A DNA stretch of 64,000 nt from Candidatus Bipolaricaulota bacterium (GTDB taxonomy: Bacteria > Patescibacteriota > Patescibacteriia > UBA11705 > DATKZF01). The translations under genes and the position numbers were made by a program. The notes under the pieces are model-generated. The model was not told where the DNA came from and did not search any database. It saw only the letters and a program-made list of their open reading frames with translations. Of this stretch, positions 1 through 64,000 are shown piece by piece. The DNA is taken from positions 423,089-487,088 of the forward strand of contig DATKZF010000003.1 of NCBI GenBank assembly GCA_035528115.1. Direction: 5' to 3'. The stretch's first letter is position 1, and each line of letters starts with the position of its first letter.

Positions 1-448
1 AAATTTTTAATTCCAAGTTGTTTGTTTCAGTGTCCAGCACCGCGAAAGTCGCCTTGTAGAACATGCCGGACAGGTTACCGGGATTAACGATAAAGGTGTA
101 ATACATCTTTTCGATCCACGGCTTGTGCGAATGGCCGTAAAAGGCATAGTGCATGTCGAGATCTTTCAAAACCAATCGCTGGGCCGTGTCGATTCGATGA
201 GCCATGCCTATTTTTATTTTATCGATTTCAAAAGTTTTTTTTCTATCAAGTTTGATTTGGTCCGCGTTGCCTTTGACCGCGTGAATTTCTCCCTTGAAAT
301 TATCTTGAAAATAATTCCAAGTTTCCAACGAAGCGATGTCGCCGCAGTGCATTATAAATTTAATTTTTTCCCCTTTGCAATAATCAAGAAACTTTTTAAT
401 ATTGGGCAGATTATCATGCGAGTCTGAGATGATGGCGATTTTCGACAT
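1..448 (-). CDS. Metallophosphoesterase (YfcE/MJ0936-like), C-terminally truncated by window edge
   Basis: Minus-strand ATG at 446-448 translates MSKIAIISDSHDNLPNIKKFLDYCKGEKIKFIMHCGDIASLETWNYF...AFYGHSHKPWIEKM with DSHD, GD and GHSH calcineurin-like motifs; reading frame open to position 1. Absent from the ORF track because no stop lies in the window. The plus-strand ORF 125..427 is the antisense shadow. Confidence 0.6.
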   Translation of the reverse strand, partial: MSKIAIISDSHDNLPNIKKFLDYCKGEKIKFIMHCGDIASLETWNYFQDNFKGEIHAVKGNADQIKLDRKKTFEIDKIKIGMAHRIDTAQRLVLKDLDMHYAFYGHSHKPWIEKMYYTFIVNPGNLSGMFYKATFAVLDTETNNLELKI

Positions 449-499
449 AATCATTGAAATTTGGCTATTGATTTATATTTGTGATTCGCTATTTGGAAT

Positions 500-1054
500 T
501 TATTCGATCGGTTTATCCGCCAAAGCAGGAAGATCTTGAGCGACTCGATTCCAGATTTCGCGTAATTCAGCTGTGTTGTAATATTTTTCAAAGCGGAGAG
601 ATATTTCTTCGGGCGAAATTTTAATTTCCACGTTTTTCGAATGTAGCCAATCAAGCAGTTCCTGCGAAGGAATATAATTTTCAATCGGCGCTTTATCGAA
701 GGAGATGTTCTGAGAATCTTCATTTTTAAATCCGGATTCCCAAGTCCTGTAGCCTTTGGCGCGCAGAGTCCTGATTGCATCCAAAATTTGAGGTTCGATG
801 AATTCGATATAAATTCCCAATTCTTTTTCCTCAGCGGTCATTTCAGAATTTGTTTTTTTCCTTCCCCCAACGGCTTTTTCCGATTGGTCAATAATTTGTT
901 TTCTTAGTTGGGCAAATTTTTGGAAAAGCTCCATTTTCTCCCGAGCAATGTTGAATCGTTGCCTCAGTCGTTCGACTTCTTCCGGCGCGCCGGCTTCTAA
1001 AATTCGACTGACTTCTTCTTCTCCCAATCTGTTTGGTTGTTCAATCTTTGGCAT
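500..1054 (-). CDS. Hypothetical protein (charged, coiled-coil-like)
   Basis: 184-aa ORF tightly packed (4-nt gap) upstream of nfo on the same strand; no family recognised by eye. Confidence 0.4.
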   Translation of the reverse strand: MPKIEQPNRLGEEEVSRILEAGAPEEVERLRQRFNIAREKMELFQKFAQLRKQIIDQSEKAVGGRKKTNSEMTAEEKELGIYIEFIEPQILDAIRTLRAKGYRTWESGFKNEDSQNISFDKAPIENYIPSQELLDWLHSKNVEIKISPEEISLRFEKYYNTAELREIWNRVAQDLPALADKPIE

Positions 1055-1057
1055 ATT

Positions 1058-1903
1058 TCATTTATGATTGCTTCTCATTTTTTTCAGCATTTCAATGTTG
1101 TGTAAGTCGGATCTGTCGTCCTCCTTGGGAGTTTCAATGATGAAATTCACGTTTTGCAGTTTGGGGTGGTTTATCAGCGCGGAAAATCCTTCCGGTCCGA
1201 TTTCGCCTTGGCCGATGTGCTGATGGCGATCTTTGTGCGAGTTGAATTCGGCCAAACTGTCATTGGCGTGAATGAGTTTCAGTTTATCGAGGCCGATTTG
1301 CTCATCGAATTTTTTTAAGGTTTCATTGACCGCTTCCTTTATCCTTAAATCATACCCGGAAGCGAAAGCATGAGCCGTATCAAAGCAGACGCCGACGTTT
1401 TTTGATTTTATATTTTGTAAAATATAGGCTATTTCTTTGAAATCATCGCCGAGAATTTTGCCGGAGCCGGCTGCGATTTCCATTAAAAATTCCGTTTTGC
1501 CGCCATAGCCGTCCAGAATTCTATCAATGCTTTTGACCGTCTCGTTTAGCGCATCAGTTTCTTCGCGCTCGCCCGCGCTGCCAAGATGCGTCATCATATA
1601 TTTGGCTCCCAAAAGCGAGCCCCGTTCCAATTCTTCCCGGCAGGCATTGATGGAGCCGTGTTTTATTTTATTATTCAATGACGCCAGGTTGATATAATAC
1701 GGCGCGTGAATGTAATAATCCGACAATTTGTTTTGCTCGCAATTTTTTTTGAATTCCTCGATTTCCATTTCGGCCAAATCTTTTTTCCCTCCGCCACGCG
1801 GCGATCGCGAAAAAAACTGAAAACATTCGCAACCTATTTTGGCCGCGTTTATCGGGGCGTTTTGAATGCCGCCGGCAATGGATACATGGGAACCGATAAG
1901 CAT
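1058..1903 (-). CDS. nfo: Endonuclease IV (AP endonuclease, xylose-isomerase-like TIM barrel)
   Basis: 281 aa; MLIGSHVSIAGG N-terminus, HAPYYINLAS, VCFDTAHAFASGYD, ...FIIETP motifs characteristic of Nfo. Confidence 0.85.
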   Translation of the reverse strand: MLIGSHVSIAGGIQNAPINAAKIGCECFQFFSRSPRGGGKKDLAEMEIEEFKKNCEQNKLSDYYIHAPYYINLASLNNKIKHGSINACREELERGSLLGAKYMMTHLGSAGEREETDALNETVKSIDRILDGYGGKTEFLMEIAAGSGKILGDDFKEIAYILQNIKSKNVGVCFDTAHAFASGYDLRIKEAVNETLKKFDEQIGLDKLKLIHANDSLAEFNSHKDRHQHIGQGEIGPEGFSALINHPKLQNVNFIIETPKEDDRSDLHNIEMLKKMRSNHK

Positions 1904-2026
1904 AGAGATTAGAAACTAGAAACTTGAAATTGGGGAATGGAAATTTGAAACCGGAAATTATCCGCCCGAGGCGGATCCGCCTTTGGCGGAGAAATTGGGG
2001 ATGGAGAAATCTATTCGGAAGAATTA

Positions 2027-2170
2027 GGAAAAGATCTCTCCGCTTCGGTCGAGATGACAACGATGGTTAATTAGGAAAAGATCTCTCCGCTTCGGTCGAG
2101 ATGACAACGATGGTTAATTAGGAAAAAATCTCTCCGCTTCGGCCTGCCCCGAGCAAGGTCGAGGGGTCGA
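2027..2170. repeat. Tandem direct repeat, 3 copies of a 42-bp unit (third copy carries a ~24-bp internal insertion)
   Basis: ttaggaaaagatctctccgcttcggtcgagatgacaacgatggttaa x2, then a variant with cctgccccgagcaaggtcgagggg inserted; each unit contains an atctc...gagat hairpin. The long variant is near-identical in reverse orientation at 51094-51155. Confidence 0.8.
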
Positions 2171-2279
2171 GATGACAACAGCGTCGGCCTTGTTTCTCTG
2201 TTTTCTGTCTCATGTTCTTTTGTTGCGTGTTTCATGATACATGCTTCATGAACATTATAACAAAAGCGGCTCAAGAGAG

Positions 2280-2420
2280 CCACTTTTCTGTGAGAGCGAA
2301 GCGGGCGAGGAAGAGTCCCGACGAATCGGGATGACGACGAGCCCAAGCCGCGCGCAGCCGCACCACCTGCCCCCCGCCCCGAGGGAGGGGGGACAAGGGG
2401 GGAGGGGAGATGAGCTTATT
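2280..2420. other. GC-rich structured island in tig-nfo intergenic region (C/G homopolymer tracts, UUCG-looped hairpin)
   Basis: Local GC far above surroundings; ccccgccccgagggaggggggacaaggggggagggg tracts; cccgaTTCGtcggg hairpin on minus strand. ORFs 2071..2346(-) and 2241..2423(+) are probably artefacts of stop-codon-poor GC-rich DNA. Confidence 0.35.
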
Positions 2421-2423
2421 TGA

Positions 2424-3731
2424 TTAAGAAACAGTAATATTATCTTTTAAAAATTGGATTACTTTTCTATTGGCGATCAAATTGCCGAAATATCTTTTGG
2501 CGTTTTCCGATTTGACGCTTTTTTCCAATTGCGCGAGCTGTCCTTGATATTCGGGTCGCAATTTATATGAAGCCAAAGTTTTGTCTTGCTCGTCTTCAAT
2601 TTCTTGGTCCGTCGCTTCGATTTTTTCTTTACGGGATATTTCCCTGATGGCCAGGGCCGTTTTCACTCTTTTTAGAGCGTCAGCGGTGAAATCGAGCATC
2701 AGATCGCCTTCGGTTTTATTAAGATGCTTCAAATAATCCTCAAAATTCAAACCTTGCCGCCCGATATTATCCTCGAGTTCATGAACCATTTTATGAGTTT
2801 CATCATTGACCAGCGCGTCCGGTATTTCTTCGAACGTTGATTTTTCGATTAATTGCTCGATGATCTCAAGTTCTTGCTTTTGTACGTTTTTTTGCTTTTG
2901 TTCCTCGGTTAAATTGATCCGTATTTGATTTTTCAAGCCTTCAACGTCTTTTAACCCCAGCGCTTTCGAGAAATCATCATTTAATTCGGGCAGATCTATT
3001 TGATACACGGCGAGTACTTTCACTTTGAACTTCGCTTTTTTGCCCGCGATTGATTTTTGATGATAATCTTTGGGAAATGAAAGTTCGAATTCCTTGGTGT
3101 CATCTTTTTTCAGACCGACCACTTGCTCTTCAAAGCCCGGAATCATTTTGTTGTCGCCGATAACTATTGGATATTTTTTCGCTTGTCCGCCGTCGATCGG
3201 CACTTTGTCGACAAAAGTGTCGAAATTTATTTCGACCCTGTCCTTTTGTTGAGCGGCTCGGTCAACCAACATTTCCTTGGCTCGCATTTTTCGCAAATCA
3301 TTGATGACCTGTTCTATTTTAGCGTCTTCGATTGTAATTTCAGGAAGTTTTTTTACCTTGATTTTGATGTACTCGCAAATTTCAATTTTGGGCAATAAAG
3401 ACGCGGTCGCTTTGTAAATAAAAGAATTTCCCGGAGCCATTTTTACAATGTCCAATTTCGGTTGATCGATCGTCTCCAGTTTTTCTTTTTCCAATGTTTG
3501 ATAATAAGTGTCGGAAATCATGTCGGTCGAAGCGTTTTGCAAAAGCGCCATTTCGCCGAATTGGCGAACGCAAGTTTCAAACGGAGCTTTGCCCGGCCGA
3601 AAGCCTTTGATCGGTTTTTCCGCTGACAGCCGTTCGGCCGCTTTTTCCAAGTACGGCTTTATTTCTTCAACGGACAATTCAATGGTTAATTCAATGACTT
3701 TTTTCGGTAGTTCTTTTTTTGTGATATTCAT
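2424..3731 (-). CDS. tig: Trigger factor (ribosome-associated chaperone)
   Basis: Full-length similarity pattern to trigger factor: N-terminal ribosome-binding region GFRPGKAP, FKBP-type PPIase region (GDNKMIPGFEEQVVGLKKDD), C-terminal arm. Start chosen at MNITKK (ATG 3729-3731); the track start 3758 is 9 codons upstream. Confidence 0.85.
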   Translation of the reverse strand: MNITKKELPKKVIELTIELSVEEIKPYLEKAAERLSAEKPIKGFRPGKAPFETCVRQFGEMALLQNASTDMISDTYYQTLEKEKLETIDQPKLDIVKMAPGNSFIYKATASLLPKIEICEYIKIKVKKLPEITIEDAKIEQVINDLRKMRAKEMLVDRAAQQKDRVEINFDTFVDKVPIDGGQAKKYPIVIGDNKMIPGFEEQVVGLKKDDTKEFELSFPKDYHQKSIAGKKAKFKVKVLAVYQIDLPELNDDFSKALGLKDVEGLKNQIRINLTEEQKQKNVQKQELEIIEQLIEKSTFEEIPDALVNDETHKMVHELEDNIGRQGLNFEDYLKHLNKTEGDLMLDFTADALKRVKTALAIREISRKEKIEATDQEIEDEQDKTLASYKLRPEYQGQLAQLEKSVKSENAKRYFGNLIANRKVIQFLKDNITVS

Positions 3732-3835
3732 AGGGTTACAAATTATGAATAAATACAAATATTACAAATGGTTGCAAATTATTACAAATATCAAAATATC
3801 TTTTATTCGTAACTTATTTGTAGCATTCCTGCCTG

Positions 3836-3950
3836 CTCCTCGAGTCTGCCTTCGACGGCCCTGAGGGGCCGCTCAGGCCCTCGAAGGGAGCGACCTCGCC
3901 ACTCGGCCGTGAGCTCGTGGCCGAACGGGAGTCGAAGACCGGCAGGCAGG
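3836..3950. repeat. GC-rich palindromic insert bracketed by CCTGCCTGC...GCAGGCAGG (expanded member of the CCTGCCTGCCGGCAGGCAGG element family)
   Basis: cctgcctgctcctcgag...ccggcaggcagg with internal imperfect palindrome cttcgacggccctgagg/ggccgctcaggccctcgaag; sits between tig start and the antiporter gene stop. Confidence 0.55.
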
Positions 3951-4037
3951 TGTACGGATTTGTAAATTTGTAATCAATAAAAAATAATCGTTTATTCAGA
4001 TTATCATATAAATGAATGTTCATCAAGTCTTGGCCGT

Positions 4038-5000
4038 TCAGACGGTAGAAAATACTAACACGACCAGATAAGCGATGTATAAGCCCACGAATACGGCGCC
4101 CTGCCATTTTTCCAATTTATGCTTTTTGCCCACGAACATGAAAATAAAAAGAAGAAAGGTGGCGAAAATACAGACGATGATATCTCGGTTTAGAGCGGTA
4201 GTGAAAGAAAGCGGTCTGATAACTGCGCTCAGTCCCAAAATCCAAAAAAGATTGAAAATATTGGAGCCGACCACATTGCCGATGGCGATATCGGATTGTT
4301 TTTTATAGGCGGCGATCGCGGACGTGGCCAGCTCCGGCAAGGAAGTGCCGATGGCCACGACGGTCAGGCCGATGACAGCTTCGCCGATGCCCAGTTGATT
4401 GGCGATCATAATCGCGCCATCCACTATCCATTTGCCGCCGAATGTCAGTCCGGCCAAGCCCAAAGCGATCATGATGGCGGACAGCAGCATGCCATGAGTT
4501 TTAATGTCTGAATCTTTTTCTCCATCATGAACTTTGGCGATGCTGAAAGTGTAATATAAAAACAAAGCGAAAAACGCCAATAAGATAATCCCATCGATTC
4601 TGGAAAGCATGGAGACGGACGTTTTATCGAAAAAGGAATCATTTACCAAAACAAATACCACCAATATGGCCATCAAACTGAAAGGAATTTCTTTCCAAAT
4701 CGTGCCACGTTTTACGCTGAGCGCGCAAATAAGCGCTGATACTCCCAAAATTAACAAAATATTGGCAATATTGCTGCCAATGATGTTTCCCACGGCCAGA
4801 TCGCCGCTGCCTCGAATGCTGGAAATGATATTGACCACCAACTCAGGAGCTGAAGTGCCGAAAGAAACCACTGTCAGACCGATGACCAGCGTGGAGATTT
4901 TAAATTTTTTGGCGATTGAAGCCGCGCCATCCACCAGAAAATCCGCTCCTTTGATCAGGAATAAGAATCCGGCGATAAAGAAGATGTAGGTTAATGCCAT
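4038..5000 (-). CDS. Ca2+/Na+ antiporter (CaCA family, YrbG-like)
   Basis: 320 aa, about 10 TM segments with two internal alpha-repeat motifs (GTSAPELVVNI... and GTSLPELATS...) diagnostic for the CaCA superfamily. Confidence 0.8.
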   Translation of the reverse strand: MALTYIFFIAGFLFLIKGADFLVDGAASIAKKFKISTLVIGLTVVSFGTSAPELVVNIISSIRGSGDLAVGNIIGSNIANILLILGVSALICALSVKRGTIWKEIPFSLMAILVVFVLVNDSFFDKTSVSMLSRIDGIILLAFFALFLYYTFSIAKVHDGEKDSDIKTHGMLLSAIMIALGLAGLTFGGKWIVDGAIMIANQLGIGEAVIGLTVVAIGTSLPELATSAIAAYKKQSDIAIGNVVGSNIFNLFWILGLSAVIRPLSFTTALNRDIIVCIFATFLLFIFMFVGKKHKLEKWQGAVFVGLYIAYLVVLVFSTV

Positions 5001-5265
5001 AATTGGTAACTAATAAAAAGTTTAAAAGGTGGTAGCTGGTAGCTTTTTAGGTAGCCACCTAACCAGGGGATTCATGATACGGGAATAGAGCCCCTTATTT
5101 GATTATAACATAAAAAATCCGGTCGCCGGGAGAGTCAGGTGAATTAACAACACGATCTGTTGTCGCCACTGTTTTTTTCTGCTAAAATAAGATATAGTTG
5201 AATATAGCTTGTAGTTTATTAGGTGGCGATATATTAACCTAACCTCTTAATTTTTATCTTTAAAT

Positions 5266-6060
5266 ATGCTAAAAGTGATTTTTATCGGAGATATCGTGGG
5301 GAAAATCGGCCGGCAAGCGGCCTTGAAAGCCATTGCCAAATGGAAAAAACAATATAAGCCCGACTTGATCGTGGCCAATGCCGAGAATTTGGCTCATGGC
5401 AAAGGCGTTACGGTTTCTATTTTGAATGAAATGCAACGAGGAGGCATTGATTTTTTCACCTCAGGCAACCATGTCTGGGATAAAAAAGAAGTCTATGATA
5501 TTTTCGCGGACCCGGCCGCGCCGATTATCCGGCCGGCCAATTATCCGGACATGGTGCCCGGCGATGGCTATCGCGTTTTGACGATCGGCAAGAAAAAAAT
5601 TATGATCGTCAATATTATCGGCCAAGTTTTTTTTAAGGAATATTTTGATTCGCCGTTTTTGACTTTCGATGAAATTTTGAAAGAAAAGCCGGCTGATGTT
5701 AAGATTATAATTGTCGATTTCCATGTAGAGGCCACAGCGGAAATCAAATGCATGGGCCATTATTTGGACGGGCAGGTAAGCGCGCTGCTCGGCACGCATA
5801 CCCATGTCGGGACTTGTGATTATCAGCTTTCGGACAAGGGCATGGCTTATGTCACTCAAGTCGGCATGGTCGGAGCCAAGGATTCGAGCTTGGGTTTGAA
5901 ATTCGAACCGCTTATAAAGAAGATGATCACACAATTACCCGCAGCTCACGAATTGCCGGAAAAAGGCATTGTCGAGGTTAACGCGATTTATCTGGAAATA
6001 AAAGAGGATGGCGTTGCCAGGAAAATTAAAAAATTATACGAAGAAATTGAAATTAAATGA
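5266..6060 (+). CDS. YmdB-like metallophosphoesterase (2',3'-cyclic-nucleotide phosphodiesterase family, TIGR00282-like)
   Basis: MLKVIFIGDIVGK...VANAENLAHGKG...FTSGNHVWDKKE...IIIVDFHVEATAEIKCMGHY...GTHTHV motifs of the YmdB family. Confidence 0.75.
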   Translation: MLKVIFIGDIVGKIGRQAALKAIAKWKKQYKPDLIVANAENLAHGKGVTVSILNEMQRGGIDFFTSGNHVWDKKEVYDIFADPAAPIIRPANYPDMVPGDGYRVLTIGKKKIMIVNIIGQVFFKEYFDSPFLTFDEILKEKPADVKIIIVDFHVEATAEIKCMGHYLDGQVSALLGTHTHVGTCDYQLSDKGMAYVTQVGMVGAKDSSLGLKFEPLIKKMITQLPAAHELPEKGIVEVNAIYLEIKEDGVARKIKKLYEEIEIK

Positions 6061-6062
6061 AT

Positions 6063-6150
6063 ATACAAGATTACAGATTTGTGTACAGATTATACGAGAT
6101 AATTTCCAATCTGTATGATCTTGTATGTAAATCTCGTAATCTTGTAACTT
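6063..6150. promoter_or_regulatory. TACRAGAT word array (4 forward then 4 reverse-complement copies) immediately upstream of hup
   Basis: tacaagat, tacagat, gtacagat, tacgagat followed by atctgta, atcttgta, atctcgta, atcttgta; ends 9 nt before the hup ATG. Confidence 0.45.
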
Positions 6151-6158
6151 AAAAAAAT

Positions 6159-6440
6159 ATGAACAAAGCGGAATTAGCAACCAAAATCGCCGAGAAATGC
6201 GGCGTGACAAAAAAACAGGCCGAGGACATGCTGGAATGCTTTGTCTCCACGACGGTCGCCATGTTAAAGCAAGACGGTGAAGTGGTTTTGACCGGCTTTG
6301 GCACCTTCTCGTCTCGCACCAGAAAGGGTCGAGTGGGCGTCAATCCTCAGAATACCTCGGAAAAGATTAATATTCCTCCTACCAAGGTGGCAAAATTCAA
6401 GGCGGGCAAAGCTTTGAAGGACGCGCTAAAGGCGTCATAA
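6159..6440 (+). CDS. hup: DNA-binding protein HU
   Basis: 93 aa; MNKAELATKIAEK...GFGTFSSRTRKGRVGVNPQN...KFKAGKALKDA matches the HU/IHF fold signature, including the beta-arm RxGRNP-like segment. Confidence 0.9.
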   Translation: MNKAELATKIAEKCGVTKKQAEDMLECFVSTTVAMLKQDGEVVLTGFGTFSSRTRKGRVGVNPQNTSEKINIPPTKVAKFKAGKALKDALKAS

Positions 6441-6553
6441 GTGAAGAATATGCCGACAGCTTTTGTCGGAGTTTGAATTTGAACTTGCCGAGGCGAAAAT
6501 AATAACAAAATTCTTGCCGAGGGAAGATTTTTGTTTTATAATTAAGTTGCATA

Positions 6554-7047
6554 TGTCGGATAAAAACAATCAACCGTTTGATTTTCTTGAAAATTTTTTG
6601 GCGGAAAATCAGAATGTGTTTTTGAAAAATTACAAAAAAAATTCGGTCGAACATGAATGGCCGGAGAATTTGTATTCCTCCGAAAAAGGAGCTGAAGATT
6701 TGCAAAGGGAAGAAGACGGACAATTGGCCATAGACGTTTATCAGAAAGACAATGAAATCGTCATTCTGGCCGCGATTGGCGGTCTTGATTCGGACAAGCT
6801 TGATATTTCGCTTCATAATGATATACTCACCATTCGCGGAGAGCGAAAAACGAATGAGGAAATCGGAGAACATGATTATTTTTATAAAGAATGCTATTGG
6901 GGAAAATTTTCGCGCTCGATAATTTTGCCCGTGGAAATAAAGGCGGATGAAATAGGCGCGACCATAAAAAACGGCGTTTTGAAAATAGTGTTGCCCAAAG
7001 CCAATCCCGAGCGAAAAATCAAACTTAAAGTTTTGGACGAAGAATAA
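6554..7047 (+). CDS. Small heat-shock protein, Hsp20/alpha-crystallin family
   Basis: Alpha-crystallin domain LAIDVYQKDNEIVILAAIGGLDSDKLDISLHNDILTIRGERK...GKFSRSIILPVEIKADEIGATIKNGVLKIVLPK. ATG at 6554 preferred over the upstream in-frame extension given in the track. Confidence 0.8.
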
Positions 7048-7271
7048 TGAAATTTATGAAAGTGAAAATTTATCTTGATAGAATCGAGGAGGGCAAAGCT
7101 GTTTTTTTAACGGACACAAAAAAACAATTGATAATCGACAGTGATTTGTTTGAAGAAAAATTAAAGGAAGGGCAAGTGTTTTGGCTTGATTTTTCAGTTG
7201 ATGAAAAAGAAGCCGAGGACAAAAGCGAATTGGCTAAAAAAATATTGAACGAAATAATTTCGGATAATTAA
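7047..7271 (+). CDS. Small hypothetical protein (DUF3006-like)
   Basis: 74 aa, start overlaps hsp20 stop (ATGA coupling); acidic C-terminus. Confidence 0.4.
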   Translation: MKFMKVKIYLDRIEEGKAVFLTDTKKQLIIDSDLFEEKLKEGQVFWLDFSVDEKEAEDKSELAKKILNEIISDN

Positions 7272-7276
7272 TTGTC

Positions 7277-9142
7277 ATGGCAAAGGAAGAGAAAGAAAAA
7301 AAGAATTTTAAAAATCCGGGTCGGTTGTTTTTCGTGGCGGCCGGCGTTTTTTTGTTTGGCGCCTTGGCTTTTGCGTTCGTTTTTACTTATCAAAAATCCC
7401 ATGAGGGCAAGATATATGATAGAGTGTGGGTCGGTGAAACGGAATTATCCAAAGCCACCATTGATTTGGCCAAACTGGCGATGAGCAAGGAATTCAATGA
7501 TAAGTACGATCAGGGCTTTGTTTTTGTTTACGGCGATAAACGAGAAAAAACATTAAACGACTATGAGGTGCTTTTGGGCGTGGAGGCGCAAATGGCCGCG
7601 CCTGATTTTGAAAAAACGGCGCAGGACGCCTTTGGAGTCGGACGTTCGGGCAATGTGTTGATTGATTTGAAGGATCAATTGTTCGGTTTGATTTTCGGGA
7701 AAAGGATAGACTTGTCGTTTTCTTTGAACCGCGATTATTTAATCGATCAGCTCAAAGAGGCTTTCGGAGAATTCGAGGACAATGCCAGATCGGCTGAAAT
7801 CGAGGTGTCCGTGAAGTCGAAAGTCAATAAAGAAATGGAAGTGAAAATAATTCCCGAAAAAGAAGGCGTGGGTTTTGATTACGAAAAGTACGCGGACATG
7901 CTGGCGGATAAAATAACGAGATTGGACAATAGCGACATTTCGATGAAACTGGAAAAGCAATCTCCGGCCATCAAAGCGGCCGATGCCGGCGGCATTGCGC
8001 AAAAAACAACGGAGTTGGTGGCGGACAATGACGAGATAAACTTTGTTTTTGAAGATCAAAAATGGACGGCGTCCTGGTATGATTACGTCTCTTGGTTGGC
8101 CTTGGACAAAGCTGATAAAAACGAAGTGATTTTGACTTTCGATAAAACGAAATTTGAGGAATTTCTTCAGCCCATAATCAAGGAAATTAATATCGCGCCA
8201 AAGAACGCCAGATTTGAATTGGCGGACGGCAAAGTGACCGAGTTTCAATTGAGCAAAAACGGCAGAGAGATAAATATTGATCAAACATTCGATGGATTAA
8301 TCAATCTGTTTTTCAAGTCCGGAGAAAATGAAATAAAATTGGCGGTTGAAGAAAAATTGCCTGATGTGAATACGGAAAACATCGCGGACATGGGCATCAG
8401 AGAATTGATCGGATCGGGCACATCCAATTTCAGCGGCAGTCCGGCAAACAGAAGATATAACATTAAAATCGGTTCGAATTCATTGCATGGAATATTGATA
8501 AAGCCGGGCGAAGAATTTTCTTTGGTGAAAAATCTCGGCAGAATCGACGGCAGCACCGGTTATTTGCCCGAGCTGGTGATTCGAGGCAATAAGACCGTGC
8601 CGGAATTTGGCGGCGGTTTGTGCCAAGTGGCCACAACTATGTTTCGCGCGGCGATTGACACCGGTTTGCCGGTTACGGAAAGAAAACCGCATTCATACAG
8701 AGTTTCATATTACGAGCCGGCCGGAACAGACGCCACCATTTACGATCCCAGTCCTGATCTGAAATTCATCAATGACACGGGACAGTATATTTTAATTCAA
8801 ACCGCAATTTCCGGAGATACTTTGACCTATGAATTTTGGGGCACGTTCGATGGCAGAACAGTGGAAGTCACTGAGCCTAAAATTTTTAATATTACCTATC
8901 CCGGTCCGACCAAGGAAATCGAATCCCCGGATCTGGCTCCCGGAGTGAGAAAATGCACGGAGCGGGCGCACAATGGAGCGGACGCGGTTTTCTACAGAAT
9001 CATCACCCCTGCTTCGGGGGACGCAATCAATGAAACTTGGTCCAGTACTTATCGGCCATGGCAGGCGGTGTGCTTGGTCGGGCCCAGCGAAGCTCCGGTA
9101 GAAGAAAGTTCCAGTGATGCCCCGGTGACCCCTGAAAATTAA
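7277..9142 (+). CDS. VanW-domain protein with N-terminal membrane anchor
   Basis: 621 aa; N-terminal TM (LFFVAAGVFLFGALAFAFVF); C-terminal VanW-like region GGGLCQVATTMFRAAIDTGLPVTERKPHSYRVSYYEP. Confidence 0.7.
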   Translation: MAKEEKEKKNFKNPGRLFFVAAGVFLFGALAFAFVFTYQKSHEGKIYDRVWVGETELSKATIDLAKLAMSKEFNDKYDQGFVFVYGDKREKTLNDYEVLLGVEAQMAAPDFEKTAQDAFGVGRSGNVLIDLKDQLFGLIFGKRIDLSFSLNRDYLIDQLKEAFGEFEDNARSAEIEVSVKSKVNKEMEVKIIPEKEGVGFDYEKYADMLADKITRLDNSDISMKLEKQSPAIKAADAGGIAQKTTELVADNDEINFVFEDQKWTASWYDYVSWLALDKADKNEVILTFDKTKFEEFLQPIIKEINIAPKNARFELADGKVTEFQLSKNGREINIDQTFDGLINLFFKSGENEIKLAVEEKLPDVNTENIADMGIRELIGSGTSNFSGSPANRRYNIKIGSNSLHGILIKPGEEFSLVKNLGRIDGSTGYLPELVIRGNKTVPEFGGGLCQVATTMFRAAIDTGLPVTERKPHSYRVSYYEPAGTDATIYDPSPDLKFINDTGQYILIQTAISGDTLTYEFWGTFDGRTVEVTEPKIFNITYPGPTKEIESPDLAPGVRKCTERAHNGADAVFYRIITPASGDAINETWSSTYRPWQAVCLVGPSEAPVEESSSDAPVTPEN

Positions 9143-9145
9143 TTG

Positions 9146-9175
9146 ATAAAAAAAGACGCGCCATAAGGCGCGTTT
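9146..9175 (+). terminator. Rho-independent terminator after vanW-like gene
   Basis: aaaaaagacgcgccataaggcgcgtttt: A-tract, GC stem gacgcgcc/ggcgcgtc, T-tract. Confidence 0.6.
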
Positions 9176-9186
9176 TATATTTAAAA

Positions 9187-9297
9187 CGTCCTCAAACGGA
9201 CAGACAAGAAATTTTTATCCTGGTCGAATCTAGCCGAAGCCTGATTTGACCATAAATAAAAACCCCATGCTTGTCGTGTCTGTCCGTTTGAGGACGC
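9187..9297. repeat. Long inverted repeat (about 22-bp arms, about 60-nt loop) in the convergent vanW-clpP gap
   Basis: cgtcctcaaacggacagacaag ... cttgtcgtgtctgtccgtttgaggacg. Confidence 0.5.
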
Positions 9298-9346
9298 TTT
9301 TGGGCCGACATAATAGTATAGCCTATTTGAAAAGGATTGTCAATGG

Positions 9347-9919
9347 CTAGAATATCTTATCGATTAATCCGTAATCTTTCGCTTCTTGCGGGCTCATAAA
9401 ATTGTCTCTATCAGAGTCTTTTTCAACCGTTGCTACGGGTTGCCCCGTGTGCTTCGATAAAATCTCGTTTAGACGATCTTTGATTTTTAATATCCGTTCC
9501 GCTCTGATTTTAATGTCGGAAGCTTGGCCCTCGGCGCCGCCCATGACTTGATGAATCAGTATTTCGGAATTGGGCAGAGAAAATCTTTTGTCTTTGGCTC
9601 CGGCAGCCAAAAGCACGGCCCCCATGCTGGCGGCCAGGCCGATGCAAATAGTGGATACATCGGGTTTTATGTACTGCATGGTGTCATAAATCGCCATGCC
9701 GGCAGTGACAGAACCGCCGGGACTATTGATATATAATTTGATATCTTTTTTGGGATCTTCGCTTTCCAGGAACAATAATTGAGCGATTACGGTGTTGGCT
9801 ACATTATCGTCAATGGTTGAACCCAAAAAAATTATGCGTTCTTTGAGCAATCTTGAATAAATATCATAAGCTCTTTCGCCGAAATTGGTTTTTTCAATGA
9901 CTGTTGGTATCAAATTCAT
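9347..9919 (-). CDS. clpP: ATP-dependent Clp protease proteolytic subunit
   Basis: 190 aa; catalytic triad context [15 protein letters not shown] (Ser), IHQVMGG (His), [11 protein letters not shown] (Asp). Confidence 0.9.
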
Positions 9920-10311
9920 AAATTACAAATAGTTAATTCTATTTAGGACAAGCTAGGTTTAGGTTTAACTGTTTTGTTACAAATCGTTGCTTCTAATTAA
10001 CTTGCCTTTGCCTAGAAATTGCGAATAATTAATTCTATTAGGACAGGCTTGGTTTAGGTCTAATTGTTGCTACAGATTGCCGGCGCCCGATAGCTTTGCT
10101 GGGCGATGAAAATTGCGGATAAATATTCAATAGCGTTTTCAACTTGTGATTATTACATTTTAAAAAATTATTGTCAATCAGTCAAAGTTCTGGTTGTGTG
10201 GAAGTGTCTTATTTTAGCACAAATTATCCACAATTTACTAACAATCGCTAATATTTGGCTGAAATGCTGTTGAATATGGGACAGATCGGTAAAGACGGTT
10301 TCTGGGCTCCG

Positions 10312-10340
10312 TTGACAGGTTGTGATATATATGCTATGAT
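10312..10340 (+). promoter_or_regulatory. Consensus sigma70-type promoter (TTGACA-17 bp-TATGAT)
   Basis: TTGACA at 10312-10317, 17-nt spacer, TATGAT at 10335-10340; a second TATAAT follows at 10342-10347. Confidence 0.5.
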
Positions 10341-10347
10341 ATATAAT

Positions 10348-10594
10348 CAATATCATTTCGCGTGGTTAATAAAAAGATATAGGGGAGAGAGTGGAGGGCA
10401 GAATTTATCAATATTGGCCTTGGACCACAATTACCTCTATATCTTTTTGTTAACCAAGAGCCCGCCTTTAGTCGGTAATACATGGAAAAGGCGTTATTCT
10501 TTCAAAAACTTTCAAGTGAGTAGATAGGTATCAATTTCTCTCTCCTCATATCTTTTAGGAGGTCCAGCTTATCTACTCGCTTGAAGGTTTTTTT
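10348..10594 (+). ncRNA. Candidate structured small RNA or long leader (about 245 nt) with promoter and terminator, upstream of ftsK
   Basis: No ORF with a start downstream of the promoter except a 13-codon MEKALFFQKLSSE. The 5' segment ggttaataaaaagatataggggagagag can pair with either cctctatatctttttgttaacc (10432-10453) or ctctctcctcatatctttt (10545-10563). The unit ends in a hairpin caagtgagtagataggt...agcttatctactcgcttg followed by ggttttttt. Confidence 0.35.
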
Positions 10595-10651
10595 AATCTT
10601 TATCAGTTAAACAAAATGTGTTAGAATACAAAAGACGATAAAATATTTCCC

Positions 10652-12832
10652 ATGGCCAGAAGAAAAAGAAAAAAAATAAAAGAAGAGCCCGTTCGCGAAA
10701 AAGAACTTAGCCCCGAGGCAAAAAAGGGGATAGTGGTGGTTTTTATATTCGCCGTTGGCGTGCTTTCCTTTTTGAGCCTGTTGCAAATGGCGGGCAGAAT
10801 AGGGATTTTTATTGATTCCGCTTTAAGCATATTCATCGGTTGGACCAAATACGCCTTTCCCATTTTAATGATCATCTACGCTTATCTTCTGTTTCGAGAT
10901 GAGCGATATCAAATAACCAAAGCCAAATATGTTGGCTTTTTATTTTTTGTTTTGAGCTTTAACGCGCTTTTACATATTTCCTATGCCGCGAGTGAGGCGC
11001 TCGAAATGTCGGCCAGCGGCCTTGGCGGCGGATTCCTGGGATTGGTTTTAAGTTACCCGTTGCAATTTGTGATGGGAAAAATCGCGACGATTGTAATTTT
11101 ATTGGCATTGCTTTTGATCAGCTTGCTTTTAATGTTCAATACTTCCATAAAAAATCTTGTTTTCGGAAATTCTCGATTGGCGTTTTTAAAGCGCCCGTTC
11201 GGAGTGTTATTCGCTCGAAAAGAAGATGAATCATCTGAAGAAGAATCGGAAACGGAGACGGTTGAAAAAGCGACGCAGGAGTCTTCTATTGAAAATGAAG
11301 AACAGGATGAAAAGAAGGTGGCAAAGGAATTAAACGAGTCCGAGGAAACCGCCGTTCAATTTCCCAACAAAGGAATTAAGATTGATTTGCCCCTGACATT
11401 ATTGAATAAAAAAACGAGCAAGCCGACCAGCGGCGACACTAAGGTCGGCATGGAAAAAATACAAAAAACTTTGGAGAATTTCGGTATTGACGTGCAAATG
11501 GAAGGAGTAAGCATCGGACCGACCGTTACTCAGTACACGTTCAAGCCGGCGGAAGGAGTGAAATTATCACGCATTACCGCTTTGAATAATGATTTGGCTT
11601 TGGCGCTGGCCGCCCATCCGCTGAGAATCGAGGCTCCGATACCTGGCAAGTCGCTGGTGGGTATTGAAGTCCCCAATAAGCAAGCGGCCACCGTATGTTT
11701 GCGTGAATTACTGGAAGCTCCGGAATTTAAAACGAGAAAATCCAATTTGGCCCTGACTTTGGGCAAAGACGTTTCGGGCAAGACTTGGGTTTATCCTTTG
11801 GAAAAAATGCCTCATTTGCTGGTGGCCGGCGCGACCGGCTCGGGCAAAAGCGTTTGTTTGAACACCATGATTATCAGTTTGCTTTATCAAAATAATCCGG
11901 ATGATTTGCGCATGATCTTGGTCGATCCCAAGAGAGTGGAGTTCCCCGTATATAACGGCATCCCTCATTTATTATCCCCGGTTATAACGGATGTCACCAA
12001 GACCGTGAATTCACTGCGTTGGGCCATTTCGGAAATGGATAGAAGATATGAGATGCTCGCCAAGAGCAATAAGCGAAATATCGAAGGTTATAACCAAAGC
12101 AACCCGGAAGAAAAATTGCCGTATTTGCTTATTGTGATAGATGAATTGGCGGATTTGATGATTTCCGCCTCGTCGGAAATCGAATCGTCAATCATCAGGT
12201 TGACGCAAATGGCCAGAGCCATCGGCATTCATTTGATCGTGGCCACGCAAAGGCCGTCGGTCGATGTCATTACCGGTTTGATCAAAGCCAATATTCCTGC
12301 CAGAATCGCTTTTAGCGTGGCTTCGCAGACCGATTCTCGAACCATACTTGATTCGTCCGGAGCCGAGAAGTTGCTGGGCAAAGGCGACATGCTTTTTCAA
12401 ACCGCGGAGCTGAGCAAGCCGCGCAGGATCCAAGGAGCCTTTGTCGGAGATGACGAAATAAAGAGAGTGGTTGATTTTCTTAAAGAAGCCAGCGGCGACC
12501 CGGAATATAACGAGTCCGTTACGGAAAAAAACAAAGGAGTTCATACCAGTTTTGATTATAATAATGACGATGGTGATAGCGATGAATTATATGATGACGC
12601 CGTGGAAATAGTCGCTCGCGCGGGCAAAGCCTCCGCCTCCTTGCTTCAACGCCGGCTACGCGTGGGTTATGCCAGAGCGGCTCGTTTGATTGATTTGCTG
12701 GAAGACAATGGCGTGGTCGGCCCGGCTGACGGAGCTCGGCCGCGCGAAGTATTGATGTCACTCGACAAAATGTCCCAAGGAGACGCTCATGAAGCGGCGC
12801 CGACGGAAGATGATGAAGAAAATGAAGAATAG
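10652..12832 (+). CDS. ftsK: DNA translocase FtsK/SpoIIIE
   Basis: 726 aa; N-terminal TM helices, acidic linker, motor domain with Walker A GATGSGKS, and C-terminal gamma winged-helix region LYDDAVEIVARAGKASASLLQRRLRVGYARAARLIDLLE. Confidence 0.9.
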   Translation: MARRKRKKIKEEPVREKELSPEAKKGIVVVFIFAVGVLSFLSLLQMAGRIGIFIDSALSIFIGWTKYAFPILMIIYAYLLFRDERYQITKAKYVGFLFFVLSFNALLHISYAASEALEMSASGLGGGFLGLVLSYPLQFVMGKIATIVILLALLLISLLLMFNTSIKNLVFGNSRLAFLKRPFGVLFARKEDESSEEESETETVEKATQESSIENEEQDEKKVAKELNESEETAVQFPNKGIKIDLPLTLLNKKTSKPTSGDTKVGMEKIQKTLENFGIDVQMEGVSIGPTVTQYTFKPAEGVKLSRITALNNDLALALAAHPLRIEAPIPGKSLVGIEVPNKQAATVCLRELLEAPEFKTRKSNLALTLGKDVSGKTWVYPLEKMPHLLVAGATGSGKSVCLNTMIISLLYQNNPDDLRMILVDPKRVEFPVYNGIPHLLSPVITDVTKTVNSLRWAISEMDRRYEMLAKSNKRNIEGYNQSNPEEKLPYLLIVIDELADLMISASSEIESSIIRLTQMARAIGIHLIVATQRPSVDVITGLIKANIPARIAFSVASQTDSRTILDSSGAEKLLGKGDMLFQTAELSKPRRIQGAFVGDDEIKRVVDFLKEASGDPEYNESVTEKNKGVHTSFDYNNDDGDSDELYDDAVEIVARAGKASASLLQRRLRVGYARAARLIDLLEDNGVVGPADGARPREVLMSLDKMSQGDAHEAAPTEDDEENEE

Positions 12833-12853
12833 TCTAATGTTTCAAAGTGTTCT

Positions 12854-13564
12854 ATGATGGTCAGTTTCAACAACAAAAAGATCAACGCTATTAAAACTCT
12901 GGGCGAGAAATTGCAGGAGCATCGTTTGAATTACGGATTGAGTTTGGAATCGATCTCCAAAGAGACAGCCATTAATTTGAAATATTTAATCGCGCTTGAA
13001 AGCGATAATTATGAAAAATTGCCGGCGGATATTTATACATGTAATTTTTTAAAAAAATACGCTGTTTTTTTGGATCTGAATCCGGAAACGGCGATTGAAA
13101 CTTACGTTCAGGAAAAAATTTTATATTACAAAACAAAAAAACAATGCAAAGAGATTAGGGATAAAAAAATAGGAAAAGTAAGAAAGGTTGTGAATTTTTT
13201 TCTTTCTCCGGTTTTTTTGAAATACTCTTTCTCCGTTGTGGTCGTGGCGGCCTTGTTGATATACATCGGTTGGAGCGTCAATAGAATTTTTACGCCCCCG
13301 CATTTGGTGATCATGGAGCCGCAAGACAGTTTGATAACCGTTTCGCGTCAATTATGGATAAAGGGAGAGTCCGAGAAGGAAGCTTTTTTAACCATGAACG
13401 GTCAGGAAATCATCAGCGACCATGATGGACGGTTTTCAAATAAGGTAGATTTGCAAAAAGGTTTAAATGTCATTAAAATAACAGCAAGGAAAAAGCACAG
13501 TAAGGAAAACGTGCAATATTTGCAAATTATATTGGAGGAAACCGGCAGTGTGTCTCAAAAATAA
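12854..13564 (+). CDS. RodZ-like protein (N-terminal HTH, single TM, C-terminal domain)
   Basis: HTH_XRE-like N-terminus (LGEKLQEHRLNYGLSLESISKETAINLKYLIALE), then TM segment VVVVAALLIYIGW, then an extracytoplasmic domain. The architecture matches RodZ. Confidence 0.5.
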   Translation: MMVSFNNKKINAIKTLGEKLQEHRLNYGLSLESISKETAINLKYLIALESDNYEKLPADIYTCNFLKKYAVFLDLNPETAIETYVQEKILYYKTKKQCKEIRDKKIGKVRKVVNFFLSPVFLKYSFSVVVVAALLIYIGWSVNRIFTPPHLVIMEPQDSLITVSRQLWIKGESEKEAFLTMNGQEIISDHDGRFSNKVDLQKGLNVIKITARKKHSKENVQYLQIILEETGSVSQK

Positions 13565-13630
13565 ATCAGGAGGGTTGTTTCTTGTAATAAATAAAAATCT
13601 TTTCCATGCTTAAGATTTTTTTAAATTCAT

Positions 13631-14686
13631 ATGAAGGACACGGAAATAAAAGAAAAAAATCAGGCGGCCGAGCAAGCGATCAGTCAGATTAAAGAAAAAT
13701 TCGGAGACGGTTCAATCATGCTTTTGGGAGAAGCGAAATCCATGAACGTGGAAACCGTTTCAACCGGATGTTTATCCCTAGACATAGCCTTGGGAGTGGG
13801 AGGCGTGCCCAGAGGGAGAATCATTGAGGTGTTTGGCCCTGAAATGTCTGGCAAAACAACCTTGTCCCAGCATATAATCGCCGAAGTTCAAAAAATCGGG
13901 GGTATCGCGGCATTTGTGGACGCCGAGCACGCGCTCGATCCGGATTACGCGAAAAAAATAGGCATCAATATCAATGAAATGCTTATTTCTCAACCCGATA
14001 CGGGCGAGCAGGCGCTGGAAATCGTGGAGACATTGGTTCGTTCCAACGCGATAGACATTATTGTCGTGGATTCCGTGGCCGCTTTGACGCCAAAGGCGGA
14101 AATAGAAGGCGACATGGGCGATCATCACATGGGATTGCAAGCCAGATTGATGAGCCAAGCCTTGAGAAAATTGGCGGGTATTATTTCCAAAAGTAAAACG
14201 ATCGTGATTTTCATCAATCAAATCAGGCACAAAATCGGCGTGTTTTTCGGCAATCCCGAAACTACCACCGGAGGCAACGCTTTGAAATTTTATTCTTCGG
14301 TTAGAATCGAAGTTCGGCGTTCAGCTCAAATCAAGCAGGGCGAACAAATCATCGGCAATAGAGTTAAAGTAAAAGTCGTGAAAAATAAAGTGGCCGCGCC
14401 TTTTCGAACCACTGAGTTTGACATCATGTACAATGAAGGCATTTCCTTGTCAGGTGATATGCTGGATACCGGTTTGACTTATAATGTCATTTCAAAATCC
14501 GGTAATTCATACAGTCATGGCGAGGAAAAATTGGGCGTGGGCAGGGAAACGGCCAAGAAATATTTGAAAGAAAATCCAAAACTGATGAAACAGATCAGAA
14601 AGGGAATCTGGGAAGCGGTTAATGGGAAAAGGGAAGAAGAGCAAGGACAAGGACAAGGACAAGGACAAGGACAAGAAGTCAAATAA
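13631..14686 (+). CDS. recA: Recombinase RecA with (GQ)n low-complexity C-terminal tail
   Basis: 351 aa; Walker [11 protein letters not shown]1/L2 loops, [35 protein letters not shown]; C-terminus [17 protein letters not shown]. Confidence 0.95.
14641..14675 (+). repeat. Coding hexanucleotide microsatellite (GGACAA)5 in the recA 3' end
   Basis: caaggacaaggacaaggacaaggacaaggacaag encoding [11 protein letters not shown]. Confidence 0.8.
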
Positions 14687-14760
14687 TTGATTATAAAAAA
14701 ACCGTCTGAAATATGGCGGTTTTTTGATTTTAAATGTTTTATACAAATTTGCCTTTATGC

Positions 14761-14788
14761 TTGACAAATATAATAATTGTGATATAAT
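14761..14788 (+). promoter_or_regulatory. Strong promoter (TTGACA-16 bp-TGnTATAAT extended -10)
   Basis: TTGACA 14761-14766; tgaTATAAT 14780-14788. Confidence 0.55.
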
Positions 14789-14794
14789 GAACAG

Positions 14795-15240
14795 TCGACA
14801 TAACGTCGTCAGTCAAAAGGAGGAAAGCCATGCGCGGAAAAAAAGGAAAAGGCGGGGGTGTGCCTCCGCAGCTTCGAGTCGTCTCCGGCACTGGGAAGTC
14901 GAACCAGAAGGGAGACGAGCCGCCGACCATGCAACAGGCCGGCCAGATGCAGTTGCACGAGCACACCATGCGTTTCGATACGCAAACCACGGTGTGGCTC
15001 TTGTGGCTGACACAGGAGCTCCCGTTCCCGAACAGGGCGACAGCGATGTCGGCCTTGATCAAGGAAAAAATCGAGGAAATTAAAATGTCGAAGCAGGGCT
15101 GGCAGCCCTGCTATCGCCGGGGCAATGAGGTAGTCCCGGCCGCGCGCAAGCTGCCTCCGAAGGAGTAGTATCATTCGCCAAGGCCGACTCCGGCTCTGGC
15201 GTCAAGATCCGAGGGACCTTTCTCTCGGATTTTATTTTTG
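14795..15240 (+). ncRNA. rnpB: GC-rich structured RNA candidate, most consistent with RNase P RNA
   Basis: About 440-nt GC-rich island in an AT-rich genome, open in at least five frames on both strands. It is bounded by a consensus promoter and by a hairpin-plus-T-tract terminator (ccgagggacctttctctcgg-attttattttt, 15200-15237). It contains aaaGGAGGAAAGCCATGCgcgg, resembling the P4 5' strand of Bacillus-type RNase P RNA (GAGGAAAGUCCAUGC). Downstream, tggctgacacaggag resembles the P4 3' strand/CR-IV region (UGGCUUACAGAA). Confidence 0.45.
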
Positions 15241-15284
15241 TGATTTACTTTTGGCTTGGATTATGCGAAAATAATTAATAAGTG

Positions 15285-15372
15285 AGATTACAAGATTACG
15301 AGATTTGCATACGAGATTATACAGATTAACCCGATCTCGTACAATCTGTACACCAATCTGTAATCTCGTAAA
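15285..15372. promoter_or_regulatory. TACRAGAT word array (4 forward then 4 reverse copies) upstream of tsaD
   Basis: tacaagat, tacgagat, tacgagat, tacagat then atctcgta, atctgta, atctgta, atctcgta; ends 9 nt before the tsaD ATG. Confidence 0.45.
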
Positions 15373-15380
15373 TCCAATTT

Positions 15381-16397
15381 ATGAAGATATTAGCCATTGA
15401 AACCTCCTGCGATGAGACCGCGGCTTCAGTCGTTGAAATAAAAAACGGCAAATTCGCGGCTTTGTCCAATACGGTTTCATCTCAAATAAAAACTCACGCC
15501 AAATACGGCGGCGTTATTCCGGAAGTCGCCGGTCGTCTTCATATTGGAAAAATAATTCCGGTGATCGATGAAGCGTTGAGTTCCTCAAAAACGAAAATTG
15601 CCGAATTGAAAGCTTTGGCCGTGGTGTCGGGACCGGGCTTGGCGCCGTCTCTTCGAGTGGGCGTGGAAACGGCCAAAGCTTTGGCTTATGTCTGGCAAAA
15701 GCCGCTGATATCGGTCAATCATTTGGAAGGCCATATCGCGGCCGGTCTTTTTGAAAATAAAAAAGTTGCCATGCCCGCGGTTTGCTTGATCGCGTCCGGC
15801 GGCCATACTTCTTTGATTTATATAAAAAGCTGGGGCGGGTACGAAACAATCGGCCAAACCAGAGACGACGCGGCCGGAGAAGCCTTTGATAAGGTCGCGA
15901 AAATCATGGGACTTGGTTATCCGGGAGGCCCGCTGATTTCCAAATTGGCGGAAAATGGAAAAACCGGCCGATTCAAACTGCCTAGGCCGATGATTGATTC
16001 CGGCGATTTTGACTTTAGCTTTTCCGGTTTGAAAACAGCGGCTCTTTATTTGTATAAATCCAGAAAAACTTGGACTAAAAAAGACAAGGCTGACTTGGCC
16101 GCGGAATTTCAAGACGCGGTGATTGAAGTTTTGGTGGAAAAATCAATGAGCGCCGCGGAAAAATTAAAAGCCAAAAGTTTTATTTTGGGCGGTGGCGTTT
16201 CCGCCAACAAAAAATTGAGAGCAACGCTCAAGCGAGCCGGCCAAGACATCAAGGGCTTGAGCGTTTTTATTCCGCCTTTTGAATTCACCACTGACAACGC
16301 GGCCATGATCGGCGCGGCCGCGTATTTTCATTATAAAAATAAAAATTTTGTTGATCCGTTTGATTTGGTTGCGGAGCCACGATGGAGATTGATTTAA
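15381..16397 (+). CDS. tsaD: tRNA N6-adenosine threonylcarbamoyltransferase TsaD (Kae1/Gcp)
   Basis: 338 aa; MKILAIETSCDETAASV N-terminus, HLEGH metal-binding motif, GGGVSANKKL. Confidence 0.9.
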   Translation: MKILAIETSCDETAASVVEIKNGKFAALSNTVSSQIKTHAKYGGVIPEVAGRLHIGKIIPVIDEALSSSKTKIAELKALAVVSGPGLAPSLRVGVETAKALAYVWQKPLISVNHLEGHIAAGLFENKKVAMPAVCLIASGGHTSLIYIKSWGGYETIGQTRDDAAGEAFDKVAKIMGLGYPGGPLISKLAENGKTGRFKLPRPMIDSGDFDFSFSGLKTAALYLYKSRKTWTKKDKADLAAEFQDAVIEVLVEKSMSAAEKLKAKSFILGGGVSANKKLRATLKRAGQDIKGLSVFIPPFEFTTDNAAMIGAAAYFHYKNKNFVDPFDLVAEPRWRLI

Positions 16398-16401
16398 AAA
16401 T

Positions 16402-16830
16402 ATGGAAAATATTTATGCCGTTAAAACCGAAGCTCAAACCAAAAAAATTGCCGGGGACTTCGCCAAAACTTTGAAAGGCGGGGAAGTGATTTTATTATCC
16501 GGAGATCTGGGCGCGGGCAAGACTTTTTTCGTTCAGGCCGCGGCCAAGGCTTTGGGAGTTAAGGAGCAAGTGACCAGCCCGACTTTTATATTGATGCAAA
16601 TTTACAAAGCGTCCAGAAATAAAATTAAAAACGTTTGTCATATTGACGCTTACAGGCTCGGTTGCGTGAAAGAATTCGAGGCGTCCGGGCTGGATGAATG
16701 TTTGTATCGAGACGACACGGTGTCATTTATCGAATGGGGAGAAAAAGTAAAGACGCTGATGCGCGGAGCGATTGAAATTAATATTGAAATTAAGGAAAAT
16801 GAACGAGTTATAACCATTGATAAAAATTAA
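16402..16830 (+). CDS. tsaE: tRNA threonylcarbamoyladenosine biosynthesis ATPase TsaE (YjeE)
   Basis: 142 aa; P-loop GDLGAGKT, SPTF motif, HIDAYRL. Confidence 0.8.
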   Translation: MENIYAVKTEAQTKKIAGDFAKTLKGGEVILLSGDLGAGKTFFVQAAAKALGVKEQVTSPTFILMQIYKASRNKIKNVCHIDAYRLGCVKEFEASGLDECLYRDDTVSFIEWGEKVKTLMRGAIEINIEIKENERVITIDKN

Positions 16831-16840
16831 AAAAATTATT

Positions 16841-17524
16841 ATGAAAGAAAAACCGCAAAATATTGATTTGAGTTATTGGCACAATCAAAAAGAAGGAGGC
16901 TTCGATCCGGAAACAGGGGTTTTGCACGAGCCGGGATCAGAGGAATACGAAAAATGGCTGAGATTTTTGGAATATGTCGAAACCAGCGGTAAAAAGGAAA
17001 CAGAGGAAACGCAAAATTACGATAAATTAAAAAATGTCATTGATGAAATAGACAAGGTTAACCTGAGTGAAGATGAAGGAGATAAAGAGGCTGAAAAACA
17101 ATTAAAGGAACAAAAGAAACGAGCCAAGGAATTATTGGATAACGCTCTTTCATTGGCCATTAAATACATTGAGATAGTTCTTTCGCAGGAAAAGAAGGTG
17201 AAATTCATCGGCCAAGTGGATATGAAAGCGATAATCTCATCGGACGAAAGAAGAAGCGCCGCGCACAATGCTTTAATCAGTTCATTGATTATTGCCAACA
17301 GATATATTTATCAGCATTTCGCTAAATTGCCGGAAGCGAAGCTGGATGAATTCATTGCGCAAGAAGAGGACGCGAACAGAGATTACATTGAGGTTGAAAG
17401 AATCGATTTGACCGAGAATACTTTTTTGCCGTTGTCAGTTAATTTGAAGGATCGATATTCGGTGTCTCGCTGGGCTTATGATTTGATGAGGGAATTGGAC
17501 TTTCGCAGCGAAGCGAAATTATAA
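16841..17524 (+). CDS. Hypothetical protein (charged, coiled-coil-rich)
   Basis: Start chosen at MKEKPQN, downstream of the tsaE stop. Confidence 0.35.
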   Translation: MKEKPQNIDLSYWHNQKEGGFDPETGVLHEPGSEEYEKWLRFLEYVETSGKKETEETQNYDKLKNVIDEIDKVNLSEDEGDKEAEKQLKEQKKRAKELLDNALSLAIKYIEIVLSQEKKVKFIGQVDMKAIISSDERRSAAHNALISSLIIANRYIYQHFAKLPEAKLDEFIAQEEDANRDYIEVERIDLTENTFLPLSVNLKDRYSVSRWAYDLMRELDFRSEAKL

Positions 17525-17548
17525 AAAGAAGGAGGTGCTCCTTCTTGA

Positions 17549-17809
17549 TTAGAGTTTTTTTCGCAGTTCTTCGAAGCAAAGTTCCCTTACCAATGCGCTG
17601 AACGCGGACAACTCGCAAGGAAATTTTTGTCGCTTGCACGCGGCCAGCAATGCTTCAAGTCGCTCTTCGTAGATTTTTTGGGCGTTCTCGTTGGGTTTGC
17701 CGAGCAGGCTGTTTTTTCGGGTGGTCAGAAATGCCGTGAATACCTTGATGAGAGGCAGTCGCATTTCTTCTGTCAACAAGAAGTCTCGAAGCGACTGATT
17801 GGGTTGCAT
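17549..17809 (-). CDS. Small hypothetical protein (86 aa)
   Basis: Stand-alone ORF between two hairpin terminators (17528-17565 region and 17872-17895); no recognisable family. Confidence 0.3.
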   Translation of the reverse strand: MQPNQSLRDFLLTEEMRLPLIKVFTAFLTTRKNSLLGKPNENAQKIYEERLEALLAACKRQKFPCELSAFSALVRELCFEELRKKL

Positions 17810-17871
17810 GGGCGGTCTCCTTGTTGGGGGAAAATTTATTCTATCCTATTTCATAAAATATGTCAATAATA

Positions 17872-17895
17872 AAACCGCTCTCAGAGCGGTTTTAT
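17872..17895 (-). terminator. Rho-independent terminator downstream of pilB
   Basis: aaaaccgctctcagagcggtttt, perfect 8-bp stem with A/T flanks. Confidence 0.6.
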
Positions 17896-17912
17896 TATTG
17901 ATTTGAATTGTT

Positions 17913-19655
17913 TTAATCGCTGACTCTAAACACTTCTTCGATCGAAGTGATTCCATCCGCGGCTTTGAGCAAGCCGTCTTGAACCATGGTGATCATGCCT
18001 TGTTTGACGCCGAGTTCTTGAATGGAATATTCGGAGGCTTTTTCTTCCAAAATCAATTTTTCGATATCGGGATTCATGATTAATATTTCATAAATGCCGA
18101 GCCTGCCTTTATATTTCATGTTGTTGCACTCCGGGCACCCCTTGCCTCGATAAAATTTCAATTTGTTTAAATCCTTCGGCTTTTCCGGATTGGAGTCGGG
18201 TATAGCTTCCAATATTTTTTTAACTTTATCCAGAGTTTTTGCGTCAGGCTCGTATTCTTCTTTGCAGGCCTCGCAGATTTTTCTGGTTAAGCGTTGGCCG
18301 ATAATGGCGTTCAATGCCGGCGCCAGCAAAAATCCTTTGGAGCCGAGCGCCAAAAACCTGGGAATGGCGCCGGCCGCGCTATTGGTGTGAATGGTTGATA
18401 AAAGTAGATGGCCGGTTAAGGCCGCGTTGATGGCGATATCCGACGTTTCCAAATCTCTGATTTCGCCGATCATGATAATGTCAGGATCTTGCCTCATTAA
18501 TGATCTTAAGCCCTTGGCAAAATTGTAGCCCTTGGATGAATCCACCTGACTTTGGTTGATTCCTTCCAATTGATATTCGATCGGATCTTCCAAGGTGGCT
18601 ATTTTTACGTCTTGTTTATTCAGTTTATTCAAAATTGCGTAAAGCGTGGTGGTTTTACCCGAACCGGTCGGACCGGTGGTGATAATCATACCATTGGGAC
18701 GCGCCACTTCGATTTTTAATTTTTCATAGGCCTGGCCTCGCACGCCCAAATCATCAAAATTCAGACTGGTGGCGCTCGTGCGGAGCAATCTCATCACTAC
18801 GCTCTCACCATATTGCACGGGCAAAAATGAAGCGCGAACATCTATTTTTTCATCTTCGGTATCAATGCGAAACCGCCCGTCTTGAGGTTGATTGGTAATA
18901 TTGAGTTTTACTTTGGCCAAGAGTTTCAATCTGGAAATGACTTTCGGCCAATCTTCCTTTTTCAGTAAGGCGACATCATGCAATATACCATCAAGGCGGT
19001 ATCTGACTTTGATTTGCTTTTCTTCGGCTTCGACGTGAATATCCGAAGTGCCGGCTTGCAGGGCGGCGGCCACGATCAAGGCGACCATTTCCGTGGCATT
19101 GGTTTGTTCAATAACTTTTTGCAATTGAGTGAAATCCGTAAAGCCTTTTGAAAATTTGTTTAATTCTTCAGCTGATATTTCCACTCCCTTGGCGGAGGGT
19201 TTGATCTTTGGAATGCGTTTGTACATTTCCATGGCCGCGTCAAAGCCTTCTTGAGTGGATTGATATATTTCAACGTTGGCTTTTCGCCTTTCAGCTATTT
19301 GAAAAGACATTTCTTTGACTTTTTCATCTTGCGGACGGGGTGAAGCCAGTCTGATCTCATTGCCGATTTCCAAAAACACGAGCGCTTGCCGTTCCAGCGC
19401 TTGTTCTTCGGGAATAATGGACAGAGCTTCCGTGCTGATCGGAAAATTCATTAAATCAATGAACTGGATGCCTGCTGACATGGCTTGTTTTTCCACTTCT
19501 TCTTTTTTTTCCTTGCCGCGGATGGTTTTCATTTTTTGTTGAAATTTGGCTTGCGCCTCGTCTGTACCATCGTCCTTTTGGGAAGCTGATGACGATGATC
19601 CCAATACTGACGGATCCTTGAGCAAATCTTCAATTGATTGAGCTCCATTGGCCAT
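17913..19655 (-). CDS. pilB: Type IV pilus / type II secretion assembly ATPase (PilB/GspE family)
   Basis: 580 aa; N-terminal GSPII-like domain, Walker A GPTGSGKTTT, Asp box, His box, tetracysteine motif CPECNNMKYKGR. Confidence 0.85.
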   Translation of the reverse strand: MANGAQSIEDLLKDPSVLGSSSSASQKDDGTDEAQAKFQQKMKTIRGKEKKEEVEKQAMSAGIQFIDLMNFPISTEALSIIPEEQALERQALVFLEIGNEIRLASPRPQDEKVKEMSFQIAERRKANVEIYQSTQEGFDAAMEMYKRIPKIKPSAKGVEISAEELNKFSKGFTDFTQLQKVIEQTNATEMVALIVAAALQAGTSDIHVEAEEKQIKVRYRLDGILHDVALLKKEDWPKVISRLKLLAKVKLNITNQPQDGRFRIDTEDEKIDVRASFLPVQYGESVVMRLLRTSATSLNFDDLGVRGQAYEKLKIEVARPNGMIITTGPTGSGKTTTLYAILNKLNKQDVKIATLEDPIEYQLEGINQSQVDSSKGYNFAKGLRSLMRQDPDIIMIGEIRDLETSDIAINAALTGHLLLSTIHTNSAAGAIPRFLALGSKGFLLAPALNAIIGQRLTRKICEACKEEYEPDAKTLDKVKKILEAIPDSNPEKPKDLNKLKFYRGKGCPECNNMKYKGRLGIYEILIMNPDIEKLILEEKASEYSIQELGVKQGMITMVQDGLLKAADGITSIEEVFRVSD

Positions 19656-19804
19656 ATTTTTGGCAGATTAATATTTATTTTTTGTGAGGAAAAGATGAAC
19701 TCTTGCTATCATGATAGCCGTTTTTTGCGAATTTGACAATTATTGGAGAACAAATTAAAATATAGAGACTATAAAACCTCGGTTATTAGAAATAACGAGA
19801 AAAT

Positions 19805-20662
19805 ATGCCTAAGAAAAAAGAAGTCAAAGCGGTAGCGGCCGAAAGCGCTTCGAAGTCCGCGGAAAAACCGGTCGTAGTCGCGAAAAAAGAATCCAGAAAA
19901 AATTCTTCCATACCGGGTTGGGTGGCGGCCGGCATACTGTTTATCGCTGTTGTCGGATTATTTGTGTATGCTCAAAATTCAATCAGCAAAGCCAGTGAGG
20001 AAAAGAAAGCGATCGAAGGCCAGACCAGGGTTTTAAAAAACACCATCAATACTTTGGAGCAAAAAGTCAGTGATTTGAATGTTAAGACGCAAGACTTGGA
20101 AGAGAGCGCCAGAAAGAGCAATGAGTATTTGTTCGCCGAATCGATCAGCAAGAGAAAACTGCCTGATTCAGTGGAAACCAAAGATTGGCAGTTATATAAA
20201 GATGAGGAATGGAAAATGGAACTGGTCTATCCGAAGACTTGGCAAATGTCGCAGACGGCCGATCCCGAAAGTTCCAAGCCCGCTGAAGGCGCGGCCAAGG
20301 CCGAAGCGATGCGGGAAATGGTATTCGAGCCTATCGGTCAATCTTCTTTTATCAGAAGTCTGCAAATAATTCCCTACAATTTCGGTCAGGAAATGTCGCT
20401 GGAAGACAAGGTTAAATCATTTGAAGGAAAAGACGTTTTGGACAAGCAGGATTTTGAAGGCGGTAAATTGGTGTATTTCATAGAGCAGGCGAATGACATC
20501 GTTATTCCCACGGTAATGATTTTATCAGACAACGGCGATTATAAAGCGGTGTATCGCGTCAATGATTTGTTCAACGCCAAATACTTTGATTTTTTGACTG
20601 ATTTCGAAGCGATGATCGGCAAAATCAAGGTTTCTCCGAAAGTGGAAGTTCCGACTCCGTAA
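19805..20662 (+). CDS. Hypothetical membrane-anchored protein
   Basis: 285 aa, basic N-terminus then one TM (WVAAGILFIAVVGLFVYA), coiled-coil, extracytoplasmic domain. Confidence 0.4.
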   Translation: MPKKKEVKAVAAESASKSAEKPVVVAKKESRKNSSIPGWVAAGILFIAVVGLFVYAQNSISKASEEKKAIEGQTRVLKNTINTLEQKVSDLNVKTQDLEESARKSNEYLFAESISKRKLPDSVETKDWQLYKDEEWKMELVYPKTWQMSQTADPESSKPAEGAAKAEAMREMVFEPIGQSSFIRSLQIIPYNFGQEMSLEDKVKSFEGKDVLDKQDFEGGKLVYFIEQANDIVIPTVMILSDNGDYKAVYRVNDLFNAKYFDFLTDFEAMIGKIKVSPKVEVPTP

Positions 20663-20684
20663 TTAAGACACTAATAATAAAAAA

Positions 20685-21770
20685 ATGTCTTTCTCCATAG
20701 GTATTGTAGGTTTGCCAAACGTCGGCAAATCTACTTTGTTTAAAGCCTTAACAAAAAAACAAATCGACATTGCCAATTATCCTTTTTGCACGATCGAGCC
20801 CAACGTGGGTTGCGTCAAAGTGCCGGACGAGCGTTTGGATAAATTGACGATATTTTCAAAATCGGAAAAAACAATCGCGACCACCATTAATTTTGTCGAT
20901 ATTGCCGGCTTGGTCAAGGGCGCGCATAAGGGCGAGGGACTGGGCAACCAGTTTTTGGCCAATATCAGAGAGGCTGACGCCATTTGCCATGTGGTCAGGC
21001 ATTTTACAAAAGGCGACATCATCCATGTCGAAGGCAAAGTCGATCCGGTTTCGGATTTTGAAGTGATTAAGATTGAATTGGTTTTTGCGGATTTGGCCAC
21101 CATAGACAAGCACATCCGCACGGTTGAAAAAAGCTTGAAAAGCACCAAACAAAATCAGGGAAAAGACGAGCGGGCGACTCTCGAGACATTGCAAAAAATA
21201 AAAATGGCTTTGGAGGAAGGAATACCGATCAATAAACAGGGCTTATCCGAAAAAGAGGCCGAGAGTATCAGCCACCTTGATTTATTGACGGCCAAGCCGT
21301 ATTTGATAGTGCTCAACGTCGATGAAGATGATTTGAAAAAAGATATTGAAATTCCTGAATTCAAAGATGAAACGGTCATTAAAATTTGCGCTCAGCTCGA
21401 AGCGGATTTGGCTGACATGCCGTCGGAAGAAGTTGATTTATATCTTAAGGAAATCGGCGAGGCGAATACCGGCCTTGATAAAATTATCGTGGCCGCTTAT
21501 GAATTATTGAATTTGATCACTTTTCTTACCACCGGGCCGGATGAAACCAGAGCTTGGACCATTACGAAAGGGACATTGGCTCCGCAAGCGGCCGGGAAAA
21601 TTCATACTGATTTTGAAAGAGGCTTTATCGCGGCCGAAGTCATCAATTGGCAAGAATTGCTTGATGCCGGTTCGGAAGCCGCGGCCAAAGAAAAGGGTTT
21701 GCTTAGGCTGGAAGGCAAGGTGTATGAAGTTAAGGATGGAGATGTGTGCGTGTTTCGCTTCAACGTATAG
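20685..21770 (+). CDS. ychF: Ribosome-binding ATPase YchF (Obg family GTPase)
   Basis: 361 aa; G1 GLPNVGKST, DIAGLVKGA, C-terminal TGS domain. Confidence 0.9.
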   Translation: MSFSIGIVGLPNVGKSTLFKALTKKQIDIANYPFCTIEPNVGCVKVPDERLDKLTIFSKSEKTIATTINFVDIAGLVKGAHKGEGLGNQFLANIREADAICHVVRHFTKGDIIHVEGKVDPVSDFEVIKIELVFADLATIDKHIRTVEKSLKSTKQNQGKDERATLETLQKIKMALEEGIPINKQGLSEKEAESISHLDLLTAKPYLIVLNVDEDDLKKDIEIPEFKDETVIKICAQLEADLADMPSEEVDLYLKEIGEANTGLDKIIVAAYELLNLITFLTTGPDETRAWTITKGTLAPQAAGKIHTDFERGFIAAEVINWQELLDAGSEAAAKEKGLLRLEGKVYEVKDGDVCVFRFNV

Positions 21771-21862
21771 TTACGAATAATCGCATCACAGCGGCCAAGC
21801 TTGGTTTTAGTTTAAATGTTTTTATTACGAATAGTTACAAATGAGCTTGGAATAATACGCTA

Positions 21863-21895
21863 TAAAAAAAACGGCCGAAAGGCCGTTTTTATTTT
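21863..21895. terminator. Bidirectional rho-independent terminator between ychF and copA
   Basis: aaaaaaaacggccgaaaggccgtttttatttt. Confidence 0.6.
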
Positions 21896-21907
21896 GAACT
21901 TGTCACG

Positions 21908-24121
21908 TTATTTGCGATAAAATTTCATTGATAAAGAATTTGTCACCACGCTCACCGAGGAAAAAGCCATGGCCAGCGCGGCAATGGCCGGATTGAGCAG
22001 CCAGCCGGTCAGGGGAAATAAAATTCCGGCGGCGATGGGAATGCCGATCGCGTTGTAGAAAAACGCCCAAAACAAATTTTGCTTTATTTTTCTCAAAGTG
22101 TATTTGCTGATATCAATCGCATTGACCACGTCATTCAAGTCATTTTTGACCAAAACGATTTCTCCGGTTTCGAGCGCCACGTCAGTGCCGGAGCCGATGG
22201 CAATGCCAAGATCCGCTTGCGCCAGCGCGGGCGCGTCATTGATGCCGTCACCAACCATGGCCACTATATTGCCCGCTGATTGCAGTTTCTTAACCTCGGC
22301 CGCCTTGTCTTGAGGCAGAATTTCCGCCAAAACTTCATCAATGCCCAGTTGCTTGGCGATCGCCTCCGCGACTTGCCGATTATCGCCCGTTATCATGGCG
22401 ATTTTTATTTTTCTTTTTTTCAAATTCTCAATCGCTTCTTTGGCTTCGGGTTTGACCGTGTCGGCGATGGCGATAATTCCGATTATCGATTTATTTTCGG
22501 AGATCAAGATCGCGGTCCGTCCATCATTTTCCAGTCGTTTCATTTTTTCATTCGCTCCTGAAATATCAATTTCGTTTTCTTTCATTAAATTACGAGTGCC
22601 AATCAGTATTTTTTTATCGTTCACGGTCGCGAGAACGCCTTTGCCTGCAATTTCATTAAATTCTGAAAATTGATTCAGCGTTAAATTTTTTTCTTTGGCC
22701 GCGCGCGTCACAGCTTGAGCCAGCGGGTGAGTGGAATTTTTTTCTACTGAGGCGGCGAGCGTCAATAATTCATTCTCATCGCCGATCAATGGCGCTATAT
22801 CAACCACTTTGGGTTCTCCTCGAGTCAGGGTGCCGGTTTTATCAAAGACAACCGTGTTTATTTTTCTGGCGATTTCCAGAGCTTTCGATGTTTTGATTAA
22901 AATTCCGCGCTTTGAAGCCAAGCCCGAGCCCATCATGACCGCGGTCGGCGTGGCCAGCCCCAGCGCGCACGGGCAAGCGATGATCAGCACGGAAATAAAG
23001 GTCGTCAGAGACAAAATCAAATCATTTCTGAAAATCATCCAAGAGAGAAAAGACAGTAAAGCGATGCCCAAAACGGTCGGCACGAAATAAAGCGAGACTT
23101 TGTCGGCCAAAAGCTGAATCGGCGCTTTGGAAGAAAGCGCGTCTTCGACTATTTTGATTATTTGCGCCAACATGGTTTCATTGCCGACTTTGGTGGCTTT
23201 TATTTTCAATAAGCCGGAAACATTGATGGTGGCGCCTATTACGGAGTCCCCCTCATTCTTTCCTACCGGAATACTCTCGCCGGTAATGGCTTTTTCATCC
23301 ACGCTGGATCGGCCTTCAATGATCAAGCCGTCCGTGGGAATTTTTTCGCCCGGTTTAACCAACATAATGTCGCCTTTTTGGATTTGCTCGATCAATACTT
23401 TTTGTTCTTGTCCGGCTTTAATCAAAGTGGCTTCTTTGGCGGTCAATCCGATCAAGCTTTTGACCGCTTCGCCGGCTTTGCCTTTGGTTTTTGTCTCCAG
23501 ATACTCGCCGAGAGTGATGAATGTCAGAATGAAAACGGAGCTTTCAAAATATAAATGAAACGGCAGGTTGCCGATAGCCAAAAATTTCAGCGCCAAGGCG
23601 GTGACGCTGTAAAAATAAGCGGCGGCAGTGCCGAGGAATATGAGCGAATCCATGTTGGGCTTTAATTTGAATAAATTTTTCGCGCCGAATTTCCAGATTG
23701 AAAAATTTATTAAAATCACGGCCGAAGAAAGCGCGAATTGAATCAAGAAATTTGCGTTTGACGGCAATTTGAAAATAGGCAAACCGATCATTGGCCCCAT
23801 TGAAAAAATTATGATGGGCAATGATAAGATCAGCGACCATAAAAATCTTATTTTTAGTTTTTTGCCGCCATGTTCGTGTTCATGCCCGGCTTTTAAGTAT
23901 TCCGATTCTCTGGCCAGATAGCCTTGTTTCTTGATTTCGTTTTTTATTTTTTCCACGTTTATTTTTTCCGGGTCAAATCCAACGGTCGCTTTTTCCGTGG
24001 CATAGTTAACGGAGGCATCATGAATACCGTCGACCTTCTTTAATGATTGTTCAATGTTGATCGCGCAGCTTTGACAATGCATGCCGGAGATTGAAAAAGA
24101 AATCCTTTGATGATTATTCAT
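21908..24121 (-). CDS. copA: Copper-translocating P1B-type ATPase
   Basis: N-terminal HMA ([12 protein letters not shown]), TM CPC motif ([12 protein letters not shown]), DKTGTLT phosphorylation site, [10 protein letters not shown] hinge. Start placed at MNNHQR; the track ORF begins at 24181. Confidence 0.9.
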
Positions 24122-24125
24122 ATGA

Positions 24126-25583
24126 TTATTGAGCGCCGATGAGGCTGTTGCAGCTTTCACTTTCAGCCGAACAGGAGTCACCGGCAGGGGTTACATTTTT
24201 TTGATATAAGTTTTGATCGATTTTCGTCGAATCTTGATCGGTGATAATGAATTTGCCCCAGACCATTTGCATTGAGCAACTGAATTTGATTTCTCCGGTT
24301 TTTTGGGGCGTAAATTCAATCACGTTTTCTCCCAAAGCCAGTTTTTTTCTGATGTTATAATCCGGCATGAGAATTTCATTTGTGCATCCGCTGATTTGCT
24401 TTACATTGATGACCCAGCGGACCGGGATATTTTTTTTGATATACAAGACATTGGGTGAATATCCGCTGTAGGTCAGATCCATGTTTACGGTTTGATATTC
24501 CTTGACGTCCCCGGTCACCAGATATTCGGTTTTTGAGGAGTTGTGTTGGAAAATCCCGCCAAAGCCCGCGCCGAAATTGGTCAGGCCGCGATTGAACATC
24601 ATCACTCCCAACATTATAACCACCAACCCGGAATATTTCATCAGTTTGGCGATTTGAGAGCCTTTGATTTTTGAAATCAAATTTCCGAAAATGAACATGA
24701 TGGGAATGGTGCCGGCCGCAAATAGCGCCAAGGACAAGGCGCCGCGCCAAAAACTGCCGGAAGCCAAGGCGTAAATTTGCATGGCTTGGAGCGGCCCGCA
24801 AGGCATGAAGCCGTTAACAAGTCCGATGACAAACGGCCCTTTGGGTTTTTCGGATTTTTTTTGGCTGAAAAGATATTTGGCAATGAACCCGGGCGTTCGC
24901 AGTTGAATTTTTTGTAAAATTTTGAAATTGGTAAAAAGCGAAATTCCCATGACAACCATCAATAGTCCGGCGATAATGGTGACAATGCCCGTAAAAGTGG
25001 GATTGATGCCAAAAAACGAACCAACACCGCCCAAAATTCCGCCGATAACCGAATAGGAAATCAGGCGGCCGATATTATAGCTTAAATGTCCCAGTCTCTT
25101 GGTCTTCTGATCTCGGCCGTCTTTGTTCATGGCCGCGCTGTAAGTGACCACCAATCCGCCGCACATGCCCACGCAGTGAAATCCGGCCAAAAGCCCGATG
25201 ACAAAAATGAGCCAGTAACTGACGCGCGGTTCGTTCAGTTGGGACAAAAGTTCGAAAAACCCCAATTTTGAAATAAGCAGATAAGCCAGAAAAAGTCCGA
25301 CAATCAGCGCCAGCGGCCACGCCAGCTTTTTTATTTTTTTACTCGAGTCGTCTTTGGCGTTGTCAATGAGAACTTCTTGCGCTCGATAATCCAATTTTTC
25401 AATGTTTTCTATAATGGAGCTTTTTGATATTTTAGAATCATCGAATTTTATCTGCGCGAAATTTTTTGAAAAGTCCACACTCACTTCTTTGACACCGTCC
25501 AGACTTTTTAATTCAGTTTCTATTTTTATGGCGCAGCTCGAGCAATGCATGCCTTTGATTTTTATTCGAAGTGAATTTTCCAT
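24126..25583 (-). CDS. Three-part HMA metal-binding / polytopic membrane / C-terminal cupredoxin-like fusion protein (putative copper handling)
   Basis: N-terminal [15 protein letters not shown]; membrane core with paired cysteines FHCVGMCGG; C-terminal soluble domain with Cys/His/Met residues ([12 protein letters not shown]...[10 protein letters not shown]). Confidence 0.55.
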
Positions 25584-25585
25584 AA

Positions 25586-25858
25586 TTATTTATTTAAAAG
25601 TTTGCTGACGCGCAAGATTTCAGTGATCATGGATTGTTGTTTTGAAGTGTTTTTGGCGGCCATGGCGTCTTTGAAACACGATCCCAAGTGGCCTTCCATC
25701 AAAAGCTGATGGGCGGATTTTAAAAGTCCGATCACGGCCAAGTTTTGTTGCATGATATCAACGCAGTATTTGTCATTTTCTATCATGTCGATGATTTTTT
25801 GAATGTGAGTTTTGGCTTTTTTGAAGTTAATCAAAGCTTTTTCTTTTTGAGGGGTCAT
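25586..25858 (-). CDS. csoR: CsoR/RcnR-family metal-sensing transcriptional repressor
   Basis: 90 aa, all-helical; Cys...His-x3-Cys pattern (YCVD ... EGHLGSC) matches the copper-sensing CsoR ligand set; first gene of the copper operon. Confidence 0.7.
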   Translation of the reverse strand: MTPQKEKALINFKKAKTHIQKIIDMIENDKYCVDIMQQNLAVIGLLKSAHQLLMEGHLGSCFKDAMAAKNTSKQQSMITEILRVSKLLNK

Positions 25859-25880
25859 AGTTTATTCGATTATTATTTAT

Positions 25881-25905
25881 TACCTATACCTATGGTATAG
25901 GTAAT
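25881..25905. promoter_or_regulatory. Perfect 10-3-10 palindromic operator upstream of csoR
   Basis: tTACCTATACC-TAT-GGTATAGGTAa, 23 bp upstream of the csoR start; overlaps the -10 region of a minus-strand TTGACA promoter (rc of 25916-25921). Confidence 0.6.
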
Positions 25906-25941
25906 TTAAAAAACTGTCAAGCGGTTGTCCACAGAAATACA

Positions 25942-25965
25942 AAAACGGCCCAAAGGCCGTTTTTG
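25942..25965 (-). terminator. Rho-independent terminator downstream of groEL
   Basis: aaaaacggcccaaaggccgttttt. Confidence 0.6.
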
Positions 25966-25985
25966 ATATTTTGATTTAACTTTTA

Positions 25986-27644
<1,659 letters not shown>

Positions 27645-27697
27645 TTATGATTAAATTTAGTTACCAATGGTTACGAATTTACAAATTGGACAAATAC

Positions 27698-27982
27698 TTA
27701 TTCAATGACAGCCAGAATGTCCGATTCGGACAAGACAAGCAATTCCTGACCGTCAACCTTTATTTCTTGAGGACTGTATTTGGTAAACAGCACTTTATCG
27801 CCGACTTTCACTTCCATGGCCACGCGCTGCCCGTTATCGAGTAATCTGCCCGGACCCACGGAAATCACTTCTCCTTTTTCCGGCTTTTCTTTATCAACCG
27901 TTTCGGGAATGATGATGCCGGAAGCAGTTTCTTCCTTGGTGATCGGTTTGATGACGAGTTTGTCTGATAATGGTTTCAACAT
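27698..27982 (-). CDS. groS: Co-chaperonin GroES (10 kDa)
   Basis: 94 aa; MLKPLSDKLVIKP...ETASGIIIPE mobile-loop signature. Confidence 0.9.
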   Translation of the reverse strand: MLKPLSDKLVIKPITKEETASGIIIPETVDKEKPEKGEVISVGPGRLLDNGQRVAMEVKVGDKVLFTKYSPQEIKVDGQELLVLSESDILAVIE

Positions 27983-27991
27983 ATTTTGAAG

Positions 27992-28066
27992 CTACAAGAT
28001 GTACAAGATTTATATACAAGATATTACGAGATTACAAGATTTAGTATTTTGTACTATCTCGTACGC
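27992..28066. promoter_or_regulatory. TACRAGAT word array upstream of groES; no CIRCE element detected
   Basis: tacaagat x3, tacgagat, tacaagat then atctcgta. The HrcA operator consensus TTAGCACTC-N9-GAGTGCTAA is absent from 27983-28195. Confidence 0.4.
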
Positions 28067-28195
28067 GGATCCGGCACATCTAGGAGCAGTTAAAAAAGAT
28101 TATTTAATCTTATAACTTTATCAGCACCAATGTCAATAGCTTGAAATATCGCGGAAAATAAAAAAAGTCTTTATTTTAAAGCTTTTTGAGTTAAA

Positions 28196-29530
28196 TTAAA
28201 GGGTGTCTTTTTCTTGAGAGGTGTCTTTTATGAGCAAAGTTGAAAAAACGAGCAGTAAATTACCGAAATATAAGCTCCAAAGGAAATGGTCGAAAAGCCC
28301 GATAACACCCAGAGCGATAATCATGGCCAGAGGAAAAACGATGTCCGTTTCCTCCAAGCGTTTTTTTATTTTTGAAAAAGTTTTTTTCATTGGCAGAGCG
28401 ATTAATATGATAATCGTGGCGAAAGTTATGGCGCCCAGCTCGATGATCGCCAATAACAACGAGTTATGAACGGGTTGAAGTTCGAAAGCTCGCCAGTCCG
28501 GGTGAATTTTCGACAAAGAAACCGTATAGTCGCCGAGGCCGGCGCCGAACCAAGTGCTTGATTTGAAAATTTCCCAGGAGTCGTTATATCCGGAAATTCT
28601 TTCGTTGACCGATTTTATTTCCAAACGTTGGTCGATTTTCAATCTGGTCATTACAAGATCCGACTTGGCCACGGAAAAAGCCAGGGTGATGAAAAGCAGG
28701 GCGACCGTGATTTTATTGATTGACGTTTTATGCTTTAGCCATGATTCATTTTTTCTAGCCAGCATGACCAGGGCGAAAATCAGAGATATCGCGAAGGCCA
28801 GCCAGGCCGCTCTGGAAAAGGTAACGAGCAAGGCCGTGAAAATGGTGATAAAGGACGCCAGTAAAATATTTTTTTTGTTTTTTACTGATTCTTCGAAATA
28901 TTGCCAGACGACAAACAGTAAAACAATGACTAAAAATCCGGCTAAAATATTGGGATGAGGCAGCGCGCCGAAAGCTCGAAGCGTACGGCCCGCTGAAGTT
29001 TCCACCACTGATACGCCGAGCGTCTGCGGATTCTGCGCGGCCATGCCCAGCCATTTATTGGCCGAAACGGTTTGATTGAAAAACTGGTTGATGGCCAATG
29101 CCCCTTGAATCAGTCCGGCTGAGATAACGGCCCAGCAAAATTTCTTTTTATTAAAGGGAAGATAAATTATGAGCAGAGAAAAAGCCAAAGTCGAGCCTAA
29201 AATCGTTAATTTATAAAATGAATAGCTTTGATTTTGAGAAAAATAAATATTGGTTGCCAAGGCCAACGTGACAATGACAGTGGCAATGAGGGTTTTTTTG
29301 ATCTTGATTTTTTTTGATATTTTATTTAACCCGCCATTTTTGAAAAAATAAATCAATGACGCGGCGATGAGAATGAAAAGAAGAATTTGCGTGGCGTACA
29401 ATGACCGAGTTTGATATTCTAAATATTCTCCGCGCCAAACGCCCGGTTCGAAAATCCAGCGCGTCTGCCAAGGCAGCAGGAAAATAAAAGCGTAAAAAAG
29501 CCATTCAATTATTTTTTGCAGTTTCTTCAT
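28196..29530 (-). CDS. O-antigen ligase/polymerase-like polytopic membrane protein (Wzy_C family)
   Basis: 444 aa, more than 10 TM segments with a large periplasmic loop containing an R...H-bearing region (SRAAWLAFAISLIF) typical of WaaL/Wzy-type proteins. Confidence 0.55.
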   Translation of the reverse strand: MKKLQKIIEWLFYAFIFLLPWQTRWIFEPGVWRGEYLEYQTRSLYATQILLFILIAASLIYFFKNGGLNKISKKIKIKKTLIATVIVTLALATNIYFSQNQSYSFYKLTILGSTLAFSLLIIYLPFNKKKFCWAVISAGLIQGALAINQFFNQTVSANKWLGMAAQNPQTLGVSVVETSAGRTLRAFGALPHPNILAGFLVIVLLFVVWQYFEESVKNKKNILLASFITIFTALLVTFSRAAWLAFAISLIFALVMLARKNESWLKHKTSINKITVALLFITLAFSVAKSDLVMTRLKIDQRLEIKSVNERISGYNDSWEIFKSSTWFGAGLGDYTVSLSKIHPDWRAFELQPVHNSLLLAIIELGAITFATIIILIALPMKKTFSKIKKRLEETDIVFPLAMIIALGVIGLFDHFLWSLYFGNLLLVFSTLLIKDTSQEKDTL

Positions 29531-30476
29531 AATATTTTAAAATCGATTCGTATCTGAGTTTGAATTTACGATTGTATTCCAGCCTCCGATCGTTTGAGTG
29601 CATTTTGATGATGTCGTCTTGCAAAATTACGTCCGTGGTCGGTTCATCGGCCGCGGCTTTCAATTTCGGAGGTAAAATATTAAGTTGGTATTTTTTCGCG
29701 ACAGCTTCCATGGCCGAGCGATGGCGGGACGTTTTTAGAGTGGAGCGGATTTTGTTTTCGGCGGTTGTTTTGATGGTTCTCCTGTCGCTTATCGGCGAAG
29801 CCAGGTGGTTCGGCAAATATTTCTTCACCCAACGATTATGAAAAGTAAAGCAGATGTTTTTCCTGATGAAAATCGGATAAAACTGCGCTTGCCAGTAAAT
29901 AAAATGGATGTCCGTTTTTTCCGATTGGTATTTTTCGAGTGAGAGGCTGTCTTCGGACAGAAAAAAACTCATGCAGATTTTGTTTTTGAAATCGTCATCG
30001 GTCGGTCTTTGACCGAGCAGTTCCATGGCCGAGACGGCCAAGAGCCTGGTTAGCCATAATGTTTTCGGTCGGCAAAATATCGCCAAGTCAATATCGCTTT
30101 CTTCGCGCGAATTGCTGTATGCCAGTGTATTGCAGACGCAGATCATTTGAATAAACGGAATTTTTGATAACAGAAAGAAAAGCTTTCGCGCTTTCTTGAA
30201 TTTTTTTTCCGCTATTTTGTATCTGGTTTTCCTGAGAGAGACCGAATTTTCTTTGCCGCGCAAAAAATAAAAACCCTGTCGGGTTTGTATTTTTTTTTGA
30301 AGAGTCGCCGAGGTTTCAAGCAATCGTTTGATTTGAAACAATTCGGCGTCGAGCGGATCGCCTTGCGGCGAAAGCAAATATTTATAAACTTCAAAAGCGG
30401 TCAGCGGATATGAAAAAATGTCAAAATAGACGATCGTGGCCAAGATGGCCTTTTCTTCTCTCGACAAGTCTTTCAT
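29505..30476 (-). CDS. Hypothetical protein with nucleotidyltransferase-like GS...DIDL motif
   Basis: 323 aa; LAYSNSREESDIDLAIF resembles the minimal nucleotidyltransferase G[SG]x9-13DhD motif; overlaps the downstream gene by 26 nt. Confidence 0.35.
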   Translation of the reverse strand: MKDLSREEKAILATIVYFDIFSYPLTAFEVYKYLLSPQGDPLDAELFQIKRLLETSATLQKKIQTRQGFYFLRGKENSVSLRKTRYKIAEKKFKKARKLFFLLSKIPFIQMICVCNTLAYSNSREESDIDLAIFCRPKTLWLTRLLAVSAMELLGQRPTDDDFKNKICMSFFLSEDSLSLEKYQSEKTDIHFIYWQAQFYPIFIRKNICFTFHNRWVKKYLPNHLASPISDRRTIKTTAENKIRSTLKTSRHRSAMEAVAKKYQLNILPPKLKAAADEPTTDVILQDDIIKMHSNDRRLEYNRKFKLRYESILKYYEETAKNN

Positions 30477-30496
30477 ATATGAATTTGGGATCTCGA

Positions 30497-31222
30497 TTAA
30501 ACGGTTTCTGTTTTGGCGCTTTTAAAAATCATGTATTGCTGAAGCGCGGTCAGCACCGTGGTGACCAGCCAGTATAAGGCGAGGCCTCCGGGTAATTGCA
30601 AACCTATGAAAAAGGTGATGGCGGGCATGAAATATTTCATGGATTTGTTCATGCCGGCCAGCATGGACTCGTCTTTGGAGCCGGCGTCCACTTTTTTGGG
30701 CTGCGGCGTGATCGGCAGCATTCTGGCTTGAAAATATTGAGCGATGGCCGCCGCGGCAGCCAGATAGACGCTCGGCAGAGACAAGTCCAGGATGCCGAAA
30801 AACATGGAATTGACCTGTCCCGGGTTTTGCACGAACGGATATAACAAATCAAAACCGTTATTGGACAAACCGTTGCGAAAAACTTGATAAACCGCGAGCA
30901 AAAAAGGTAATTGAATAATCAGCGGCAAACACGATGACAGCGGATTAACTTTCTGTTCCTTATAAAGCTTCATCGTTTCCTCGGTCATTTTTTGCTTATC
31001 AGCTCCGTATTTGCTTTTGAGCTCAGCCAGTTTGGGTTGCAACTTTTGCATTTCTTTTTGAGATTTCAAGGCTCGAGCGGAAAGCGGCAACAAAATCACT
31101 TTGATGATTATGGTTAAAGCTATGATGGCCAAGCCGATGTCTTGACCGGGGATGACGTTATACAGCCAAATCAAAAGATTATATAAGGGCTGATATAATA
31201 CGGTGTTGAATAATTGAATCAT
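30497..31222 (-). CDS. yidC: Membrane protein insertase YidC/Oxa1 (short form)
   Basis: 241 aa; PLSARALKSQKEMQKLQPKLAELKSKYGADKQKMTEETMKLYKEQKVNPLSSCLPLIIQLP is the conserved YidC core. Confidence 0.8.
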   Translation of the reverse strand: MIQLFNTVLYQPLYNLLIWLYNVIPGQDIGLAIIALTIIIKVILLPLSARALKSQKEMQKLQPKLAELKSKYGADKQKMTEETMKLYKEQKVNPLSSCLPLIIQLPFLLAVYQVFRNGLSNNGFDLLYPFVQNPGQVNSMFFGILDLSLPSVYLAAAAAIAQYFQARMLPITPQPKKVDAGSKDESMLAGMNKSMKYFMPAITFFIGLQLPGGLALYWLVTTVLTALQQYMIFKSAKTETV

Positions 31223-31231
31223 AATTTATTT

Positions 31232-32512
31232 TTATTTTTTATGTTCTTCCTTTTCGGCCGGAGTTTCTTCGACCTCGGCTTCAGGTTCTTTCGCGTCGCC
31301 GACCTCATCATCTATCGAGGTCTTTTTTGTTTTTTCCGCGCCTTTGGCGTCAGCGGAAATTTCTTTGCCTGTTTCTTCTTCTTTAATATTGATTTTCCAA
31401 CCAGTTAATTTCGAAGCCAGTCTGACGTTCTGTCCTTCGCGGCCGATGGTCAGAGACAATTGGTCTTGAGGCACGGTCACGGTGGCGATTTTCGCTTCTT
31501 CATCCAAGCTGATCGATGAGACTTGAGCCGGCAGCAAAGCATTGGTTATATATTTGGCCGGATTTTCGTCGTATTTGATAATGTCTATTTTTTCTCCGTT
31601 AAGCTCGCTGATGATCGTTTGAATTCGCGCGCCCTTTTGGCCGACGCAGGAGCCGATCGGGTCAATGTTGTCGCTCTCGGTATGGACCGCCACTTTTGAT
31701 CTGGAGCCGGCTTCGCGGGCGATGGCCTTAATTTCAATGACGTCGCTGGCTATTTCAGGGATTTCCACCTTGAATAATTTTTTCACCAGATTGTCGTTTT
31801 TTCTGGAAACGATAATTTCCGGTCCCTTGGTCGTCAAGGAAACGGACACGACGTAAACTTTTAAGCGATCACCGATTTTGTATCTTTCCGAGCGGATTTG
31901 TTCTTCTTGCGGCATGATCGTGGTCGCGTGGTCGATGTCGATTACTATATTTCGACCTTCTCTTTTTTGCACCATGCCGTTAAGCAATTCGCCTTCTTTT
32001 TCTTTGAATTGCTGATATAAAACATTTCTTTCCGCTTCGCGTAATCGTTGAATGATCACTTGTTTCGCCGTTTGCGCGGCCATGCGGCCGAAATCTCCGG
32101 GCAATTCAAGTTTGGTTTTTAAGATGGCGCCGACCTTGGCCGTTTTTTTAAGGGCTTTGGCGTCTTTCAATTCTATTTCGGTTTTCGGATTGAATCTGCG
32201 AATATCTTCATGCTCGGGCATGTCTTCCGATTTTACCCCTTGTTCCCGCAAATCTTCTCGTTCCTTTCTTATGTTTTCAATGGTTTCGAGTTCTTCTTCG
32301 GTCAGATCATCAACCACTTCCTTAACATCAAAAACCTTGAATTTGCCGGTTTCCAAATTCAATTCCACCTGAATGTTTTGATTTTTTTCGCCATAATCTT
32401 TTCTGAAAGCCGCGGCCAAAGCGGATTCGATGGTTTCAATCACCGATTCCTCGGAAATGTTTTTTTCCGCGCAGATTTGTTTAATGGCGATTCGAGCATC
32501 TTCTGTAAGCAT
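31232..32512 (-). CDS. nusA: Transcription termination/antitermination factor NusA with acidic C-terminal tail
   Basis: 426 aa; N-terminal RNAP-binding domain, S1 domain, two KH domains (IGSCVGQKGARIQ, IGREGQNVRLASKLTGWKI). Confidence 0.9.
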   Translation of the reverse strand: MLTEDARIAIKQICAEKNISEESVIETIESALAAAFRKDYGEKNQNIQVELNLETGKFKVFDVKEVVDDLTEEELETIENIRKEREDLREQGVKSEDMPEHEDIRRFNPKTEIELKDAKALKKTAKVGAILKTKLELPGDFGRMAAQTAKQVIIQRLREAERNVLYQQFKEKEGELLNGMVQKREGRNIVIDIDHATTIMPQEEQIRSERYKIGDRLKVYVVSVSLTTKGPEIIVSRKNDNLVKKLFKVEIPEIASDVIEIKAIAREAGSRSKVAVHTESDNIDPIGSCVGQKGARIQTIISELNGEKIDIIKYDENPAKYITNALLPAQVSSISLDEEAKIATVTVPQDQLSLTIGREGQNVRLASKLTGWKINIKEEETGKEISADAKGAEKTKKTSIDDEVGDAKEPEAEVEETPAEKEEHKK

Positions 32513-32769
32513 ATTTTTTGAAAAAAGCTTTAAATTTCCTGATTTATCGCTTTTTTGTTAATTTAATAAAAAAAGCCAGTTTATTCATAAACCAGCCTAT
32601 TTTTAAATTATCACAAAGCGCGTTCTTTGGCAAGCGATTTCGGTGTCTTGCTAAAAAATAGTCTTTATGTTAAGCTAAGCAAAGTAAAATATTAATCGAA
32701 ACCGATTTTGTCATTTTTGAACCATCAATAAACCTCTCGGTTTATTGCAAAACCGGACCAGATTTCATT

Positions 32770-33276
32770 ATGATTGAACAGCACTATGAGTTGCTTTACA
32801 TTATTCCCGTAAAATTCGTCGGCGAAGAACAGGACAAAATAATGGAAAAAGCGACCGCAATCGTCAAAGACAACGGAGGAGAAATCACCAAGAACGTAAT
32901 TTTCAGCAAGCAAAGATTGGCGTACCCTATCGCGCAAGTCCATCAAGGCACTTACGTGATCATCGAATTCGACGCGAAAACATCGGACGTGCAAAAAATG
33001 CATGAAGTTTTAGCGTTGACGCCGGAAGTTTTAAGGCACATGATCGTGACTAAAAAGAAGATGACGGCCGAAGAGATCATGGCGCAAAACAGCAAAAAAG
33101 AGCGCATCGCTCAATCGGAGAAAAAGGAAAAGGAGCAAGACATTCAAAAGAAAGTCGAAGAAGTTCATGCGGAAGTCAAAGAAAGTCCGAAAGAATCCAA
33201 AAAAGACAAATTAAGTTTGGAGGATTTGGATAAAAAATTGGATGAGATATTAAAAGACGATATTTCCGGAGTTTAA
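32770..33276 (+). CDS. rpsF: 30S ribosomal protein S6 with extended charged C-terminus
   Basis: HYELLYIIP...EITKNVIFSKQRLAYPI signature of bS6; conserved rpsF-ssb-rpsR synteny. Confidence 0.8.
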   Translation: MIEQHYELLYIIPVKFVGEEQDKIMEKATAIVKDNGGEITKNVIFSKQRLAYPIAQVHQGTYVIIEFDAKTSDVQKMHEVLALTPEVLRHMIVTKKKMTAEEIMAQNSKKERIAQSEKKEKEQDIQKKVEEVHAEVKESPKESKKDKLSLEDLDKKLDEILKDDISGV

Positions 33277-33280
33277 ATAA

Positions 33281-33370
33281 AATAATGCGATGCGAATGAC
33301 GCGAATTACATGCGAATTATGCTAATTAAGCAAATATTCGCATCATTCGCATTATTCGTATATTAGCATC
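33281..33370. promoter_or_regulatory. GCGAATGA / TCATTCGC word array ending in ATTAGCATCGA, immediately upstream of ssb
   Basis: gcgaatgacgcgaattacatgcgaattatgctaattaagcaaatattcgcatcattcgcattattcgtatattagcatcgataat-ATG; paralogous array upstream of efp (34235-34320) ends in the same ttagcatcgaatt-ATG. Confidence 0.45.
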
Positions 33371-33376
33371 GATAAT

Positions 33377-33829
33377 ATGAATTTAAACAAAGCCATGATC
33401 ATCGGCAATTTGACCAGAGATCCGGAAGTTCGAAGCACGCCGCAAGGATTGAACGTCGCTTCGTTTTCCGTGGCCACCAATTTGATTTGGAATGACTCGA
33501 ACGGTCAGCGTCAGGAAAAAGTTGAATATCATAATGTGGTCGCCTGGAGAAAATTGGCGGATATTTGCGCGCAATATTTAAAGAAAGGCGGCAAAGTGTA
33601 TATCGAGGGCAGATTGCAAACCAGAGATTGGGAAGGACAAGACGGAGTGCGAAGATATCGGACGGAAATAATCGCTGAAAACATGATCATGCTTGACCGC
33701 CAAGGAGCTTCCGCGGGAGGCGCGGCGCGCGGCGCCGAAGAAAATATCGCTCCGGACAATTCACCGGCTCCGGCCGCATCGAGCGATGAATCAAACGATG
33801 AGATAAAAATTGAAAATATTCCTTTTTAA
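33377..33829 (+). CDS. ssb: Single-stranded DNA-binding protein
   Basis: 150 aa; OB-fold (MNLNKAMIIGNLTRDPEVR...FSVAT), Gly/Ala-rich linker, acidic C-terminal tip DEIKIENIPF. Confidence 0.9.
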   Translation: MNLNKAMIIGNLTRDPEVRSTPQGLNVASFSVATNLIWNDSNGQRQEKVEYHNVVAWRKLADICAQYLKKGGKVYIEGRLQTRDWEGQDGVRRYRTEIIAENMIMLDRQGASAGGAARGAEENIAPDNSPAPAASSDESNDEIKIENIPF

Positions 33830-34001
33830 TCGTTACAAATTTACGAATTTCGTACACCTGCCTGCCGGCAGGCAGGAATATTACAAATGGTTACGAATTA
33901 TTTTCAGCACGGATTTGTTATGAACGTTTTCTAATTTGTACCATTATTATGATATTGTACTATCCTGTATGCGAATCTCGTACATCTCGTAACCAATAAT
34001 T

Positions 34002-34229
34002 ATGATCAGAAAAAATACCGTTAAAAAAGACAAGGCTTGCTATTTTTGCGTGAATACCATGCAAGAGGTCGACTATAAGGAAGGCCAAATGCTGCAAAAA
34101 TTCATTTCTTCTTATGGCAAGATCGCGCCGCAAAGGCGCAGCGGACTTTGCGCCAAACATCAACGCAAAGTGGCGCAGGCGGTCAAGCGAGCCAGAATCA
34201 TGGCCTTGCTGCCGTTTGTGGTTAAATAA
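34002..34229 (+). CDS. rpsR: 30S ribosomal protein S18
   Basis: 75 aa; CYFC motif and ...[32 protein letters not shown]. Confidence 0.9.
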
Positions 34230-34323
34230 GCGACGCGAATATAGCAACGAACATGAGAATGACGCGAAGGAAAGCGCCAGTGTTCGCATCATTCGTGTTG
34301 TTTCGCGTCATTAGCATCGAATT

Positions 34324-34890
34324 ATGTCATCAATAGATTCATTGCACGGCATTAAAGTCGGCACGACAATCGATTACGAAGGCGAACCCTACGTGGTTGT
34401 TTCCGCCAATTTTATGCGTTGCCAACAGCGAAAACCGGTGATGCAGACGAAAATGAAAAATTTGATCAACGGCAAGGTGATTGAATACAGTTTCAAGCCC
34501 GGCGATAAAATCGAGTCGGCGAATCTGGATCGCGTCACCGCCAATTATTTGTATACCGAGGGCAATGAATGCTATTTCATGGACAATGAATCTTTTGAAC
34601 AATTTTCTTTGGAGGCTTCGGCGCTCGGCAATATGACCAGCTTTTTGATTGAAGGCCGAGACGTTGATTTGTTGAAATTCAACGGCAAGCCGGTGTCCGT
34701 GGAATTGCCGAAAAAAGTGGAATTGAAAGTGACTGAAGCGGCTCCCGGCATTAAAGGAGACAGTTCTCAAGGCGCGACCAAACAAATCACTTTGGAAACC
34801 GGCGCGCAAATGCAAGCTCCGTTGTTCATTAAAGAAGGAGACATTATCAGAGTGAACACGGAAACCGGAGAATACGTGGAACGCGTTTAA
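34324..34890 (+). CDS. efp: Elongation factor P
   Basis: 188 aa; KPGKG-region homologue KPVMQTKMKNL, three OB/KOW-like domains. Confidence 0.9.
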   Translation: MSSIDSLHGIKVGTTIDYEGEPYVVVSANFMRCQQRKPVMQTKMKNLINGKVIEYSFKPGDKIESANLDRVTANYLYTEGNECYFMDNESFEQFSLEASALGNMTSFLIEGRDVDLLKFNGKPVSVELPKKVELKVTEAAPGIKGDSSQGATKQITLETGAQMQAPLFIKEGDIIRVNTETGEYVERV

Positions 34891-34976
34891 GTCATGGAGC
34901 ATGAAACATGAATCATGGATCAAATGAAATAGCCGTGTCAGGCAGGCCAAACAATATCTAAATTAATTTTTTTAAG

Positions 34977-35065
34977 TAAATAAAAAATCGCCACTGCTTT
35001 TATGAGATCCCTGCCTGCCTGCCGGCAGGCAGGCTTCCGCGAGGATGACAATGAGGTGGTGATTT
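34977..35065. repeat. Composite palindromic terminator element (A-tract / stem / CCTGCCTGCCGGCAGGCAGG / GATGACA box / stem / T-tract) between convergent efp and SH3b gene
   Basis: aaaaaatcgccac...ccctgcctgcctgccggcaggcagg...gaggatgacaatgag gtggtgattttttg. Confidence 0.6.
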
Positions 35066-35079
35066 TTTGTTTGTTCAAT

Positions 35080-35841
35080 TTATTCCGCCTTGGTCAAATA
35101 GCTCAGATCGCTGTCAGTAATGCCGAGTCCCAATTCTCTCATTATATTGTAAGCATCAGCCGGTCTGCCCAAATAATATTTTTTTCTGTCTTTGGGGTAG
35201 ATGTAATAAGCTTCGCCGTTTTTTTCAACATCCAAAAGTATTCTGCCAACCACGTGATCGGGGAAGTATGAGGTGTTTTCGATAAAGTCATGCGTGGCGC
35301 CCAGCCCGAGCTCGCGCATTATTTTGAACGCGTCTTCCGCCCGGCCAAGGTAGTAGCCTTTGTTATTAACCGGATAGTAATAATAAGCTTCGCCGCGGCT
35401 TTGCACCTGCAAGAAAATATAACCGCGATACTTGGCCAGATTAGGAACGCCGTAGCCGGATTGGGTTTTGGTTTGAGTCTGAGTCTGAGTCTGAGTCTGT
35501 GTGAGAGCCGCCGTGGTTTTTGACATCAGTCTTGCTCCCACCCAGCCGACTGTTCCGTCAGCCAATTGAACTTTGTACCAGCCGTCCGTTTCGCCGATGA
35601 TTTTTATCACCGAGCCGGCCGTGGCCGTGGTTAAAATGGTCGTGCCTTCCATGCAAGCGTTGTTTCTGACAAACGCGGAAGTGTCCACCCGCCCGTTTTC
35701 ATTTCTTTCGTAAATCGGGTCTTGGTAGCAGCCTTCGCCGGCTAAAACGTTTGCCGGGGCGATTAAAGTAATTGCGCAGACAATTGCCAGGCATAAGAAT
35801 AGTTTCTTTACCATAGATTTATAGTTATTTTTTATGTTCAT
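35080..35841 (-). CDS. Secreted SH3b-domain protein with (TQ)n linker and two about 37-aa C-terminal repeats
   Basis: Signal peptide (LFLCLAIVCAITLIAPANVLA); SH3b-like GETDGWYKVQLADGTVGWV; TQTQTQTQTQTKTQ linker; repeats GEAYYYYPVNNKGYYLGRAEDAFKIMRELGLG / GEAYYIYPKDRKKYYLGRPADAYNIMRELGLG. Confidence 0.5.
   Translation of the reverse strand: MNIKNNYKSMVKKLFLCLAIVCAITLIAPANVLAGEGCYQDPIYERNENGRVDTSAFVRNNACMEGTTILTTATAGSVIKIIGETDGWYKVQLADGTVGWVGARLMSKTTAALTQTQTQTQTQTKTQSGYGVPNLAKYRGYIFLQVQSRGEAYYYYPVNNKGYYLGRAEDAFKIMRELGLGATHDFIENTSYFPDHVVGRILLDVEKNGEAYYIYPKDRKKYYLGRPADAYNIMRELGLGITDSDLSYLTKAE
35475..35504 (-). repeat. Coding hexanucleotide microsatellite (GAGTCT)4-5 inside the SH3b-domain gene
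   Basis: gagtctgagtctgagtctgagtctgtgtga; encodes the TQ repeat on the minus strand. Confidence 0.8.
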
Positions 35842-35858
35842 CTATGTTGACGAGAATT

Positions 35859-36212
35859 CTATGTTTTGATTACATTGTTTTTATCTTTTTTAAATAGATA
35901 TCTAATGCCAAATGGAACTAAAATAACTCCAGCGGCTAATGAGAAAGTCTGTAAATATTCAATACTAAAATAAAAAATTGGGTTGTCATATTTGCAATAG
36001 CTGACTTCTGGAGGAAATTGTAATTTTTGTTCCGCAGTTCGTTCAGGGTAACTGATACAGTTTTCTAGTTTTTTATAATAATCTAATGATCTTATCCAAC
36101 TTGTTAAAACGAAAATAATAATAGGAATTAGAATTAATAAAAGGCCGATTTTAATATTGCGCCTTGAACTTTCGCTTTTTGTTAGTTGAGGAGCATTTTG
36201 ATTGATTTTCAT
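35859..36212 (-). CDS. Hypothetical small membrane protein
   Basis: 117 aa, two predicted TM helices. Confidence 0.35.
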   Translation of the reverse strand: MKINQNAPQLTKSESSRRNIKIGLLLILIPIIIFVLTSWIRSLDYYKKLENCISYPERTAEQKLQFPPEVSYCKYDNPIFYFSIEYLQTFSLAAGVILVPFGIRYLFKKDKNNVIKT

Positions 36213-36225
36213 GTTTTTATTTTTT

Positions 36226-36648
36226 TTACGTAAATTTCAAGGCAACTGAATTAATACAATATCTTTTGCCGGTCGGTGGCGGGCCATCGTCAAACACATG
36301 GCCAAGGTGCGCTTCGCATCTGGCGCATTTGACTTCGGTTCTTTTATAATCCAGGCTGTTGTCTTTTTCATAAGCGACGTTATGCTCGTCAATCGGTTCG
36401 AAAAAGCTTGGCCAGCCCGTGCCCGATTCGAACTTGGTGTCGATTAAAAATAAATCCGCGCCGCAGCAAACGCATTTATACAGGCCGGCTTTATGCTTTT
36501 CGGTCGAGCAGGAAAACGGCGCTTCTGTTTCTTTTTGTCTGGTGATGGCAAATTGCTCGGGTGTCAAGATTTTTTTCCATTCATTATCGGATTTTTCCAC
36601 TTTCTCGACCTCGATCAGTTTGTTTTGTTTGTAGTCGAATATTTGCAT
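36226..36648 (-). CDS. msrB: Peptide-methionine (R)-S-oxide reductase MsrB
   Basis: 140 aa; two CxxC zinc pairs (CVCCGADLF, CARCEAHLGHVF) and catalytic RYCINSVAL. Confidence 0.9.
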   Translation of the reverse strand: MQIFDYKQNKLIEVEKVEKSDNEWKKILTPEQFAITRQKETEAPFSCSTEKHKAGLYKCVCCGADLFLIDTKFESGTGWPSFFEPIDEHNVAYEKDNSLDYKRTEVKCARCEAHLGHVFDDGPPPTGKRYCINSVALKFT

Positions 36649-36758
36649 ATTATAAGTATATAAAAATTTTGGGGAATGGACAAATTTTTACTAAATAAAA
36701 AAAGTCCCCAAGGGACTCCAATTTTTTTATATTTTATTTTTGATATTTAATATTAGGC

Positions 36759-36833
36759 TGGTACCGCCACGGGGAATCGAACCCCGGTTACCAGGATGAA
36801 AACCTGGTGTCCTAACCACTAGACGATGGCGGC
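36759..36833 (-). tRNA. tRNA-Glu (anticodon UUC)
   Basis: Reverse complement GCCGCCATCGTCTAGTGGTTAGGACACCAGGTTTTCATCCTGGTAACCGGGGTTCGATTCCCCGTGGCGGTACCA folds as a cloverleaf: 7-bp acceptor with G1:U72, D-arm GTC/GAC, anticodon stem CCAGG/CCTGG, loop TTTTCAT (U33, anticodon TTC), T-arm CGGGG-TTCGATT-CCCCG, encoded CCA. A hairpin terminator follows at about 36690-36730. Confidence 0.85.
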
Positions 36834-37065
36834 GTGTATGATAAATTTTCAGTGTTCGGTTCAAAAATCACAAAATGACGTTGTTATTATAGCAATATCA
36901 AAACATCTAGTCAATATGCCCAAAGTCGGCAAATTACTTGAAAAATTTCAATAAATCAGTTAGAATGAGTAAGAACTAATTATCATGAAACATGAATCAT
37001 GGATCATGAATCATTGATCAAGGCGAATTGATACATGATATGTGATACATGACACGTGAAAAAAT

Positions 37066-37308
37066 ATGGGAGTACCAAAACATCGAAGAACGCATTCGAA
37101 AGCCAGAATGGGCAGAGCTCATAAGAAGATGAGCAGCTTGCAAGGAGCCAAATGCTCCAATTGCGAGCAGCCTGTTTTGCCTCATCAAATCTGCGAGGCC
37201 TGCGGTTATTACAAAGGCAAGCAAGCCATCAGAACCAAGGCGGAATTGGCTTCAAAGCGCGTGGCTAAGAAAAAGGCGAGGGAAGATAAAATGAAGACGA
37301 AAAAATAA
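37066..37308 (+). CDS. rpmF: 50S ribosomal protein L32 with C-terminal extension
   Basis: MGVPKHRRTHSKARMGRAHKKM... plus CSNCEQP...CEACGYYKG zinc-ribbon typical of bL32. Confidence 0.85.
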   Translation: MGVPKHRRTHSKARMGRAHKKMSSLQGAKCSNCEQPVLPHQICEACGYYKGKQAIRTKAELASKRVAKKKAREDKMKTKK

Positions 37309-37388
37309 TTAACTATTCAACGTTTTGCGATTGATAAATCGACGCGTTTTTCGCTTCGAACAAAATCGCGGATAAAAATTTTGAAAAT

Positions 37389-39398
37389 ATGGATATCACC
37401 ATTATTTTGGCGTTAATTGCCTCGCTCGTGGCAATCATTTACGGACTCATCCTGATCGGGTCAATATTAAAGAAGAGTCCTGGTTCGGATAAAATGCAGG
37501 AGATCGCCAAGGCCATCCAGGAAGGCGCGTCCGCTTATTTGAACAGACAATACCGCACCATCACCATTATCGCGGCCATAGTAGCGGTAGTGCTGTGGCT
37601 CGCCCTGGGCTGGAAGACCGCGCTGGGATTTTTAATCGGCGCGATTTTATCCGGATTGGCCGGCTACATCGGTATGAATATTTCCGTTAGAGCCAATGTC
37701 AGGACGGCTGAGGCGGCCAAACAAGGGTTGGCCAAAGCGCTTAATGTGGCTGTCCAAGGCGGAGCTGTGACCGGACTATTGGTCGTGGGCCTCGGACTTT
37801 TGGGCGTGGCCGGATTCTACGCGCTGACCGGCGACGTTAAGGCCTTGATCGGCTTGGGCTTCGGCGGCAGTTTGATTTCCGTTTTCGCCAGACTGGGCGG
37901 CGGCATTTACACCAAGGCCGCTGACGTGGGCGCGGATTTGGTGGGCAAAGTCGAAGCCGGCATTCCCGAAGACGATCCGAGAAATCCGGCTGTCATCGCG
38001 GACAATGTCGGCGACAATGTCGGCGATTGCGCTGGCATGGCCGCTGATTTGTTTGAAACATACGCGGTGACCTCAGTGGCGGCGATGCTGCTCGGCGCGC
38101 TGACTTTCCGAGGTTTTGATAATGGCGTGCTTTACCCGCTGGCTCTGGGAGCGGCCGCGATCATCGCTTCGATCATCGGCACTTTTTTCATCAAACTGGG
38201 TTCAAAGAAAAATATCATGGGCGCTCTCTATAAAGGACTTTTTGTCTCCGGACTTTTGGCGGGCATTATGTTTTATCCGATAACTTCTTGGCTGATGGGA
38301 GACAATACCGAATTTTCAATCATTAATTTATTTTTATGTTCGCTGATCGGTTTGGCGGTCACGGGCGCGCTGGTGGTTATTACCGATTATTACACTTCTC
38401 AAAAATACTCTCCGGTCAAATCAATCGCCAAGGCTTCAAAGACCGGACATGGCACCAATATTATCGCCGGCTTGGCCGTATCCATGAAATCGACTGTCTG
38501 GCCGATTCTGGTTATTGCCGCGGCCGTGCTCGGCGCTTATCAATTGGCCGGCATCTATGGCGTGGCGATCGCGGCCATGGCCATGCTTTCCATGACCGGC
38601 ATTGTGGTGGCCATTGACGCTTACGGACCGATTACCGATAATGCGGGCGGCATCGCGGAAATGGCGGAATTGCCCGAAGACGTGAGAAAAACAACTGACG
38701 CCTTGGACTCGGTGGGCAATACCACGAAAGCGGTGACCAAAGGTTATGCCATCGGTTCGGCCGGTTTGGCCGCGCTGGTTTTATTCGCGGATTTCACTCA
38801 CGCTCTTTCCGAAGGCACCGGTACGAATTTTCAATTTTTATTGAGCGACCCGAAAGTTTTGGTCGGCTTATTTATCGGCGGCTTATTGCCGTATTATTTC
38901 GGCGCCTTGGCCATGAGCGCGGTGGGCAAGACCGCGGGCAAGGTGGTTGAAGAAGTCAGAAGACAATTCAGGGAAATAAAAGGCATCATGAGCGGAGAAG
39001 CCAAACCCGATTATTCAACCTGCGTTGATATCGTGACTAAATCGGCGTTAAAGCAAATGATTTTACCGGCGTTGATTCCATTGCTCGTGCCGATTTTGGT
39101 CGGCTTTATCTTGGGACCGCACGCTTTGGGCGGACTGCTTGTCGGCAGCATTATCACCGGACTTTTCGTGGCCATTTCCATGACCACCGGCGGCGGCGCT
39201 TGGGACAATGCCAAAAAATACATTGAGTCAGGACATTTCGGCGGCAAAGGTTCTCTGGCGCACCAAGCGGCGGTGACCGGCGATACAGTGGGCGATCCTT
39301 ACAAGGACACAGCGGGCCCGGCCATTAATCCGATGATTAAAGTTTTGAATATTGTGGCGTTGCTGATTGTGGGGTTGATTATCAAGCTTTGGGCGTAA
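37389..39398 (+). CDS. hppA: Membrane-bound proton/sodium-translocating pyrophosphatase
   Basis: 669 aa, about 16 TM; canonical H+-PPase motifs [57 protein letters not shown]. Confidence 0.9.
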
Positions 39399-39511
39399 GG
39401 GTTACGAATTACGAATTTTGTACGAATGTTACAAATGGTTACTAATAAGGTAGATATGAAAAAAGCGTTCCGAAAGGGGCGCTTTTTGAGTTGTGATTTA
39501 TCGCCAAGCGG

Positions 39512-39540
39512 TTGACTGGGAGGGGTTTTGTTTGTAGGAT
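39512..39540 (+). promoter_or_regulatory. Promoter P1 of the radical-SAM locus (TTGACT-GGGAGGGGTTTTGTTTG-TAGGAT)
   Basis: Near-identical copy at 41160-41188. The track ORF start at 39512 is a TTG inside this -35 box. Confidence 0.5.
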
Positions 39541-39565
39541 GAATTATAACAGCCAAAGGGATAAT

Positions 39566-40387
39566 ATGAAAAATAATTCAATTAAAATCGGAATTATCGC
39601 GGGGAAAAAAGCGACTGACGCGGCTCTTTGCAAAGCAATACAAAATAATTTTTCCGATACAAATTTTTTTAAATATAAAATACCCGTTAAGGATTGGATA
39701 CCATGGATAATGAAGCGTATTTCCGATAGGGGAATTATGGTTTTGATTGGGAATGTCGCTCTTGCAATGTATTTACGACTGCAAAGGAAATACGAAAATT
39801 TCATCGGCAAATCATTATGGCTTAATTATCGCGGTTCGGTCCCTTCATGGAAGGGAATTGAAGTTAAGCGGCGCTTTTCGGAAGACGAGTTAATTAAAAA
39901 TTTGGCTGAAACGGATTTGGTGATTCTTTTGGATGCGTTTAGATTGTCGCATCATTTTTATCGAAAATTTAAAGGACCGATTTTTCAAATCGTCTGGGGT
40001 TCGCCTCCGGAATATTTGGGGGATTCGGGCGGGTTTTGGGCCTTTGCGATCGGGGACAAGGATAGAGTTGGCGTAAGCATTGTTCGGCGCTCTTCTCAAT
40101 TCGACAATTTTTTCGTTTTGGCGGACAAAAAAATTGAATGTGATGAATTTGAAAATCTCAGAACAATAAAAATAAAGCAGGTGGTTGAAATGGAACGATT
40201 GTTGCCTGAAAAAATAAAATCATTTATAGGAGAACGGGAAGAGACGCTAGTGAAAGAAAGAAGAACGGAGTATTGTCGTATCTTTCGAGCGCCAACGTTC
40301 CGGGAATATCGCAGATTTCTTAAAATGAAAAGGATAAATTCTTTCCCAAAAAATTCGTATTCTGAAAAGCAATGCGTAATCAAATAA
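39566..40387 (+). CDS. Formyltransferase-fold protein (Formyl_trans_N-like), catalytic Asn/His apparently substituted
   Basis: KIGIIAGKK N-terminus and GDKDRVGVSIVRRSSQFDNFFVL align with the formyltransferase N-domain (GxxxGVTIhxxxxxxDtGdIl). At the position of the N-x-H-x-SLLP catalytic motif the sequence reads FQIVWGSPPEY, with Q in place of N and W in place of H. Confidence 0.5.
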   Translation: MKNNSIKIGIIAGKKATDAALCKAIQNNFSDTNFFKYKIPVKDWIPWIMKRISDRGIMVLIGNVALAMYLRLQRKYENFIGKSLWLNYRGSVPSWKGIEVKRRFSEDELIKNLAETDLVILLDAFRLSHHFYRKFKGPIFQIVWGSPPEYLGDSGGFWAFAIGDKDRVGVSIVRRSSQFDNFFVLADKKIECDEFENLRTIKIKQVVEMERLLPEKIKSFIGEREETLVKERRTEYCRIFRAPTFREYRRFLKMKRINSFPKNSYSEKQCVIK

Positions 40388-40391
40388 AAAT

Positions 40392-41069
40392 ATGGATATT
40401 TCAAAAAGAAAAGTTTTAATTTTTTCTCTTGCGGGATTGCTTTCGTCTCTTTTTTTGCATGAGCGAAATTTATATTCGGACGCGGCCTTTCCCATCTCCG
40501 TTCGCGTCACCTTATTGCGTTTTTTTATTATCGCCTTCCCTTTATTGCTGGGCTTTCTGATTGCCAAACAAAAAAAACTTAATTTGCCCAAAATTATTTT
40601 TTTGATTTTATGGACAATATTCATCCCTTATACGATTTATTCAATATCGGAAATAAGGCATGTGGCGGAATTATGCAGATTGCCTGAAAATATTTTTTAT
40701 ACCGAGATGTGCCTTGAGCGAGCATGGTCGTTAATCCCCACTTTTATATATGCTTTTGGCGGAGTGATGATTTTCGTTTTTTCCGTTGTTCAAGTCGCTT
40801 CATCTCTTTACTCAAAATCAATCAAAAAACAGCTATGCATTCTTGCCCTGTGCGCTTACGCTTCATTCGCCAGCGTTTTCGGATTATATACCAGATTTAA
40901 TGTTTGGGATGGAATACTCCATCCGGTCACGGCGGTGAAATTAGCCGTAGACTCTTTTTCTCTCCCCTGGTTTATATCAAATTTTCTTATTTTCACTTTG
41001 TTTTTCATGGGTATTGTTTTCGTGGTCAATAAAATTTTAAGACACGCGAAGGAATATATTGCTGAATAA
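40392..41069 (+). CDS. Polytopic membrane protein (about 6 TM), unknown function, translationally coupled to the upstream gene
   Basis: 225 aa; 4-nt gap after the formyltransferase-like gene; hydrophobic helices throughout. Confidence 0.4.
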   Translation: MDISKRKVLIFSLAGLLSSLFLHERNLYSDAAFPISVRVTLLRFFIIAFPLLLGFLIAKQKKLNLPKIIFLILWTIFIPYTIYSISEIRHVAELCRLPENIFYTEMCLERAWSLIPTFIYAFGGVMIFVFSVVQVASSLYSKSIKKQLCILALCAYASFASVFGLYTRFNVWDGILHPVTAVKLAVDSFSLPWFISNFLIFTLFFMGIVFVVNKILRHAKEYIAE

Positions 41070-41084
41070 AAATTTTATATAAAA

Positions 41085-41150
41085 AAACCGTCACCGCTGC
41101 CTGCCGGCAGAATTTCTCGGGAATGACAGACAGGTGATGGCTTTTTGCTT
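41085..41150. repeat. Composite palindromic terminator element (family member)
   Basis: aaaaaaaccgtcaccgCTGCCTGCCGGCAGaatttctcGGGAATGACAGACAGGTGatggctttttg. Confidence 0.6.
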
Positions 41151-41159
41151 GAGGTGAGG

Positions 41160-41188
41160 TTGACTGGGAGGGGTTTTGTTCGTAGAAT
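41160..41188 (+). promoter_or_regulatory. Promoter P2 (TTGACT-GGGAGGGGTTTTGTTCG-TAGAAT), paralogue of P1
   Basis: 34 of 35 nt identical to 39512-39546, including the entire 17-bp spacer; about 35-nt 5'UTR to the rSAM ATG at 41228. Confidence 0.5.
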
Positions 41189-41227
41189 GAATTGAGGTGG
41201 CTATAGAAGTTAGTTAGGTGCAATAAT

Positions 41228-42367
41228 ATGAGAATAGAACCAAATGTTTCCACAATTTACGAAAATAAATTCCCTCAAAATTTTGTTAATGATGTTAACG
41301 GCTGGGCTTTTTCCCAAAATGAAATGAAAGATAATTTTGGAAAGCTTTTAACATTAGATATTGATTTTGGAAGTTTTTGTAATCTTAATTGCCCACATTG
41401 TTTTAGAAAAAACAATAATGTTGATTTTGGCAAAAACAAGATAATTGATTACGACAACATAGTGAATATTGTCAAAGAGGGCAAAAAATTAGGGTTGAAA
41501 TCTGTTAAATTTCTCGGGGCCGGTGAACCTTTTCAAGAAAAAAGATTTTTGGAATTTTTGAGAGAACTAAAAAAATTGGATATTATCCCGCTTATTTTTA
41601 CAAAAGGGCATGTTATTGGCGACGATAATGAGGTTAAAAAATGGTATTCTCAATATGGCATTTCCACCGGTGAAGAATTAGTTGAAGAATTGAAGAAAGT
41701 AAACGCCAGCATTTTATTGGGTTTTAATTCCTTTGATACAGAAATTCAAGATAAAATGATAGGTAATATCAAGGGTTATACTTTGAAAAGAAATCGCGCT
41801 TTAGAACTTTTAGCTAAGGCGGGTTTTAATAAACACAACCCAACAAAACTTTGTCTGGCCGCGAACCCGATCACCAATGATAATTACGAGGAAATTTTTG
41901 AAATATACAAATGGGGCAGAATTAGAAATATGTATGTTATTGTTTGTCCGACAATGATAAGCGGCAGGTGTGCCAAAGAATTTGAGTGGCATAAAATTAC
42001 CCCCTCCCCAGAAGAATTGATTGAATTGTACGTAAAAATTTATAAATTCAATCTTGAAAAAGGTATAATTACAATGAAGCAGCTTGAGGATGAGGGCATT
42101 GCTCCTTATGCCGGCGGTCATCCATGCAATCAGGTCGCTTGCGGCATGTATGTGACATTAACAGGCAAGGTTTTGAGATGCCCGGGCGATGATAGAACTT
42201 TATTGGGTGATATTTGGAGCGAATCGTTGAGAGATATTTGGTTCAAGTCGGAAAATTATGAGAGAGCAGGAACATTTAATTGCGTTTGTCCGCCAAAGTT
42301 TGGGAAGTCCATCCCGTGTGATTTATTTACAAAAGTGATGACGCGATTAAAAAAGGACAATGATTAA
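41228..42367 (+). CDS. Radical SAM enzyme with C-terminal Cys-rich auxiliary-cluster (SPASM/twitch-like) domain
   Basis: CNLNCPHC (CxxxCxxC) at residues about 51-58, GAGEPF SAM-binding motif, then C-terminal CNQVACGMYVTLTGKVLRC (C-x4-C-x7-G-x4-C) and CVCPPKFGKSIPC. Confidence 0.75.
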   Translation: MRIEPNVSTIYENKFPQNFVNDVNGWAFSQNEMKDNFGKLLTLDIDFGSFCNLNCPHCFRKNNNVDFGKNKIIDYDNIVNIVKEGKKLGLKSVKFLGAGEPFQEKRFLEFLRELKKLDIIPLIFTKGHVIGDDNEVKKWYSQYGISTGEELVEELKKVNASILLGFNSFDTEIQDKMIGNIKGYTLKRNRALELLAKAGFNKHNPTKLCLAANPITNDNYEEIFEIYKWGRIRNMYVIVCPTMISGRCAKEFEWHKITPSPEELIELYVKIYKFNLEKGIITMKQLEDEGIAPYAGGHPCNQVACGMYVTLTGKVLRCPGDDRTLLGDIWSESLRDIWFKSENYERAGTFNCVCPPKFGKSIPCDLFTKVMTRLKKDND

Positions 42368-42384
42368 CGTCCTCATCGCACTCA

Positions 42385-42470
42385 AAAAAAACCGCCACTG
42401 CTTTGAGATTCCCGCCTGCCTGCCGGCAGGCTTTCGCGGGAATGACAGACAGGTGTGGCGGTTTTTTATT
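42385..42470. repeat. Composite palindromic terminator element (best-preserved copy) between convergent rSAM gene and rny
   Basis: aaaaaaaccgccac tgctttgagattcccg CCTGCCTGCCGGCAGGC tttcgcGGGAATGACAGACAGGTG tggcggtttttt; outer stem accgccac/gtggcggt, inner stem ttcccgc/gcgggaa, central palindrome. Confidence 0.65.
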
Positions 42471-42520
42471 GAAGCTAATTGTTTCATGATCCATGATTCA
42501 TGTTCCATGCTCCATGACGT

Positions 42521-44038
42521 TTATCGCGCGTACTCAATCACTCTGTTTTCTCTAATCACAGTGACTTTGATTTCACCCGGATATTTAAGCTCGTCTTCAA
42601 TGTTCTTCGCTATTTGCTGAGCGATTTTGTGAGCGTCAATGTCATTGATCACTTCCGGCTGGACGAAAACTCGAATTTCTCGGCCGGCCTGAATGGCATA
42701 AGCTTTTTCCACGCCTTCCAATTTGGTGGCAATGTTTTCCAGCTCTTCCAATCTCTGCAAATAATTTTCATAAGTGTCTTTTCTGGCTCCGGGTCTGGCG
42801 CCGCTGATGGCGTCGGCCGCTTTGACGATAATCGCTTCCAAGGTGGTAGGTTTATCTTCGTGATGAGTCAGAATCGGAATGATTATTTCCTCGGGCAGAT
42901 TGAATTTTTTGGCAATGTCTCTGCCGATCTCGGGGTGAGTGCCTTGGATTTCATGATCCACGGCTTTGCCGATGTCATGCAAGAAGCCCGCTTTTTTGGC
43001 CACGGTCACGTCAGCGCCCAGCTGTTCCGCCAAAAGCGAGGACAGGTGAGCCACTTCCATGGAGTGCTGCAGGACGTTTTGTCCGTAACTCGTTCTGTAT
43101 TTCAATCGGCCGATTATCTGGACCAGTTTCGGGTCGAGGCCGGCAATGCCAACTTGATAGCAAGCTTCTTCGCCCGCTTTTTTTATTTCCAGCGCCAATT
43201 CTCTTTTGGCTTCTGCAATGCCTTCTTCGATTTTCGCCGGATGAATGCGTCCATCAATGATCAGTTTTTCCAGAGCTCGCTTCGCCACCTCGCGTCTGAT
43301 CGGACTGAAAGACGAAACGGTGATCACTTCGGGCGTGTCATCAACCACGATTTCCACGCCGGTCAATTGCTCGAAGGTTCTGATGTTTCTGCCTTCTCGG
43401 CCGATGATTCTGCCTTTCATTTCGTCAGAAGGCAGAGAGACCGTTGACGTGGTGATTTCCACGGCTTGACTGGCGGCGCAACGCTGAATCACATTGGCCA
43501 GCATCTTTTTTGCTTGGCGATCCAATTCCAGCGAGGCTTCCTCGTCCAGTTTTTTAATGCGGCTGGACAGAGCGTCGCTGACTTCTCTTTCCACATTGGC
43601 GAGCAGAACTTTTTGCGCCTGCTCTTTGTTCATGTTGGCGATCTTTTCGAGTTTTTCGATTTGATCGGCCTGGATTTTTTTAATTTTTTCTTTGGCCGCG
43701 TCGATTTCTTTGGCCTTGTCCTGCAATTTGGTGGTTTGGGCTTCCAGGTCCAAAAGTTTTTTGTCGAACAAATTTTCCCTGGTTTCCAATCTGTTTTGCA
43801 GTTCTTTCAATTCTTTTCTGCGGTTGTTTTCTTCTTTTTTGGCTTCGTCGATGATTTGAATGGCCTTTTCCCTGGCCGTGTACAAGATTTCTTGTTGCTT
43901 GGTCTTGGCCTCTTTGAGCATGTTTTCGGCCTTTGCTTCCGCGCCCCTGGCTTGATTGGCGGCAATGGCCTTTCTAATAAAATAACCGCTCAAAAAGCCA
44001 AGGCAGATAGCGGTTACACCGATAATAATATAAAGCAT
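42521..44038 (-). CDS. rny: Ribonuclease Y
   Basis: 505 aa; N-terminal TM, long coiled-coil, KH domain (GRIIGREGRNIRTFEQLTG), HD domain (HSMEVAHL...GFLHDIGKA). Confidence 0.9.
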   Translation of the reverse strand: MLYIIIGVTAICLGFLSGYFIRKAIAANQARGAEAKAENMLKEAKTKQQEILYTAREKAIQIIDEAKKEENNRRKELKELQNRLETRENLFDKKLLDLEAQTTKLQDKAKEIDAAKEKIKKIQADQIEKLEKIANMNKEQAQKVLLANVEREVSDALSSRIKKLDEEASLELDRQAKKMLANVIQRCAASQAVEITTSTVSLPSDEMKGRIIGREGRNIRTFEQLTGVEIVVDDTPEVITVSSFSPIRREVAKRALEKLIIDGRIHPAKIEEGIAEAKRELALEIKKAGEEACYQVGIAGLDPKLVQIIGRLKYRTSYGQNVLQHSMEVAHLSSLLAEQLGADVTVAKKAGFLHDIGKAVDHEIQGTHPEIGRDIAKKFNLPEEIIIPILTHHEDKPTTLEAIIVKAADAISGARPGARKDTYENYLQRLEELENIATKLEGVEKAYAIQAGREIRVFVQPEVINDIDAHKIAQQIAKNIEDELKYPGEIKVTVIRENRVIEYAR

Positions 44039-44370
44039 ATTTTTCCGACCGGCGGAAAAATCAAGAGTTTGGATTGTAAAAATTCCCTTCGATCTCTAGA
44101 CTGAGAACAGGTTGTTTGAGAGTCGCTTTTTTAGCTTTGCGAATATCATTTGAGTTGGTAATTTAAGCTAATTTTAGGGAATAATTTGTTGCGCCAATAC
44201 TTTCGATTTTTCGACGATTCTATCATTTGGCTTATTAATTCTGTTTGAAGCTTATCATAATAGCCAATTTTTGTAAAGAGTGAGAATTCCCGAATTTTTT
44301 CATTGCGAAAGACAAAAAAAGAACCCCGCGTTTTCTAATGCGGGATCCTTTATCTATTATCAATATTGGT

Positions 44371-45516
44371 CTATTCTTTTTTATCTTCTTCTTCCGGCTT
44401 TTTTTCTTCAGGCTCCTTTTTTTCAGGCCTGTCGTTTCTCAAGCTCAATCCCAGTCGATGATCTTTGGGTTCGAGCGAGATTATTTTGAATTTCAGCTTG
44501 TCGCCCGGTTTGGCGATTTCGGAAGGATCGGAAATTTGCTTGTCAGTCAATTCGGAAATGTGCGCCAAGCCGTGAATGTCTTCGGCGAGTTCCACGAAAA
44601 GTCCGAAAGGATTGGTCTTTAAGACCGTGCCTTCCACGACATCGCCGACTTTGAATTTGTCTTCGATACCGTCCCAAGGATCTTCTTGCAATTTCTTTAT
44701 GGACAAGAAGATTTTCGAGCGGTCGATATTGATGATTTCGGCTTTGATCGGTTGACCCACCTTAAACAATTCCTTGGGATCATCGATTCTCTGCCAAGCT
44801 AATTCGGAAATATGCACCAAACCCTCGAGGTTTTCGCCGAATTCCACAAAGGCTCCGAAATCGGTGACCGCCGTGATTTTTCCTTCCACCACGTCGCCGA
44901 CTTTGTATTTGGCCAAAGTGTCTTTTTGGGTTTCTTCCCAAGCCGCTTTTTCCGAAACGATCAGTTTCTCTTGCTTCTCGTCAACGGTTAAAACTTTAAC
45001 TTCGAATTTTGAACCCACGTAAGTTTTCAGTTTTTCCAGAATTTTCGTTTTATCTCCGCCTTGAATTCTCGGATAATGTTCCGGCGCCAATTGCGAAACG
45101 GGCAAAAACCCGGAAACGTGATTCAATGTGGCGAGCAAACCGCCTTTATTGGCGTCCGTGATTTTCACGGGCACTATCTTGCCTTCGCGCATGAATTCTT
45201 TCAATGTTTCCCAAGCTTTTTGAAAACCGGCATGGCGCAGTGAAAGCTCCATCTGGCCATGTTCGTTTTCGAGTTCCATGACCGTGGCCTCGATCTCAGT
45301 GCCCGGCTGAAGCTCGCTTAAGGTTTCGAATCCGCCGTATAATTCTCGGCCTCGAATAACGCCCGTGGTCAGGCCGGCTACGTCCACCAGGACTTCCTTG
45401 TGAGACGAATTTATAACCACTCCTTTAATCAAATCCCCGACGCTGGGAATCTGGGTGAACGCTTTGTTGTCTTGCAGCAAATTGTCGAATTCGCTGGCTT
45501 CTGTTGCGATAGACAT
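44371..45516 (-). CDS. rpsA: 30S ribosomal protein S1 (four S1 domains, KE-rich C-terminus)
   Basis: Repeated S1-domain signatures (G..V.G.V......GAFV/LFVEL); start at MSIATEAS preceded by AAAGGAGA SD. Confidence 0.85.
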   Translation of the reverse strand: MSIATEASEFDNLLQDNKAFTQIPSVGDLIKGVVINSSHKEVLVDVAGLTTGVIRGRELYGGFETLSELQPGTEIEATVMELENEHGQMELSLRHAGFQKAWETLKEFMREGKIVPVKITDANKGGLLATLNHVSGFLPVSQLAPEHYPRIQGGDKTKILEKLKTYVGSKFEVKVLTVDEKQEKLIVSEKAAWEETQKDTLAKYKVGDVVEGKITAVTDFGAFVEFGENLEGLVHISELAWQRIDDPKELFKVGQPIKAEIINIDRSKIFLSIKKLQEDPWDGIEDKFKVGDVVEGTVLKTNPFGLFVELAEDIHGLAHISELTDKQISDPSEIAKPGDKLKFKIISLEPKDHRLGLSLRNDRPEKKEPEEKKPEEEDKKE

Positions 45517-45729
45517 GTAAATGTCTCCTTTCAAATATAAGATGGTAATAGTTTAGCAGATTTTTAGGGGGTGTCAAGAAGGGCTGTTTTGAGGCAAAGG
45601 AGGTAGCTTGTAGCTTGTTAGCTTATTAGGTGAAATTAAAGCATAAAGCCACCTACAAGCTCACTCCAAATATTTACTTTCTTGAAAAAATATGATAAAT
45701 TAAACCCAGTTAATTCACTCAAAGATTTT

Positions 45730-46386
45730 ATGAATATTTCATCTTTCGGGCATTCCTGCTTCAAATTGACCTGCAAATTCGAGGGTAAGGAATTGGTGAT
45801 TATCACCGACCCGTACGATAAAAGTATCGGACTTCGGGTGCCGAAAATGTCGGCGGATATCGTCACGGTCAGCCACGATCATAAAGATCATTCAAACAGC
45901 GCGGCTGTTTCCGGAAATCTCGAAAATATCCCGTTTGTCATCACTCAGCCGGGAGAATATGAAATAAAAAAGGTATTCATCACCGGTTTTAATTCTTGGC
46001 ATGACAATGAAGAGGGCGCAAAGCGCGGATCAAACATTATTTATAGATATGACGTCGAAGGCATGACCGTGGCGCATCTGGGAGATCTGGGATGCCAGCT
46101 GACCGAAGAGCAATTGGATCAATTGGGAGATGTTGATGTATTGTTTATTCCCGTGGGCGGCACTTATACGCTGGACGCGGCGGGCGCGGCCAAAGTGGTG
46201 CGCGAAATAGACCCGAGAATCGTTATTCCCATGCATTATCGCGAAGAAAACTTGAATTATGATTTGGACAGCGTCAACGCTTTTCGAAAAGAAATGGGCG
46301 GCGCGGCCGAGACTGAGAAAAAGATAAAATTATCCAAAAAGGCTTTGCCGGTAGAAGAGATCAAAATTATAATTTTGGAAAAATAA
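45730..46386 (+). CDS. MBL-fold metallo-hydrolase (UPF0173-like)
   Basis: HSCFKL...ITDPY, SHDHKDHS metal-binding His cluster, HLGDLG, PMHY. ATG 45730 preferred; the track start 45682 is a TTG. Confidence 0.6.
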   Translation: MNISSFGHSCFKLTCKFEGKELVIITDPYDKSIGLRVPKMSADIVTVSHDHKDHSNSAAVSGNLENIPFVITQPGEYEIKKVFITGFNSWHDNEEGAKRGSNIIYRYDVEGMTVAHLGDLGCQLTEEQLDQLGDVDVLFIPVGGTYTLDAAGAAKVVREIDPRIVIPMHYREENLNYDLDSVNAFRKEMGGAAETEKKIKLSKKALPVEEIKIIILEK

Positions 46387-46387
46387 T

Positions 46388-46972
46388 ATGAACAGGGGGG
46401 AGCGTAAAATTCCAGTAAACATTCACGTGAATGCGGAAGAGAAAAGACAGCCGGCCGATGGAGCGGATTATTTTGAAGAGGCCGAGCAAGAAAAAACAGA
46501 CTCGATAATCGACGAGTCTTCGGATCGCGTTGAGCGGGAAACGCCGGAGGAGCCAGTGTCCGAGGAAGACTTGGATAATAATATCATGCAAGGATTGATA
46601 GAACATCAGGAAGAAACCCCGTCCAAAAAAATCAGTCGAAAAAACAAGCGTGAATTGTTTTTGTGGTTCTTCGTGGCCATATTCAGCTTGGCTTTTTTGG
46701 CGGTTTGGCTGATCAATACGCGTATCAGTTTCAACGATATCGCCGTGAAATTGAGCGAGAGCGACAATCAAAAAAGCATCGATAGCATTTCCGATAAATT
46801 CAAGGAAGATTTCGATCAGATAAAAACCAACGTGTCGGATTATCAAATTTTTACGGATTATATAAAGAAGGAACAGAGTCAACAGCAGGCGATCGATGAA
46901 TTGAAAAACAAACTGGAGAGCGAGTCGGACATAAAAAGTTTGCCGCAACCGCTCGAGCCGAATAATCAATAA
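46388..46972 (+). CDS. Hypothetical single-pass membrane protein, acidic N-terminus
   Basis: 194 aa; TM LFLWFFVAIFSLAFLAVWLI. Confidence 0.35.
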   Translation: MNRGERKIPVNIHVNAEEKRQPADGADYFEEAEQEKTDSIIDESSDRVERETPEEPVSEEDLDNNIMQGLIEHQEETPSKKISRKNKRELFLWFFVAIFSLAFLAVWLINTRISFNDIAVKLSESDNQKSIDSISDKFKEDFDQIKTNVSDYQIFTDYIKKEQSQQQAIDELKNKLESESDIKSLPQPLEPNNQ

Positions 46973-47005
46973 TAAAAAAACGGTTAGGCAATAATTTTTT
47001 TATTT

Positions 47006-49522
47006 ATGCCAAAGAAAGACATGAAAATCAAACCGGTTGACGAGGGTGGCCAGAGCGAACCTGTCGCGGGCAAATTGATCCCTCAATCATTGGTTGAAGA
47101 AATGCAAAAATGCTATTTGGATTACGCGATGTCAGTCATCGTTTCCAGAGCATTGCCGGATGTGCGCGACGGATTGAAACCGGTTCATCGAAGAATTTTA
47201 TACGCCATGTGGACGTTGGGGTTGAAATACTCGGGCAAATTCAGAAAATCCGCGACCGTGGTCGGCGAAGTGCTGGGTAAATACCATCCGCACGGCGACG
47301 TGGCCGTGTACGAATCAATGGTTCGTCTGGCTCAGTATTTTTCCATGAGATATACGTTGGTCAAAGGCCAAGGTAATTTCGGCTCAATGGATGGAGATCG
47401 CGCGGCGGCCATGAGGTACACGGAAGCCAAATTGGACGCGGTGGCCGAAGAATTGCTGTTTGATATTGATAAGGAAACCGTGGAATTCGTGCCAAATTAC
47501 GACGGCACGCAAAAAGAACCTTTGGTTTTGCCGGCCAAGCTGCCGAATTTGCTTTTAAACGGCATGATGGGCATTGCCGTGGGCATGGCCACCAATATTC
47601 CGCCTCACAATTTAACGGAATTATGCAACGGTTTGGTGTATTTGATTGAAAATCCCGACGCTTACGTTGAAGACCTTATTAAATTCATTCCCGGACCGGA
47701 TTTTCCGACCGGCGGTTTGATATTCGACAGCAGTGAAATCAAGCAGGCCTATGCCACGGGCAGAGGCAAAATCGTGATGCGCGCCAAGACCGAAATCGTC
47801 GAAGAAAAAAGCGGTCAATTTCGAATCTTGGTGACCGAAATGCCGTTTCAAGTCAATAAAGCCACTCTTTTGGAAAAAATCGCGGATTTGGTCAAGGACA
47901 AAAAATTGGAAGGCATCAAGGATTTACGAGACGAATCGTCGAAAGAAGGCGTTCGAATCGTTATCGAATTGAAAAAAGACACTTATCCGAAAAAAATATT
48001 GAATCGTTTGTTTCAATTGACACAATTGCAAAGCGCCTTCAACGTCAATATGTTGGCGTTGGTTGACGGCATTCAGCCGAAGGTGTTGACGCTCAAAGAT
48101 ATTTTGGGCGAATATCTTTCTCACCGCCGGATCGTGATCAGAAAAAGAACGGAATTCGAGTTGCGCAAGGCGGAAGATCGAGCGCATATCTTGGAAGGAT
48201 TGAAAATCGCCCTTGATAATATCGACGCGGTCATCAAATTGATCAAACAGTCCAAAGATAAGGAAGAAGCGAAAATCGGTTTGATTAAAAAATTCAAACT
48301 CAGCGAACGCCAGGCCATTGCCATTTTGGAAATGAGATTGCAAAATCTCGCCAATTTGGAGAGTTTGAGGGTTTTGGAAGAATTGAAGGAAAAAATGGCC
48401 TTGATTAAAGAATTGAAAGCCATTTTAAGTTCCGATAAGAGGATTTCGGGCATTATCAAAGACGAACTGTTGGAAATTAAAGAAAAATACGGGGACGAGA
48501 GGCGCACGCAAATCGTGCCGGGCGGGGTGGGTGAATTCGCGCAAGAAGATTTGGTGCCCAATGAATCGACGATCGTGGTGATCACCAGAGACGGTTATAT
48601 AAAAAGAGTGCCGCCGGAAACGTTCAAGTCTCAAAAAAGAGGAGGCAAGGGCGTGATCGGTTTGGCCACCAAAGAAGAGGACGTGGTCGAGCAATTCTTC
48701 ACCACCATGACGCACAATAATTTATTGTTCTTCACCACTCGCGGACGAGTGTTTCAGCTCAAGTCATACGACGTGCCGCCAAGCGCCCGAACCACCAAAG
48801 GCCAGGCCATTGTTAATTTCCTGCAATTGGCGCCGCAAGAAAAAATTTCTTCTGTCTTGGTCATGGAAAAGTTGGCGAGCACCAAATATTTGATGATGGT
48901 GACCAAAAAAGGTTTGATTAAAAAAACTCCGCTTTCCGATTTCGCCAATGTCAGAAGATCCGGATTGATCGCCATCAAATTGAAAGACGAAGACAGATTG
49001 AAATGGGTCAAGCCGACTTCCGGCGCGGACCAAGTTTTCTTGGTGACCTCAAACGGCCAGTCCATTCGATTCGATGAGAAAAACGTCAGAGCCATGGGGC
49101 GTTCCGCGGCCGGCGTGCGCGGTATTCGTCTCAAAGGCGAGGACAAAGTGATCGGTATGGACGTTATGGACGCCAAGTTGTCAGCCGGTTATGAATTGAT
49201 GGTGGCCACGGAACTGGGTTATGGCAAGAGAACGTCAATCAAGCAATATAAAGTTCAAAACAGAGGCGGTTCGGGTATCAGAACGGCTAAGGTCACTTCA
49301 AAGAACGGCAAAGCGATATTCGGCAAAGTGGTTGATCCCAAAGATCGCAAAGAACGAGACATTATTATCATTTCTCAAAAAGGTCAGGTGATCAGAATCC
49401 CGTTCACTTCCATTCCGAGCCTTGGTCGCGACACGCAGGGCGTTCGCATTATGCGATTTAAGGCGGCCGGGGACAGCGTGGCCAATATCGCGTTCGTGCA
49501 AATGCCGATTGAGGAAAAATAA
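47006..49522 (+). CDS. gyrA: DNA gyrase subunit A
   Basis: 838 aa; active-site region AMRYTEAKL (catalytic Tyr), GyrA-box-like QRRGGKG, beta-pinwheel C-terminal repeats. Confidence 0.95.
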
Positions 49523-49532
49523 TTTTTAATAA

Positions 49533-49564
49533 ATAAAAAATCGGCCGCCCGGCCGATTTTTTTG
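49533..49564 (+). terminator. Rho-independent terminator after gyrA, followed by two GC hairpins
   Basis: aaaaaatcggccgcccggccgattttttt; then ggtagagacgcgcc/ggcgcgtctctacc and ccggcggcggatcgccgccgtcgg. Confidence 0.6.
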
Positions 49565-49636
49565 TTTGGCGCGTGTCATGGTAGAGACGCGCCACGGCGC
49601 GTCTCTACCAACCGGCGGCGGATCGCCGCCGTCGGT

Positions 49637-50605
49637 TTATACCACGCGCCAATGTCCGTCTTCTTTGATTATTTTTCCGTCCAAGGTGAATCCCGATGCG
49701 CGTCTGTGTCCGCCGCCGCCGAGGGCCATGGCCAATTTGGAAACGTCGATATTGTCTTTGGTCGTGCGGATACTGCCTTTTATTTTTCCCTCCCCGGTTT
49801 CTCTCAAAACAACTATGATGTTCGGCTGATACAAATTCATCAGGAAATTGGCAATGCCGTTGACCGAGTCATCATCGACGAAGTTGTCCGCCAAATCCTT
49901 TTCGGTAACGGCCGCGAAAGCGATTTTATATTTTTCATTGTATTTCAAACCGGAAAAGACCCTGCCCCAAAATTTTAAAGTCTTGAAGTTTTTGTTTTTC
50001 CATAAACTTTGCAAGGCCGCTTTTATTCTGGCGCCTCGGCTCATTAATTCCGAGGAAATTTCCATGCTCGCTTGCGTGGTGGCCGCGTTGGAAAAAAAGG
50101 TGGTGTCCGAGATAATGCCGGTCAAAAGCGAATTGAGCGATCCTTTGTCCAGCTTGATTAGATTGTTTTTAAATAATCGATAAACGATTTCGGAAGTGGA
50201 GGAGCTTTCGGGTTTAACGATATTGATATCGCCGTAATTGTTATTGGTGAAATGATGATCGATATTTATCAAAGTCGAGGTTTTGTCCCTGTTCATTATT
50301 AAATCGGCAATGCCGGTTTGTTTGATTTCCCCGCAATCAAGACAAACAATGGTTTGGAATTTGTTTAATTCGTTTTCAAGAATCGAATTGATTAAAACCA
50401 GTCGTGTTTCCTTCAATGACTCGGGCGTCAAATCCGCGCAAAAGCAGACGACGTTTTTTTTCTTTGTTTGGCAGTGATAAAAAAAAGCCGCGGCCGCACC
50501 GATGGTGTCCGCGTCAGGATTTCTATGACAGACGATTAAAACATCTCGGCTTTCGTCAATCTTGTCCAAAATTTTCTTTTCCAGTATTTTCATCTTTGAT
50601 TTCAT
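49637..50605 (-). CDS. nrnA: DHH-family phosphoesterase (NrnA-like nanoRNase / pAp phosphatase)
   Basis: DHH motifs LIVCHRNPDADTIGAAAAF and NIDHHFTNN; DHHA1-like C-terminus GGGHRRASGF. Start trimmed to MKSKMKILEKK. Confidence 0.7.
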   Translation of the reverse strand: MKSKMKILEKKILDKIDESRDVLIVCHRNPDADTIGAAAAFFYHCQTKKKNVVCFCADLTPESLKETRLVLINSILENELNKFQTIVCLDCGEIKQTGIADLIMNRDKTSTLINIDHHFTNNNYGDINIVKPESSSTSEIVYRLFKNNLIKLDKGSLNSLLTGIISDTTFFSNAATTQASMEISSELMSRGARIKAALQSLWKNKNFKTLKFWGRVFSGLKYNEKYKIAFAAVTEKDLADNFVDDDSVNGIANFLMNLYQPNIIVVLRETGEGKIKGSIRTTKDNIDVSKLAMALGGGGHRRASGFTLDGKIIKEDGHWRVV

Positions 50606-50921
50606 TAAGAATTTCTTCGATTTCCCGCGCCTTTTTTTCCGTTTTTTCGAAAACAAAACGCAATTTGGGGATTTTTCGAAACCTTGTTCCCTTGGCCAGC
50701 CATTTTTTAATTTCCCCGCTTCTTAAAATGAGGAATTTTTTGGCTTCATTTTCCTTGGAGTCCGGCAAAACGCTGAAATGGATTTTTGCGCTTTCCAGGT
50801 CGGGGGAACTGTCAACATTAGCAATGGTAATCAAAAAGTCAAGCGGGGCGTCAAGGCGCCTGGAGATGATTTCCGCGATTTCTTGGCTTAAAAGACTGTC
50901 CAATTTTTCTTTTCGATGCAT
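50556..50921 (-). CDS. rbfA: Ribosome-binding factor A
   Basis: 121 aa; KH-like RbfA signature ISRRLDAPLDFLITIANVDSSPDLESAKIHFSV. Confidence 0.8.
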   Translation of the reverse strand: MHRKEKLDSLLSQEIAEIISRRLDAPLDFLITIANVDSSPDLESAKIHFSVLPDSKENEAKKFLILRSGEIKKWLAKGTRFRKIPKLRFVFEKTEKKAREIEEILNEIKDENTGKENFGQD

Positions 50922-51055
50922 ATTTTCAGGGGTTGGTTAATATCGTTGATTTATAATAGCATTATTTCATATAAAGATAAAGGCGGGTTTTTTTTAGGTT
51001 GTTAGGTTTTTAGGGAGGTAGGTTCTTAGTATCTTGTTGGCCTTTCTAATAACCT

Positions 51056-51340
51056 AAAAACCTACAAGCTACCACCGCCTATTGCCTCTCCGGCCACCCA
51101 TCGTTGTCATCTCGACCCCTCGACTTCGCTCGGGGCATGCCGTAGTGGAGAGATCCCTTTTTGTAATCAATGAGGGATTTCTCCATTCCGCCCTTCGGGG
51201 CTCCCTGCCTACCCTGCCTGCCGGCAGGCAGGCGGCAGGCAGGCGGGAATCCACAAAGCAGCGGTAGAATCATAAGCGGCGGCTTAAATCCACCTAATAA
51301 GCTAATAAGCTACAAGCTACTACGCCTATTGCCTCTCCTC
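51056..51340. mobile_element. MITE-like non-coding insert (about 215 bp) flanked by about 30-bp direct repeats
   Basis: Direct repeats ctacaagctaccaccgcctattgcctctcc (51060-51090) and ctacaagctactacgcctattgcctctcc (51310-51340). The intervening sequence contains the reverse copy of the 2111-2170 unit (ccatcgttgtcatctcgacccctcgacttcgctcggggcatgccgtagtggagagatc) and ccctgcctgccggcaggcaggcggcaggcagg. Confidence 0.5.
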
Positions 51341-51364
51341 ATCGCCCATGATAAGTTTATATAT

Positions 51365-52669
51365 ATGAAGTCTCTAATAAAAAAATTCATTCCCAAAAGC
51401 GTTTTATCGCTTTACCACAAATTTTTGGCGATTGTGGCGCGTTTTGCGTTCGGCAATCCTTCTGAAAAAATGATTGTCATCGGCGTGACCGGCACGAACG
51501 GCAAGTCATCGACCGTAAAATTGATCGCCAAGGCCCTGGCGAGCGAAGGCGCCAAAGTCGGTTACACCTCCACTTCGGAATTTCAAATCGGCGACAAAGA
51601 ATGGCTCAACAAAACGAAAATGACCATGCTCGGCCGTTTTCAATTGCAAAAACTTTTGAAAAAAATGGTTGACGCGGGTTGCCGATACGCGGTGGTGGAA
51701 GTTTCTTCGCAAGGCGTGGAGCAATTTCGCCATTTTGGCATTAATTTCGATTACGCTATTTTTACGAATTTAACTCCGGAGCACATCGAAGCTCATGGAG
51801 GTTTTGAAAATTACAAAAAAGCCAAAGGCAAATTTTTCAAATTCCTGACTTTGCGGCCGCGAAAGAAAATTAACGGTCAAGAAATCAAAAAAGTCATGGT
51901 CGTCAATCGAGACGACGAGCACTCCGATTATTTCCTGTCTTTTCCGGCTGACAAAAAATTGATTTTCAGCGCCCAAGACAAATTAAGCGACGTTTTTGCG
52001 GAAAATATTAAAGTCTCGACTTTGGGCACCTCGTTTTCCGTTAAAGGCCTTGAAATAAATTTGCGTTTGCTGGGCAAGTTCAATGTTTACAACAGTTTGC
52101 CCGCGATCGCCATCGGTTTGAACGAAGGACTTGATTTGGAAAAAATAAAAGCCGCGCTCGAGGCCGCGAAAGTCATTCCCGGACGCATGGAATTGATAGA
52201 TGAGGGTCAGCCGTTTTCGGTCATTGTCGATTACGCGCCCGAGCCGTACAGCTTGGCGAAATTATATGAGACGCTTGATTTGATGCAAAAAAATAAATTG
52301 ATTCACGTCTTGGGTTCGTGCGGGGGCGGACGCGATGTGGCCCGTCGGCCGATTTTGGGCAAGATGGCCGGCGAAAAGGCGGACATTGTCATTGTCACCA
52401 ATGAAGATCCGTACGATGATGATCCTCAAAAAATAATTGATGAAGTGGCGGCCGGCGCGATCGGGGTTGGGAAAAAATTGAATGAAAATCTTTTTAAGAT
52501 ATTGGACAGAAAAGAAGCCATTGCCAAGGCCATGAATTTGGCCGGCGCCGGGGATTTGGTGGTTTTGACCGGCAAGGGTTCGGAGCAGGCGATTGTGGTG
52601 AAGAACAATAAGAAGATGCCGTGGGATGAGAGGGAGGCGGCGAGGGAGGTTTTGAGGAGGCGGTGTTAA
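51365..52669 (+). CDS. Mur ligase family protein (MurE/MurF-like UDP-N-acetylmuramoyl-peptide ligase)
   Basis: VIGVTGTNGKSST P-loop, DYAIFTNLTPEHIEAHGGFENYKKAKGKFF, C-terminal Mur_ligase_C. ATG 51365 preferred over the track start 51170, which reads through the MITE-like element. Confidence 0.8.
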   Translation: MKSLIKKFIPKSVLSLYHKFLAIVARFAFGNPSEKMIVIGVTGTNGKSSTVKLIAKALASEGAKVGYTSTSEFQIGDKEWLNKTKMTMLGRFQLQKLLKKMVDAGCRYAVVEVSSQGVEQFRHFGINFDYAIFTNLTPEHIEAHGGFENYKKAKGKFFKFLTLRPRKKINGQEIKKVMVVNRDDEHSDYFLSFPADKKLIFSAQDKLSDVFAENIKVSTLGTSFSVKGLEINLRLLGKFNVYNSLPAIAIGLNEGLDLEKIKAALEAAKVIPGRMELIDEGQPFSVIVDYAPEPYSLAKLYETLDLMQKNKLIHVLGSCGGGRDVARRPILGKMAGEKADIVIVTNEDPYDDDPQKIIDEVAAGAIGVGKKLNENLFKILDRKEAIAKAMNLAGAGDLVVLTGKGSEQAIVVKNNKKMPWDEREAAREVLRRRC

Positions 52670-52688
52670 TTTGCATTGATTCATAAAA

Positions 52689-54839
52689 ATGTTAAATTCA
52701 AAACCAAAACCAAAAATGAATATTTTAATCTATTCAGTATATGGTTTGACAATTTTTATCAGCGCTTTTTTGCTTTTTCAAATCCAGCCACTCATCAGCA
52801 AACACATTTTGCCTTGGTTTGGCGGCGTCGCTTCTGTCTGGACGATTTGCATGCTTTTTTTTCAGGCAATACTGTTTCTGGGATATTTGTATGCTCATTT
52901 AATCACGAAATACTTATCAAATAAAAAACAAATAACGGTTCACGTTGCGTTATTAATCATTGCCGCCATTTCATTGTCAATTCTGCCGGAAGCGATATGG
53001 AAACCGACTGTCGGCGACAACCCTGTATTTCTCATCCTGCTTTTATTAAGTGCGTCCGTGGCCTTACCCGCCATTATCCTTTCTTCAACTTCTCCCCTGC
53101 TCCAAAGCTGGTTTAGCAAACAAAACATTGAAAAGTCCCCTTATAAATTATACGCGATATCAAACGCCGGATCTCTACTCGCGCTTTTGAGCTTCCCTTT
53201 TTTATTTGAGCCTTTAATGCCTATAAGCGCTCAAGCAAACTTTTGGATAGTCGGATTCATTCTGTTCGTAGTTTTATGTCTATTCTCGGGTTTGTTTTTA
53301 TTTAGGAAGAAAAAAATAATAGTTGAAAAAGTCATTTCTATCCGAAATACTGAAAAGCCGACAATAAAAATGAAATTGTACTGGCTGATTCTGGCAACAT
53401 CCACTTCTATTTTGCTTTTAGCCGTTACTGAGAAAATTTCACATGATATTTCCGTGATCCCTTTTCTCTGGGTGGCTACGCTTAGCTTGTATTTAATAAC
53501 CTTTGTTATTGCTTTTTCAAGAGCCGAGAATGAAAAGCGGCGCAATAATTTATTCCCAAATTTTTTAATTTTGTGCGTTATATGCCTGTTCCTCTTTATT
53601 GGACTTAATCATCTTTTTTCGCATCTAATCACGTATTTGTTCATTTTATTTTTATTTTGCCTTGCTTGCAATCACGAATTGGTTAGATTAAAACCTGTCT
53701 CTGATTATTTAACCTCATTTTATTTGTTTATCGCGGCGGGTGGCATTGCGGGAGGCATTTTTGCCGGCATTATTGCTCCTTTAATTTTTAATACCTATGC
53801 GGAACTCCCTCTAATAATTGTTGTTTGTGTGATTATCACGTTAATTGTTATTTTAAAAGAGGCAAGCTGGCATTGGAAAATAGTTAAAACCGGTTCAGGC
53901 CAAATACAATTCACTCTTTACAAATTTGATAAAAAATTTCAATTTTCAGGGAAACCGCAAAATTATATTTTTGTTGCATTAATAGTATTCTTTTCTATTT
54001 TTTGTTTCGGAGCCATGATTTATGATAATCCACAAGGCGATTCGAAGGTGCTGGAAAAATCCAGGAATTTTTATGGTATGTTAACGGTGGAGTCATTTAA
54101 TTCCTCCGGTGAAGGCTCGCCCAGGAGAGAGTTAATATCAGGCAATATTCTTCACGGCTCGCAATTGACTGAAGAATGTAAACAAAAAAATCCCACAAGC
54201 TATTATGGCCACCAAAGCGGTGTCGGCCTTCTTCTTGATCGCTATCAAGACAAGCCGAAGCGAGTCGGCATAATCGGGTTGGGCGCGGGCACCATTGCAG
54301 CTTATGGACAGAGCGGGGATTATTTCAAGTTTTATGAGATTAATCCCGAAGTTACAAACATCAGCAAAAAATATTTCACTTACGTGGAAAATTCAGAGGC
54401 TACTATAGATATTGCAGAGGGGGACGCACGGCTATCGCTTGAGCGAGAAAATTTTCAAAATTATAATATCTTAATCATTGATGCTTTTACCAATGATTCG
54501 ATTCCAGTTCATCTTTTAACTAAAGAAGCATTTGACATATATTTAAAACATCTTAATAATGACGGAGTGATTGCCTTGAATATTTCCAGCCTTTATATTG
54601 ATTTGACGCCGGTAGTTTTAAAACTGGCCGAATATAACCACCTCGATGCCGAGATTATTGCTTCAAATGGTGATATAGACCAAAATACCGCGACTGCCCT
54701 GTGGATTTTGCTAAGCAAGAATGAAAATTTGATTAAAAACTTGAATAACAGTTCCGATGATTTCGCTGAAAAAATAGATATCAGCGCTGCTGACCTATGG
54801 ACAGATGATTACAGCAATATTTTTAAATTGCTTAAGTAA
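52689..54839 (+). CDS. Polytopic membrane domain fused to spermidine-synthase-like (PABS) methyltransferase-fold domain
   Basis: About 12 N-terminal TM helices; C-terminal VGIIGLGAGTIAAYG...YEINPEV...IIDAFTNDSIPVHLLTKEAFDIYLKHLNNDGVIALN matches aminopropyltransferase family architecture. Confidence 0.55.
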   Translation: MLNSKPKPKMNILIYSVYGLTIFISAFLLFQIQPLISKHILPWFGGVASVWTICMLFFQAILFLGYLYAHLITKYLSNKKQITVHVALLIIAAISLSILPEAIWKPTVGDNPVFLILLLLSASVALPAIILSSTSPLLQSWFSKQNIEKSPYKLYAISNAGSLLALLSFPFLFEPLMPISAQANFWIVGFILFVVLCLFSGLFLFRKKKIIVEKVISIRNTEKPTIKMKLYWLILATSTSILLLAVTEKISHDISVIPFLWVATLSLYLITFVIAFSRAENEKRRNNLFPNFLILCVICLFLFIGLNHLFSHLITYLFILFLFCLACNHELVRLKPVSDYLTSFYLFIAAGGIAGGIFAGIIAPLIFNTYAELPLIIVVCVIITLIVILKEASWHWKIVKTGSGQIQFTLYKFDKKFQFSGKPQNYIFVALIVFFSIFCFGAMIYDNPQGDSKVLEKSRNFYGMLTVESFNSSGEGSPRRELISGNILHGSQLTEECKQKNPTSYYGHQSGVGLLLDRYQDKPKRVGIIGLGAGTIAAYGQSGDYFKFYEINPEVTNISKKYFTYVENSEATIDIAEGDARLSLERENFQNYNILIIDAFTNDSIPVHLLTKEAFDIYLKHLNNDGVIALNISSLYIDLTPVVLKLAEYNHLDAEIIASNGDIDQNTATALWILLSKNENLIKNLNNSSDDFAEKIDISAADLWTDDYSNIFKLLK

Positions 54840-54885
54840 TGGACTTGTTAAAATTGATAAGTACCGGATATAGCGACAAGATAAC

Positions 54886-54962
54886 TACGCAAAGAAGAAC
54901 AATAAAAAGATGCCGTGGGATGAGAGGGAGGTGGCGAGGGAGTGTTTGAGGAGGCGGGGGAA
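54886..54962 (+). repeat. Degenerate copy 2 of the Mur-ligase 3' terminus (att-like remnant)
   Basis: aagaacaataaaaagatgccgtgggatgagagggaggtggcgagggagtgtttgaggaggcggggg versus native 52600-52665. Confidence 0.7.
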
Positions 54963-55032
54963 TAATTAATTAGGGAGTTAAATATAAAAGGTAGTTGGCC
55001 AAAAGGTTCACTTAAACATTAACCAATTATGT

Positions 55033-55434
55033 ATGAAAATATTTAAAAATATATTTGGCTTAATATTGTTGGCAATAAGCGGATTTTATGCGATGTTTGC
55101 TGTAAGTTTTATACGCGAGATCCCTCTTTTTAATAGCGCATTTGGCAGCTTACTATGGCTGATTGCTATACTGGGTTTATTGGGGGTAACCGGATTATGG
55201 ACAACAATTTTGTTAAGAATCTTTCAAAAGGATGTCAAAAAACCAATCACAAAATATCTTATTTACATTGGAATCGTCGCAGCCCTAACAGTCTCTGTGA
55301 TAGGTTTTTCATTTTTTGGATTAAAAGAGTCAATCATCGCTTTAGGAAATTTTATGCTTAGTTGGGGATTATTGTTGTTTTCAATAGCTGTTATTGTTTA
55401 TTTGAAATTTGAACCATTTCGTAAGAAAAAATAA
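55033..55434 (+). CDS. Hypothetical small membrane protein (4 TM)
   Basis: 133 aa, strongly hydrophobic. Confidence 0.35.
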   Translation: MKIFKNIFGLILLAISGFYAMFAVSFIREIPLFNSAFGSLLWLIAILGLLGVTGLWTTILLRIFQKDVKKPITKYLIYIGIVAALTVSVIGFSFFGLKESIIALGNFMLSWGLLLFSIAVIVYLKFEPFRKKK

Positions 55435-55615
55435 ACGTATGGTCTAACAGCGCCTATGGTAAATGTCGTTTTCTCGCCTTCGGTGGACGATGAGCCGCAA
55501 ACGTTATCTCAATCACAGAACGCGCGATTTCGCGCGTTTTTTGGTTGATTTTTGGGGGTGGATGTGGTATGTTGGGGGTAATTAAATGGAAAATATGCCT
55601 CTATACTAATCGATA

Positions 55616-55715
55616 ATGGAAGGCGCGGAGCAGGCGATTGTGGTTAAGAATAATAAAAAGATGCCGTGGGATGAGAGGGAGGCGGCGAGGGAGGTTTTGA
55701 GGAAAATCAACAAAT
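55616..55715 (+). repeat. Degenerate copy 3 of the Mur-ligase 3' terminus (about 85 bp, att-like remnant)
   Basis: ggagcaggcgattgtggttaagaataataaaaagatgccgtgggatgagagggaggcggcgagggaggttttgagg versus native 52572-52660. Confidence 0.7.
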
Positions 55716-55769
55716 AGTAACCTATCAAAAAAGGTCAAAATATATCAGCCGAAGTTATAAGTTAATAAT

Positions 55770-58631
55770 ATGACAGGAAATTTTAAAATAGAAATCAGAC
55801 ATTTAGTTAAAAATTTTAAAGAGCAAGATGGTCAGAGACGGTCTGAAGAAGATATCCAAACCAGCTTTACTATTAAATTAATGGAGGTTCTCGGCTGGGA
55901 CAGCTCTCATTGGGCAATAAATACCGGTCAGGACGTAAAAACAGGCAAAAAGCCTGATATTGTTTTAAAATCAGGATCTTCAAAATTGATAGTTATCGAA
56001 TCAAAAGATGCCAAGAAAAAAGATATGCTTGACGGCTCATACGGCAACAAAACTTTTAAGCAGCAACTATTTAATTATTGCAAAGCGGAAGGGGTGGCCT
56101 GGGGTATTTTGACTAATTTTATTGAATGGCGATTGTACAGTGTTCATCATAGTCGATTATACAAAGAGAAGAAATATGCTTTTTACGATTTGTTATGGCC
56201 TAACGCAGATAAGAGCAGTTACGTGGATTTATTGTCCGATGAGGGGATGCAATTTCTAAATTTAATTTCAAAAGAAAATTTAATTAAAAAGAATGGAATT
56301 ATTGATCCTGATCCGATATATTATCCTGAACAGCTAGATATAGAGCAAGAAAAAATAAAAAAAGAATTTTTCAGCAAGATAAAAAATTGGCGCGAGAATT
56401 TACGAAAATTTATAAATAAAAATTATTCTAAATATACCCTTGAGGAAGTTGATTTAATGGCGCAGAAGATATTAGATCGAATGATTTTTATTGATATTTG
56501 TCATGATAAGGGCATTGTTTATGAAAATCATCTTCGTGCAATATTATCTTCAAAATTGCCCAAGTACGAAGAGTTGAAGGAGAAATTTAAGGTAATGAAC
56601 GAGAAGTTCAACACTGAGCTTTTTGCTCAAAATACTATTGATGAAATTAAAATTAGCAACGATGTAATAATCCCTATTATAGAAGAATTAGACGAAATCG
56701 ATTTTAGCAAACTTAGTGTTCACATTATTGGGGAAGTATATGAAAATTATCTGGGAGAGATAGCCAAGGGGAACGTGAAGAAAGAAGATGTAATGAAGGC
56801 AAAACAAAAAAATAAACGAAAATCGCAAGGTATATACTATACTCCTGATTACATTGTTGATTATATTGTCAAAAAGACAGTGGGTGAATTGTTGAAAAAA
56901 GCTAAAACAAAAGAGGATATAGAGAAAATTAGAGTTTTGGACCCTGCTTGCGGTTCGGGTTCGTTTTTAATTCGTGCTTTTGATGAGTTTTTTGAGGCAT
57001 ACAAGAGAGTAATGAAGGAAGGTGGGCTTTTAGGTTTTGAAATAAAGAAAAAAATATTGCAAAACAACCTTTTCGGCGTTGATTTAGATCCCAAAGCTGT
57101 GGAAATCGCCAAGCTAAACCTAATGATTAAGGCGCTTGAAGGCGCGACGCCAAACGAATTAAGAGGCGATCATTTGCTACCTAACTTGAATCTAAATATT
57201 CGTTGTGGCAATTCCTTGATTGGAGGGGAGAAGTTAAAAGAAAAGGAAAATAATTTGAATCTGTTTGACAAGTTTGACGATGAAATAAAAAAATTAATTG
57301 ATTTTAAGGAGCGGTTTCGTAAATCCATCTCTAATGATGAAAAAAAAGAAATTCTGAACGAAATTAATATATTTGAGGGATACATTAATAAAGAAGTAAA
57401 TGATAGCCTGTATAAATATTTCAAGAATTTGAATAGAATTAGGCCATTCAATTACACAATCGCTTTTTGTGAAATATTCAAAGACGGTGGATTTGATGCG
57501 GTGATTGGAAATCCGCCATATATTAGACCACATAGAATTGACACAAGTATAAAAGGATATTTATGGGAAAATTATTATTCATTCAAGGCAAAATCCGATA
57601 TCTACGTATGTTTCATTGAAAATGCAATACAACTCACGAAAAAAGGCGGACTAATTTCATATATAGTTTCAAACACATGGCTATCATTAGAGAGTTTCGA
57701 AAATCTACGAACTTTCATCCTAAACAATACAAAAATAAAAATGTTGATTAACCCTCCAGCAAAGGTTTTTAGTGGAGCGCAAGTGTCGACGATTGTTTTT
57801 GTTTTTGAAAAAGATGAATCTAAGGGAAATAAAATAATTGTAGGGGGATTATCTCAAAACGCATTCAAACTCGAGGGTGCAATAAAACAAACGCTGTTCA
57901 ATAAAACACACAAAAAAGTTTTCGATTTATCTTTACTAGATAAACAGGTTTTTTCAATAAAGGTTGCAACGACCCCGTTAAAAAAAGTCGCGAAATTTTA
58001 CTATGGAATAAAAACCGGAGATGATGAGAAATTTTTGACTTTCAAACCCAAAGATAAAAATAATTATAAACAACTTTTAAGAAGAAGTGATTTTAATCGA
58101 TATCTAATAGATTACAAAGGTGAGTATGTTTGGTACGCACCAGAATTAATGAAAGAAAATAAAGCCACCGCTCGGCCAGGAGAACCAAAAAGATTCGATG
58201 AAACAAAAATTATTATAACTGACATTGCAAAAAAAATAATTGCGACATTGGATTTACGACATTATTATATTAAAGATGCCTTAATCCTTCATCAAATAAA
58301 AAATGGTTATGATTTAAGGTATTTATTAGGTGTTATAAATTCAAAATTATTAAATTTTATCTACACCAAGACATTTAGAAATTTGAGCGTAGCTAAAAAC
58401 GCTTTTATGCAATTGCCAATTAAGATAATAGAGATTAGTGAAGAAAAAGCTTTGTATAACACAATTGTTCGCTTGGTAGACCAATTGCTTAAATTAAATA
58501 AGACTACAGAATCCCGCGAAATAAACAAAACAAAAATCCAGGCGCTGGATTATGAAATTGATAAGATGGTGTATAAGCTTTATGGGTTGGGGGAGTCTGA
58601 GATAAAAACAATTGAACAAGCTGTAAAATAA
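55770..58631 (+). CDS. Type IIG restriction-modification enzyme (MmeI/Eco57I-like: N-terminal PD-ExK nuclease, gamma-class N6-adenine methyltransferase, C-terminal TRD)
   Basis: 953 aa; nuclease motif KPDIVL...IVIESKD; MTase motif I VLDPACGSGSFLI and motif IV IGNPPYI. Confidence 0.8.
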   Translation: MTGNFKIEIRHLVKNFKEQDGQRRSEEDIQTSFTIKLMEVLGWDSSHWAINTGQDVKTGKKPDIVLKSGSSKLIVIESKDAKKKDMLDGSYGNKTFKQQLFNYCKAEGVAWGILTNFIEWRLYSVHHSRLYKEKKYAFYDLLWPNADKSSYVDLLSDEGMQFLNLISKENLIKKNGIIDPDPIYYPEQLDIEQEKIKKEFFSKIKNWRENLRKFINKNYSKYTLEEVDLMAQKILDRMIFIDICHDKGIVYENHLRAILSSKLPKYEELKEKFKVMNEKFNTELFAQNTIDEIKISNDVIIPIIEELDEIDFSKLSVHIIGEVYENYLGEIAKGNVKKEDVMKAKQKNKRKSQGIYYTPDYIVDYIVKKTVGELLKKAKTKEDIEKIRVLDPACGSGSFLIRAFDEFFEAYKRVMKEGGLLGFEIKKKILQNNLFGVDLDPKAVEIAKLNLMIKALEGATPNELRGDHLLPNLNLNIRCGNSLIGGEKLKEKENNLNLFDKFDDEIKKLIDFKERFRKSISNDEKKEILNEINIFEGYINKEVNDSLYKYFKNLNRIRPFNYTIAFCEIFKDGGFDAVIGNPPYIRPHRIDTSIKGYLWENYYSFKAKSDIYVCFIENAIQLTKKGGLISYIVSNTWLSLESFENLRTFILNNTKIKMLINPPAKVFSGAQVSTIVFVFEKDESKGNKIIVGGLSQNAFKLEGAIKQTLFNKTHKKVFDLSLLDKQVFSIKVATTPLKKVAKFYYGIKTGDDEKFLTFKPKDKNNYKQLLRRSDFNRYLIDYKGEYVWYAPELMKENKATARPGEPKRFDETKIIITDIAKKIIATLDLRHYYIKDALILHQIKNGYDLRYLLGVINSKLLNFIYTKTFRNLSVAKNAFMQLPIKIIEISEEKALYNTIVRLVDQLLKLNKTTESREINKTKIQALDYEIDKMVYKLYGLGESEIKTIEQAVK

Positions 58632-58634
58632 TTT

Positions 58635-59369
58635 ATGAAATGTAAATTATGTGGGGAAGAGAAAGTATTAGTTAATGCACATATCATACCAAAAGTTTTC
58701 TATAATTACATCTATAAAAATACCAATGACCATTCTTTAGCGCTTGCATCAAGTAAAAACAATGTTCGGAAAAAGAGGGTCCCAAAAGGCATATATGATA
58801 AAAAGATCCTTTGTAAAGAATGTGATAATAGCTTGGGGGTTTATGATGATTATGCAAGCCGATTATTGTTGTGTGAATTTGATCCCGGAAATTTTATAGC
58901 TGACGGACAGGGCTATAAAATTGATAAGTATGCTTTTGATAAATTATCATTCTTTTTTTTATCTGTTCTGTGGCGTGCATCAATCACTACTCACGAATTA
59001 TTTAGACGAGTTTCCCTCGGGCCATACGAAACTAAAATAAAGGATATCTTAACAATGGAAAACGTTGATAAACTAAATGAATTTAATATTTTAATTTTAC
59101 GATATCTTGATTTCGCGGGTCAAAATTCCATTTTAGAACCATTCTTGACAAGAATAGATAAAATCAGATTTAATGTAATTTTTTTGGGTGGAGGATATAA
59201 ATTTTTTTTACGAGTAGATAAACAAAGATTGCCTGCACAAAACAAATTGAATATTTTGTTCATGAGACAAGATAAACCATTATTAATTTTAGTTGAAAAA
59301 GATATAAAAAAATGCAGCGATTTCCATGTGTTGAAGGCAATAACGTGGAACAATCTGCAAAAAAAGTAG
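58635..59369 (+). CDS. Hypothetical protein with N-terminal HNH-like zinc-finger motif, immediately downstream of the RM gene
   Basis: CKLCGEEKVLVNAHIIPK...N...CKECDN resembles CxxC...HIIP...N...CxxC of HNH nucleases; remaining about 170 aa unassigned. Starts 4 nt after the RM gene stop. Confidence 0.35.
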   Translation: MKCKLCGEEKVLVNAHIIPKVFYNYIYKNTNDHSLALASSKNNVRKKRVPKGIYDKKILCKECDNSLGVYDDYASRLLLCEFDPGNFIADGQGYKIDKYAFDKLSFFFLSVLWRASITTHELFRRVSLGPYETKIKDILTMENVDKLNEFNILILRYLDFAGQNSILEPFLTRIDKIRFNVIFLGGGYKFFLRVDKQRLPAQNKLNILFMRQDKPLLILVEKDIKKCSDFHVLKAITWNNLQKK

Positions 59370-59441
59370 CAATAGTAAAGTAACTATGTAATCAAGGCAT
59401 TATGATGCTAATATCTTCGCTATAAATAACAAAATAATAAT

Positions 59442-60113
59442 ATGGAAAAACAAATTTTACAATATGAGGACGACTTGAAAAGACATTTTCAAGAACAACT
59501 AAATTTTTTGGAAAAATCGGCCACTGAATTTGATAATGGCGATGAATCAGAAGCAAAGCGAATGGCAACACATCTACGTACATTACTTCATAATACTGTA
59601 AAATCTACATCGCTTTTGCAGCATTTGAATTTATTACATACAAAATTTTTTGATTCCTCATTCAATTATGATCCTGGAATTACTTCTTTTTGCAGTTTAA
59701 TTGTTATTGATGTTACTAATTTAAAATACCAACCATTTTTAGATGACTCCTCTGAGAGTAATAAGAATATATCAATAGATTTTGAAAATTGGTGGAGTAA
59801 AAATCCTGTTTTTATTGATTTAAATAAAAATGAATTTACACGAAAGGATATAATTTTATTTTTAACCAACAAAGATGGGGGCGCTCATGTGGATACTATG
59901 GCAGAAGAAAAATTTGTTAAATTCTCTCGCCAAAATTCTATCGGATGGAATTTCGTTAAAAATGGAAATGAGATTAAGGTTAGGGGAGCTGACATAGCCG
60001 CCATAAGACAAATAACCCATGAGGTTTTGAAAACTTTCATCCATAATTATACAAAAACAAGGGATGTCCATGGAGTTGAATTTGCATCTATATCAATAGA
60101 GGAAGTTGAATAA
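59442..60113 (+). CDS. Hypothetical protein (AT-rich island gene)
   Basis: 223 aa; no family recognised. Confidence 0.3.
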   Translation: MEKQILQYEDDLKRHFQEQLNFLEKSATEFDNGDESEAKRMATHLRTLLHNTVKSTSLLQHLNLLHTKFFDSSFNYDPGITSFCSLIVIDVTNLKYQPFLDDSSESNKNISIDFENWWSKNPVFIDLNKNEFTRKDIILFLTNKDGGAHVDTMAEEKFVKFSRQNSIGWNFVKNGNEIKVRGADIAAIRQITHEVLKTFIHNYTKTRDVHGVEFASISIEEVE

Positions 60114-60127
60114 TAATTAAAATTGTA

Positions 60128-60343
60128 TTGATTATAAAAAAGGTAAATTTTATGAATAAGTATTATACATGTATCATTTGCGGCTCATTAGTTTTTTTTG
60201 TTGCACAACAAGTTGCATTTATGTGTGAGGAATGTTTTTTAGAAAAACATGTACATTTGCCAGAACAATATTACGCAACGAATTTTTATAACCTGCAAAC
60301 AGCTGGACTATCTGCGACGTTATCGGCAAATATTGACAGGTAA
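60128..60343 (+). CDS. Small Cys4 zinc-ribbon-like protein
   Basis: 71 aa; CIICGS...CEEC pairs. Confidence 0.25.
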   Translation: MIIKKVNFMNKYYTCIICGSLVFFVAQQVAFMCEECFLEKHVHLPEQYYATNFYNLQTAGLSATLSANIDR

Positions 60344-60375
60344 ATCATTCAAGGAGATGCACAATATTTTTGTTA

Positions 60376-60462
60376 TTTATCGCCTAAAATGGTCGGTTTG
60401 AATCCTATGTATTAGTTTGCACTAGCTAAAAAACCTCAATGTTTGCCGCCAAAAACATCCAC
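60376..60462 (+). repeat. 87-bp direct repeat, copy A (upstream of rhuM-fic)
   Basis: ttatttatcgcctaaaatggtcggtttgaatcctatgtattagtttgcactagctaaaaaacctcaatgtttgccgccaaaaacat, followed by terminator-like ccccgccccgcgcgggagattttttt (60463-60487). Confidence 0.7.
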
Positions 60463-60567
60463 CCCGCCCCGCGCGGGAGATTTTTTTAAAATGCCGGCCG
60501 CGATTATTTATTTGACACATTCCCCAAAATCACGAAAAATGGAAGTATTGGCCGGTTAAAATTATTT

Positions 60568-61557
60568 ATGAAACAAAAAAATCATTCAAAGGGCGAAATA
60601 ATGATTTATACAACCTCGAAAAACGAGGTGGAGTTGAAGGTTCATTTTAAAAATGAATCTGTTTGGCTTGGACAAAGTGAAATTGCGTTGCTGTTTGGCA
60701 GAGAACGATCGGTTATCACCAAGCATATCAATAAGATTTTTTCTGATAAAGAAGTTGATAAAGCAAGCAATGTGCAAAAAATGCACATTGCAAATTCTGA
60801 TAAACCCGTGGAATTTTACAGCCTAGATGTAATTTTAGCCGTGGGTTACCGCGCGAATTCACCCCGCGCCATCCATTTTCGCCATTGGGCCACGAAAATC
60901 TTGAAACAATATTTAATCAAGGGTTACGCCATAAACGAAAAACGTCTGCTGGAAGCTCAAAATAAATTCAAAGAACTTCAAGAAACGGTTTTATTTTTGC
61001 AAAAACATTCAAAAAAGGAATTGTTGAAAGGACAAGAAGCGGAAATTTTAAATTTACTTGCCGATTACTCAAAAACACTTTCATTGCTTGGACAATACGA
61101 TAACGGAAAACTGGCGGAAAAGAAAGGCAAAAGGACGAAATTTATTCTGCGATACAACGATTGCTCCAATATAGCGGTTAAACTTAAAGACGGACTTATC
61201 GCCAAAAAAGAGGCCGGCGACTTGTTCGGGCATGAACGGGGAGGAAGCTTTGAAGGTATTATCTCCGGGTTGTATCAGTCTTTCGCGAGAAAGGAGCTGT
61301 ATCCCGCGATTGAAGACAAAGCGTCTCATTTGCTTTACTTAATGATCAAAGACCATCCCTTTTTTGACGGCAATAAAAGAATCGCTTCGTTTTTATTTGT
61401 TTATTTTCTGGACAGGTCAAATTATCTTTTCAAAAAATCCGGCGAGCGAAAAATCAATGACAACGCGTTGACGGCGCTGGCGCTGCTTATTGCCGAAAGC
61501 GCTCCAAAAGATAAAGAGACAATGATTAAAATTATTAAAAATTTAATTGGCGAATAA
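60568..61557 (+). CDS. RhuM-like N-terminal domain fused to Fic/Doc-family domain
   Basis: N-terminal KGEIMIYTTSKNEVELKVHFKNESVWLGQSEIALLFGRERSVITKHI (RhuM virulence-protein family); C-terminal HPFFDGNKRIASFLF matches the Fic core motif HxFx(D/E)GNxR. Confidence 0.75.
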   Translation: MKQKNHSKGEIMIYTTSKNEVELKVHFKNESVWLGQSEIALLFGRERSVITKHINKIFSDKEVDKASNVQKMHIANSDKPVEFYSLDVILAVGYRANSPRAIHFRHWATKILKQYLIKGYAINEKRLLEAQNKFKELQETVLFLQKHSKKELLKGQEAEILNLLADYSKTLSLLGQYDNGKLAEKKGKRTKFILRYNDCSNIAVKLKDGLIAKKEAGDLFGHERGGSFEGIISGLYQSFARKELYPAIEDKASHLLYLMIKDHPFFDGNKRIASFLFVYFLDRSNYLFKKSGERKINDNALTALALLIAESAPKDKETMIKIIKNLIGE

Positions 61558-61579
61558 TTATATATAATATGCCTCTTTT

Positions 61580-61607
61580 CTCCCGCCTCCGCGCGGGAGT
61601 TTTTTTT
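61580..61607 (+). terminator. Rho-independent terminator after rhuM-fic
   Basis: ctcccgcctccgcgcgggagtttttttt. Confidence 0.6.
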
Positions 61608-61681
61608 GTTATTTACCGCCTAAAATGCTCGATTTGAATCCAAAGTATTAGTTTGCATTAGCTAAAAAACCTCAATACCTC
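61595..61681 (+). repeat. 87-bp direct repeat, copy B (downstream of rhuM-fic, upstream of rpoB promoter)
   Basis: ttatttaccgcctaaaatgctcgatttgaatccaaagtattagtttgcattagctaaaaaacctcaatacctcccgccaaaaacat; about 85% identical to copy A. Confidence 0.7.
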
Positions 61682-61790
61682 CCGCCAAAAACATTTGTCA
61701 AATTTTTTGTGGATAAGGTGGGAGTTGGCGATCGGAGGAGGGCGGAAATTAGTCTAAATTTAGCTAAATGCAGTGGCCTGCGCCTTGCCC

Positions 61791-61819
61791 TTGACAATAC
61801 CCGCGGGGATTGATATTAT
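61791..61819 (+). promoter_or_regulatory. Candidate rpoB promoter (TTGACA-17 bp-TATTAT)
   Basis: TTGACA 61791-61796, TATTAT 61814-61819; about 130-nt leader to the rpoB ATG. Confidence 0.45.
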
Positions 61820-61952
61820 ATGAATACGTTTAAACCCGCCTGGAGCCTTATTTTAGGCAAAAAAGTAATCTTATTATGGCGGAGAGCCACTCATATACAA
61901 CAATTAAATTTTAAATTAACAAACTCGTTCCATGGGGAAGGGGAATATTTTT

Positions 61953-64000
61953 ATGTCTAAAAAACTAAATACCATGTCAGGCCGAAAGTTCTTCACCGCT
62001 CCTTACAGGTATGAAATGCCGGATTTGATTGACATTCAGAAAAATTCTTACAACTGGTTTGTTCGAGAAGGACTCAAAGAGTTGTTCGGCGAATTGTCTC
62101 CCATCCAAGATGTTTCCGGCAAACAGCTTGAACTTTCCTTTGAAGATTATTATTTGGACGAGCCCAAGTTCGACGAGACCACCAGCAGAGATAAAAATAT
62201 CACCTATGAAGCGCCGTTGAGAGTTAAGGTCAAACTGGAAAATAAAAAGAACGGCACCAAAGAAGATCAGGAAATATTTTTGGGCGATTTTCCGATGATG
62301 ACCGATCGAGGAACTTTCGTCATCAATGGAATTGAGCGCGCCATAGTTTCGCAGATTATCAGATCATCGGGCGTGTTTTTTACTTCCAATTTTCTGCGCG
62401 AAAAAAATAAAACATTTTACGGAGCGAAAATAATTCCGAACAGAGGCGCTTGGCTGGAATTCGAGACTGACACCAATAACGTGATTTGGGTCAAGATCGA
62501 TCGAAAGAGAAAAGTGGCGGCCACGGCATTGCTTCGAGCTTTCGGCGTGGGGACCGATCAAGAGATTTTGAATTTGACCAAAGACGTCGAAACTCATCCT
62601 GATATCAATTACACCCAATCGACGATCGACAAAGACGCGTCTCGAACGATCGAAGAAGGCTTGATCGAAGTTTATAAAAGAATAAGGCCGGGCGATCTGG
62701 CCACTGCCGATAACGCCAAGTCGCTTATCTACGCCATGTTTTTCAATTTCAGCAGATATGATTTCGGCAAAGTCGGTCGATATAAATTAAATCAAAGATT
62801 CAACGAGCAATTGGAAAACATTGATGTCAATAGAATTTTGCGCATCGAAGACGTGGCTAACGTGATTAAAGAAATCATCAGATTGAATGTTACCCAGCAA
62901 GAAGCCGATGATATCGATCATTTGGGCAATCGAAGAATCAGGGCCATTGGCGAATTGATTCAAAATAAATTCAGAATAGGTTTGGCTCGCATGGAAAGAA
63001 TCGTCAAAGACAGAATGACCACCATGGATCCGACCATTATGACCCCGGCGAAATTAATCAACGCGCGGCCGGTCATCGGCGTGGTCAAGGAATTTTTCAT
63101 GTCTTCGCAATTGTCGCAATTCATGGATCAGACCAATCCCTTGTCCGAGCTGGAGCATAAGAGAAGAATCTCGGCCATGGGACCGGGCGGACTCTCTCGA
63201 GAACGCGCGGGCTTTGAAGTTCGCGACGTTCACACCACTCACTATGGCAGAATCTGTCCGATCGCCACGCCTGAAGGTCCGAACATCGGACTGGTGGGCC
63301 ATTTGGCCAGCTATGCCAAGGTTAATGAATACGGATTTATTGAAACGCCGTTTTTTAAAGTTGAACATATTATAAAGAAGGATTTGAAAGACCCGGAAAC
63401 CAAAGCCGTATTATTCAAAAAAGGACAGTCCGTGCTGGGCGCGGAATTGGAAAAAATAAGTTTGGATCCGGATGAAATTCTGGAAAAAGTGGAAAGCAGA
63501 TTAAGCGATGAAGTCATTTACTTGAACGCTTTGAAGGAAGAAAAAGCCATTACCACTTCGGCCACCATACCGGTCGATGACAAAGGCGTGTTTTTGAAAA
63601 AAAGAGCGAATGTCCGAAAATACGGACATCCGGAAGTGTCATATACTTACTTAATAGATTACGTGGACGTGGCGCCCAATCAGATCGTCAGCGTGGCCAC
63701 CTCATTGATTCCTTTCTTGGAACACGATGACGCGGTGCGCGCTTTGATGGGCACGAACATGCAACGTCAAGCGGTGCCCACGGTGGTGCCGCAGTCTCCG
63801 GTGGTTGGCACGGGAGTCGAAGAAAAAGCCGCTCGCGATTCCGGCCATTTGGCCATTGCCGAAAAAGACGGCACAGTCGTGGGTCTCGATTCATCGAAAA
63901 TAGAAGTTTTGGAAAAGGACGGCAACATCAGACTTTATCGATTGAAAAAATTCGTCTGTTCCAACGCTTCGACTTCAATCAATCAGCGCCCCATCATCAA
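61953..64000 (+). CDS. rpoB: DNA-directed RNA polymerase subunit beta, N-terminal about 680 codons (continues beyond window)
   Basis: MSKKLNTMSGRKFFTAPYRYEMPDLIDIQKNSYNWF...GDFPMMTDRGTFVINGIERAIVSQIIRSSGVFF...FFKVEHIIKKDLKDPE...LIPFLEHDDAVRALMGTNMQRQAVP; open to the window end, hence absent from the ORF track. Confidence 0.95.
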   Translation, partial: MSKKLNTMSGRKFFTAPYRYEMPDLIDIQKNSYNWFVREGLKELFGELSPIQDVSGKQLELSFEDYYLDEPKFDETTSRDKNITYEAPLRVKVKLENKKNGTKEDQEIFLGDFPMMTDRGTFVINGIERAIVSQIIRSSGVFFTSNFLREKNKTFYGAKIIPNRGAWLEFETDTNNVIWVKIDRKRKVAATALLRAFGVGTDQEILNLTKDVETHPDINYTQSTIDKDASRTIEEGLIEVYKRIRPGDLATADNAKSLIYAMFFNFSRYDFGKVGRYKLNQRFNEQLENIDVNRILRIEDVANVIKEIIRLNVTQQEADDIDHLGNRRIRAIGELIQNKFRIGLARMERIVKDRMTTMDPTIMTPAKLINARPVIGVVKEFFMSSQLSQFMDQTNPLSELEHKRRISAMGPGGLSRERAGFEVRDVHTTHYGRICPIATPEGPNIGLVGHLASYAKVNEYGFIETPFFKVEHIIKKDLKDPETKAVLFKKGQSVLGAELEKISLDPDEILEKVESRLSDEVIYLNALKEEKAITTSATIPVDDKGVFLKKRANVRKYGHPEVSYTYLIDYVDVAPNQIVSVATSLIPFLEHDDAVRALMGTNMQRQAVPTVVPQSPVVGTGVEEKAARDSGHLAIAEKDGTVVGLDSSKIEVLEKDGNIRLYRLKKFVCSNASTSINQRPII

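What the first reader, a model, noticed from the sequence alone, without database searches (positions are those of the whole stretch)
6063..6150. TACRAGAT word arrays (forward block then reverse-complement block) immediately upstream of hup, tsaD, groES and rpsR
At 6063-6150, 15285-15372, 27992-28066 and 33968-33990 the same 8-mer family (tacaagat, tacgagat, tacagat) is repeated 3-5 times in forward orientation and then 1-4 times as its reverse complement (atctcgta, atcttgta, atctgta). Each array ends within about 10-15 nt of a start codon of a highly expressed gene. This forward-then-reverse architecture can be read either as a long imperfect cruciform/hairpin or as clustered binding sites for a dimeric factor. 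It takes the place usually occupied by a recognisable promoter (and, for groES, by CIRCE).
Basis: seen in the sequence. Interest (0 to 1): 0.7.

Follow-up and report, generated by a model that had tools for sequence, protein, structure and literature searches.

The report
Palindromic octamer-word repeat in mRNA leaders
The TACRAGAT word clusters are copies of one roughly 90-base palindromic repeat element that sits in the transcribed leader between an ordinary promoter and the start codon of four housekeeping genes in an uncultured Patescibacterium, so they are not promoters; what they do is still unproven.

Summary
TACRAGAT occurs 20 times against 2.5 expected, and 18 hits fall in four leaders (hup, tsaD, groES, rpsR). 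The last word ends 10-12 nt before the ATG.

The clusters are not loose word arrays. Each arm is a homologous ~38-nt unit of four words with fixed 8/13/9 spacing. The hup and tsaD copies are the same ~90-bp palindromic element in opposite orientations. The groES copy is truncated, and rpsR keeps one arm.

Recognisable sigma-70 promoters lie upstream of the arrays. The groES promoter is TTGACA-18-TAAGAT. The tsaD promoter is TTTACT-17-GAAAAT with a TG extension, and the same promoter layout is present in the seven orthologues that reach that far upstream. The element is therefore a leader insert, not a promoter substitute.

Relatives with saturated synonymous sites carry the same family at orthologous hup, tsaD and rpsR leaders. 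Others have no array, one arm, a nested array or a different word family at the same site. The genome almost lacks Shine-Dalgarno sites and holds several other word-palindrome families.

My best reading is a MITE/REP-like dispersed palindrome that is co-transcribed as a long leader stem-loop. A word-specific binding factor is not excluded. Function is unproven. It is a new variant of a known kind, of moderate interest.

The parts
6055..6150 (+). Complete TACRAGAT palindromic element in the hup leader. It lies between the ymdB stop codon (6058-6060) and the hup ATG (6159). The 5' arm is 6064-6100 with word lengths 8-7-7-8, the loop is 6101-6108, and the 3' arm is 6109-6146, which reads 8-8-8-7 as its reverse complement.
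   Evidence: The RNA fold is -36.5 kcal/mol with z = -8.1.
15244..15272 (+). Predicted tsaD promoter: -35 TTTACT at 15244-15249, a 17-nt spacer, TG at 15264-15265, and -10 GAAAAT at 15267-15272. It follows the terminator-like hairpin at 15204-15233.
   Evidence: The same promoter layout (TTTACW-N14-TGn-GARAAT, small base differences) is present in the seven orthologous tsaD upstream regions that reach that far, whether or not they carry an array; the eighth contig shows only the -10 element. This is an inference from conservation, because no transcription start was mapped.
15283..15376 (+). Complete TACRAGAT element in the tsaD leader, inverted relative to the hup copy. The 5' arm is 15289-15326 with word lengths 8-8-8-7. 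The 3' arm is 15334-15370, which reads 8-7-7-8 as its reverse complement. It ends 10 nt before the ATG at 15381.
   Evidence: Alignment with the hup copy is better in opposite orientation (83/103, score 140) than in the same orientation (score 107). The RNA fold has z = -5.1.
28107..28136 (-). groES promoter TTGACA-18-TAAGAT, about 40 nt upstream of the array.
   Evidence: The same TTGACA-17-TATAAGAT promoter is present in L213, L214 and L215.
27987..28071 (-). Truncated TACRAGAT element in the groES leader. The start-proximal arm is complete and carries five words (27993-28040). Only the inner half of the distal arm remains (28045-28071). The element ends 10 nt before the groES ATG (27982-27980).
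   Evidence: It is a weak hairpin, z = -1.6.
33955..33995 (+). Solo start-proximal arm of the TACRAGAT element (ATCCTGTA-tgcga-ATCTCGTA-c-ATCTCGTA). It ends 10 nt before the rpsR ATG at 34002.
   Evidence: nhmmer E = 1e-10. The orthologous rpsR leaders in L214 and L215 carry two-armed TACRGAT palindromes.
33830..33960 (+). TTACRAAT word palindrome in the ssb-rpsR spacer. It encloses the GC palindrome CCTGCCTGCCGGCAGGCAGG (33857-33876). This sister word family has the same layout as the TACRAGAT element.
33285..33372 (+). GCGAAT/ATTCGC word palindrome in the rpsF-ssb spacer. A related copy lies before efp at 34253-34317. It shows that the architecture is general in this genome.
   Evidence: (z = -5.2). 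An orthologous copy is present in L214.
3735..3830 (-). TTACAAAT/ATTTGTAA word palindrome immediately upstream of the trigger-factor gene (2424-3731, minus strand).
27630..27697 (-). groES-groEL intercistronic spacer made of ATTYGTAA words. The words are in reverse orientation only and end 6 nt before the groEL ATG.

Best explanation
The four clusters are copies of one dispersed, non-coding palindromic repeat element of about 90 bp. It resembles a MITE or REP element. Two copies are complete, one is truncated and one is a single arm.

Each arm is a homologous ~38-nt unit: TACRAGAT-(n)-TACRAGAT-ttgca-TACRAGAT-(nn)-TACRAGAT. The element occurs in either orientation, and always in the short leader between an ordinary sigma-70-type promoter and the start codon.

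The host is an uncultured Patescibacterium (closest GroEL match: Cand. Falkowbacteria) that makes almost no use of Shine-Dalgarno sites. The element is one of several word-palindrome families that fill leaders, intercistronic spacers and 3' UTRs in this clade.

Proposed mechanism:
- The element is co-transcribed with the gene.
- Two-armed copies fold into a stem-loop of about 35 bp that begins near the 5' end of the mRNA and stops about 10 nt before the AUG. This leaves just enough unstructured, A/U-rich RNA for SD-independent ribosome loading.
- The most likely effect is post-transcriptional: a 5' or intercistronic stem-loop that alters mRNA decay or processing. It could act as a barrier to RNase Y or RNase J, or as a substrate for a double-strand-specific RNase.

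Shown: the family relationship, the arm architecture, both orientations, the upstream promoter motifs, presence/absence among orthologues, and the lack of SD sites.

Inferred: transcription through the element, folding in vivo, any effect on mRNA, and how the element spreads.
For: - **Enrichment.** The words are enriched and almost exclusively intergenic.
- **Arm architecture.** Spacing is 8-10/13/9-10 in nearly every arm of four loci and five genomes. Thirteen arms align to one consensus. An arm HMM retrieves only these sites plus untrained arms in L205 and L214.
- **Orientation.** The hup and tsaD copies are inverted relative to each other. Word lengths read 8-7-7-8 / 8-8-8-7 in one and the swapped pattern in the other. 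They are 81% identical in opposite orientation. This also explains why the sense strand folds better at hup and the antisense strand folds better at tsaD.
- **Promoters.** Promoters lie upstream of the arrays and are conserved regardless of array state.
- **Turnover at orthologous sites**:
  - tsaD: full element (window, L204, L210), one arm (L205), decayed (L207), nested around a GAAAWT palindrome (L212), absent (L209, L211).
  - groES: TACRAGAT (window), none (L214), nested and duplicated (L213), CAATGAA family (L215).
- **Transcribed position in other lineages.** In other Patescibacteria, analogous palindromes lie between CIRCE and the ATG, which is a transcribed position.
- **SD sites.** Only 2 of about 60 genes have an SD-like motif.
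- **Relevant proteins.** RNase Y and ribosomal protein S1 are encoded in the window.
- **Hairpins.** z-scores are -8.1, -5.1 and -5.2.
- **Experimental precedent.** In Haemophilus influenzae, a transcribed short-repeat array forms a 5'-UTR hairpin that RNase III processes, changing expression (PMC12721329).
Against: - There is no strand bias towards G.U pairs on the sense strand. Six arrays fold better as sense and six as antisense. RNA-level selection on pairing is therefore not demonstrated.
- The groES and rpsR copies, and tsaD in L205, lack a partner arm yet keep intact words. A hairpin cannot be the whole story.
- The same word family persists at orthologous leaders although fourfold synonymous sites of tsaD are at or near saturation (identity 0.22-0.46, random 0.25). 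That points to sequence-specific constraint or concerted evolution, which a structure-only model does not predict.
- No target-site duplication could be shown, and no cognate transposase was seen in the window (about 30 of the roughly 60 predicted window proteins were scanned).
- No transcription start site or expression data are available.
Confidence: 0.5

Rival explanations
1. Operator arrays. The octamer words are binding sites on DNA for a sequence-specific, oligomerising regulator. It would sit just downstream of the promoter and co-regulate hup-hsp20, groESL, tsaD and rpsR. This resembles MetJ on tandem 8-bp met boxes or Fur on hexamer arrays (comparison from my own knowledge).
For: - The word sequence is conserved far beyond neutral expectation at orthologous leaders.
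- Solo arms keep their words without a pairing partner.
- Words 1 and 3, and words 2 and 4, are 21-22 bp apart, which is two helical turns.
- Orientation independence fits a DNA site.
- The arrays begin within about 5-45 nt of the -10 element.
- The same gene set carries the family in several genomes.
Against: - At the same orthologous site, relatives have no array or an unrelated word family. Examples are the groES leader in L214 and L215, and tsaD in L209 and L211.
- At least five other word families share the architecture in a genome of well under 1 Mb (source contig 604 kb), which would require many regulators.
- Sister-family words also occur in 3' UTRs before terminators, at 39399 and 21771.
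- No candidate regulator was identified.
Confidence: 0.15
2. Translation-initiation element. The start-proximal AUCUYGUA words would be single-stranded RNA binding sites that recruit the ribosome in a genome without Shine-Dalgarno sites, via S1 or another RNA-binding protein. The complementary arm would act as a built-in anti-enhancer. This parallels what was proposed for TAACTGA heptamer repeats in Beggiatoaceae.
For: - The genome lacks SD sites and encodes S1.
- The last word ends 10-12 nt before the AUG at all four loci.
- In solo arrays in leaders the reverse-type words predominate, at groES, rpsR, groEL and clpP.
- The published analogue has the same position and the same lack of SD sites (PMC4679880).
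Against: - The 10-nt spacer appears to be part of the element terminus rather than an independently selected distance.
- In L205 the forward-type arm abuts the tsaD ATG.
- In complete copies the words are locked in a stem of -25 to -36 kcal/mol.
- Distances in relatives range from 8 to 21 nt.
- Many highly expressed genes in the window have no such words.
Confidence: 0.12
3. Selfish or neutral repeat with no host function. The palindromes would arise by slippage and templated copying, or by transposition. They would survive only where a streamlined genome tolerates insertions: between the transcription start and the ribosome-loading zone, between cistrons and in 3' UTRs.
For: - Orthologous sites show presence/absence, nesting, truncation, tandem duplication and family replacement.
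- Perfect tandem (TACAAGAT)n arrays in other metagenome contigs show that the words expand by slippage (L124, L125).
- Period 7-9 arrays are pervasive in intergenic DNA.
- The element inserts in both orientations.
- There is no RNA strand bias.
Against: - The word family is retained at orthologous leaders across lineages whose synonymous sites are saturated.
- About 89% of the window is coding, so 90-nt inserts should be costly.
- The arm architecture is maintained, including in solo arms.
Confidence: 0.2
4. The arrays are the promoters themselves, or a non-canonical promoter type.
For: - The word TACAAGAT differs by one base from the groES -10 region TATAAGAT.
- No convincing promoter was found upstream of the window's hup array.
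Against: - Canonical promoters lie upstream of the groES and tsaD arrays and are conserved in orthologues that lack the array.
- L205 has TTTACG-17-TAAAAT just upstream of its hup element.
- The genome uses ordinary TTGACA-17-TAnAAT promoters elsewhere.
- Arrays also lie between cistrons of the rpsF-ssb-rpsR-efp cluster.
Confidence: 0.03

Closest known systems
Bacterial MITE-type palindromic repeats that are co-transcribed with neighbouring genes: Correia/NEMIS elements of Neisseria and ERIC/IRU elements of enterobacteria (from my own knowledge, not checked in the paper library)
   Same: They are short (about 100-150 bp), non-coding and dispersed, and they have long inverted arms. They insert next to genes in either orientation and are transcribed into mRNA, where they fold into long hairpins. 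For Correia elements RNase III cuts these hairpins and changes mRNA stability. They also show presence/absence between related genomes.
   Different: Here each arm is built from four 7/8-nt words in a fixed spacing rather than being a unique terminal inverted repeat. No target-site duplication or cognate insertion sequence was shown. The copies sit specifically between promoter and start codon in an SD-less Patescibacterium. Several unrelated word families share the same design.
TAACTGA heptamer direct repeats upstream of start codons in Beggiatoaceae, cyanobacteria and some Bacteroidetes (MacGregor 2015, PMC4679880)
   Same: These are 7-8-nt words repeated 2-6 times within a few nucleotides of start codons. 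The leaders lack Shine-Dalgarno sites, and ribosomal-protein operons are among the sites. Function is unproven, with a proposed post-transcriptional or translational role.
   Different: The TAACTGA sets are almost all direct repeats in one orientation (169 direct, 1 indirect). Here the words form two inverted arms with a higher-order spacing and behave as a discrete element inserted in both orientations.
Haemophilus influenzae hmw1A 5'-UTR (ATCTTTC)n repeat hairpin processed by RNase III (Rapun-Araiz et al. 2025, PMC12721329)
   Same: A heptamer repeat array is transcribed as part of the 5' UTR and forms one arm of a long hairpin. Processing of that hairpin changes expression. This is experimental precedent for the mechanism proposed here.
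   Different: It is a single locus with phase-variable repeat number, and its other arm is a G-rich non-repeat sequence. Here both arms are word arrays, the copies are dispersed, and no length variation was seen between two assemblies of the same strain.
REP/BIME extragenic palindromes of enterobacteria and their RAYT transposases (from my own knowledge)
   Same: They are dispersed extragenic palindromes inside transcription units. They act as mRNA stabilisers and protein-binding sites, and they are often paired in inverse orientation.
   Different: REPs are 20-40 nt, GC-rich, mostly located 3' of genes, and carry a conserved GTAG-type head recognised by a RAYT transposase. The elements here are AT-rich, about 90 nt, word-built and mostly 5' of genes. 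No RAYT was seen.
CIRCE/HrcA operator of groESL
   Same: It occupies the same position, between the groES promoter and the start codon, and is an inverted repeat.
   Different: No CIRCE consensus occurs in the window. In other Patescibacteria CIRCE and a word palindrome coexist in the same leader. The element here is not specific to heat-shock genes.

Membership tests
MITE-like dispersed palindromic repeat | Short non-coding element with terminal inverted repeats | tested here: met
   The element is about 90 bp with two ~38-nt arms and contains no ORF. The hairpin z-scores are -8.1 and -5.1.
MITE-like dispersed palindromic repeat | Multiple homologous copies at unrelated loci, in either orientation | tested here: met
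   There are four loci in 64 kb. The hup and tsaD copies are 81% identical in opposite orientation. An extra solo arm lies at L214 13097-13135.
MITE-like dispersed palindromic repeat | Presence/absence polymorphism at orthologous sites | tested here: met
   tsaD lacks the element in L209 and L211. groES lacks it in L214. rpsR lacks it in L213.
MITE-like dispersed palindromic repeat | Target-site duplication flanking the element | tested here: inconclusive
   The filled sites can be read as TA...TA, and the empty L211 site has a TA. However, TA is also part of every word, so no independent duplication can be shown.
MITE-like dispersed palindromic repeat | Cognate autonomous element or transposase with the same ends | not tested
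   Only the window and about 20-kb neighbourhoods of relatives were available. About 30 of the roughly 60 predicted window proteins were scanned, and none of those is a transposase.
REP/BIME | 20-40-nt GC-rich imperfect palindrome with a conserved tetranucleotide head, mobilised by a RAYT transposase | tested here: not met
   The element is AT-rich, about 90 nt and word-built. No RAYT was seen in the window.
CIRCE/HrcA operator | TTAGCACTC-N9-GAGTGCTAA inverted repeat | tested here: not met
   There are 0 matches with up to 3 mismatches in the window.
Sigma-70 promoter | -35 and -10 hexamers at 16-18-nt spacing that direct initiation for the downstream gene | tested here: not met
   Promoter-like sites lie upstream of the arrays for groES and tsaD and are conserved without the array. 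The only in-array match, at 15318-15345, is at chance level.
RNA thermometer (ROSE / FourU type) | The hairpin sequesters the SD site and/or the start codon and melts at heat-shock temperature | tested here: not met
   The stems end 10-12 nt upstream of the AUG and do not include it. Stabilities of -25 to -36 kcal/mol are far above those of thermometers. The comparison with thermometer stability comes from my own knowledge.
Any Rfam family | Match to a curated covariance model at the gathering score | tested here: not met
   The only hit in the window is tRNA-Glu.
TAACTGA-type start-codon-proximal heptamer repeats | Tandem direct repeats of one 7-mer, in forward orientation, within a few nucleotides of the start codon in SD-less leaders | tested here: inconclusive
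   The position and the lack of SD sites match. The word, the inverted two-arm layout and the orientation independence differ. That family has no agreed defining mechanism.

The most novel reading that the evidence does not exclude
Patescibacteria that have given up Shine-Dalgarno sites may use arrays of 7-8-nt words in mRNA leaders as a cis-regulatory code. A dedicated sequence-specific RNA- or DNA-binding factor would read this code. The TACRAGAT family would define a conserved regulon of core genes (hup-hsp20, groESL, tsaD, rpsR), and the complementary arm would serve as a built-in switch. The persistence of the same word at orthologous leaders across lineages with saturated synonymous sites, and intact words in solo arms, are the observations this reading would explain.
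Probability: 0.15. Interest if true: 0.8.

Novelty: new variant of a known kind. Interest (0 to 1): 0.5.

Why it matters
Almost nothing is known about how the Candidate Phyla Radiation (Patescibacteria) controls gene expression. These organisms are uncultured, have few regulators, and in this lineage lack Shine-Dalgarno sites.

A repeat class that occupies the leaders of the most heavily used genes (HU, chaperonins, trigger factor, ribosomal proteins, SSB, EF-P) is a concrete handle on post-transcriptional control in these organisms. It turns over between relatives yet keeps its word sequence. It can be tested with existing metatranscriptomes.

There are also practical consequences. These palindromes can mislead promoter and RBS prediction, gene-start calling and assembly in CPR genomes. 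If the elements turn out to be merely selfish, they still show where a streamlined genome tolerates insertions.

Tried and rejected
1. **Metagenome-wide pattern scan.** The scan for ATCTYGTA-N0-5-ATCTYGTA was too permissive. Only L089, L124, L125 and L193 showed real arrays.
2. **GroEL-based locus search in genomes.** This search returned mostly Firmicutes because GroEL is too conserved. Only about 15 Patescibacteria loci were useful.
3. **Strand test for RNA-level selection.** I compared sense and antisense folding energy and G.U content. The result was 6 against 6, so it does not support RNA-specific pairing. The mutually inverted element copies later explained this outcome.
4. **Close-strain comparison.** Two assemblies with identical TsaD (L001, L002) have identical arrays, so there was no microvariation to analyse.
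5. **Gapless inverted-repeat finder.** It missed most arrays because the arms differ by indels.
6. **CIRCE, Rfam and promoter scans.** Nothing was found inside the arrays.
7. **Target-site duplication.** It is not resolvable because TA is part of the word.
8. **Literature searches.** I found no description of this repeat class in CPR.
9. **Pairing of the words with the 16S rRNA 3' region.** I considered this but did not test it, because no 16S gene is available in the window or the loci.

Full report
**Observation**

The four clusters exist where stated. TACRAGAT occurs 20 times in the 64-kb window against 2.5 expected, and 0 of 100 shuffles reached that number. Eighteen of the 20 hits fall in four intergenic clusters. 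Counting the 7-mer TACAGAT as well, 25 of 27 words lie in the 11% of the window that is non-coding.

Pfam confirms the downstream genes as HU, TsaD, GroES and S18. In gene orientation each cluster ends with ATCTYGTA words 10, 10, 10 and 12 nt before the ATG.

**Source organism**

The window comes from a 604-kb contig of JGI metagenome 3300031565. It belongs to an uncultured Patescibacterium. Its closest GroEL match is Candidatus Falkowbacteria at 73% identity.

**The clusters are copies of one element**

Word spacing within nearly every arm follows the same pattern, 8-10 / 13 / 9-10 nt. This holds for four loci in the window and for relatives. Thirteen arms align to one consensus: tgaRnt-TACRAGAT-(n)-TACRAGAT-ttgca-TACRAGAT-(nn)-TACRAGAT.

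An HMM built from the arms finds only these sites in the window and in 1.47 Mb of fetched loci. It also finds arms that were not used for training (L205 tsaD; L214 13097-13135).

The hup copy has word lengths 8-7-7-8 in its 5' arm and 8-8-8-7 in the reverse complement of its 3' arm. The tsaD copy has the two patterns swapped. The two copies align better in opposite orientation (83/103, score 140) than in the same orientation (score 107). The same ~90-bp palindromic element is therefore inserted in both orientations relative to the gene.

- The groES copy is truncated. It has a full start-proximal arm but only half of the distal arm.
- rpsR retains a solo arm.

**Position relative to transcription signals**

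groES has TTGACA-18-TAAGAT at 28136->28107(-), upstream of its array. The same promoter is conserved in three related genomes.

tsaD has TTTACT-N14-TGc-GAAAAT at 15244-15272, after a terminator-like hairpin. The same promoter layout, with small base differences, is present in the seven orthologous upstream regions that reach that far. It is followed by one of the following:

| State at tsaD | Loci |
|---|---|
| Full element | window, L204, L210 |
| One arm only | L205 |
| Decayed remnant | L207 |
| Outer word pair enclosing a different (GAAAWT) palindrome | L212 |
| No element | L211 |

L209 also has no element. Its contig begins 32 nt upstream of the gene, so only the -10 element is visible there. 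That -10 lies 7 nt from the ATG, which is the spacing of a leaderless mRNA.

The genome uses ordinary sigma-70 promoters elsewhere. The element is therefore an optional insert in the transcribed leader. It is neither a promoter nor a promoter substitute.

CIRCE is absent from the window. In other Patescibacteria, however, a CIRCE and an analogous word palindrome coexist in the groES leader, with the palindrome between CIRCE and the ATG (L008, L051).

**Generality**

The window holds other families with the same design:

- **TTACRAAT:** before tig, clpP and groEL, in the ssb-rpsR spacer, and in two 3' UTRs.
- **GCGAAT:** before ssb and efp.
- **Others:** CATGAA, GTAGCT/TAGGT and GAAAYT.

Different Patescibacteria use different words at equivalent positions.

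Among four genomes at 72-80% protein identity, the groES leader carries TACRAGAT, no array, a nested and tandemly duplicated version, or a CAATGAA palindrome. The rpsR leader carries the TACRGAT family in three of the four. The ssb leader carries an orthologous GCGAAT/ACGAAT palindrome in two.

Perfect tandem (TACAAGAT)n runs in other metagenome contigs show that the words can expand by slippage.

**Translation context**

Only 2 of about 60 genes have an SD-like motif at the usual distance. Ribosomal protein S1 and RNase Y are encoded in the window.

**Structure**

As RNA, the hup array folds at -36.5 kcal/mol (z = -8.1) and the tsaD array at -29.6 kcal/mol (z = -5.1). The groES (z = -1.6) and rpsR (z = -0.7) arrays do not fold convincingly.

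Across 12 arrays the sense strand folds better in six and the antisense strand in six. There is therefore no positive evidence that pairing is selected specifically in the mRNA. For hup and tsaD this result follows from the two copies being mutually inverted.

**Conservation**

Fourfold-degenerate sites of tsaD are 22-46% identical between the window and its relatives, against a random expectation of 25%. Neutral DNA is therefore at or near saturation.

Even so, the same word family and arm layout persist at the orthologous hup, tsaD and rpsR leaders, and solo arms keep intact words. This indicates sequence-specific constraint or concerted evolution among copies. A pure stem-loop model does not predict it, so a word-reading factor remains a live alternative.

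**Interpretation**

With high confidence, this is a dispersed palindromic repeat element of the MITE/REP kind. It is built from octamer words and resides in transcribed leaders.

With moderate confidence, two-armed copies act as long 5'-UTR or intercistronic stem-loops that stop just short of the ribosome-loading zone and influence mRNA decay or processing. The Haemophilus hmw 5'-UTR repeat hairpin cut by RNase III is experimental precedent (PMC12721329). From my own knowledge, Correia and ERIC elements behave similarly.

Rivals:

- operator arrays for a DNA-binding regulator;
- RNA sites that recruit ribosomes in an SD-less genome, as proposed for TAACTGA heptamer repeats (PMC4679880);
- a functionless selfish repeat tolerated only in leaders;
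- a promoter, which the evidence rejects.

I found no description of this repeat class in CPR in the searchable literature. I rate it a new variant of a known kind, of moderate interest.

Noticed in passing
window, all gene starts (for example 17549-17809(-) and 44371-45516(-) are the exceptions): The genome almost lacks Shine-Dalgarno sites. Only 2 of about 60 genes have a GGAG-like motif at -8 to -14. The sequence upstream of start codons is A/T-rich.
   Followed up: partly
window 33857-33876, 35010-35033, 51213-51232; split copy at about 3829 and 3940: The GC-rich perfect palindrome CCTGCCTGCCGGCAGGCAGG recurs four times against 0 expected. It is embedded inside the AT-rich word palindromes. 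At 3829-3945 it is itself split by a further GC-rich palindromic insert of about 100 nt, so palindromes are nested within palindromes. The copy at 51213 lies inside the predicted 5' end of the Mur-ligase ORF, so that gene start may be miscalled.
   Followed up: partly
window 2022-2142: A 47-nt unit is repeated 2.6 times at 98% identity (AATTAGGAAAAGATCTCTCCGCTTCGGTCGAGATGACAACGATGGTT). It overlaps the small ORF 2071-2346(-).
   Followed up: no
window 9946-9964, 10041-10059, 21793-21811: Another dispersed motif, GGACARGCTWGGTTTAGGT, has 3 copies against 0.05 expected. It sits next to TTACRAAT words in the clpP upstream region and in a convergent-gene spacer.
   Followed up: no
window 9183-9300 and 10363-10592: Long inverted repeats unrelated to the word families. 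One has 27-nt arms at 93% complementarity with 64 nt between them. Others have 32-nt and 23-nt arms around the small ORFs at 10106-10527.
   Followed up: no
window 54905-54960 versus 55640-55710; 60344-60470 versus 61575-61700: Two pairs of duplicated intergenic segments of about 60-120 nt lie upstream of consecutive genes. One pair begins aataaaaagatgccgtgggatgagagggagg. The other begins ttatttatcgcctaaaatggtcggtttgaatcc.
   Followed up: no
L204 11245-11508, L209 1124-1555, L210 4001-4393, L212 2380-2898: A small PD-(D/E)XK nuclease gene (PF13366) is inserted between tsaD and tsaE in some relatives. It is absent from the window, L205, L207 and L211, so it looks like a mobile gene. L214 also carries a GIY-YIG gene in a variable region.
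   Followed up: no
L209 1-35: In this relative the tsaD -10 element (GAAAAT) lies 7 nt from the ATG. This is the spacing expected for a leaderless mRNA.
   Followed up: partly
L213 2798-3203 (groES leader of GCA_049319825.1): About 190 nt of the groES leader is duplicated in tandem. The duplicated segment includes the end of the -10 region and a nested TACGAGAT/ACGAAT palindrome.
   Followed up: no
window 42485-42517 and 34892-34922, 36982-37059: CATGATC and ATCATGA heptamer arrays occur downstream of the radical-SAM gene / RNase Y gene pair, after efp, and before rpmF. They form another word family with forward and reverse blocks.
   Followed up: no

What the first reader, a model, noticed from the sequence alone, without database searches (positions are those of the whole stretch)
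10312..10594. Promoter-to-terminator unit without a credible ORF upstream of ftsK: candidate sRNA (6S-like?) or regulatory leader
A textbook TTGACA-17-TATGAT promoter is followed by about 245 nt with no ORF beyond a 13-codon peptide. The unit ends in a branched hairpin plus T-tract about 55 nt before the ftsK ATG. The 5' segment (ggttaataaaaagatataggggagagag) can pair with two mutually exclusive downstream partners (10432-10453 or 10545-10563). This suggests either a long closing helix, as in 6S RNA, or an attenuator-type switch.
Basis: seen in the sequence. Interest (0 to 1): 0.55.

Follow-up and report, generated by a model that had tools for sequence, protein, structure and literature searches.

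The report
New modular noncoding RNA before ftsK
The stretch upstream of ftsK is a separate, conserved gene for a folded noncoding RNA of an undescribed family, found so far only in one clade of ultra-small (Patescibacteria/CPR) bacteria; it is neither a 6S RNA nor a leader of ftsK.

Summary
A near-consensus promoter (10312-10340) drives about 247 nt with no conserved ORF. The unit ends in a long branched hairpin plus a T7 run (10588-10594), 55 nt before ftsK.

The fold is far stronger than chance (z = -9.3). The same unit sits upstream of ftsK in 15 distinct Patescibacteria genomes.

It is modular:
- One to four 'H1' hairpins carry the invariant 5' strand GAGGAGAGAG.
- One 3' 'H3' hairpin has an internal loop starting with the invariant complement UCUCUCUCCUC.

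Both hairpins are supported by compensatory changes. In H3, 13 of 23 pairs show them; in H1, 7 of 21.

No Rfam family matches, and the structure is not a 6S-type rod. ftsK keeps its own conserved extended -10 promoter downstream of the RNA's terminator(s), which argues against an attenuator.

Best reading: a stand-alone structured ncRNA of a new family, whose purine bulge and pyrimidine loop probably pair over a long range. That pairing is inferred from complementarity, because both motifs are invariant and covariation cannot test it. The function is unknown.

A second conserved unknown ncRNA gene lies on the other side of clpP.

The parts
10312..10340 (+). Promoter of the RNA: -35 TTGACA (10312-10317), 17-nt spacer with TG, -10 TATGAT (10335-10340). 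Predicted start is near 10347.
   Evidence: 11 of 12 matches, TG. The TTGACA-17-TG-TATAAT/TATACT arrangement is kept in all 15 homologous loci.
10363..10456 (+). H1 module. It is a long hairpin with a lower stem, an AGAGG/CCUCU-type helix, a bulged 5' strand AGAGAG, a GUGG/CCAC helix, an AGGGC/GCCUU helix and an AU-rich loop.
   Evidence: I1. CM R2 scores 81.8 bits on + versus 34.9 on -. On 10 modules, 92.8% of cells are paired and 7 of 21 pairs show compensatory changes.
10382..10391 (+). Purine motif GGGGAGAGAG (GAGGAGAGAG in relatives). Its first 4 nt are paired inside H1; AGAGAG is bulged opposite a linker of variable length and sequence.
   Evidence: Invariant in alignments A3 and A8. The AGAGA part has predicted unpaired probability 0.65 here and up to 0.99 in relatives.
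10463..10493 (+). H2, a small hairpin inserted only in this genome. It contains the start of the 13-codon ORF.
   Evidence: It aligns to gaps in the relatives.
10504..10592 (+). H3 module. A 23-26 bp stem (GUGAGUAGAUAGG / CUUAUCUACUCGC plus a variable base) encloses an internal loop and an inner hairpin. In this genome its 3' arm runs into the U-tract, so H3 is also the terminator hairpin.
   Evidence: I2. CM R1 scores 71.8 bits on + versus 42.7 on -. On 13 sequences, 93.3% of cells are paired, 13 of 23 pairs are compensatory, and the covariation score is 0.569 against 0.265 for shuffles and at most 0.148 for slid controls.
10537..10547 (+). Pyrimidine motif TCTCTCTCCTC on the 5' side of the H3 internal loop. 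It is the exact complement of the H1 purine motif.
   Evidence: UCUCUCUCC is present in all 15 RNAs. The core 10 pairs with the H1 motif are about 97% paired but invariant.
10557..10562 (+). AGGAGG, which pairs with CUCCU of the pyrimidine motif to form the inner hairpin of H3. It is found only in the closer relatives.
   Evidence: It is replaced by an unrelated inner hairpin in L090, L092, L140, L150, L002, L003 and L151.
10588..10594 (+). T7 run, the end of the RNA unit.
10600..10627 (+). ftsK's own promoter: TTATCA-16-(TG)TAGAAT. This feature is not part of the RNA.
   Evidence: TGnTAnAAT lies 33-101 nt before the ftsK ATG in all 15 loci.
10652..12832 (+). ftsK, the downstream neighbour. 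It is context, not part of the RNA.
   Evidence: Pfam domains FtsK_4TM, alpha, FtsK_SpoIIIE and gamma.

Best explanation
The region 10312-10594 is a stand-alone gene for a structured noncoding RNA of about 247 nt. It belongs to an undescribed family restricted, as far as sampled, to a Falkowbacteria-related clade of Patescibacteria.

**Shown.**
- It has its own very strong promoter (perfect -35, extended -10) and its own terminator.
- It has no conserved ORF.
- It keeps a fixed position and orientation upstream of ftsK.
- It is built from two covariation-supported modules.
- The H1 module occurs in 1-4 copies. It is a hairpin whose 5' strand carries GAGGAGAGAG, half in a helix and half bulged.
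- The single 3' H3 module is a long stem that displays UCUCUCUCCUC on the 5' side of an internal loop.

**Inferred.**
- The bulged AGAGAG(A) of the first H1 and the UCUCUCU of H3 pair with each other. This gives 9-13 bp in all members and 19 bp here.
- That pairing would form a long-range loop-loop helix that ties the 5' and 3' modules into one compact fold, with variable domains in between (H2 here, extra H1 copies elsewhere).

**Speculative.**
- The RNA acts in trans as an abundant scaffold or decoy for a protein or RNA that recognises the purine or pyrimidine motifs.
- It does not act in cis on ftsK.
For: **Independent gene.**
- Promoter.
- Terminator.
- Extra canonical terminators in relatives.
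- ftsK-proximal extended -10 conserved in 15 of 15 loci.

**No coding potential.**

**Structure.**
- Fold z = -9.27.
- H3 stem: 13 of 23 pairs compensatory, 93.3% paired, 0 of 500 shuffles reach the observed score.
- H1: 7 of 21 pairs compensatory, 92.8% paired.

**Strand.**
- About 39 G-U cells in H3.
- CM scores of 72 versus 43 bits and 82 versus 35 bits for + versus -.

**Conservation and synteny.** 15 distinct loci with FtsK at 58-77% identity all carry it.

**Long-range pairing.**
- Both motifs are invariant while their flanks diverge. The core is 10 bp and about 97% paired.
- Duplex energies are -17 to -26.5 kcal/mol in every member.
- The bulge opposite AGAGAG varies in length and sequence. 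This indicates the 5' strand is conserved for something other than the local motif.
- The bulge and loop are predicted largely unpaired.
- The position flanking the core co-varies: C:G in L081, L105 and L084; U:A or U:G in 7 others (pair 7:40).
- In multi-H1 RNAs, the first one or two H1 copies keep the perfect motif while later copies decay.

**Not an SD-related element.** Only about 4 of 48 genes in the window have GGAG upstream of their start.
Against: **The long-range pairing is not demonstrated.**
- Both partners are invariant.
- The formal covariation score equals the shuffled controls: 0.089 versus 0.081, with 130 of 500 shuffles as high.
- Cognate duplexes are barely better than non-cognate ones: -23.1 versus -21.6 kcal/mol.
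- The single covarying position may be one evolutionary event.
- RNAs with 3-4 H1 copies and one H3 do not fit a simple 1:1 pairing.

**Other gaps.**
- No expression data were available.
- The function is unknown.
- The family is small, with 15 distinct sequences. An exact-pattern metagenome scan added only 2 new members.
- Read-through from the RNA into ftsK cannot be excluded.
Confidence: 0.6

Rival explanations
1. Trans-acting base-pairing sRNA. The single-stranded UCUCUCUCCUC loop of H3 is a seed that pairs with purine-rich sites in target mRNAs. The H1 purine motif is an internal mimic that masks the seed (auto-inhibition).
For: An invariant single-stranded pyrimidine motif is displayed in a loop. 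An internal complement is present in every member.
Against: - The genome barely uses SD sequences, so there is no obvious class of GGAG-type targets.
- GAGGAGAGAG with up to 1 mismatch occurs no more often than chance in 64 kb: 3 observed versus 1.45 expected, and two of the three are the RNA itself.
- The 5' regions of ftsK and clpP rank 36th and 29th of 48 for pairing with the loop.
- Only 64 kb of the genome could be examined.
Confidence: 0.15
2. Protein-sequestering or scaffold RNA of the CsrB/RsmZ or CrcZ type. Each H1 is a binding site for an RNA-binding protein that recognises the GGA- and AG-rich bulge, and copy number sets capacity.
For: - The number (1-4) of repeated hairpins with a conserved purine motif varies between members.
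- The promoter is very strong and the gene has a terminator.
- From my own knowledge: CsrA binds GGA motifs, and B. subtilis Hfq binds (AG)n repeats.
Against: - The GGA lies largely inside a helix rather than in apical loops.
- Most members have only one H1.
- Later H1 copies lose the motif.
- No CsrB/Rsm model matches.
- This reading does not explain the invariant complementary H3 loop.
- The presence of CsrA or Hfq in these genomes was not tested.
Confidence: 0.15
3. Cis-acting leader or attenuator of ftsK. Alternative pairing of the 5' segment controls termination at H3 and hence read-through into ftsK.
For: - Linkage and co-orientation with ftsK are fixed in 15 of 15 loci, even where clpP is no longer adjacent.
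- Mutually exclusive pairings exist.
- In this genome H3 is the only terminator.
Against: - ftsK has its own conserved extended -10 in all loci.
- Relatives carry a second canonical terminator after H3.
- The alternative partner is the H3 loop, so the terminator stem is not disrupted.
- No riboswitch or leader model matches.
Confidence: 0.08
4. A divergent 6S RNA that mimics an open promoter and sequesters RNA polymerase.
For: A strong housekeeping-type promoter, a suitable size in this genome (about 247 nt), and no 6S detected in the window.
Against: - No 6S hit even at E <= 10.
- Covariation supports independent hairpins, not a closing stem, central bubble and terminal stem.
- Length ranges from about 200 to about 800 nt.
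Confidence: 0.02
5. Not an RNA gene: a DNA-level inverted repeat (mobile element, inverton or protein-binding site) or a small protein-coding gene.
For: Long inverted repeats are present, and a 90-codon TTG ORF overlaps the region.
Against: - There is a single copy in the window, with fixed synteny over FtsK identities of 58-77%.
- G-U pairs and the CM strand asymmetry point to a + strand RNA.
- The ORF is not conserved and starts upstream of the promoter.
- There are no viral-contig matches.
Confidence: 0.02

Closest known systems
6S RNA (Rfam RF00013 and relatives)
   Same: A stand-alone, strongly transcribed, highly structured bacterial ncRNA of a few hundred nt with no ORF.
   Different: There is no CM match. 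The architecture is a row of covarying hairpins, not one rod with a central bubble. Module number and length are variable. Invariant complementary purine and pyrimidine motifs have no counterpart in 6S.
CsrB/RsmX/Y/Z and CrcZ protein-sponge sRNAs
   Same: Modular RNAs made of repeated hairpins that carry a short conserved purine-containing motif. Copy number varies between species. Each is an independent gene with its own promoter and terminator.
   Different: The motif here sits in a helix and bulge rather than in apical loops. There are only 1-4 copies. A unique 3' module carries the exact complement of the motif. There is no sequence or CM similarity, and no partner protein is known.
Lineage-restricted structured RNAs of unknown function (OLE, ROOL, GOLLD, raiA, HEARO; recalled from the literature, all in Rfam)
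   Same: Covariation-supported, lineage-restricted structure, including long-range or loop-loop contacts, with no known function at discovery.
   Different: There is no CM match to any of them. This RNA is smaller in most members, is built from a repeated module, and is tied to ftsK rather than to phage, tRNA or membrane-protein genes.
C/U-rich-seed sRNAs such as RsaE/RoxS (from my own knowledge)
   Same: A pyrimidine-rich, unpaired conserved motif is displayed in a loop and could pair with purine-rich mRNA sites.
   Different: Here the genome hardly uses SD sequences. The best complement is inside the same RNA. No homology was found.

Membership tests
6S RNA | Match to the Rfam 6S covariance models | tested here: not met
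   No 6S hit at gathering threshold in the window. None at E <= 10 in 9850-10750 or in the long L003 homologue.
6S RNA | A single extended rod: closing stem, large two-sided central bubble, terminal stem | tested here: not met
   The MFE and consensus folds give separate hairpins H1 and H3 (plus H2 in the window). H1 and H3 are each supported by compensatory changes.
6S RNA | Roughly constant length (about 150-200 nt) | tested here: not met
   Homologues span about 200 to about 800 nt with 1-4 H1 modules.
6S RNA | Binds the sigma-70 RNA polymerase holoenzyme and templates pRNA synthesis | not testable with these tools
   Needs biochemistry.
Transcription attenuator / riboswitch leader of ftsK | No promoter between the element and the regulated ORF | tested here: not met
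   TTATCA-16-(TG)TAGAAT lies at 10600-10627. TGnTAnAAT lies 33-101 nt before the ATG in 15 of 15 loci.
Transcription attenuator / riboswitch leader of ftsK | Alternative pairing that competes with the terminator stem | tested here: not met
   The second partner (10538-10556) lies in the H3 loop, not its stem. Relatives have a further canonical terminator downstream.
Transcription attenuator / riboswitch leader of ftsK | Recognisable ligand, tRNA or protein-binding aptamer | tested here: not met
   No Rfam cis-regulatory family matches.
Transcription attenuator / riboswitch leader of ftsK | Conditional read-through transcripts | not testable with these tools
   Needs RNA-seq or Northern blotting.
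CsrB/Rsm-type sponge RNA | Many GGA motifs exposed in hairpin loops or single-stranded linkers | tested here: not met
   There are about three GGA sites (two in H1, one in H3). They lie largely in helices: GAGG has unpaired probability of about 0.
CsrB/Rsm-type sponge RNA | Partner protein (CsrA/RsmA) encoded in the genome | not tested
   Only 64 kb of the genome was available, and no search was made.
Stand-alone bacterial sRNA gene (generic kind) | Own promoter, own intrinsic terminator, no conserved ORF, conserved in related genomes | tested here: met
Stand-alone bacterial sRNA gene (generic kind) | Secondary structure supported by compensatory substitutions on the transcribed strand | tested here: met
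   H3, H1, and strand asymmetry.
Mobile repeat (MITE-like) / invertible DNA segment | Multiple dispersed copies or an adjacent recombinase, with variable location | tested here: not met
   There is one copy in 64 kb. The position between clpP and ftsK, or upstream of ftsK, is fixed in all loci.

The most novel reading that the evidence does not exclude
The invariant purine bulges (1-4 per molecule) and the single invariant pyrimidine loop may be intermolecular 'sticky' elements. In that case the RNA would self-assemble into dimers or higher-order RNA-only complexes, as recently seen for other ornate bacterial RNAs. Alternatively it could titrate an unknown CU-rich or GA-rich cellular RNA. Either way, it would form a new kind of abundant RNA scaffold in CPR bacteria, possibly coupled to cell division through its fixed linkage to ftsK.
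Probability: 0.1. Interest if true: 0.8.

Novelty: new variant of a known kind. Interest (0 to 1): 0.58.

Why it matters
CPR/Patescibacteria make up a large share of bacterial diversity, yet almost nothing is known about their regulatory or structural RNAs. This locus yields a covariation-supported ncRNA family with no Rfam counterpart.

Its design is unusual. A repeatable hairpin module carries an invariant purine motif, and a single module carries its exact complement. The gene is driven by a near-perfect promoter and is fixed next to ftsK.

Together with the second unknown ncRNA on the other side of clpP, it gives concrete, testable RNA genes in organisms with tiny genomes. Retention of about 250-800 nt of non-coding sequence in such genomes implies an important function.

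Tried and rejected
- **Rfam.** I ran the gathering threshold on the whole window, then E <= 10 on 9850-10750, on L003 1900-2900 and on 9100-9360. Only chance-level hits came back.
- **Metagenome scan.** The exact-pattern scan (TCTCTCTCCTC..AGGAGG..TCTNCTC) returned 45 stretches. Only 4 were true members by CM, and 2 of those were new. The pattern was too narrow to reveal the family's full breadth.
- **Viral contigs.** Two patterns gave no true hit.
- **Other Patescibacteria ftsK loci.** L004-L020, L022, L030, L033 and L044 have no H1 or H3 within 3 kb.
- **Trans targets.** The CU loop was tested against the 5' regions of 48 window genes and against the whole window. ftsK and clpP are not favoured, and there is no enrichment.
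- **SD / anti-SD reading of AGGAGG and CCUCU.** Rejected, because this genome hardly uses SD sequences and AGGAGG is absent from the more distant members.
- **Covariation tests of the H1:H3 helix.** The cognate versus non-cognate duplex test and the formal pair count were both uninformative, because both motifs are invariant.
- **Small ORFs.** Not conserved.
- **Literature.** Four full-text searches found no description of such an RNA.
- **My own error.** My first structure string for H1 had the middle helix off by one column. It was corrected.

Full report
**Context.** The window comes from a Patescibacteria (CPR) genome. Its FtsK is identical to a protein NCBI labels 'Candidatus Bipolaricaulota', but the closest relatives at 58-77% identity are Patescibacteria, Falkowbacteria and Parcubacteria MAGs. 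The local gene order is hsp20, vanW (7277-9142, +), clpP (9347-9919, -), a 732-nt intergenic region, ftsK (10652-12832, +), a RodZ-like HTH gene and recA.

**Checking the observation.**
- The promoter TTGACA-17-TATGAT at 10312-10340 is real. It matches 11 of 12 consensus positions and has a TG extension.
- Downstream lies about 247 nt with no credible ORF.
  - The 13-codon ATG ORF (10482-10523) starts inside a hairpin that only this genome has.
  - A 90-codon TTG ORF (10255-10527) starts upstream of the promoter. Against relatives it gives only short, frame-inconsistent fragments.
- The unit ends in a long branched hairpin, with arms 10504-10526 and 10570-10592, followed by T7 at 10588-10594. 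That is 55 nt before the ftsK ATG.
- The RNA folds far better than chance: -93.3 kcal/mol against -53.6 +/- 4.3 for shuffles, z = -9.27.
- The fold has three hairpins: H1 (10363-10456), H2 (10463-10493) and H3 (10504-10592).
- The 5' strand of H1 (10372-10391) does have a second partner, CTCTCTCCTCATATCTTTT at 10538-10556, in the loop of H3. The pairing is 19 bp with one bulge at -26.5 kcal/mol.

**Relatives.** I collected syntenic loci in three ways: from FtsK homologues, by one DNA-pattern scan of metagenomes, and by covariance-model searches. This gave 15 distinct RNAs: window, L081, L105, L084, L086, L088, L089, L098, L090, L092, L140, L150, L002, L003 and L151.
- All lie immediately upstream of ftsK on the same strand. 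clpP is usually divergent on the other side. In L003/L139 and L151 another gene intervenes, but the RNA stays with ftsK.
- All 15 have a TTGACA-17-(TG)TATAAT/TATACT promoter.
- All 15 also have a separate extended -10 (TGnTAnAAT) 33-101 nt before the ftsK ATG, downstream of the RNA.
- In relatives, a canonical stem-loop plus T-run terminator lies between H3 and that promoter.
- The RNA is therefore insulated from ftsK. It is a gene of its own, not a leader.

**Architecture.** H2 is specific to this genome. The conserved parts are two module types.
- **H1.**
  - It has a covarying lower stem and a 5' strand reading GAGGAGAGAG.
  - Within that strand, AGAGG pairs with CCUCU, and AGAGAG is bulged opposite a linker of variable length and sequence.
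  - In the closer relatives a GUGG/CCAC helix, a GGGC/GCCC helix and an AU-rich loop follow.
  - On 10 modules, 92.8% of cells are paired, against at most 61% for slid controls. Seven of 21 pairs show compensatory changes.
- **H3.**
  - It is a 23-bp stem (GUGAGUAGAUAGG / CUUAUCUACUCAC on top of a freely covarying base).
  - The stem encloses an internal loop that begins with UCUCUCUCCUC, then an inner hairpin.
  - On 13 sequences, 93.3% of cells are paired and 13 of 23 pairs are compensatory.
  - The covariation score is 0.569, against 0.265 for shuffles (0 of 500 as high) and at most 0.148 for slid controls.
- **Strand.** About 39 G-U cells in H3, together with CM scores of 72 versus 43 bits (H3) and 82 versus 35 bits (H1) for + versus -, identify the + strand as the RNA.
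- **Number of H1 modules.**
  - One: window, L081, L105, L084, L086 and L089.
  - Two: L088, L098, L090, L092, L140 and L150.
  - Three to four: L002, L003 and L151, where the RNA reaches about 650-800 nt.
  - Later H1 copies tend to lose the exact motif, for example GAGGAGGGAG or GAGGCGAGAGG.
- **AGGAGG in H3.** It is present only in the closer relatives. Elsewhere an unrelated inner hairpin follows the pyrimidine motif.

**The two invariant motifs.**
- GAGGAGAGAG (H1) and UCUCUCUCCUC (H3 loop) are exact complements in every member. Duplex energies run from -17 to -26.5 kcal/mol.
- Predicted ensembles leave AGAGA of the bulge 0.6-0.99 unpaired in the compact RNAs. The first seven nt of the pyrimidine motif are 0.34-0.98 unpaired.
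- Several points suggest a long-range loop-loop helix joining the 5' and 3' modules:
  - the strand opposite the bulge is variable;
  - only the first H1 copies retain the motif;
  - the nucleotide flanking the core co-varies, being C:G in three RNAs and U:A or U:G in seven (pair 7:40).
- The evidence stops there.
  - The core never varies, and the formal covariation score equals shuffled controls (0.089 versus 0.081).
  - Cognate duplexes are only slightly better than non-cognate ones.
- I therefore treat the pairing as inferred, not shown.

**What it is not.**
- No Rfam family matches, whether 6S, riboswitches, leaders, Csr/Rsm or the large ornate RNAs.
- The covarying hairpins and the variable length contradict a 6S-type rod.
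- The attenuator idea fails for three reasons. ftsK has its own conserved promoter. Relatives have extra terminators. The alternative partner lies in the loop of H3, so it does not open the terminator stem.
- An SD/anti-SD reading is unlikely, because only about 4 of 48 genes in the window have GGAG upstream of their start.
- The pyrimidine loop has no preferred complement in the 5' regions of ftsK, clpP or other window genes.
- It is not mobile or viral. There is one copy in 64 kb, fixed synteny, and no IMG/VR match.
- Four literature searches found no description.

**Mechanism: commitment and uncertainty.**
- I am confident (about 0.85) that this is an independently transcribed, conserved, structured ncRNA of a family not in Rfam 15.
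- I consider it more likely than not (about 0.5) that the H1 bulge and the H3 loop pair, in cis, to close the molecule into a compact fold.
- The near-perfect promoter suggests high abundance and a trans-acting, housekeeping-type role as an RNP scaffold or decoy. That role is speculative.
- The variable number of H1 modules leaves open sponge-like or self-assembling behaviour.

**Also seen.** A second promoter-to-terminator ncRNA gene lies on the minus strand between vanW and clpP (9146-9343).
- It is a 47-bp hairpin with an invariant 10-nt 5' bulge, CGACAAGCAU.
- Fourteen of its pairs are compensatory across 11 sequences.
- It has no Rfam match and is present in the same genomes.
- Its stem (GGACAGACA...CAAG / CUUGUCUGUCC) resembles the H3 stem closely enough for the H3 model to hit it at 35.6 bits.

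Noticed in passing
window 9146-9343, minus strand: A second stand-alone ncRNA gene lies between the 3' ends of vanW and clpP. It has a promoter TTGACA-17-TATACT (9343..9315), a long hairpin at 9296..9187 and a terminator hairpin at 9172..9153 with a U-run. Across 11 homologues it forms a 47-pair rod with an invariant 10-nt 5' bulge CGACAAGCAU, and 14 pairs are compensatory. It has no Rfam match and occurs in the same genomes as the ftsK-upstream RNA. L088 carries a tandem duplicate.
   Followed up: partly
window 9187-9296 versus 10507-10589: The H3 covariance model also hits the second RNA: 35.6 bits in the window and 20-31 bits in L084, L086, L088, L098, L140 and L150. The stems share GRCAGACAAG/CUUGUCUGYC and the same layout of stem, 5'-side single-stranded motif and inner hairpin. 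The two may be paralogous scaffolds. This is unexplained.
   Followed up: no
window 9920-10125: About 95-nt direct repeats occur in two full copies plus a partial third (spacing 96 and 94 nt). They lie between the clpP start codon and its conserved promoter region and lengthen the clpP 5' UTR to about 220 nt. Relatives (L081, L084, L086) lack this insertion. Each copy repeats the sequence just upstream of the clpP ATG.
   Followed up: partly
window 10147-10250: The clpP upstream region is conserved across relatives. It has overlapping minus-strand promoters (TTGACA/TTGACT at 10177 and 10185). A direct repeat TGTCAATCAGTCAAAG (10172-10187) is reminiscent of a CtsR-type heptad operator but with different spacing. 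There is also a conserved box TTTTAGCACAAA (about 10212-10223).
   Followed up: no
whole window (48 predicted gene starts): Shine-Dalgarno motifs are almost absent: GGAG occurs upstream of only about 4 of 48 starts. This organism appears to initiate translation largely without SD pairing.
   Followed up: partly
window 10463-10493: Hairpin H2 is an insertion unique to this genome. It sits between the H1 and H3 modules and contains the start of the only ATG-initiated mini-ORF (13 codons).
   Followed up: yes
L081/L084/L086, clpP 5' UTR (e.g. L081 2505-2530): In relatives the clpP leader carries GGAGAG or GGAGGG 12-15 nt before the ATG. This is one of the rare SD-like sites and is a 6-nt complement of the H3 pyrimidine loop. 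The window's clpP leader lacks it, so I did not treat it as a conserved target.
   Followed up: partly
protein P0001 / loci L001, L006, L008: Public taxonomic labels of this genome and its close relatives ('Candidatus Bipolaricaulota', 'uncultured Gammaproteobacteria') disagree with the Patescibacteria affiliation of all close FtsK homologues and of the gene order. They are probably mislabelled MAGs.
   Followed up: no

Follow-up and report, generated by a model that had tools for sequence, protein, structure and literature searches.

REP/REPIN elements are repetitive extragenic palindromes, or inverted doublets of these, that RAYT transposases mobilise in Enterobacteria and Pseudomonas; they carry a GTAG/GTGG-type head recognised by the RAYT, reach tens to hundreds of copies per genome, and REPs act as mRNA stabilisers within operons. 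Correia or NEMIS elements of Neisseria and other MITEs (RUP, BOX, ERIC, Nezha) are co-transcribed into hairpins that RNase III can cut and may carry promoter-like boxes, while stabilising stem-loops and RNase Y/III processing sites are represented by B. subtilis cggR-gapA and the E. coli ompA leader. The genomes of Patescibacteria are very small and contain hardly any non-coding DNA; we know of no experimental work on the fate of their mRNA or on their SD-less translation start.

The element described here, present twice in a 64,000-nt stretch of DNA from a member of the Patescibacteria (hereafter the window), is a novel form of these dispersed intergenic palindromic repeats. As with REP/REPIN, short imperfect palindromes are dispersed over extragenic gaps (here probably transcribed), the hairpin arises from two inverted halves, and a family consensus is common to related species at different loci; unlike REP/REPIN, the element has no GTAG-type head, its arms consist of tandem 8–9-nt words, many unrelated word families occur per genome in a patescibacterial host, and there are 2 copies in 64 kb and no RAYT in the window. 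It resembles the Correia, NEMIS and MITE elements in being ~100 nt long, non-coding, bounded by terminal inverted repeats and located beside genes, but the terminal repeats measure only ~10 nt, there is neither a TA nor another clear target duplication, no parent IS is recognisable, the internal tandem words are distinctive, and conservation between orthologous copies is well in excess of neutral. The resemblance to cggR-gapA and ompA is a functional analogy, in that a stable (here predicted) stem-loop lies just 5' of a highly expressed cistron in a polycistronic mRNA; those are single-locus structures, whereas the elements here form a dispersed repeat family.

Both copies are hosted by a cluster of four co-directional genes (rpsF, ssb, rpsR and efp) whose order recurs in ~40 Patescibacteria loci. 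efp and an SH3-domain gene are convergent, and the terminator-like hairpin between them is the probable end of the rpsF-ssb-rpsR-efp transcription unit. The window is part of a 604-kb contig of JGI metagenome 3300031565, and 8 near-identical contigs carry the same EF-P. Among species representatives, MAGs of Uhrbacteria and Buchananbacteria come nearest, at an EF-P identity of only 60%; genome and metagenome scans yielded mostly such distant relatives (EF-P ≤60%), and close relatives were obtained through exact-protein look-ups (EF-P identity to the window of 80% for L082 and 71% for L084). The features of the cluster are:

32770..34890, + strand, rpsF-ssb-rpsR-efp cluster, host of both copies (ORFs, Pfam labels, gene order)
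32648..32676, + strand, likely operon promoter 5' of rpsF, TTGCTA-N17-(TG)TTAAGCT (window, L082, L084, L087, L090)
32770-33276, S6 gene rpsF (Pfam label)
33377-33829, SSB gene ssb (Pfam label)
33830..34001, + strand, gap between ssb and rpsR with other word families, TTACAAAT/TTACGAAT and ATCTCGTA
33857-33876, 20-nt palindrome CCTGCCTGCCGGCAGGCAGG within that gap (sequence)
34002-34229, S18 gene rpsR (Pfam label)
34324-34890, EF-P gene efp (Pfam label)
34987..35068, no strand assigned, terminator-like hairpin with flanking A-run and T-run, 3' of efp (sequence; homologous copy at 42390-42460)

The original prediction held that the regions upstream of ssb and efp have their word content in common, and comparison of the complete gaps bore this out. 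The gap between rpsF and ssb (33277-33376, 100 nt) and that between rpsR and efp (34230-34323, 94 nt) aligned locally with 64 matches in 91 columns, spanning 87 of the 100 and 91 of the 94 nt. The local score of 43 compares with a mean of 16.9 (sd 2.8, z ~9) for dinucleotide shuffles, whose maximum was 33–37 over 1000–2000 shuffles, so that the similarity reaches beyond the short words and far above that of shuffled AT-rich 90-mers. Three exact 11–13-mers (GAATGACGCGAA, TTCGCATCATTCG and ATTAGCATCGA) each occur twice in the 64 kb, in these two gaps only and in the same order. Two 8-mers that had been proposed as array words, GCGAATGA and TCATTCGC, fell away, each having one occurrence, in the ssb copy. 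Resemblance by chance between two low-complexity AT-rich stretches deserves thought because such gaps align at 50–60% under lenient gap scoring even when shuffled, for which reason identity with free end gaps was dropped as a measure; the strict local score and the three ordered words leave it virtually no probability, and the dinucleotide shuffles rule it out. As judged by alignment, the two regions are diverged copies (~70% identical) of one 84–91-nt palindromic repeat element. The pair ranks 11th among the 630 intergenic pairs of the window, several other gaps having stronger common repeats.

Each of the two gaps is a long imperfect palindrome with arms of tandem 8–9-nt words, ATGCGAAT on the 5' side and its complement ATTCGCAT on the 3' side. 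Their parts are:

33287..33372, + strand, copy A, palindromic word-array element in the gap between rpsF and ssb, GCGATGCGAAT ... ATTAGCATCGA (nhmmer envelope, fold, L084 orthology)
33290..33326, + strand, copy A 5' arm, ATGCGAAT-GA-CGCGAAT-TAC-ATGCGAAT-T-ATGCTAAT (repeat families D1, I1-I4)
33335..33369, + strand, copy A 3' arm, tandem 9-mers TATTCGCAT / CATTCGCAT / TATTCGTAT / TATTAGCAT (family D2)
33370..33376, + strand, unpaired A/T-rich tail CGATAAT, abutting the ssb ATG at 33377 (fold)
34230..34320, + strand, copy B in the gap between rpsR and efp, GCGACGCGAAT ... ATTAGCATCGA, more diverged (nhmmer 67 bits)

The ssb copy has 3–4 words per arm (ATGCKAAT type in the 5' arm), and in the efp copy the words are less numerous and more degenerate. 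In the 3' arm of copy A the D2 words are spaced by 9, 9 and 8 nt and pair with 33288-33297 (I8), the last 9-mer being the word previously written as ATTAGCAT(CGA); the inverted repeats of copy B are 34232-34239/34302-34309 and 34253-34268/34302-34317. The terminal inverted repeat of copy A, CGATGCGAAT against the reverse complement of ATTAGCATCG, is complementary at 9 of 10 positions. As RNA, copy A is predicted to fold at −33.4 kcal/mol (z −3.95), a stability that none of 200 shuffles reached, with CGAUAAU-AUG left unpaired, while copy B reaches −29.3 kcal/mol with a z of only −1.37, no better than many shuffles. For both copies, folding of the two strands is about equally good. The flanks are (A)TAAT on both sides of the ssb copy and TAA / ATT around the efp copy, an AT-rich setting in which reading them as a duplication is uninformative.

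Rfam gave no match over either gap at the gathering score or at E up to 10, and tRNA-Glu was the only Rfam family at the gathering score in the window. An autoregulatory structured RNA, the rpsF (S6:S18) leader, is expected in the same operon; it differs from the two gaps, which have no Rfam match, in lying 5' of rpsF, where a conserved hairpin at 32726-32747 is the better candidate. That hairpin is kept in the window, L084, L087 and L090 and not clearly in L082. Two other identities were considered and rejected: an intrinsic terminator, as neither gap has a GC-rich stem followed by a U-tract, and a CIRCE/HrcA operator, for which TTAGCA/TGCTAA are present with half-sites in the wrong order and spacing (judged by eye).

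Both regions had also been described as ending in one junction, (t/a)aat-ATG preceded by a common sequence. The common sequence stands, as ATTAGCATCGA ends both copies, but the efp side reads ATTAGCATCGA-ATT-ATG. Nor is the junction special, since ATTAGCATCGA is the last repeat word together with the stem base, where it pairs with the 5'-end CGATGCGAAT (I8), and the triplets that follow are the commonest contexts before ATG (AAT 17 times and ATT 7 times, 24 of 47 ATG-start genes). Among these 47 genes an SD-like 4-mer precedes 3 and a T occupies position −1 in 37; AAT-ATG and ATT-ATG are the usual SD-less start context of the genome.

The element family proved, by profile search and alignment, to be dispersed in one Patescibacteria clade. 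It has four distinct members of 84–91 nt, all with the 10-nt inverted repeat CGAYRCKAAT...ATTNGCATCG at their termini, and an nhmmer profile of the four found no further strong member in the 1.04 Mb of loci compared beyond L082 and L084/L085. The L084 member (9028-9115) occupies the gap between rpsF and ssb as in the window and is orthologous to copy A (78 of 99 columns identical, 79%, z 17.6; local score 79–86, depending on whether the 86–88-nt elements or the whole gaps are aligned). The L082 member lies in the groES 5'UTR as two tandemly duplicated copies nested in a hairpin of other words, and the window ssb copy scores 72 against it in either orientation. The window efp copy matches neither L084 (score 18, z 0.9) nor L082 (23–29) significantly; the derived states ATTAGCATCGA, GAATGACGCGAA and TTCGCATCATTCG are present in both window copies and absent from the L084 ortholog, and the efp copy has derived states in common with the window ssb copy only. 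No relative compared has the family 5' of efp. Because the efp copy is unlike anything in the relatives and like the window ssb copy alone, it is on these alignments a secondary, lineage-specific and more decayed copy, made later within the lineage from the older ssb element, so that the duplication originally proposed did take place. A 9-mer at the 3' end of the L082 gap between rpsF and ssb, ATATTCGCA, was rejected as a family remnant (score 18, z 0.3).

The words had been assigned to a third family, distinct from the others of the window. A separate family can be told apart only in part, because the ACGAAT/ACTAAT words of L084 and L082 grade into the TTACGAAT/TTACTAAT family of the window. 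Sites of insertion were found both occupied and empty among relatives, as for MITE- or Correia-like elements. The gap between rpsR and efp measures 94 nt in the window, 21 nt in L082, 18–21 nt over L082 and L171 together and 1–12 nt in many others, and in other relatives it holds CCGGAT, CAGTTG, CCGAAT or GAACTT hairpins; most relatives have only 1–30 nt in the gaps of this operon. The window, L082 and L086 have an insert in the groES 5'UTR, and L084 has none there. L084 and L090, whose proteins are 90% identical, have unrelated gaps between rpsF and ssb.

Such turnover is what would be expected if the element were a purely selfish, non-autonomous REPIN- or MITE-like palindrome, merely tolerated and without host function. 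Its occurrence at non-orthologous loci (ssb in the window and L084, groES and nested in L082), its terminal inverted repeats, its presence and absence at the same sites, with outright replacement in the close L084/L090 pair, the many further repeat families in window gaps and the resemblance of the efp copy to a decaying relic all agree with this. Spread under such a scheme would depend on a transposase acting in trans or on template switching and would reach a few permissive gaps of a compact genome, the copies being tolerated because they fold on themselves. Against it, no transposase, Y1 or RAYT domain was found among ~60 ORFs of the window (~10% of the genome), no target-site duplication is evident, and every array seen lies inside a transcription unit.

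Further evidence on this point comes from rates of change, since an immobile copy without function should decay neutrally. Between the window and L084 the ssb copy retains 79% identity, while four-fold sites in four flanking genes retain 32% (n = 128, against 19.5% expected from composition), which places synonymous sites near saturation; the two genomes have opposite GC3 bias, so the element was retained through a shift in base composition. The same contrast between element and neutral sites appeared in three other orthologous hairpin pairs of the operon (L084/L087 between ssb and rpsR, L089/L170 between rpsR and efp, L090/L089 between ssb and rpsR). The selfish explanation, which is the main rival, accounts for mobility and turnover but not for the slow decay of orthologous copies, and on balance we regard it as rather unlikely.

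Pairing was assessed on the alignment of the four members, for which RNAalifold gave 20 consensus pairs with 91% of cells paired. Both sides have changed in 4 of the 20 pairs, pairing collapses once the partners are slid, and the covariation score of 0.275 (0.173 in shuffles, 3 of 500 of which reach 0.275) was obtained from four sequences. These results are supportive but not conclusive for palindromy maintained across the four members and, likewise supportive but not conclusive, for an old ssb copy under purifying selection that would preserve its pairing. Instead of selection, template-switch correction of quasi-palindromes could have produced the compensatory changes. Across 76 operon gaps, strong hairpins were balanced (78 versus 83) and showed no sense-strand excess of G.U over C.A mismatches, a lack of asymmetry that also suits the selfish explanation; for weak gaps the sense strand was the poorer folder, as G-poor leaders would be. 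Sense-specific RNA selection thus found no support. Given the absence of a G.U excess and the about equal folding of both strands, the structural signal could reside at the DNA level. A purine-rich 5' arm with a pyrimidine-rich 3' arm was rejected as a rule for the class (21 versus 21).

The two regions had further been interpreted as a promoter/leader module. Their position as transcribed leader or spacer agrees with our results, and the promoter role is not supported by them. A sigma70-like promoter, TTGCYA-N17-TGTTAAGCT, is conserved 5' of rpsF in five related genomes including the window, no terminator-like site was found between rpsF and efp, where the stems in the gaps are rich in A/T and lead into ATTAGCATCGA or CGATAAT, and relatives have gaps of 1–30 nt. 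With a promoter before rpsF, a terminator after efp and none between, the copies are inferred to be intercistronic and transcribed. At groES, the window, L082 and L086 each have a hairpin of different words after a conserved TTGACA-N16/17-TATAAGATAAAYTAATC promoter, and L084 has a plain leader of 38 nt there. The hairpin comes after the TTGACA-N16/17-TATAAG promoter and before the ATG, and that of L082 belongs to the same family as the ssb and efp copies. The promoters 5' of the elements at groES and rpsF, together with short or empty gaps in relatives, mark the elements as optional insertions downstream of promoters.

A related alternative is that the 3' arm itself contains a sigma70-type promoter, TTCGCA-N16-TATATT, giving ssb and originally efp their own short-leader transcripts. 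The motif TTCGYA-N16/17-TATATT is kept in three of the four family members (window ssb, L084 ssb and L082 groES), its −10-like box in the ssb copy stops 12 nt short of the ATG, a distance that would suit a near-leaderless mRNA where starts are SD-less, and Correia elements in Neisseria provide a precedent for repeats that bring promoters. We nevertheless hold an internal promoter to be improbable, because the match covers only 9 of 12 promoter positions, promoter-like matches in the region are not in excess (8 versus 5.7 ± 2.8 in shuffles), the −10 box is lost in the efp copy, the real conserved promoters of the clade differ and sit elsewhere, and the 9-nt word period by itself generates the hexamers. 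The L082 member moreover lies downstream of the strong groES promoter in an ambiguous orientation to the gene, and relatives manage with their 1–30-nt gaps.

The reading that we prefer, to which we assign a probability of roughly one half, is that a palindromic REP/MITE-like repeat has been kept as a transcribed intercistronic stem-loop, with a putative molecular role. Copies A and B would be transcribed within a single rpsF-ssb-rpsR-efp unit, as the promoter, the terminator and the lack of a terminator in between suggest, and each would form in the mRNA a long imperfect stem-loop ending 7–14 nt before an SD-less AUG. Folding would leave ~16 unpaired nt between the stop codon of the preceding gene and the AUG of the next (9 + 7 at ssb, 2 + 14 at efp). 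The hairpin may protect or define mRNA segments against decay of the RNase Y/J type, or it may keep the inserted spacer compact so that SD-less initiation or re-initiation downstream is undisturbed. Any hairpin of sufficient stability seems to serve. This would account for the replacement of word families by unrelated ones at the same sites, and the interchange of unrelated-word hairpins between L084 and L090 fits such a role at the level of structure. The role cannot be essential, as some relatives have no element at these sites. The window includes a gene for RNase Y (42521-44038).

Analogous word arrays (TACRAGAT, TTACRAAT, CATGRAT, GGTAGCT), often forming hairpins, occupy about one-third of the larger gaps of the window. 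Some are dispersed copies of nearly the same sequence, such as positions 6061-6158, which are 88% identical to the reverse complement of 15280-15380. They lie upstream of the genes for HU, TsaD, GroES, GroEL, trigger factor (tig), ClpP, SSB, S18, EF-P and L32, and the genes for FtsK, RecA, YchF and a P-type ATPase are without them. The proposed link to translation-related genes is not supported by this comparison, since SSB has no place among translation proteins, groES in L082 has a family member on its 5' side, and the same hairpin class precedes HU, TsaD, GroES, GroEL, trigger factor and ClpP. Loci of Uhrbacteria, Doudnabacteria, Buchananbacteria and further Patescibacteria have comparable hairpins made of yet other words, and the searchable full-text literature yielded no account of such elements in Patescibacteria/CPR.

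The words themselves, rather than the hairpin, might be what is kept, as double-stranded DNA binding sites of operator or iteron type with the hairpin a by-product of their presence in both orientations. Words of 8–9 nt at 8–11-nt spacing would suit such sites, as would the direct-repeat array ATTTGTAAT 5' of groEL, which has no hairpin and is conserved in four genomes, the L084 word order that is not perfectly mirrored between arms, the sequence conservation of the apical loop and the missing strand asymmetry. Orthologous sites nevertheless carry unrelated words (CCGGAT, CAGTTG, GAACTT, TTCATTG and others), many regulators would be needed in genomes that have very few, and compensatory changes at nested positions indicate pairing, so we judge binding sites very improbable.

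A broader possibility, which we consider quite unlikely, is a previously undescribed clade-wide system in which interchangeable word-array hairpins before highly expressed housekeeping genes replace SD-based control. The genes served would be those for HU, GroES/EL, trigger factor, ClpP, SSB, S18, EF-P and L32; the modules would be made and copied by a dedicated mechanism and then kept by purifying selection, and their stem-loops would set mRNA stability, processing or re-initiation as a modular post-transcriptional layer.

The interest of the ssb/efp pair lies mainly in the class-wide pattern that it exposes, with ~90-nt palindromic inserts in a core operon that are better kept than synonymous sites and are swapped for unrelated-word hairpins in sister lineages. 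Retention combined with swapping suggests either that structure itself matters or that the clade actively makes and copies palindromes, and either outcome would offer, for a phylum that is uncultivated, a testable handle on its gene expression and the dynamics of its genomes. In practical terms, such elements can mislead gene callers and promoter predictors. A viral origin was considered for the 17-mer ATTCGCATCATTCGCAT and rejected, its matches to 23 viral contigs all being unrelated coding sequence or simple repeats. Elsewhere in the window, single-arm 3' word arrays sit between stop codon and terminator.

The promoter of rpsF, of the form TTGCYA-N17-TGTTAAGCT, is conserved between the window and four loci from related Patescibacteria genomes (L082, L084, L087 and L090), and in all of these except L082, where conservation concerns the promoter only, it is accompanied by a 5′ leader that is itself conserved and contains the hairpin CAATAAAC-N-GTTTATTG. 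This hairpin, at 32726-32747 in the window, is a candidate S6:S18 autoregulatory leader, and no Rfam model detects it. Promoter plus leader lie at:
window 32648-32769
L084 8370-8496
L087 8390-8523
L090 870-994

Upstream of groES, the promoter TTGACA-N16/17-TATAAGATAAAYTAATC is likewise conserved in the window and in the relatives L082, L084 and L086, with no CIRCE-like operator evident in these four promoter regions; L082 additionally carries a 189-nt tandem duplication of the leader plus nested hairpins. Between groES and groEL, the same four genomes keep the direct repeats ATTTGTAAT / ATTCGTAA on both sides of AATTAATAAATAA. These repeats have no hairpin potential, which indicates that words can be conserved without pairing.
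groES promoter regions: window ~28105-28136 (minus strand); L082 2795-3203; L084 1445-1642; L086 3414-3772
groES-groEL gap repeats: window 27630-27697; L082 2381-2512; L084 1109-1162; L086 3019-3131

Several other repeat families were observed in the window. Hairpins built from TACRAGAT/ATCTYGTA word arrays stand upstream of HU, TsaD and GroES, with fold z-scores of -7.9, -5.1 and -5.8, and the match of one array to the reverse complement of another (6061-6158 and 15280-15380; ~88% identity across 95 nt) indicates dispersed copies in opposite orientation. A perfect palindrome of 20 nt, CCTGCCTGCCGGCAGGCAGG, is present repeatedly, both in gaps and within terminators, and in the relative L170 it is inserted in the 5′ arm of a hairpin of the CCGGAT family; the same hairpin lacks the palindrome in L089 and L198. 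The palindrome looks like a separate mobile mini-palindrome. Immediately behind the stop codons of both efp and the RNase Y gene stand CATGRA word arrays (GTCATGGAGCATGAAACATGAATCATGGATC...) of almost identical sequence, each followed in turn by homologous terminators; a related array lies ahead of rpmF (~37000-37065), and CATGTA words come after efp in L090.
TACRAGAT/ATCTYGTA arrays: window 6061-6158, 15280-15380, 27983-28080 and also 33940-34001
palindrome: window 33857-33876, 35014-35033, 51213-51232; L170 1258-1280
palindrome variants: window near 3850/3990, 41095, 42410
CATGRA arrays: window 34891-34930 (efp) and 42475-42520 (RNase Y gene, reverse complement)

The genome is essentially Shine-Dalgarno-free: among ATG-start genes in the window an SD-like 4-mer occurs in 3 of 47 and T occupies -1 in 37 of 47, while G content at gene starts is 11% in -20..-1 vs 23% overall. 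For ssb, annotated in the source from 33395 (144 aa), SSB alignments with L082, L084 and L090 start from the first residue of a longer 150-aa ORF (MNLNKAMIIGNL) and so favour the ATG at 33377 as the predicted start. Window and L084 show a strong compositional split: at four-fold sites, the genes rpsF, ssb, rpsR and efp have 72% G+C in the window and 73% A+T in L084, despite which the intergenic elements are A/T-rich in both.

A small ORF that precedes an Eco57I-like restriction-modification gene has purine-rich repeats (...GATGCCGTGGGATGAGAGGGAGGYGGCGAGGGAG...) on both sides, and another repeated segment lies on either side of a RhuM/Fic gene; this region could represent a mobile or defence island.
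window 54840-55032 and 55435-55769, purine-rich repeats
window 55770-58631, Eco57I-like gene
window 60344-60567 and 61558-61700, repeats flanking RhuM/Fic
window 60568-61557, RhuM/Fic gene

Small GIY-YIG genes also occur in gaps of relatives, one with a Pfam GIY-YIG label (L084 17867-18121). The other is an insert of 311 nt that separates ssb from rpsR (L023 1331-1641); judged by eye, its translation looks GIY-YIG-like, and it represents another insertion type in the rpsF-ssb-rpsR-efp operon.
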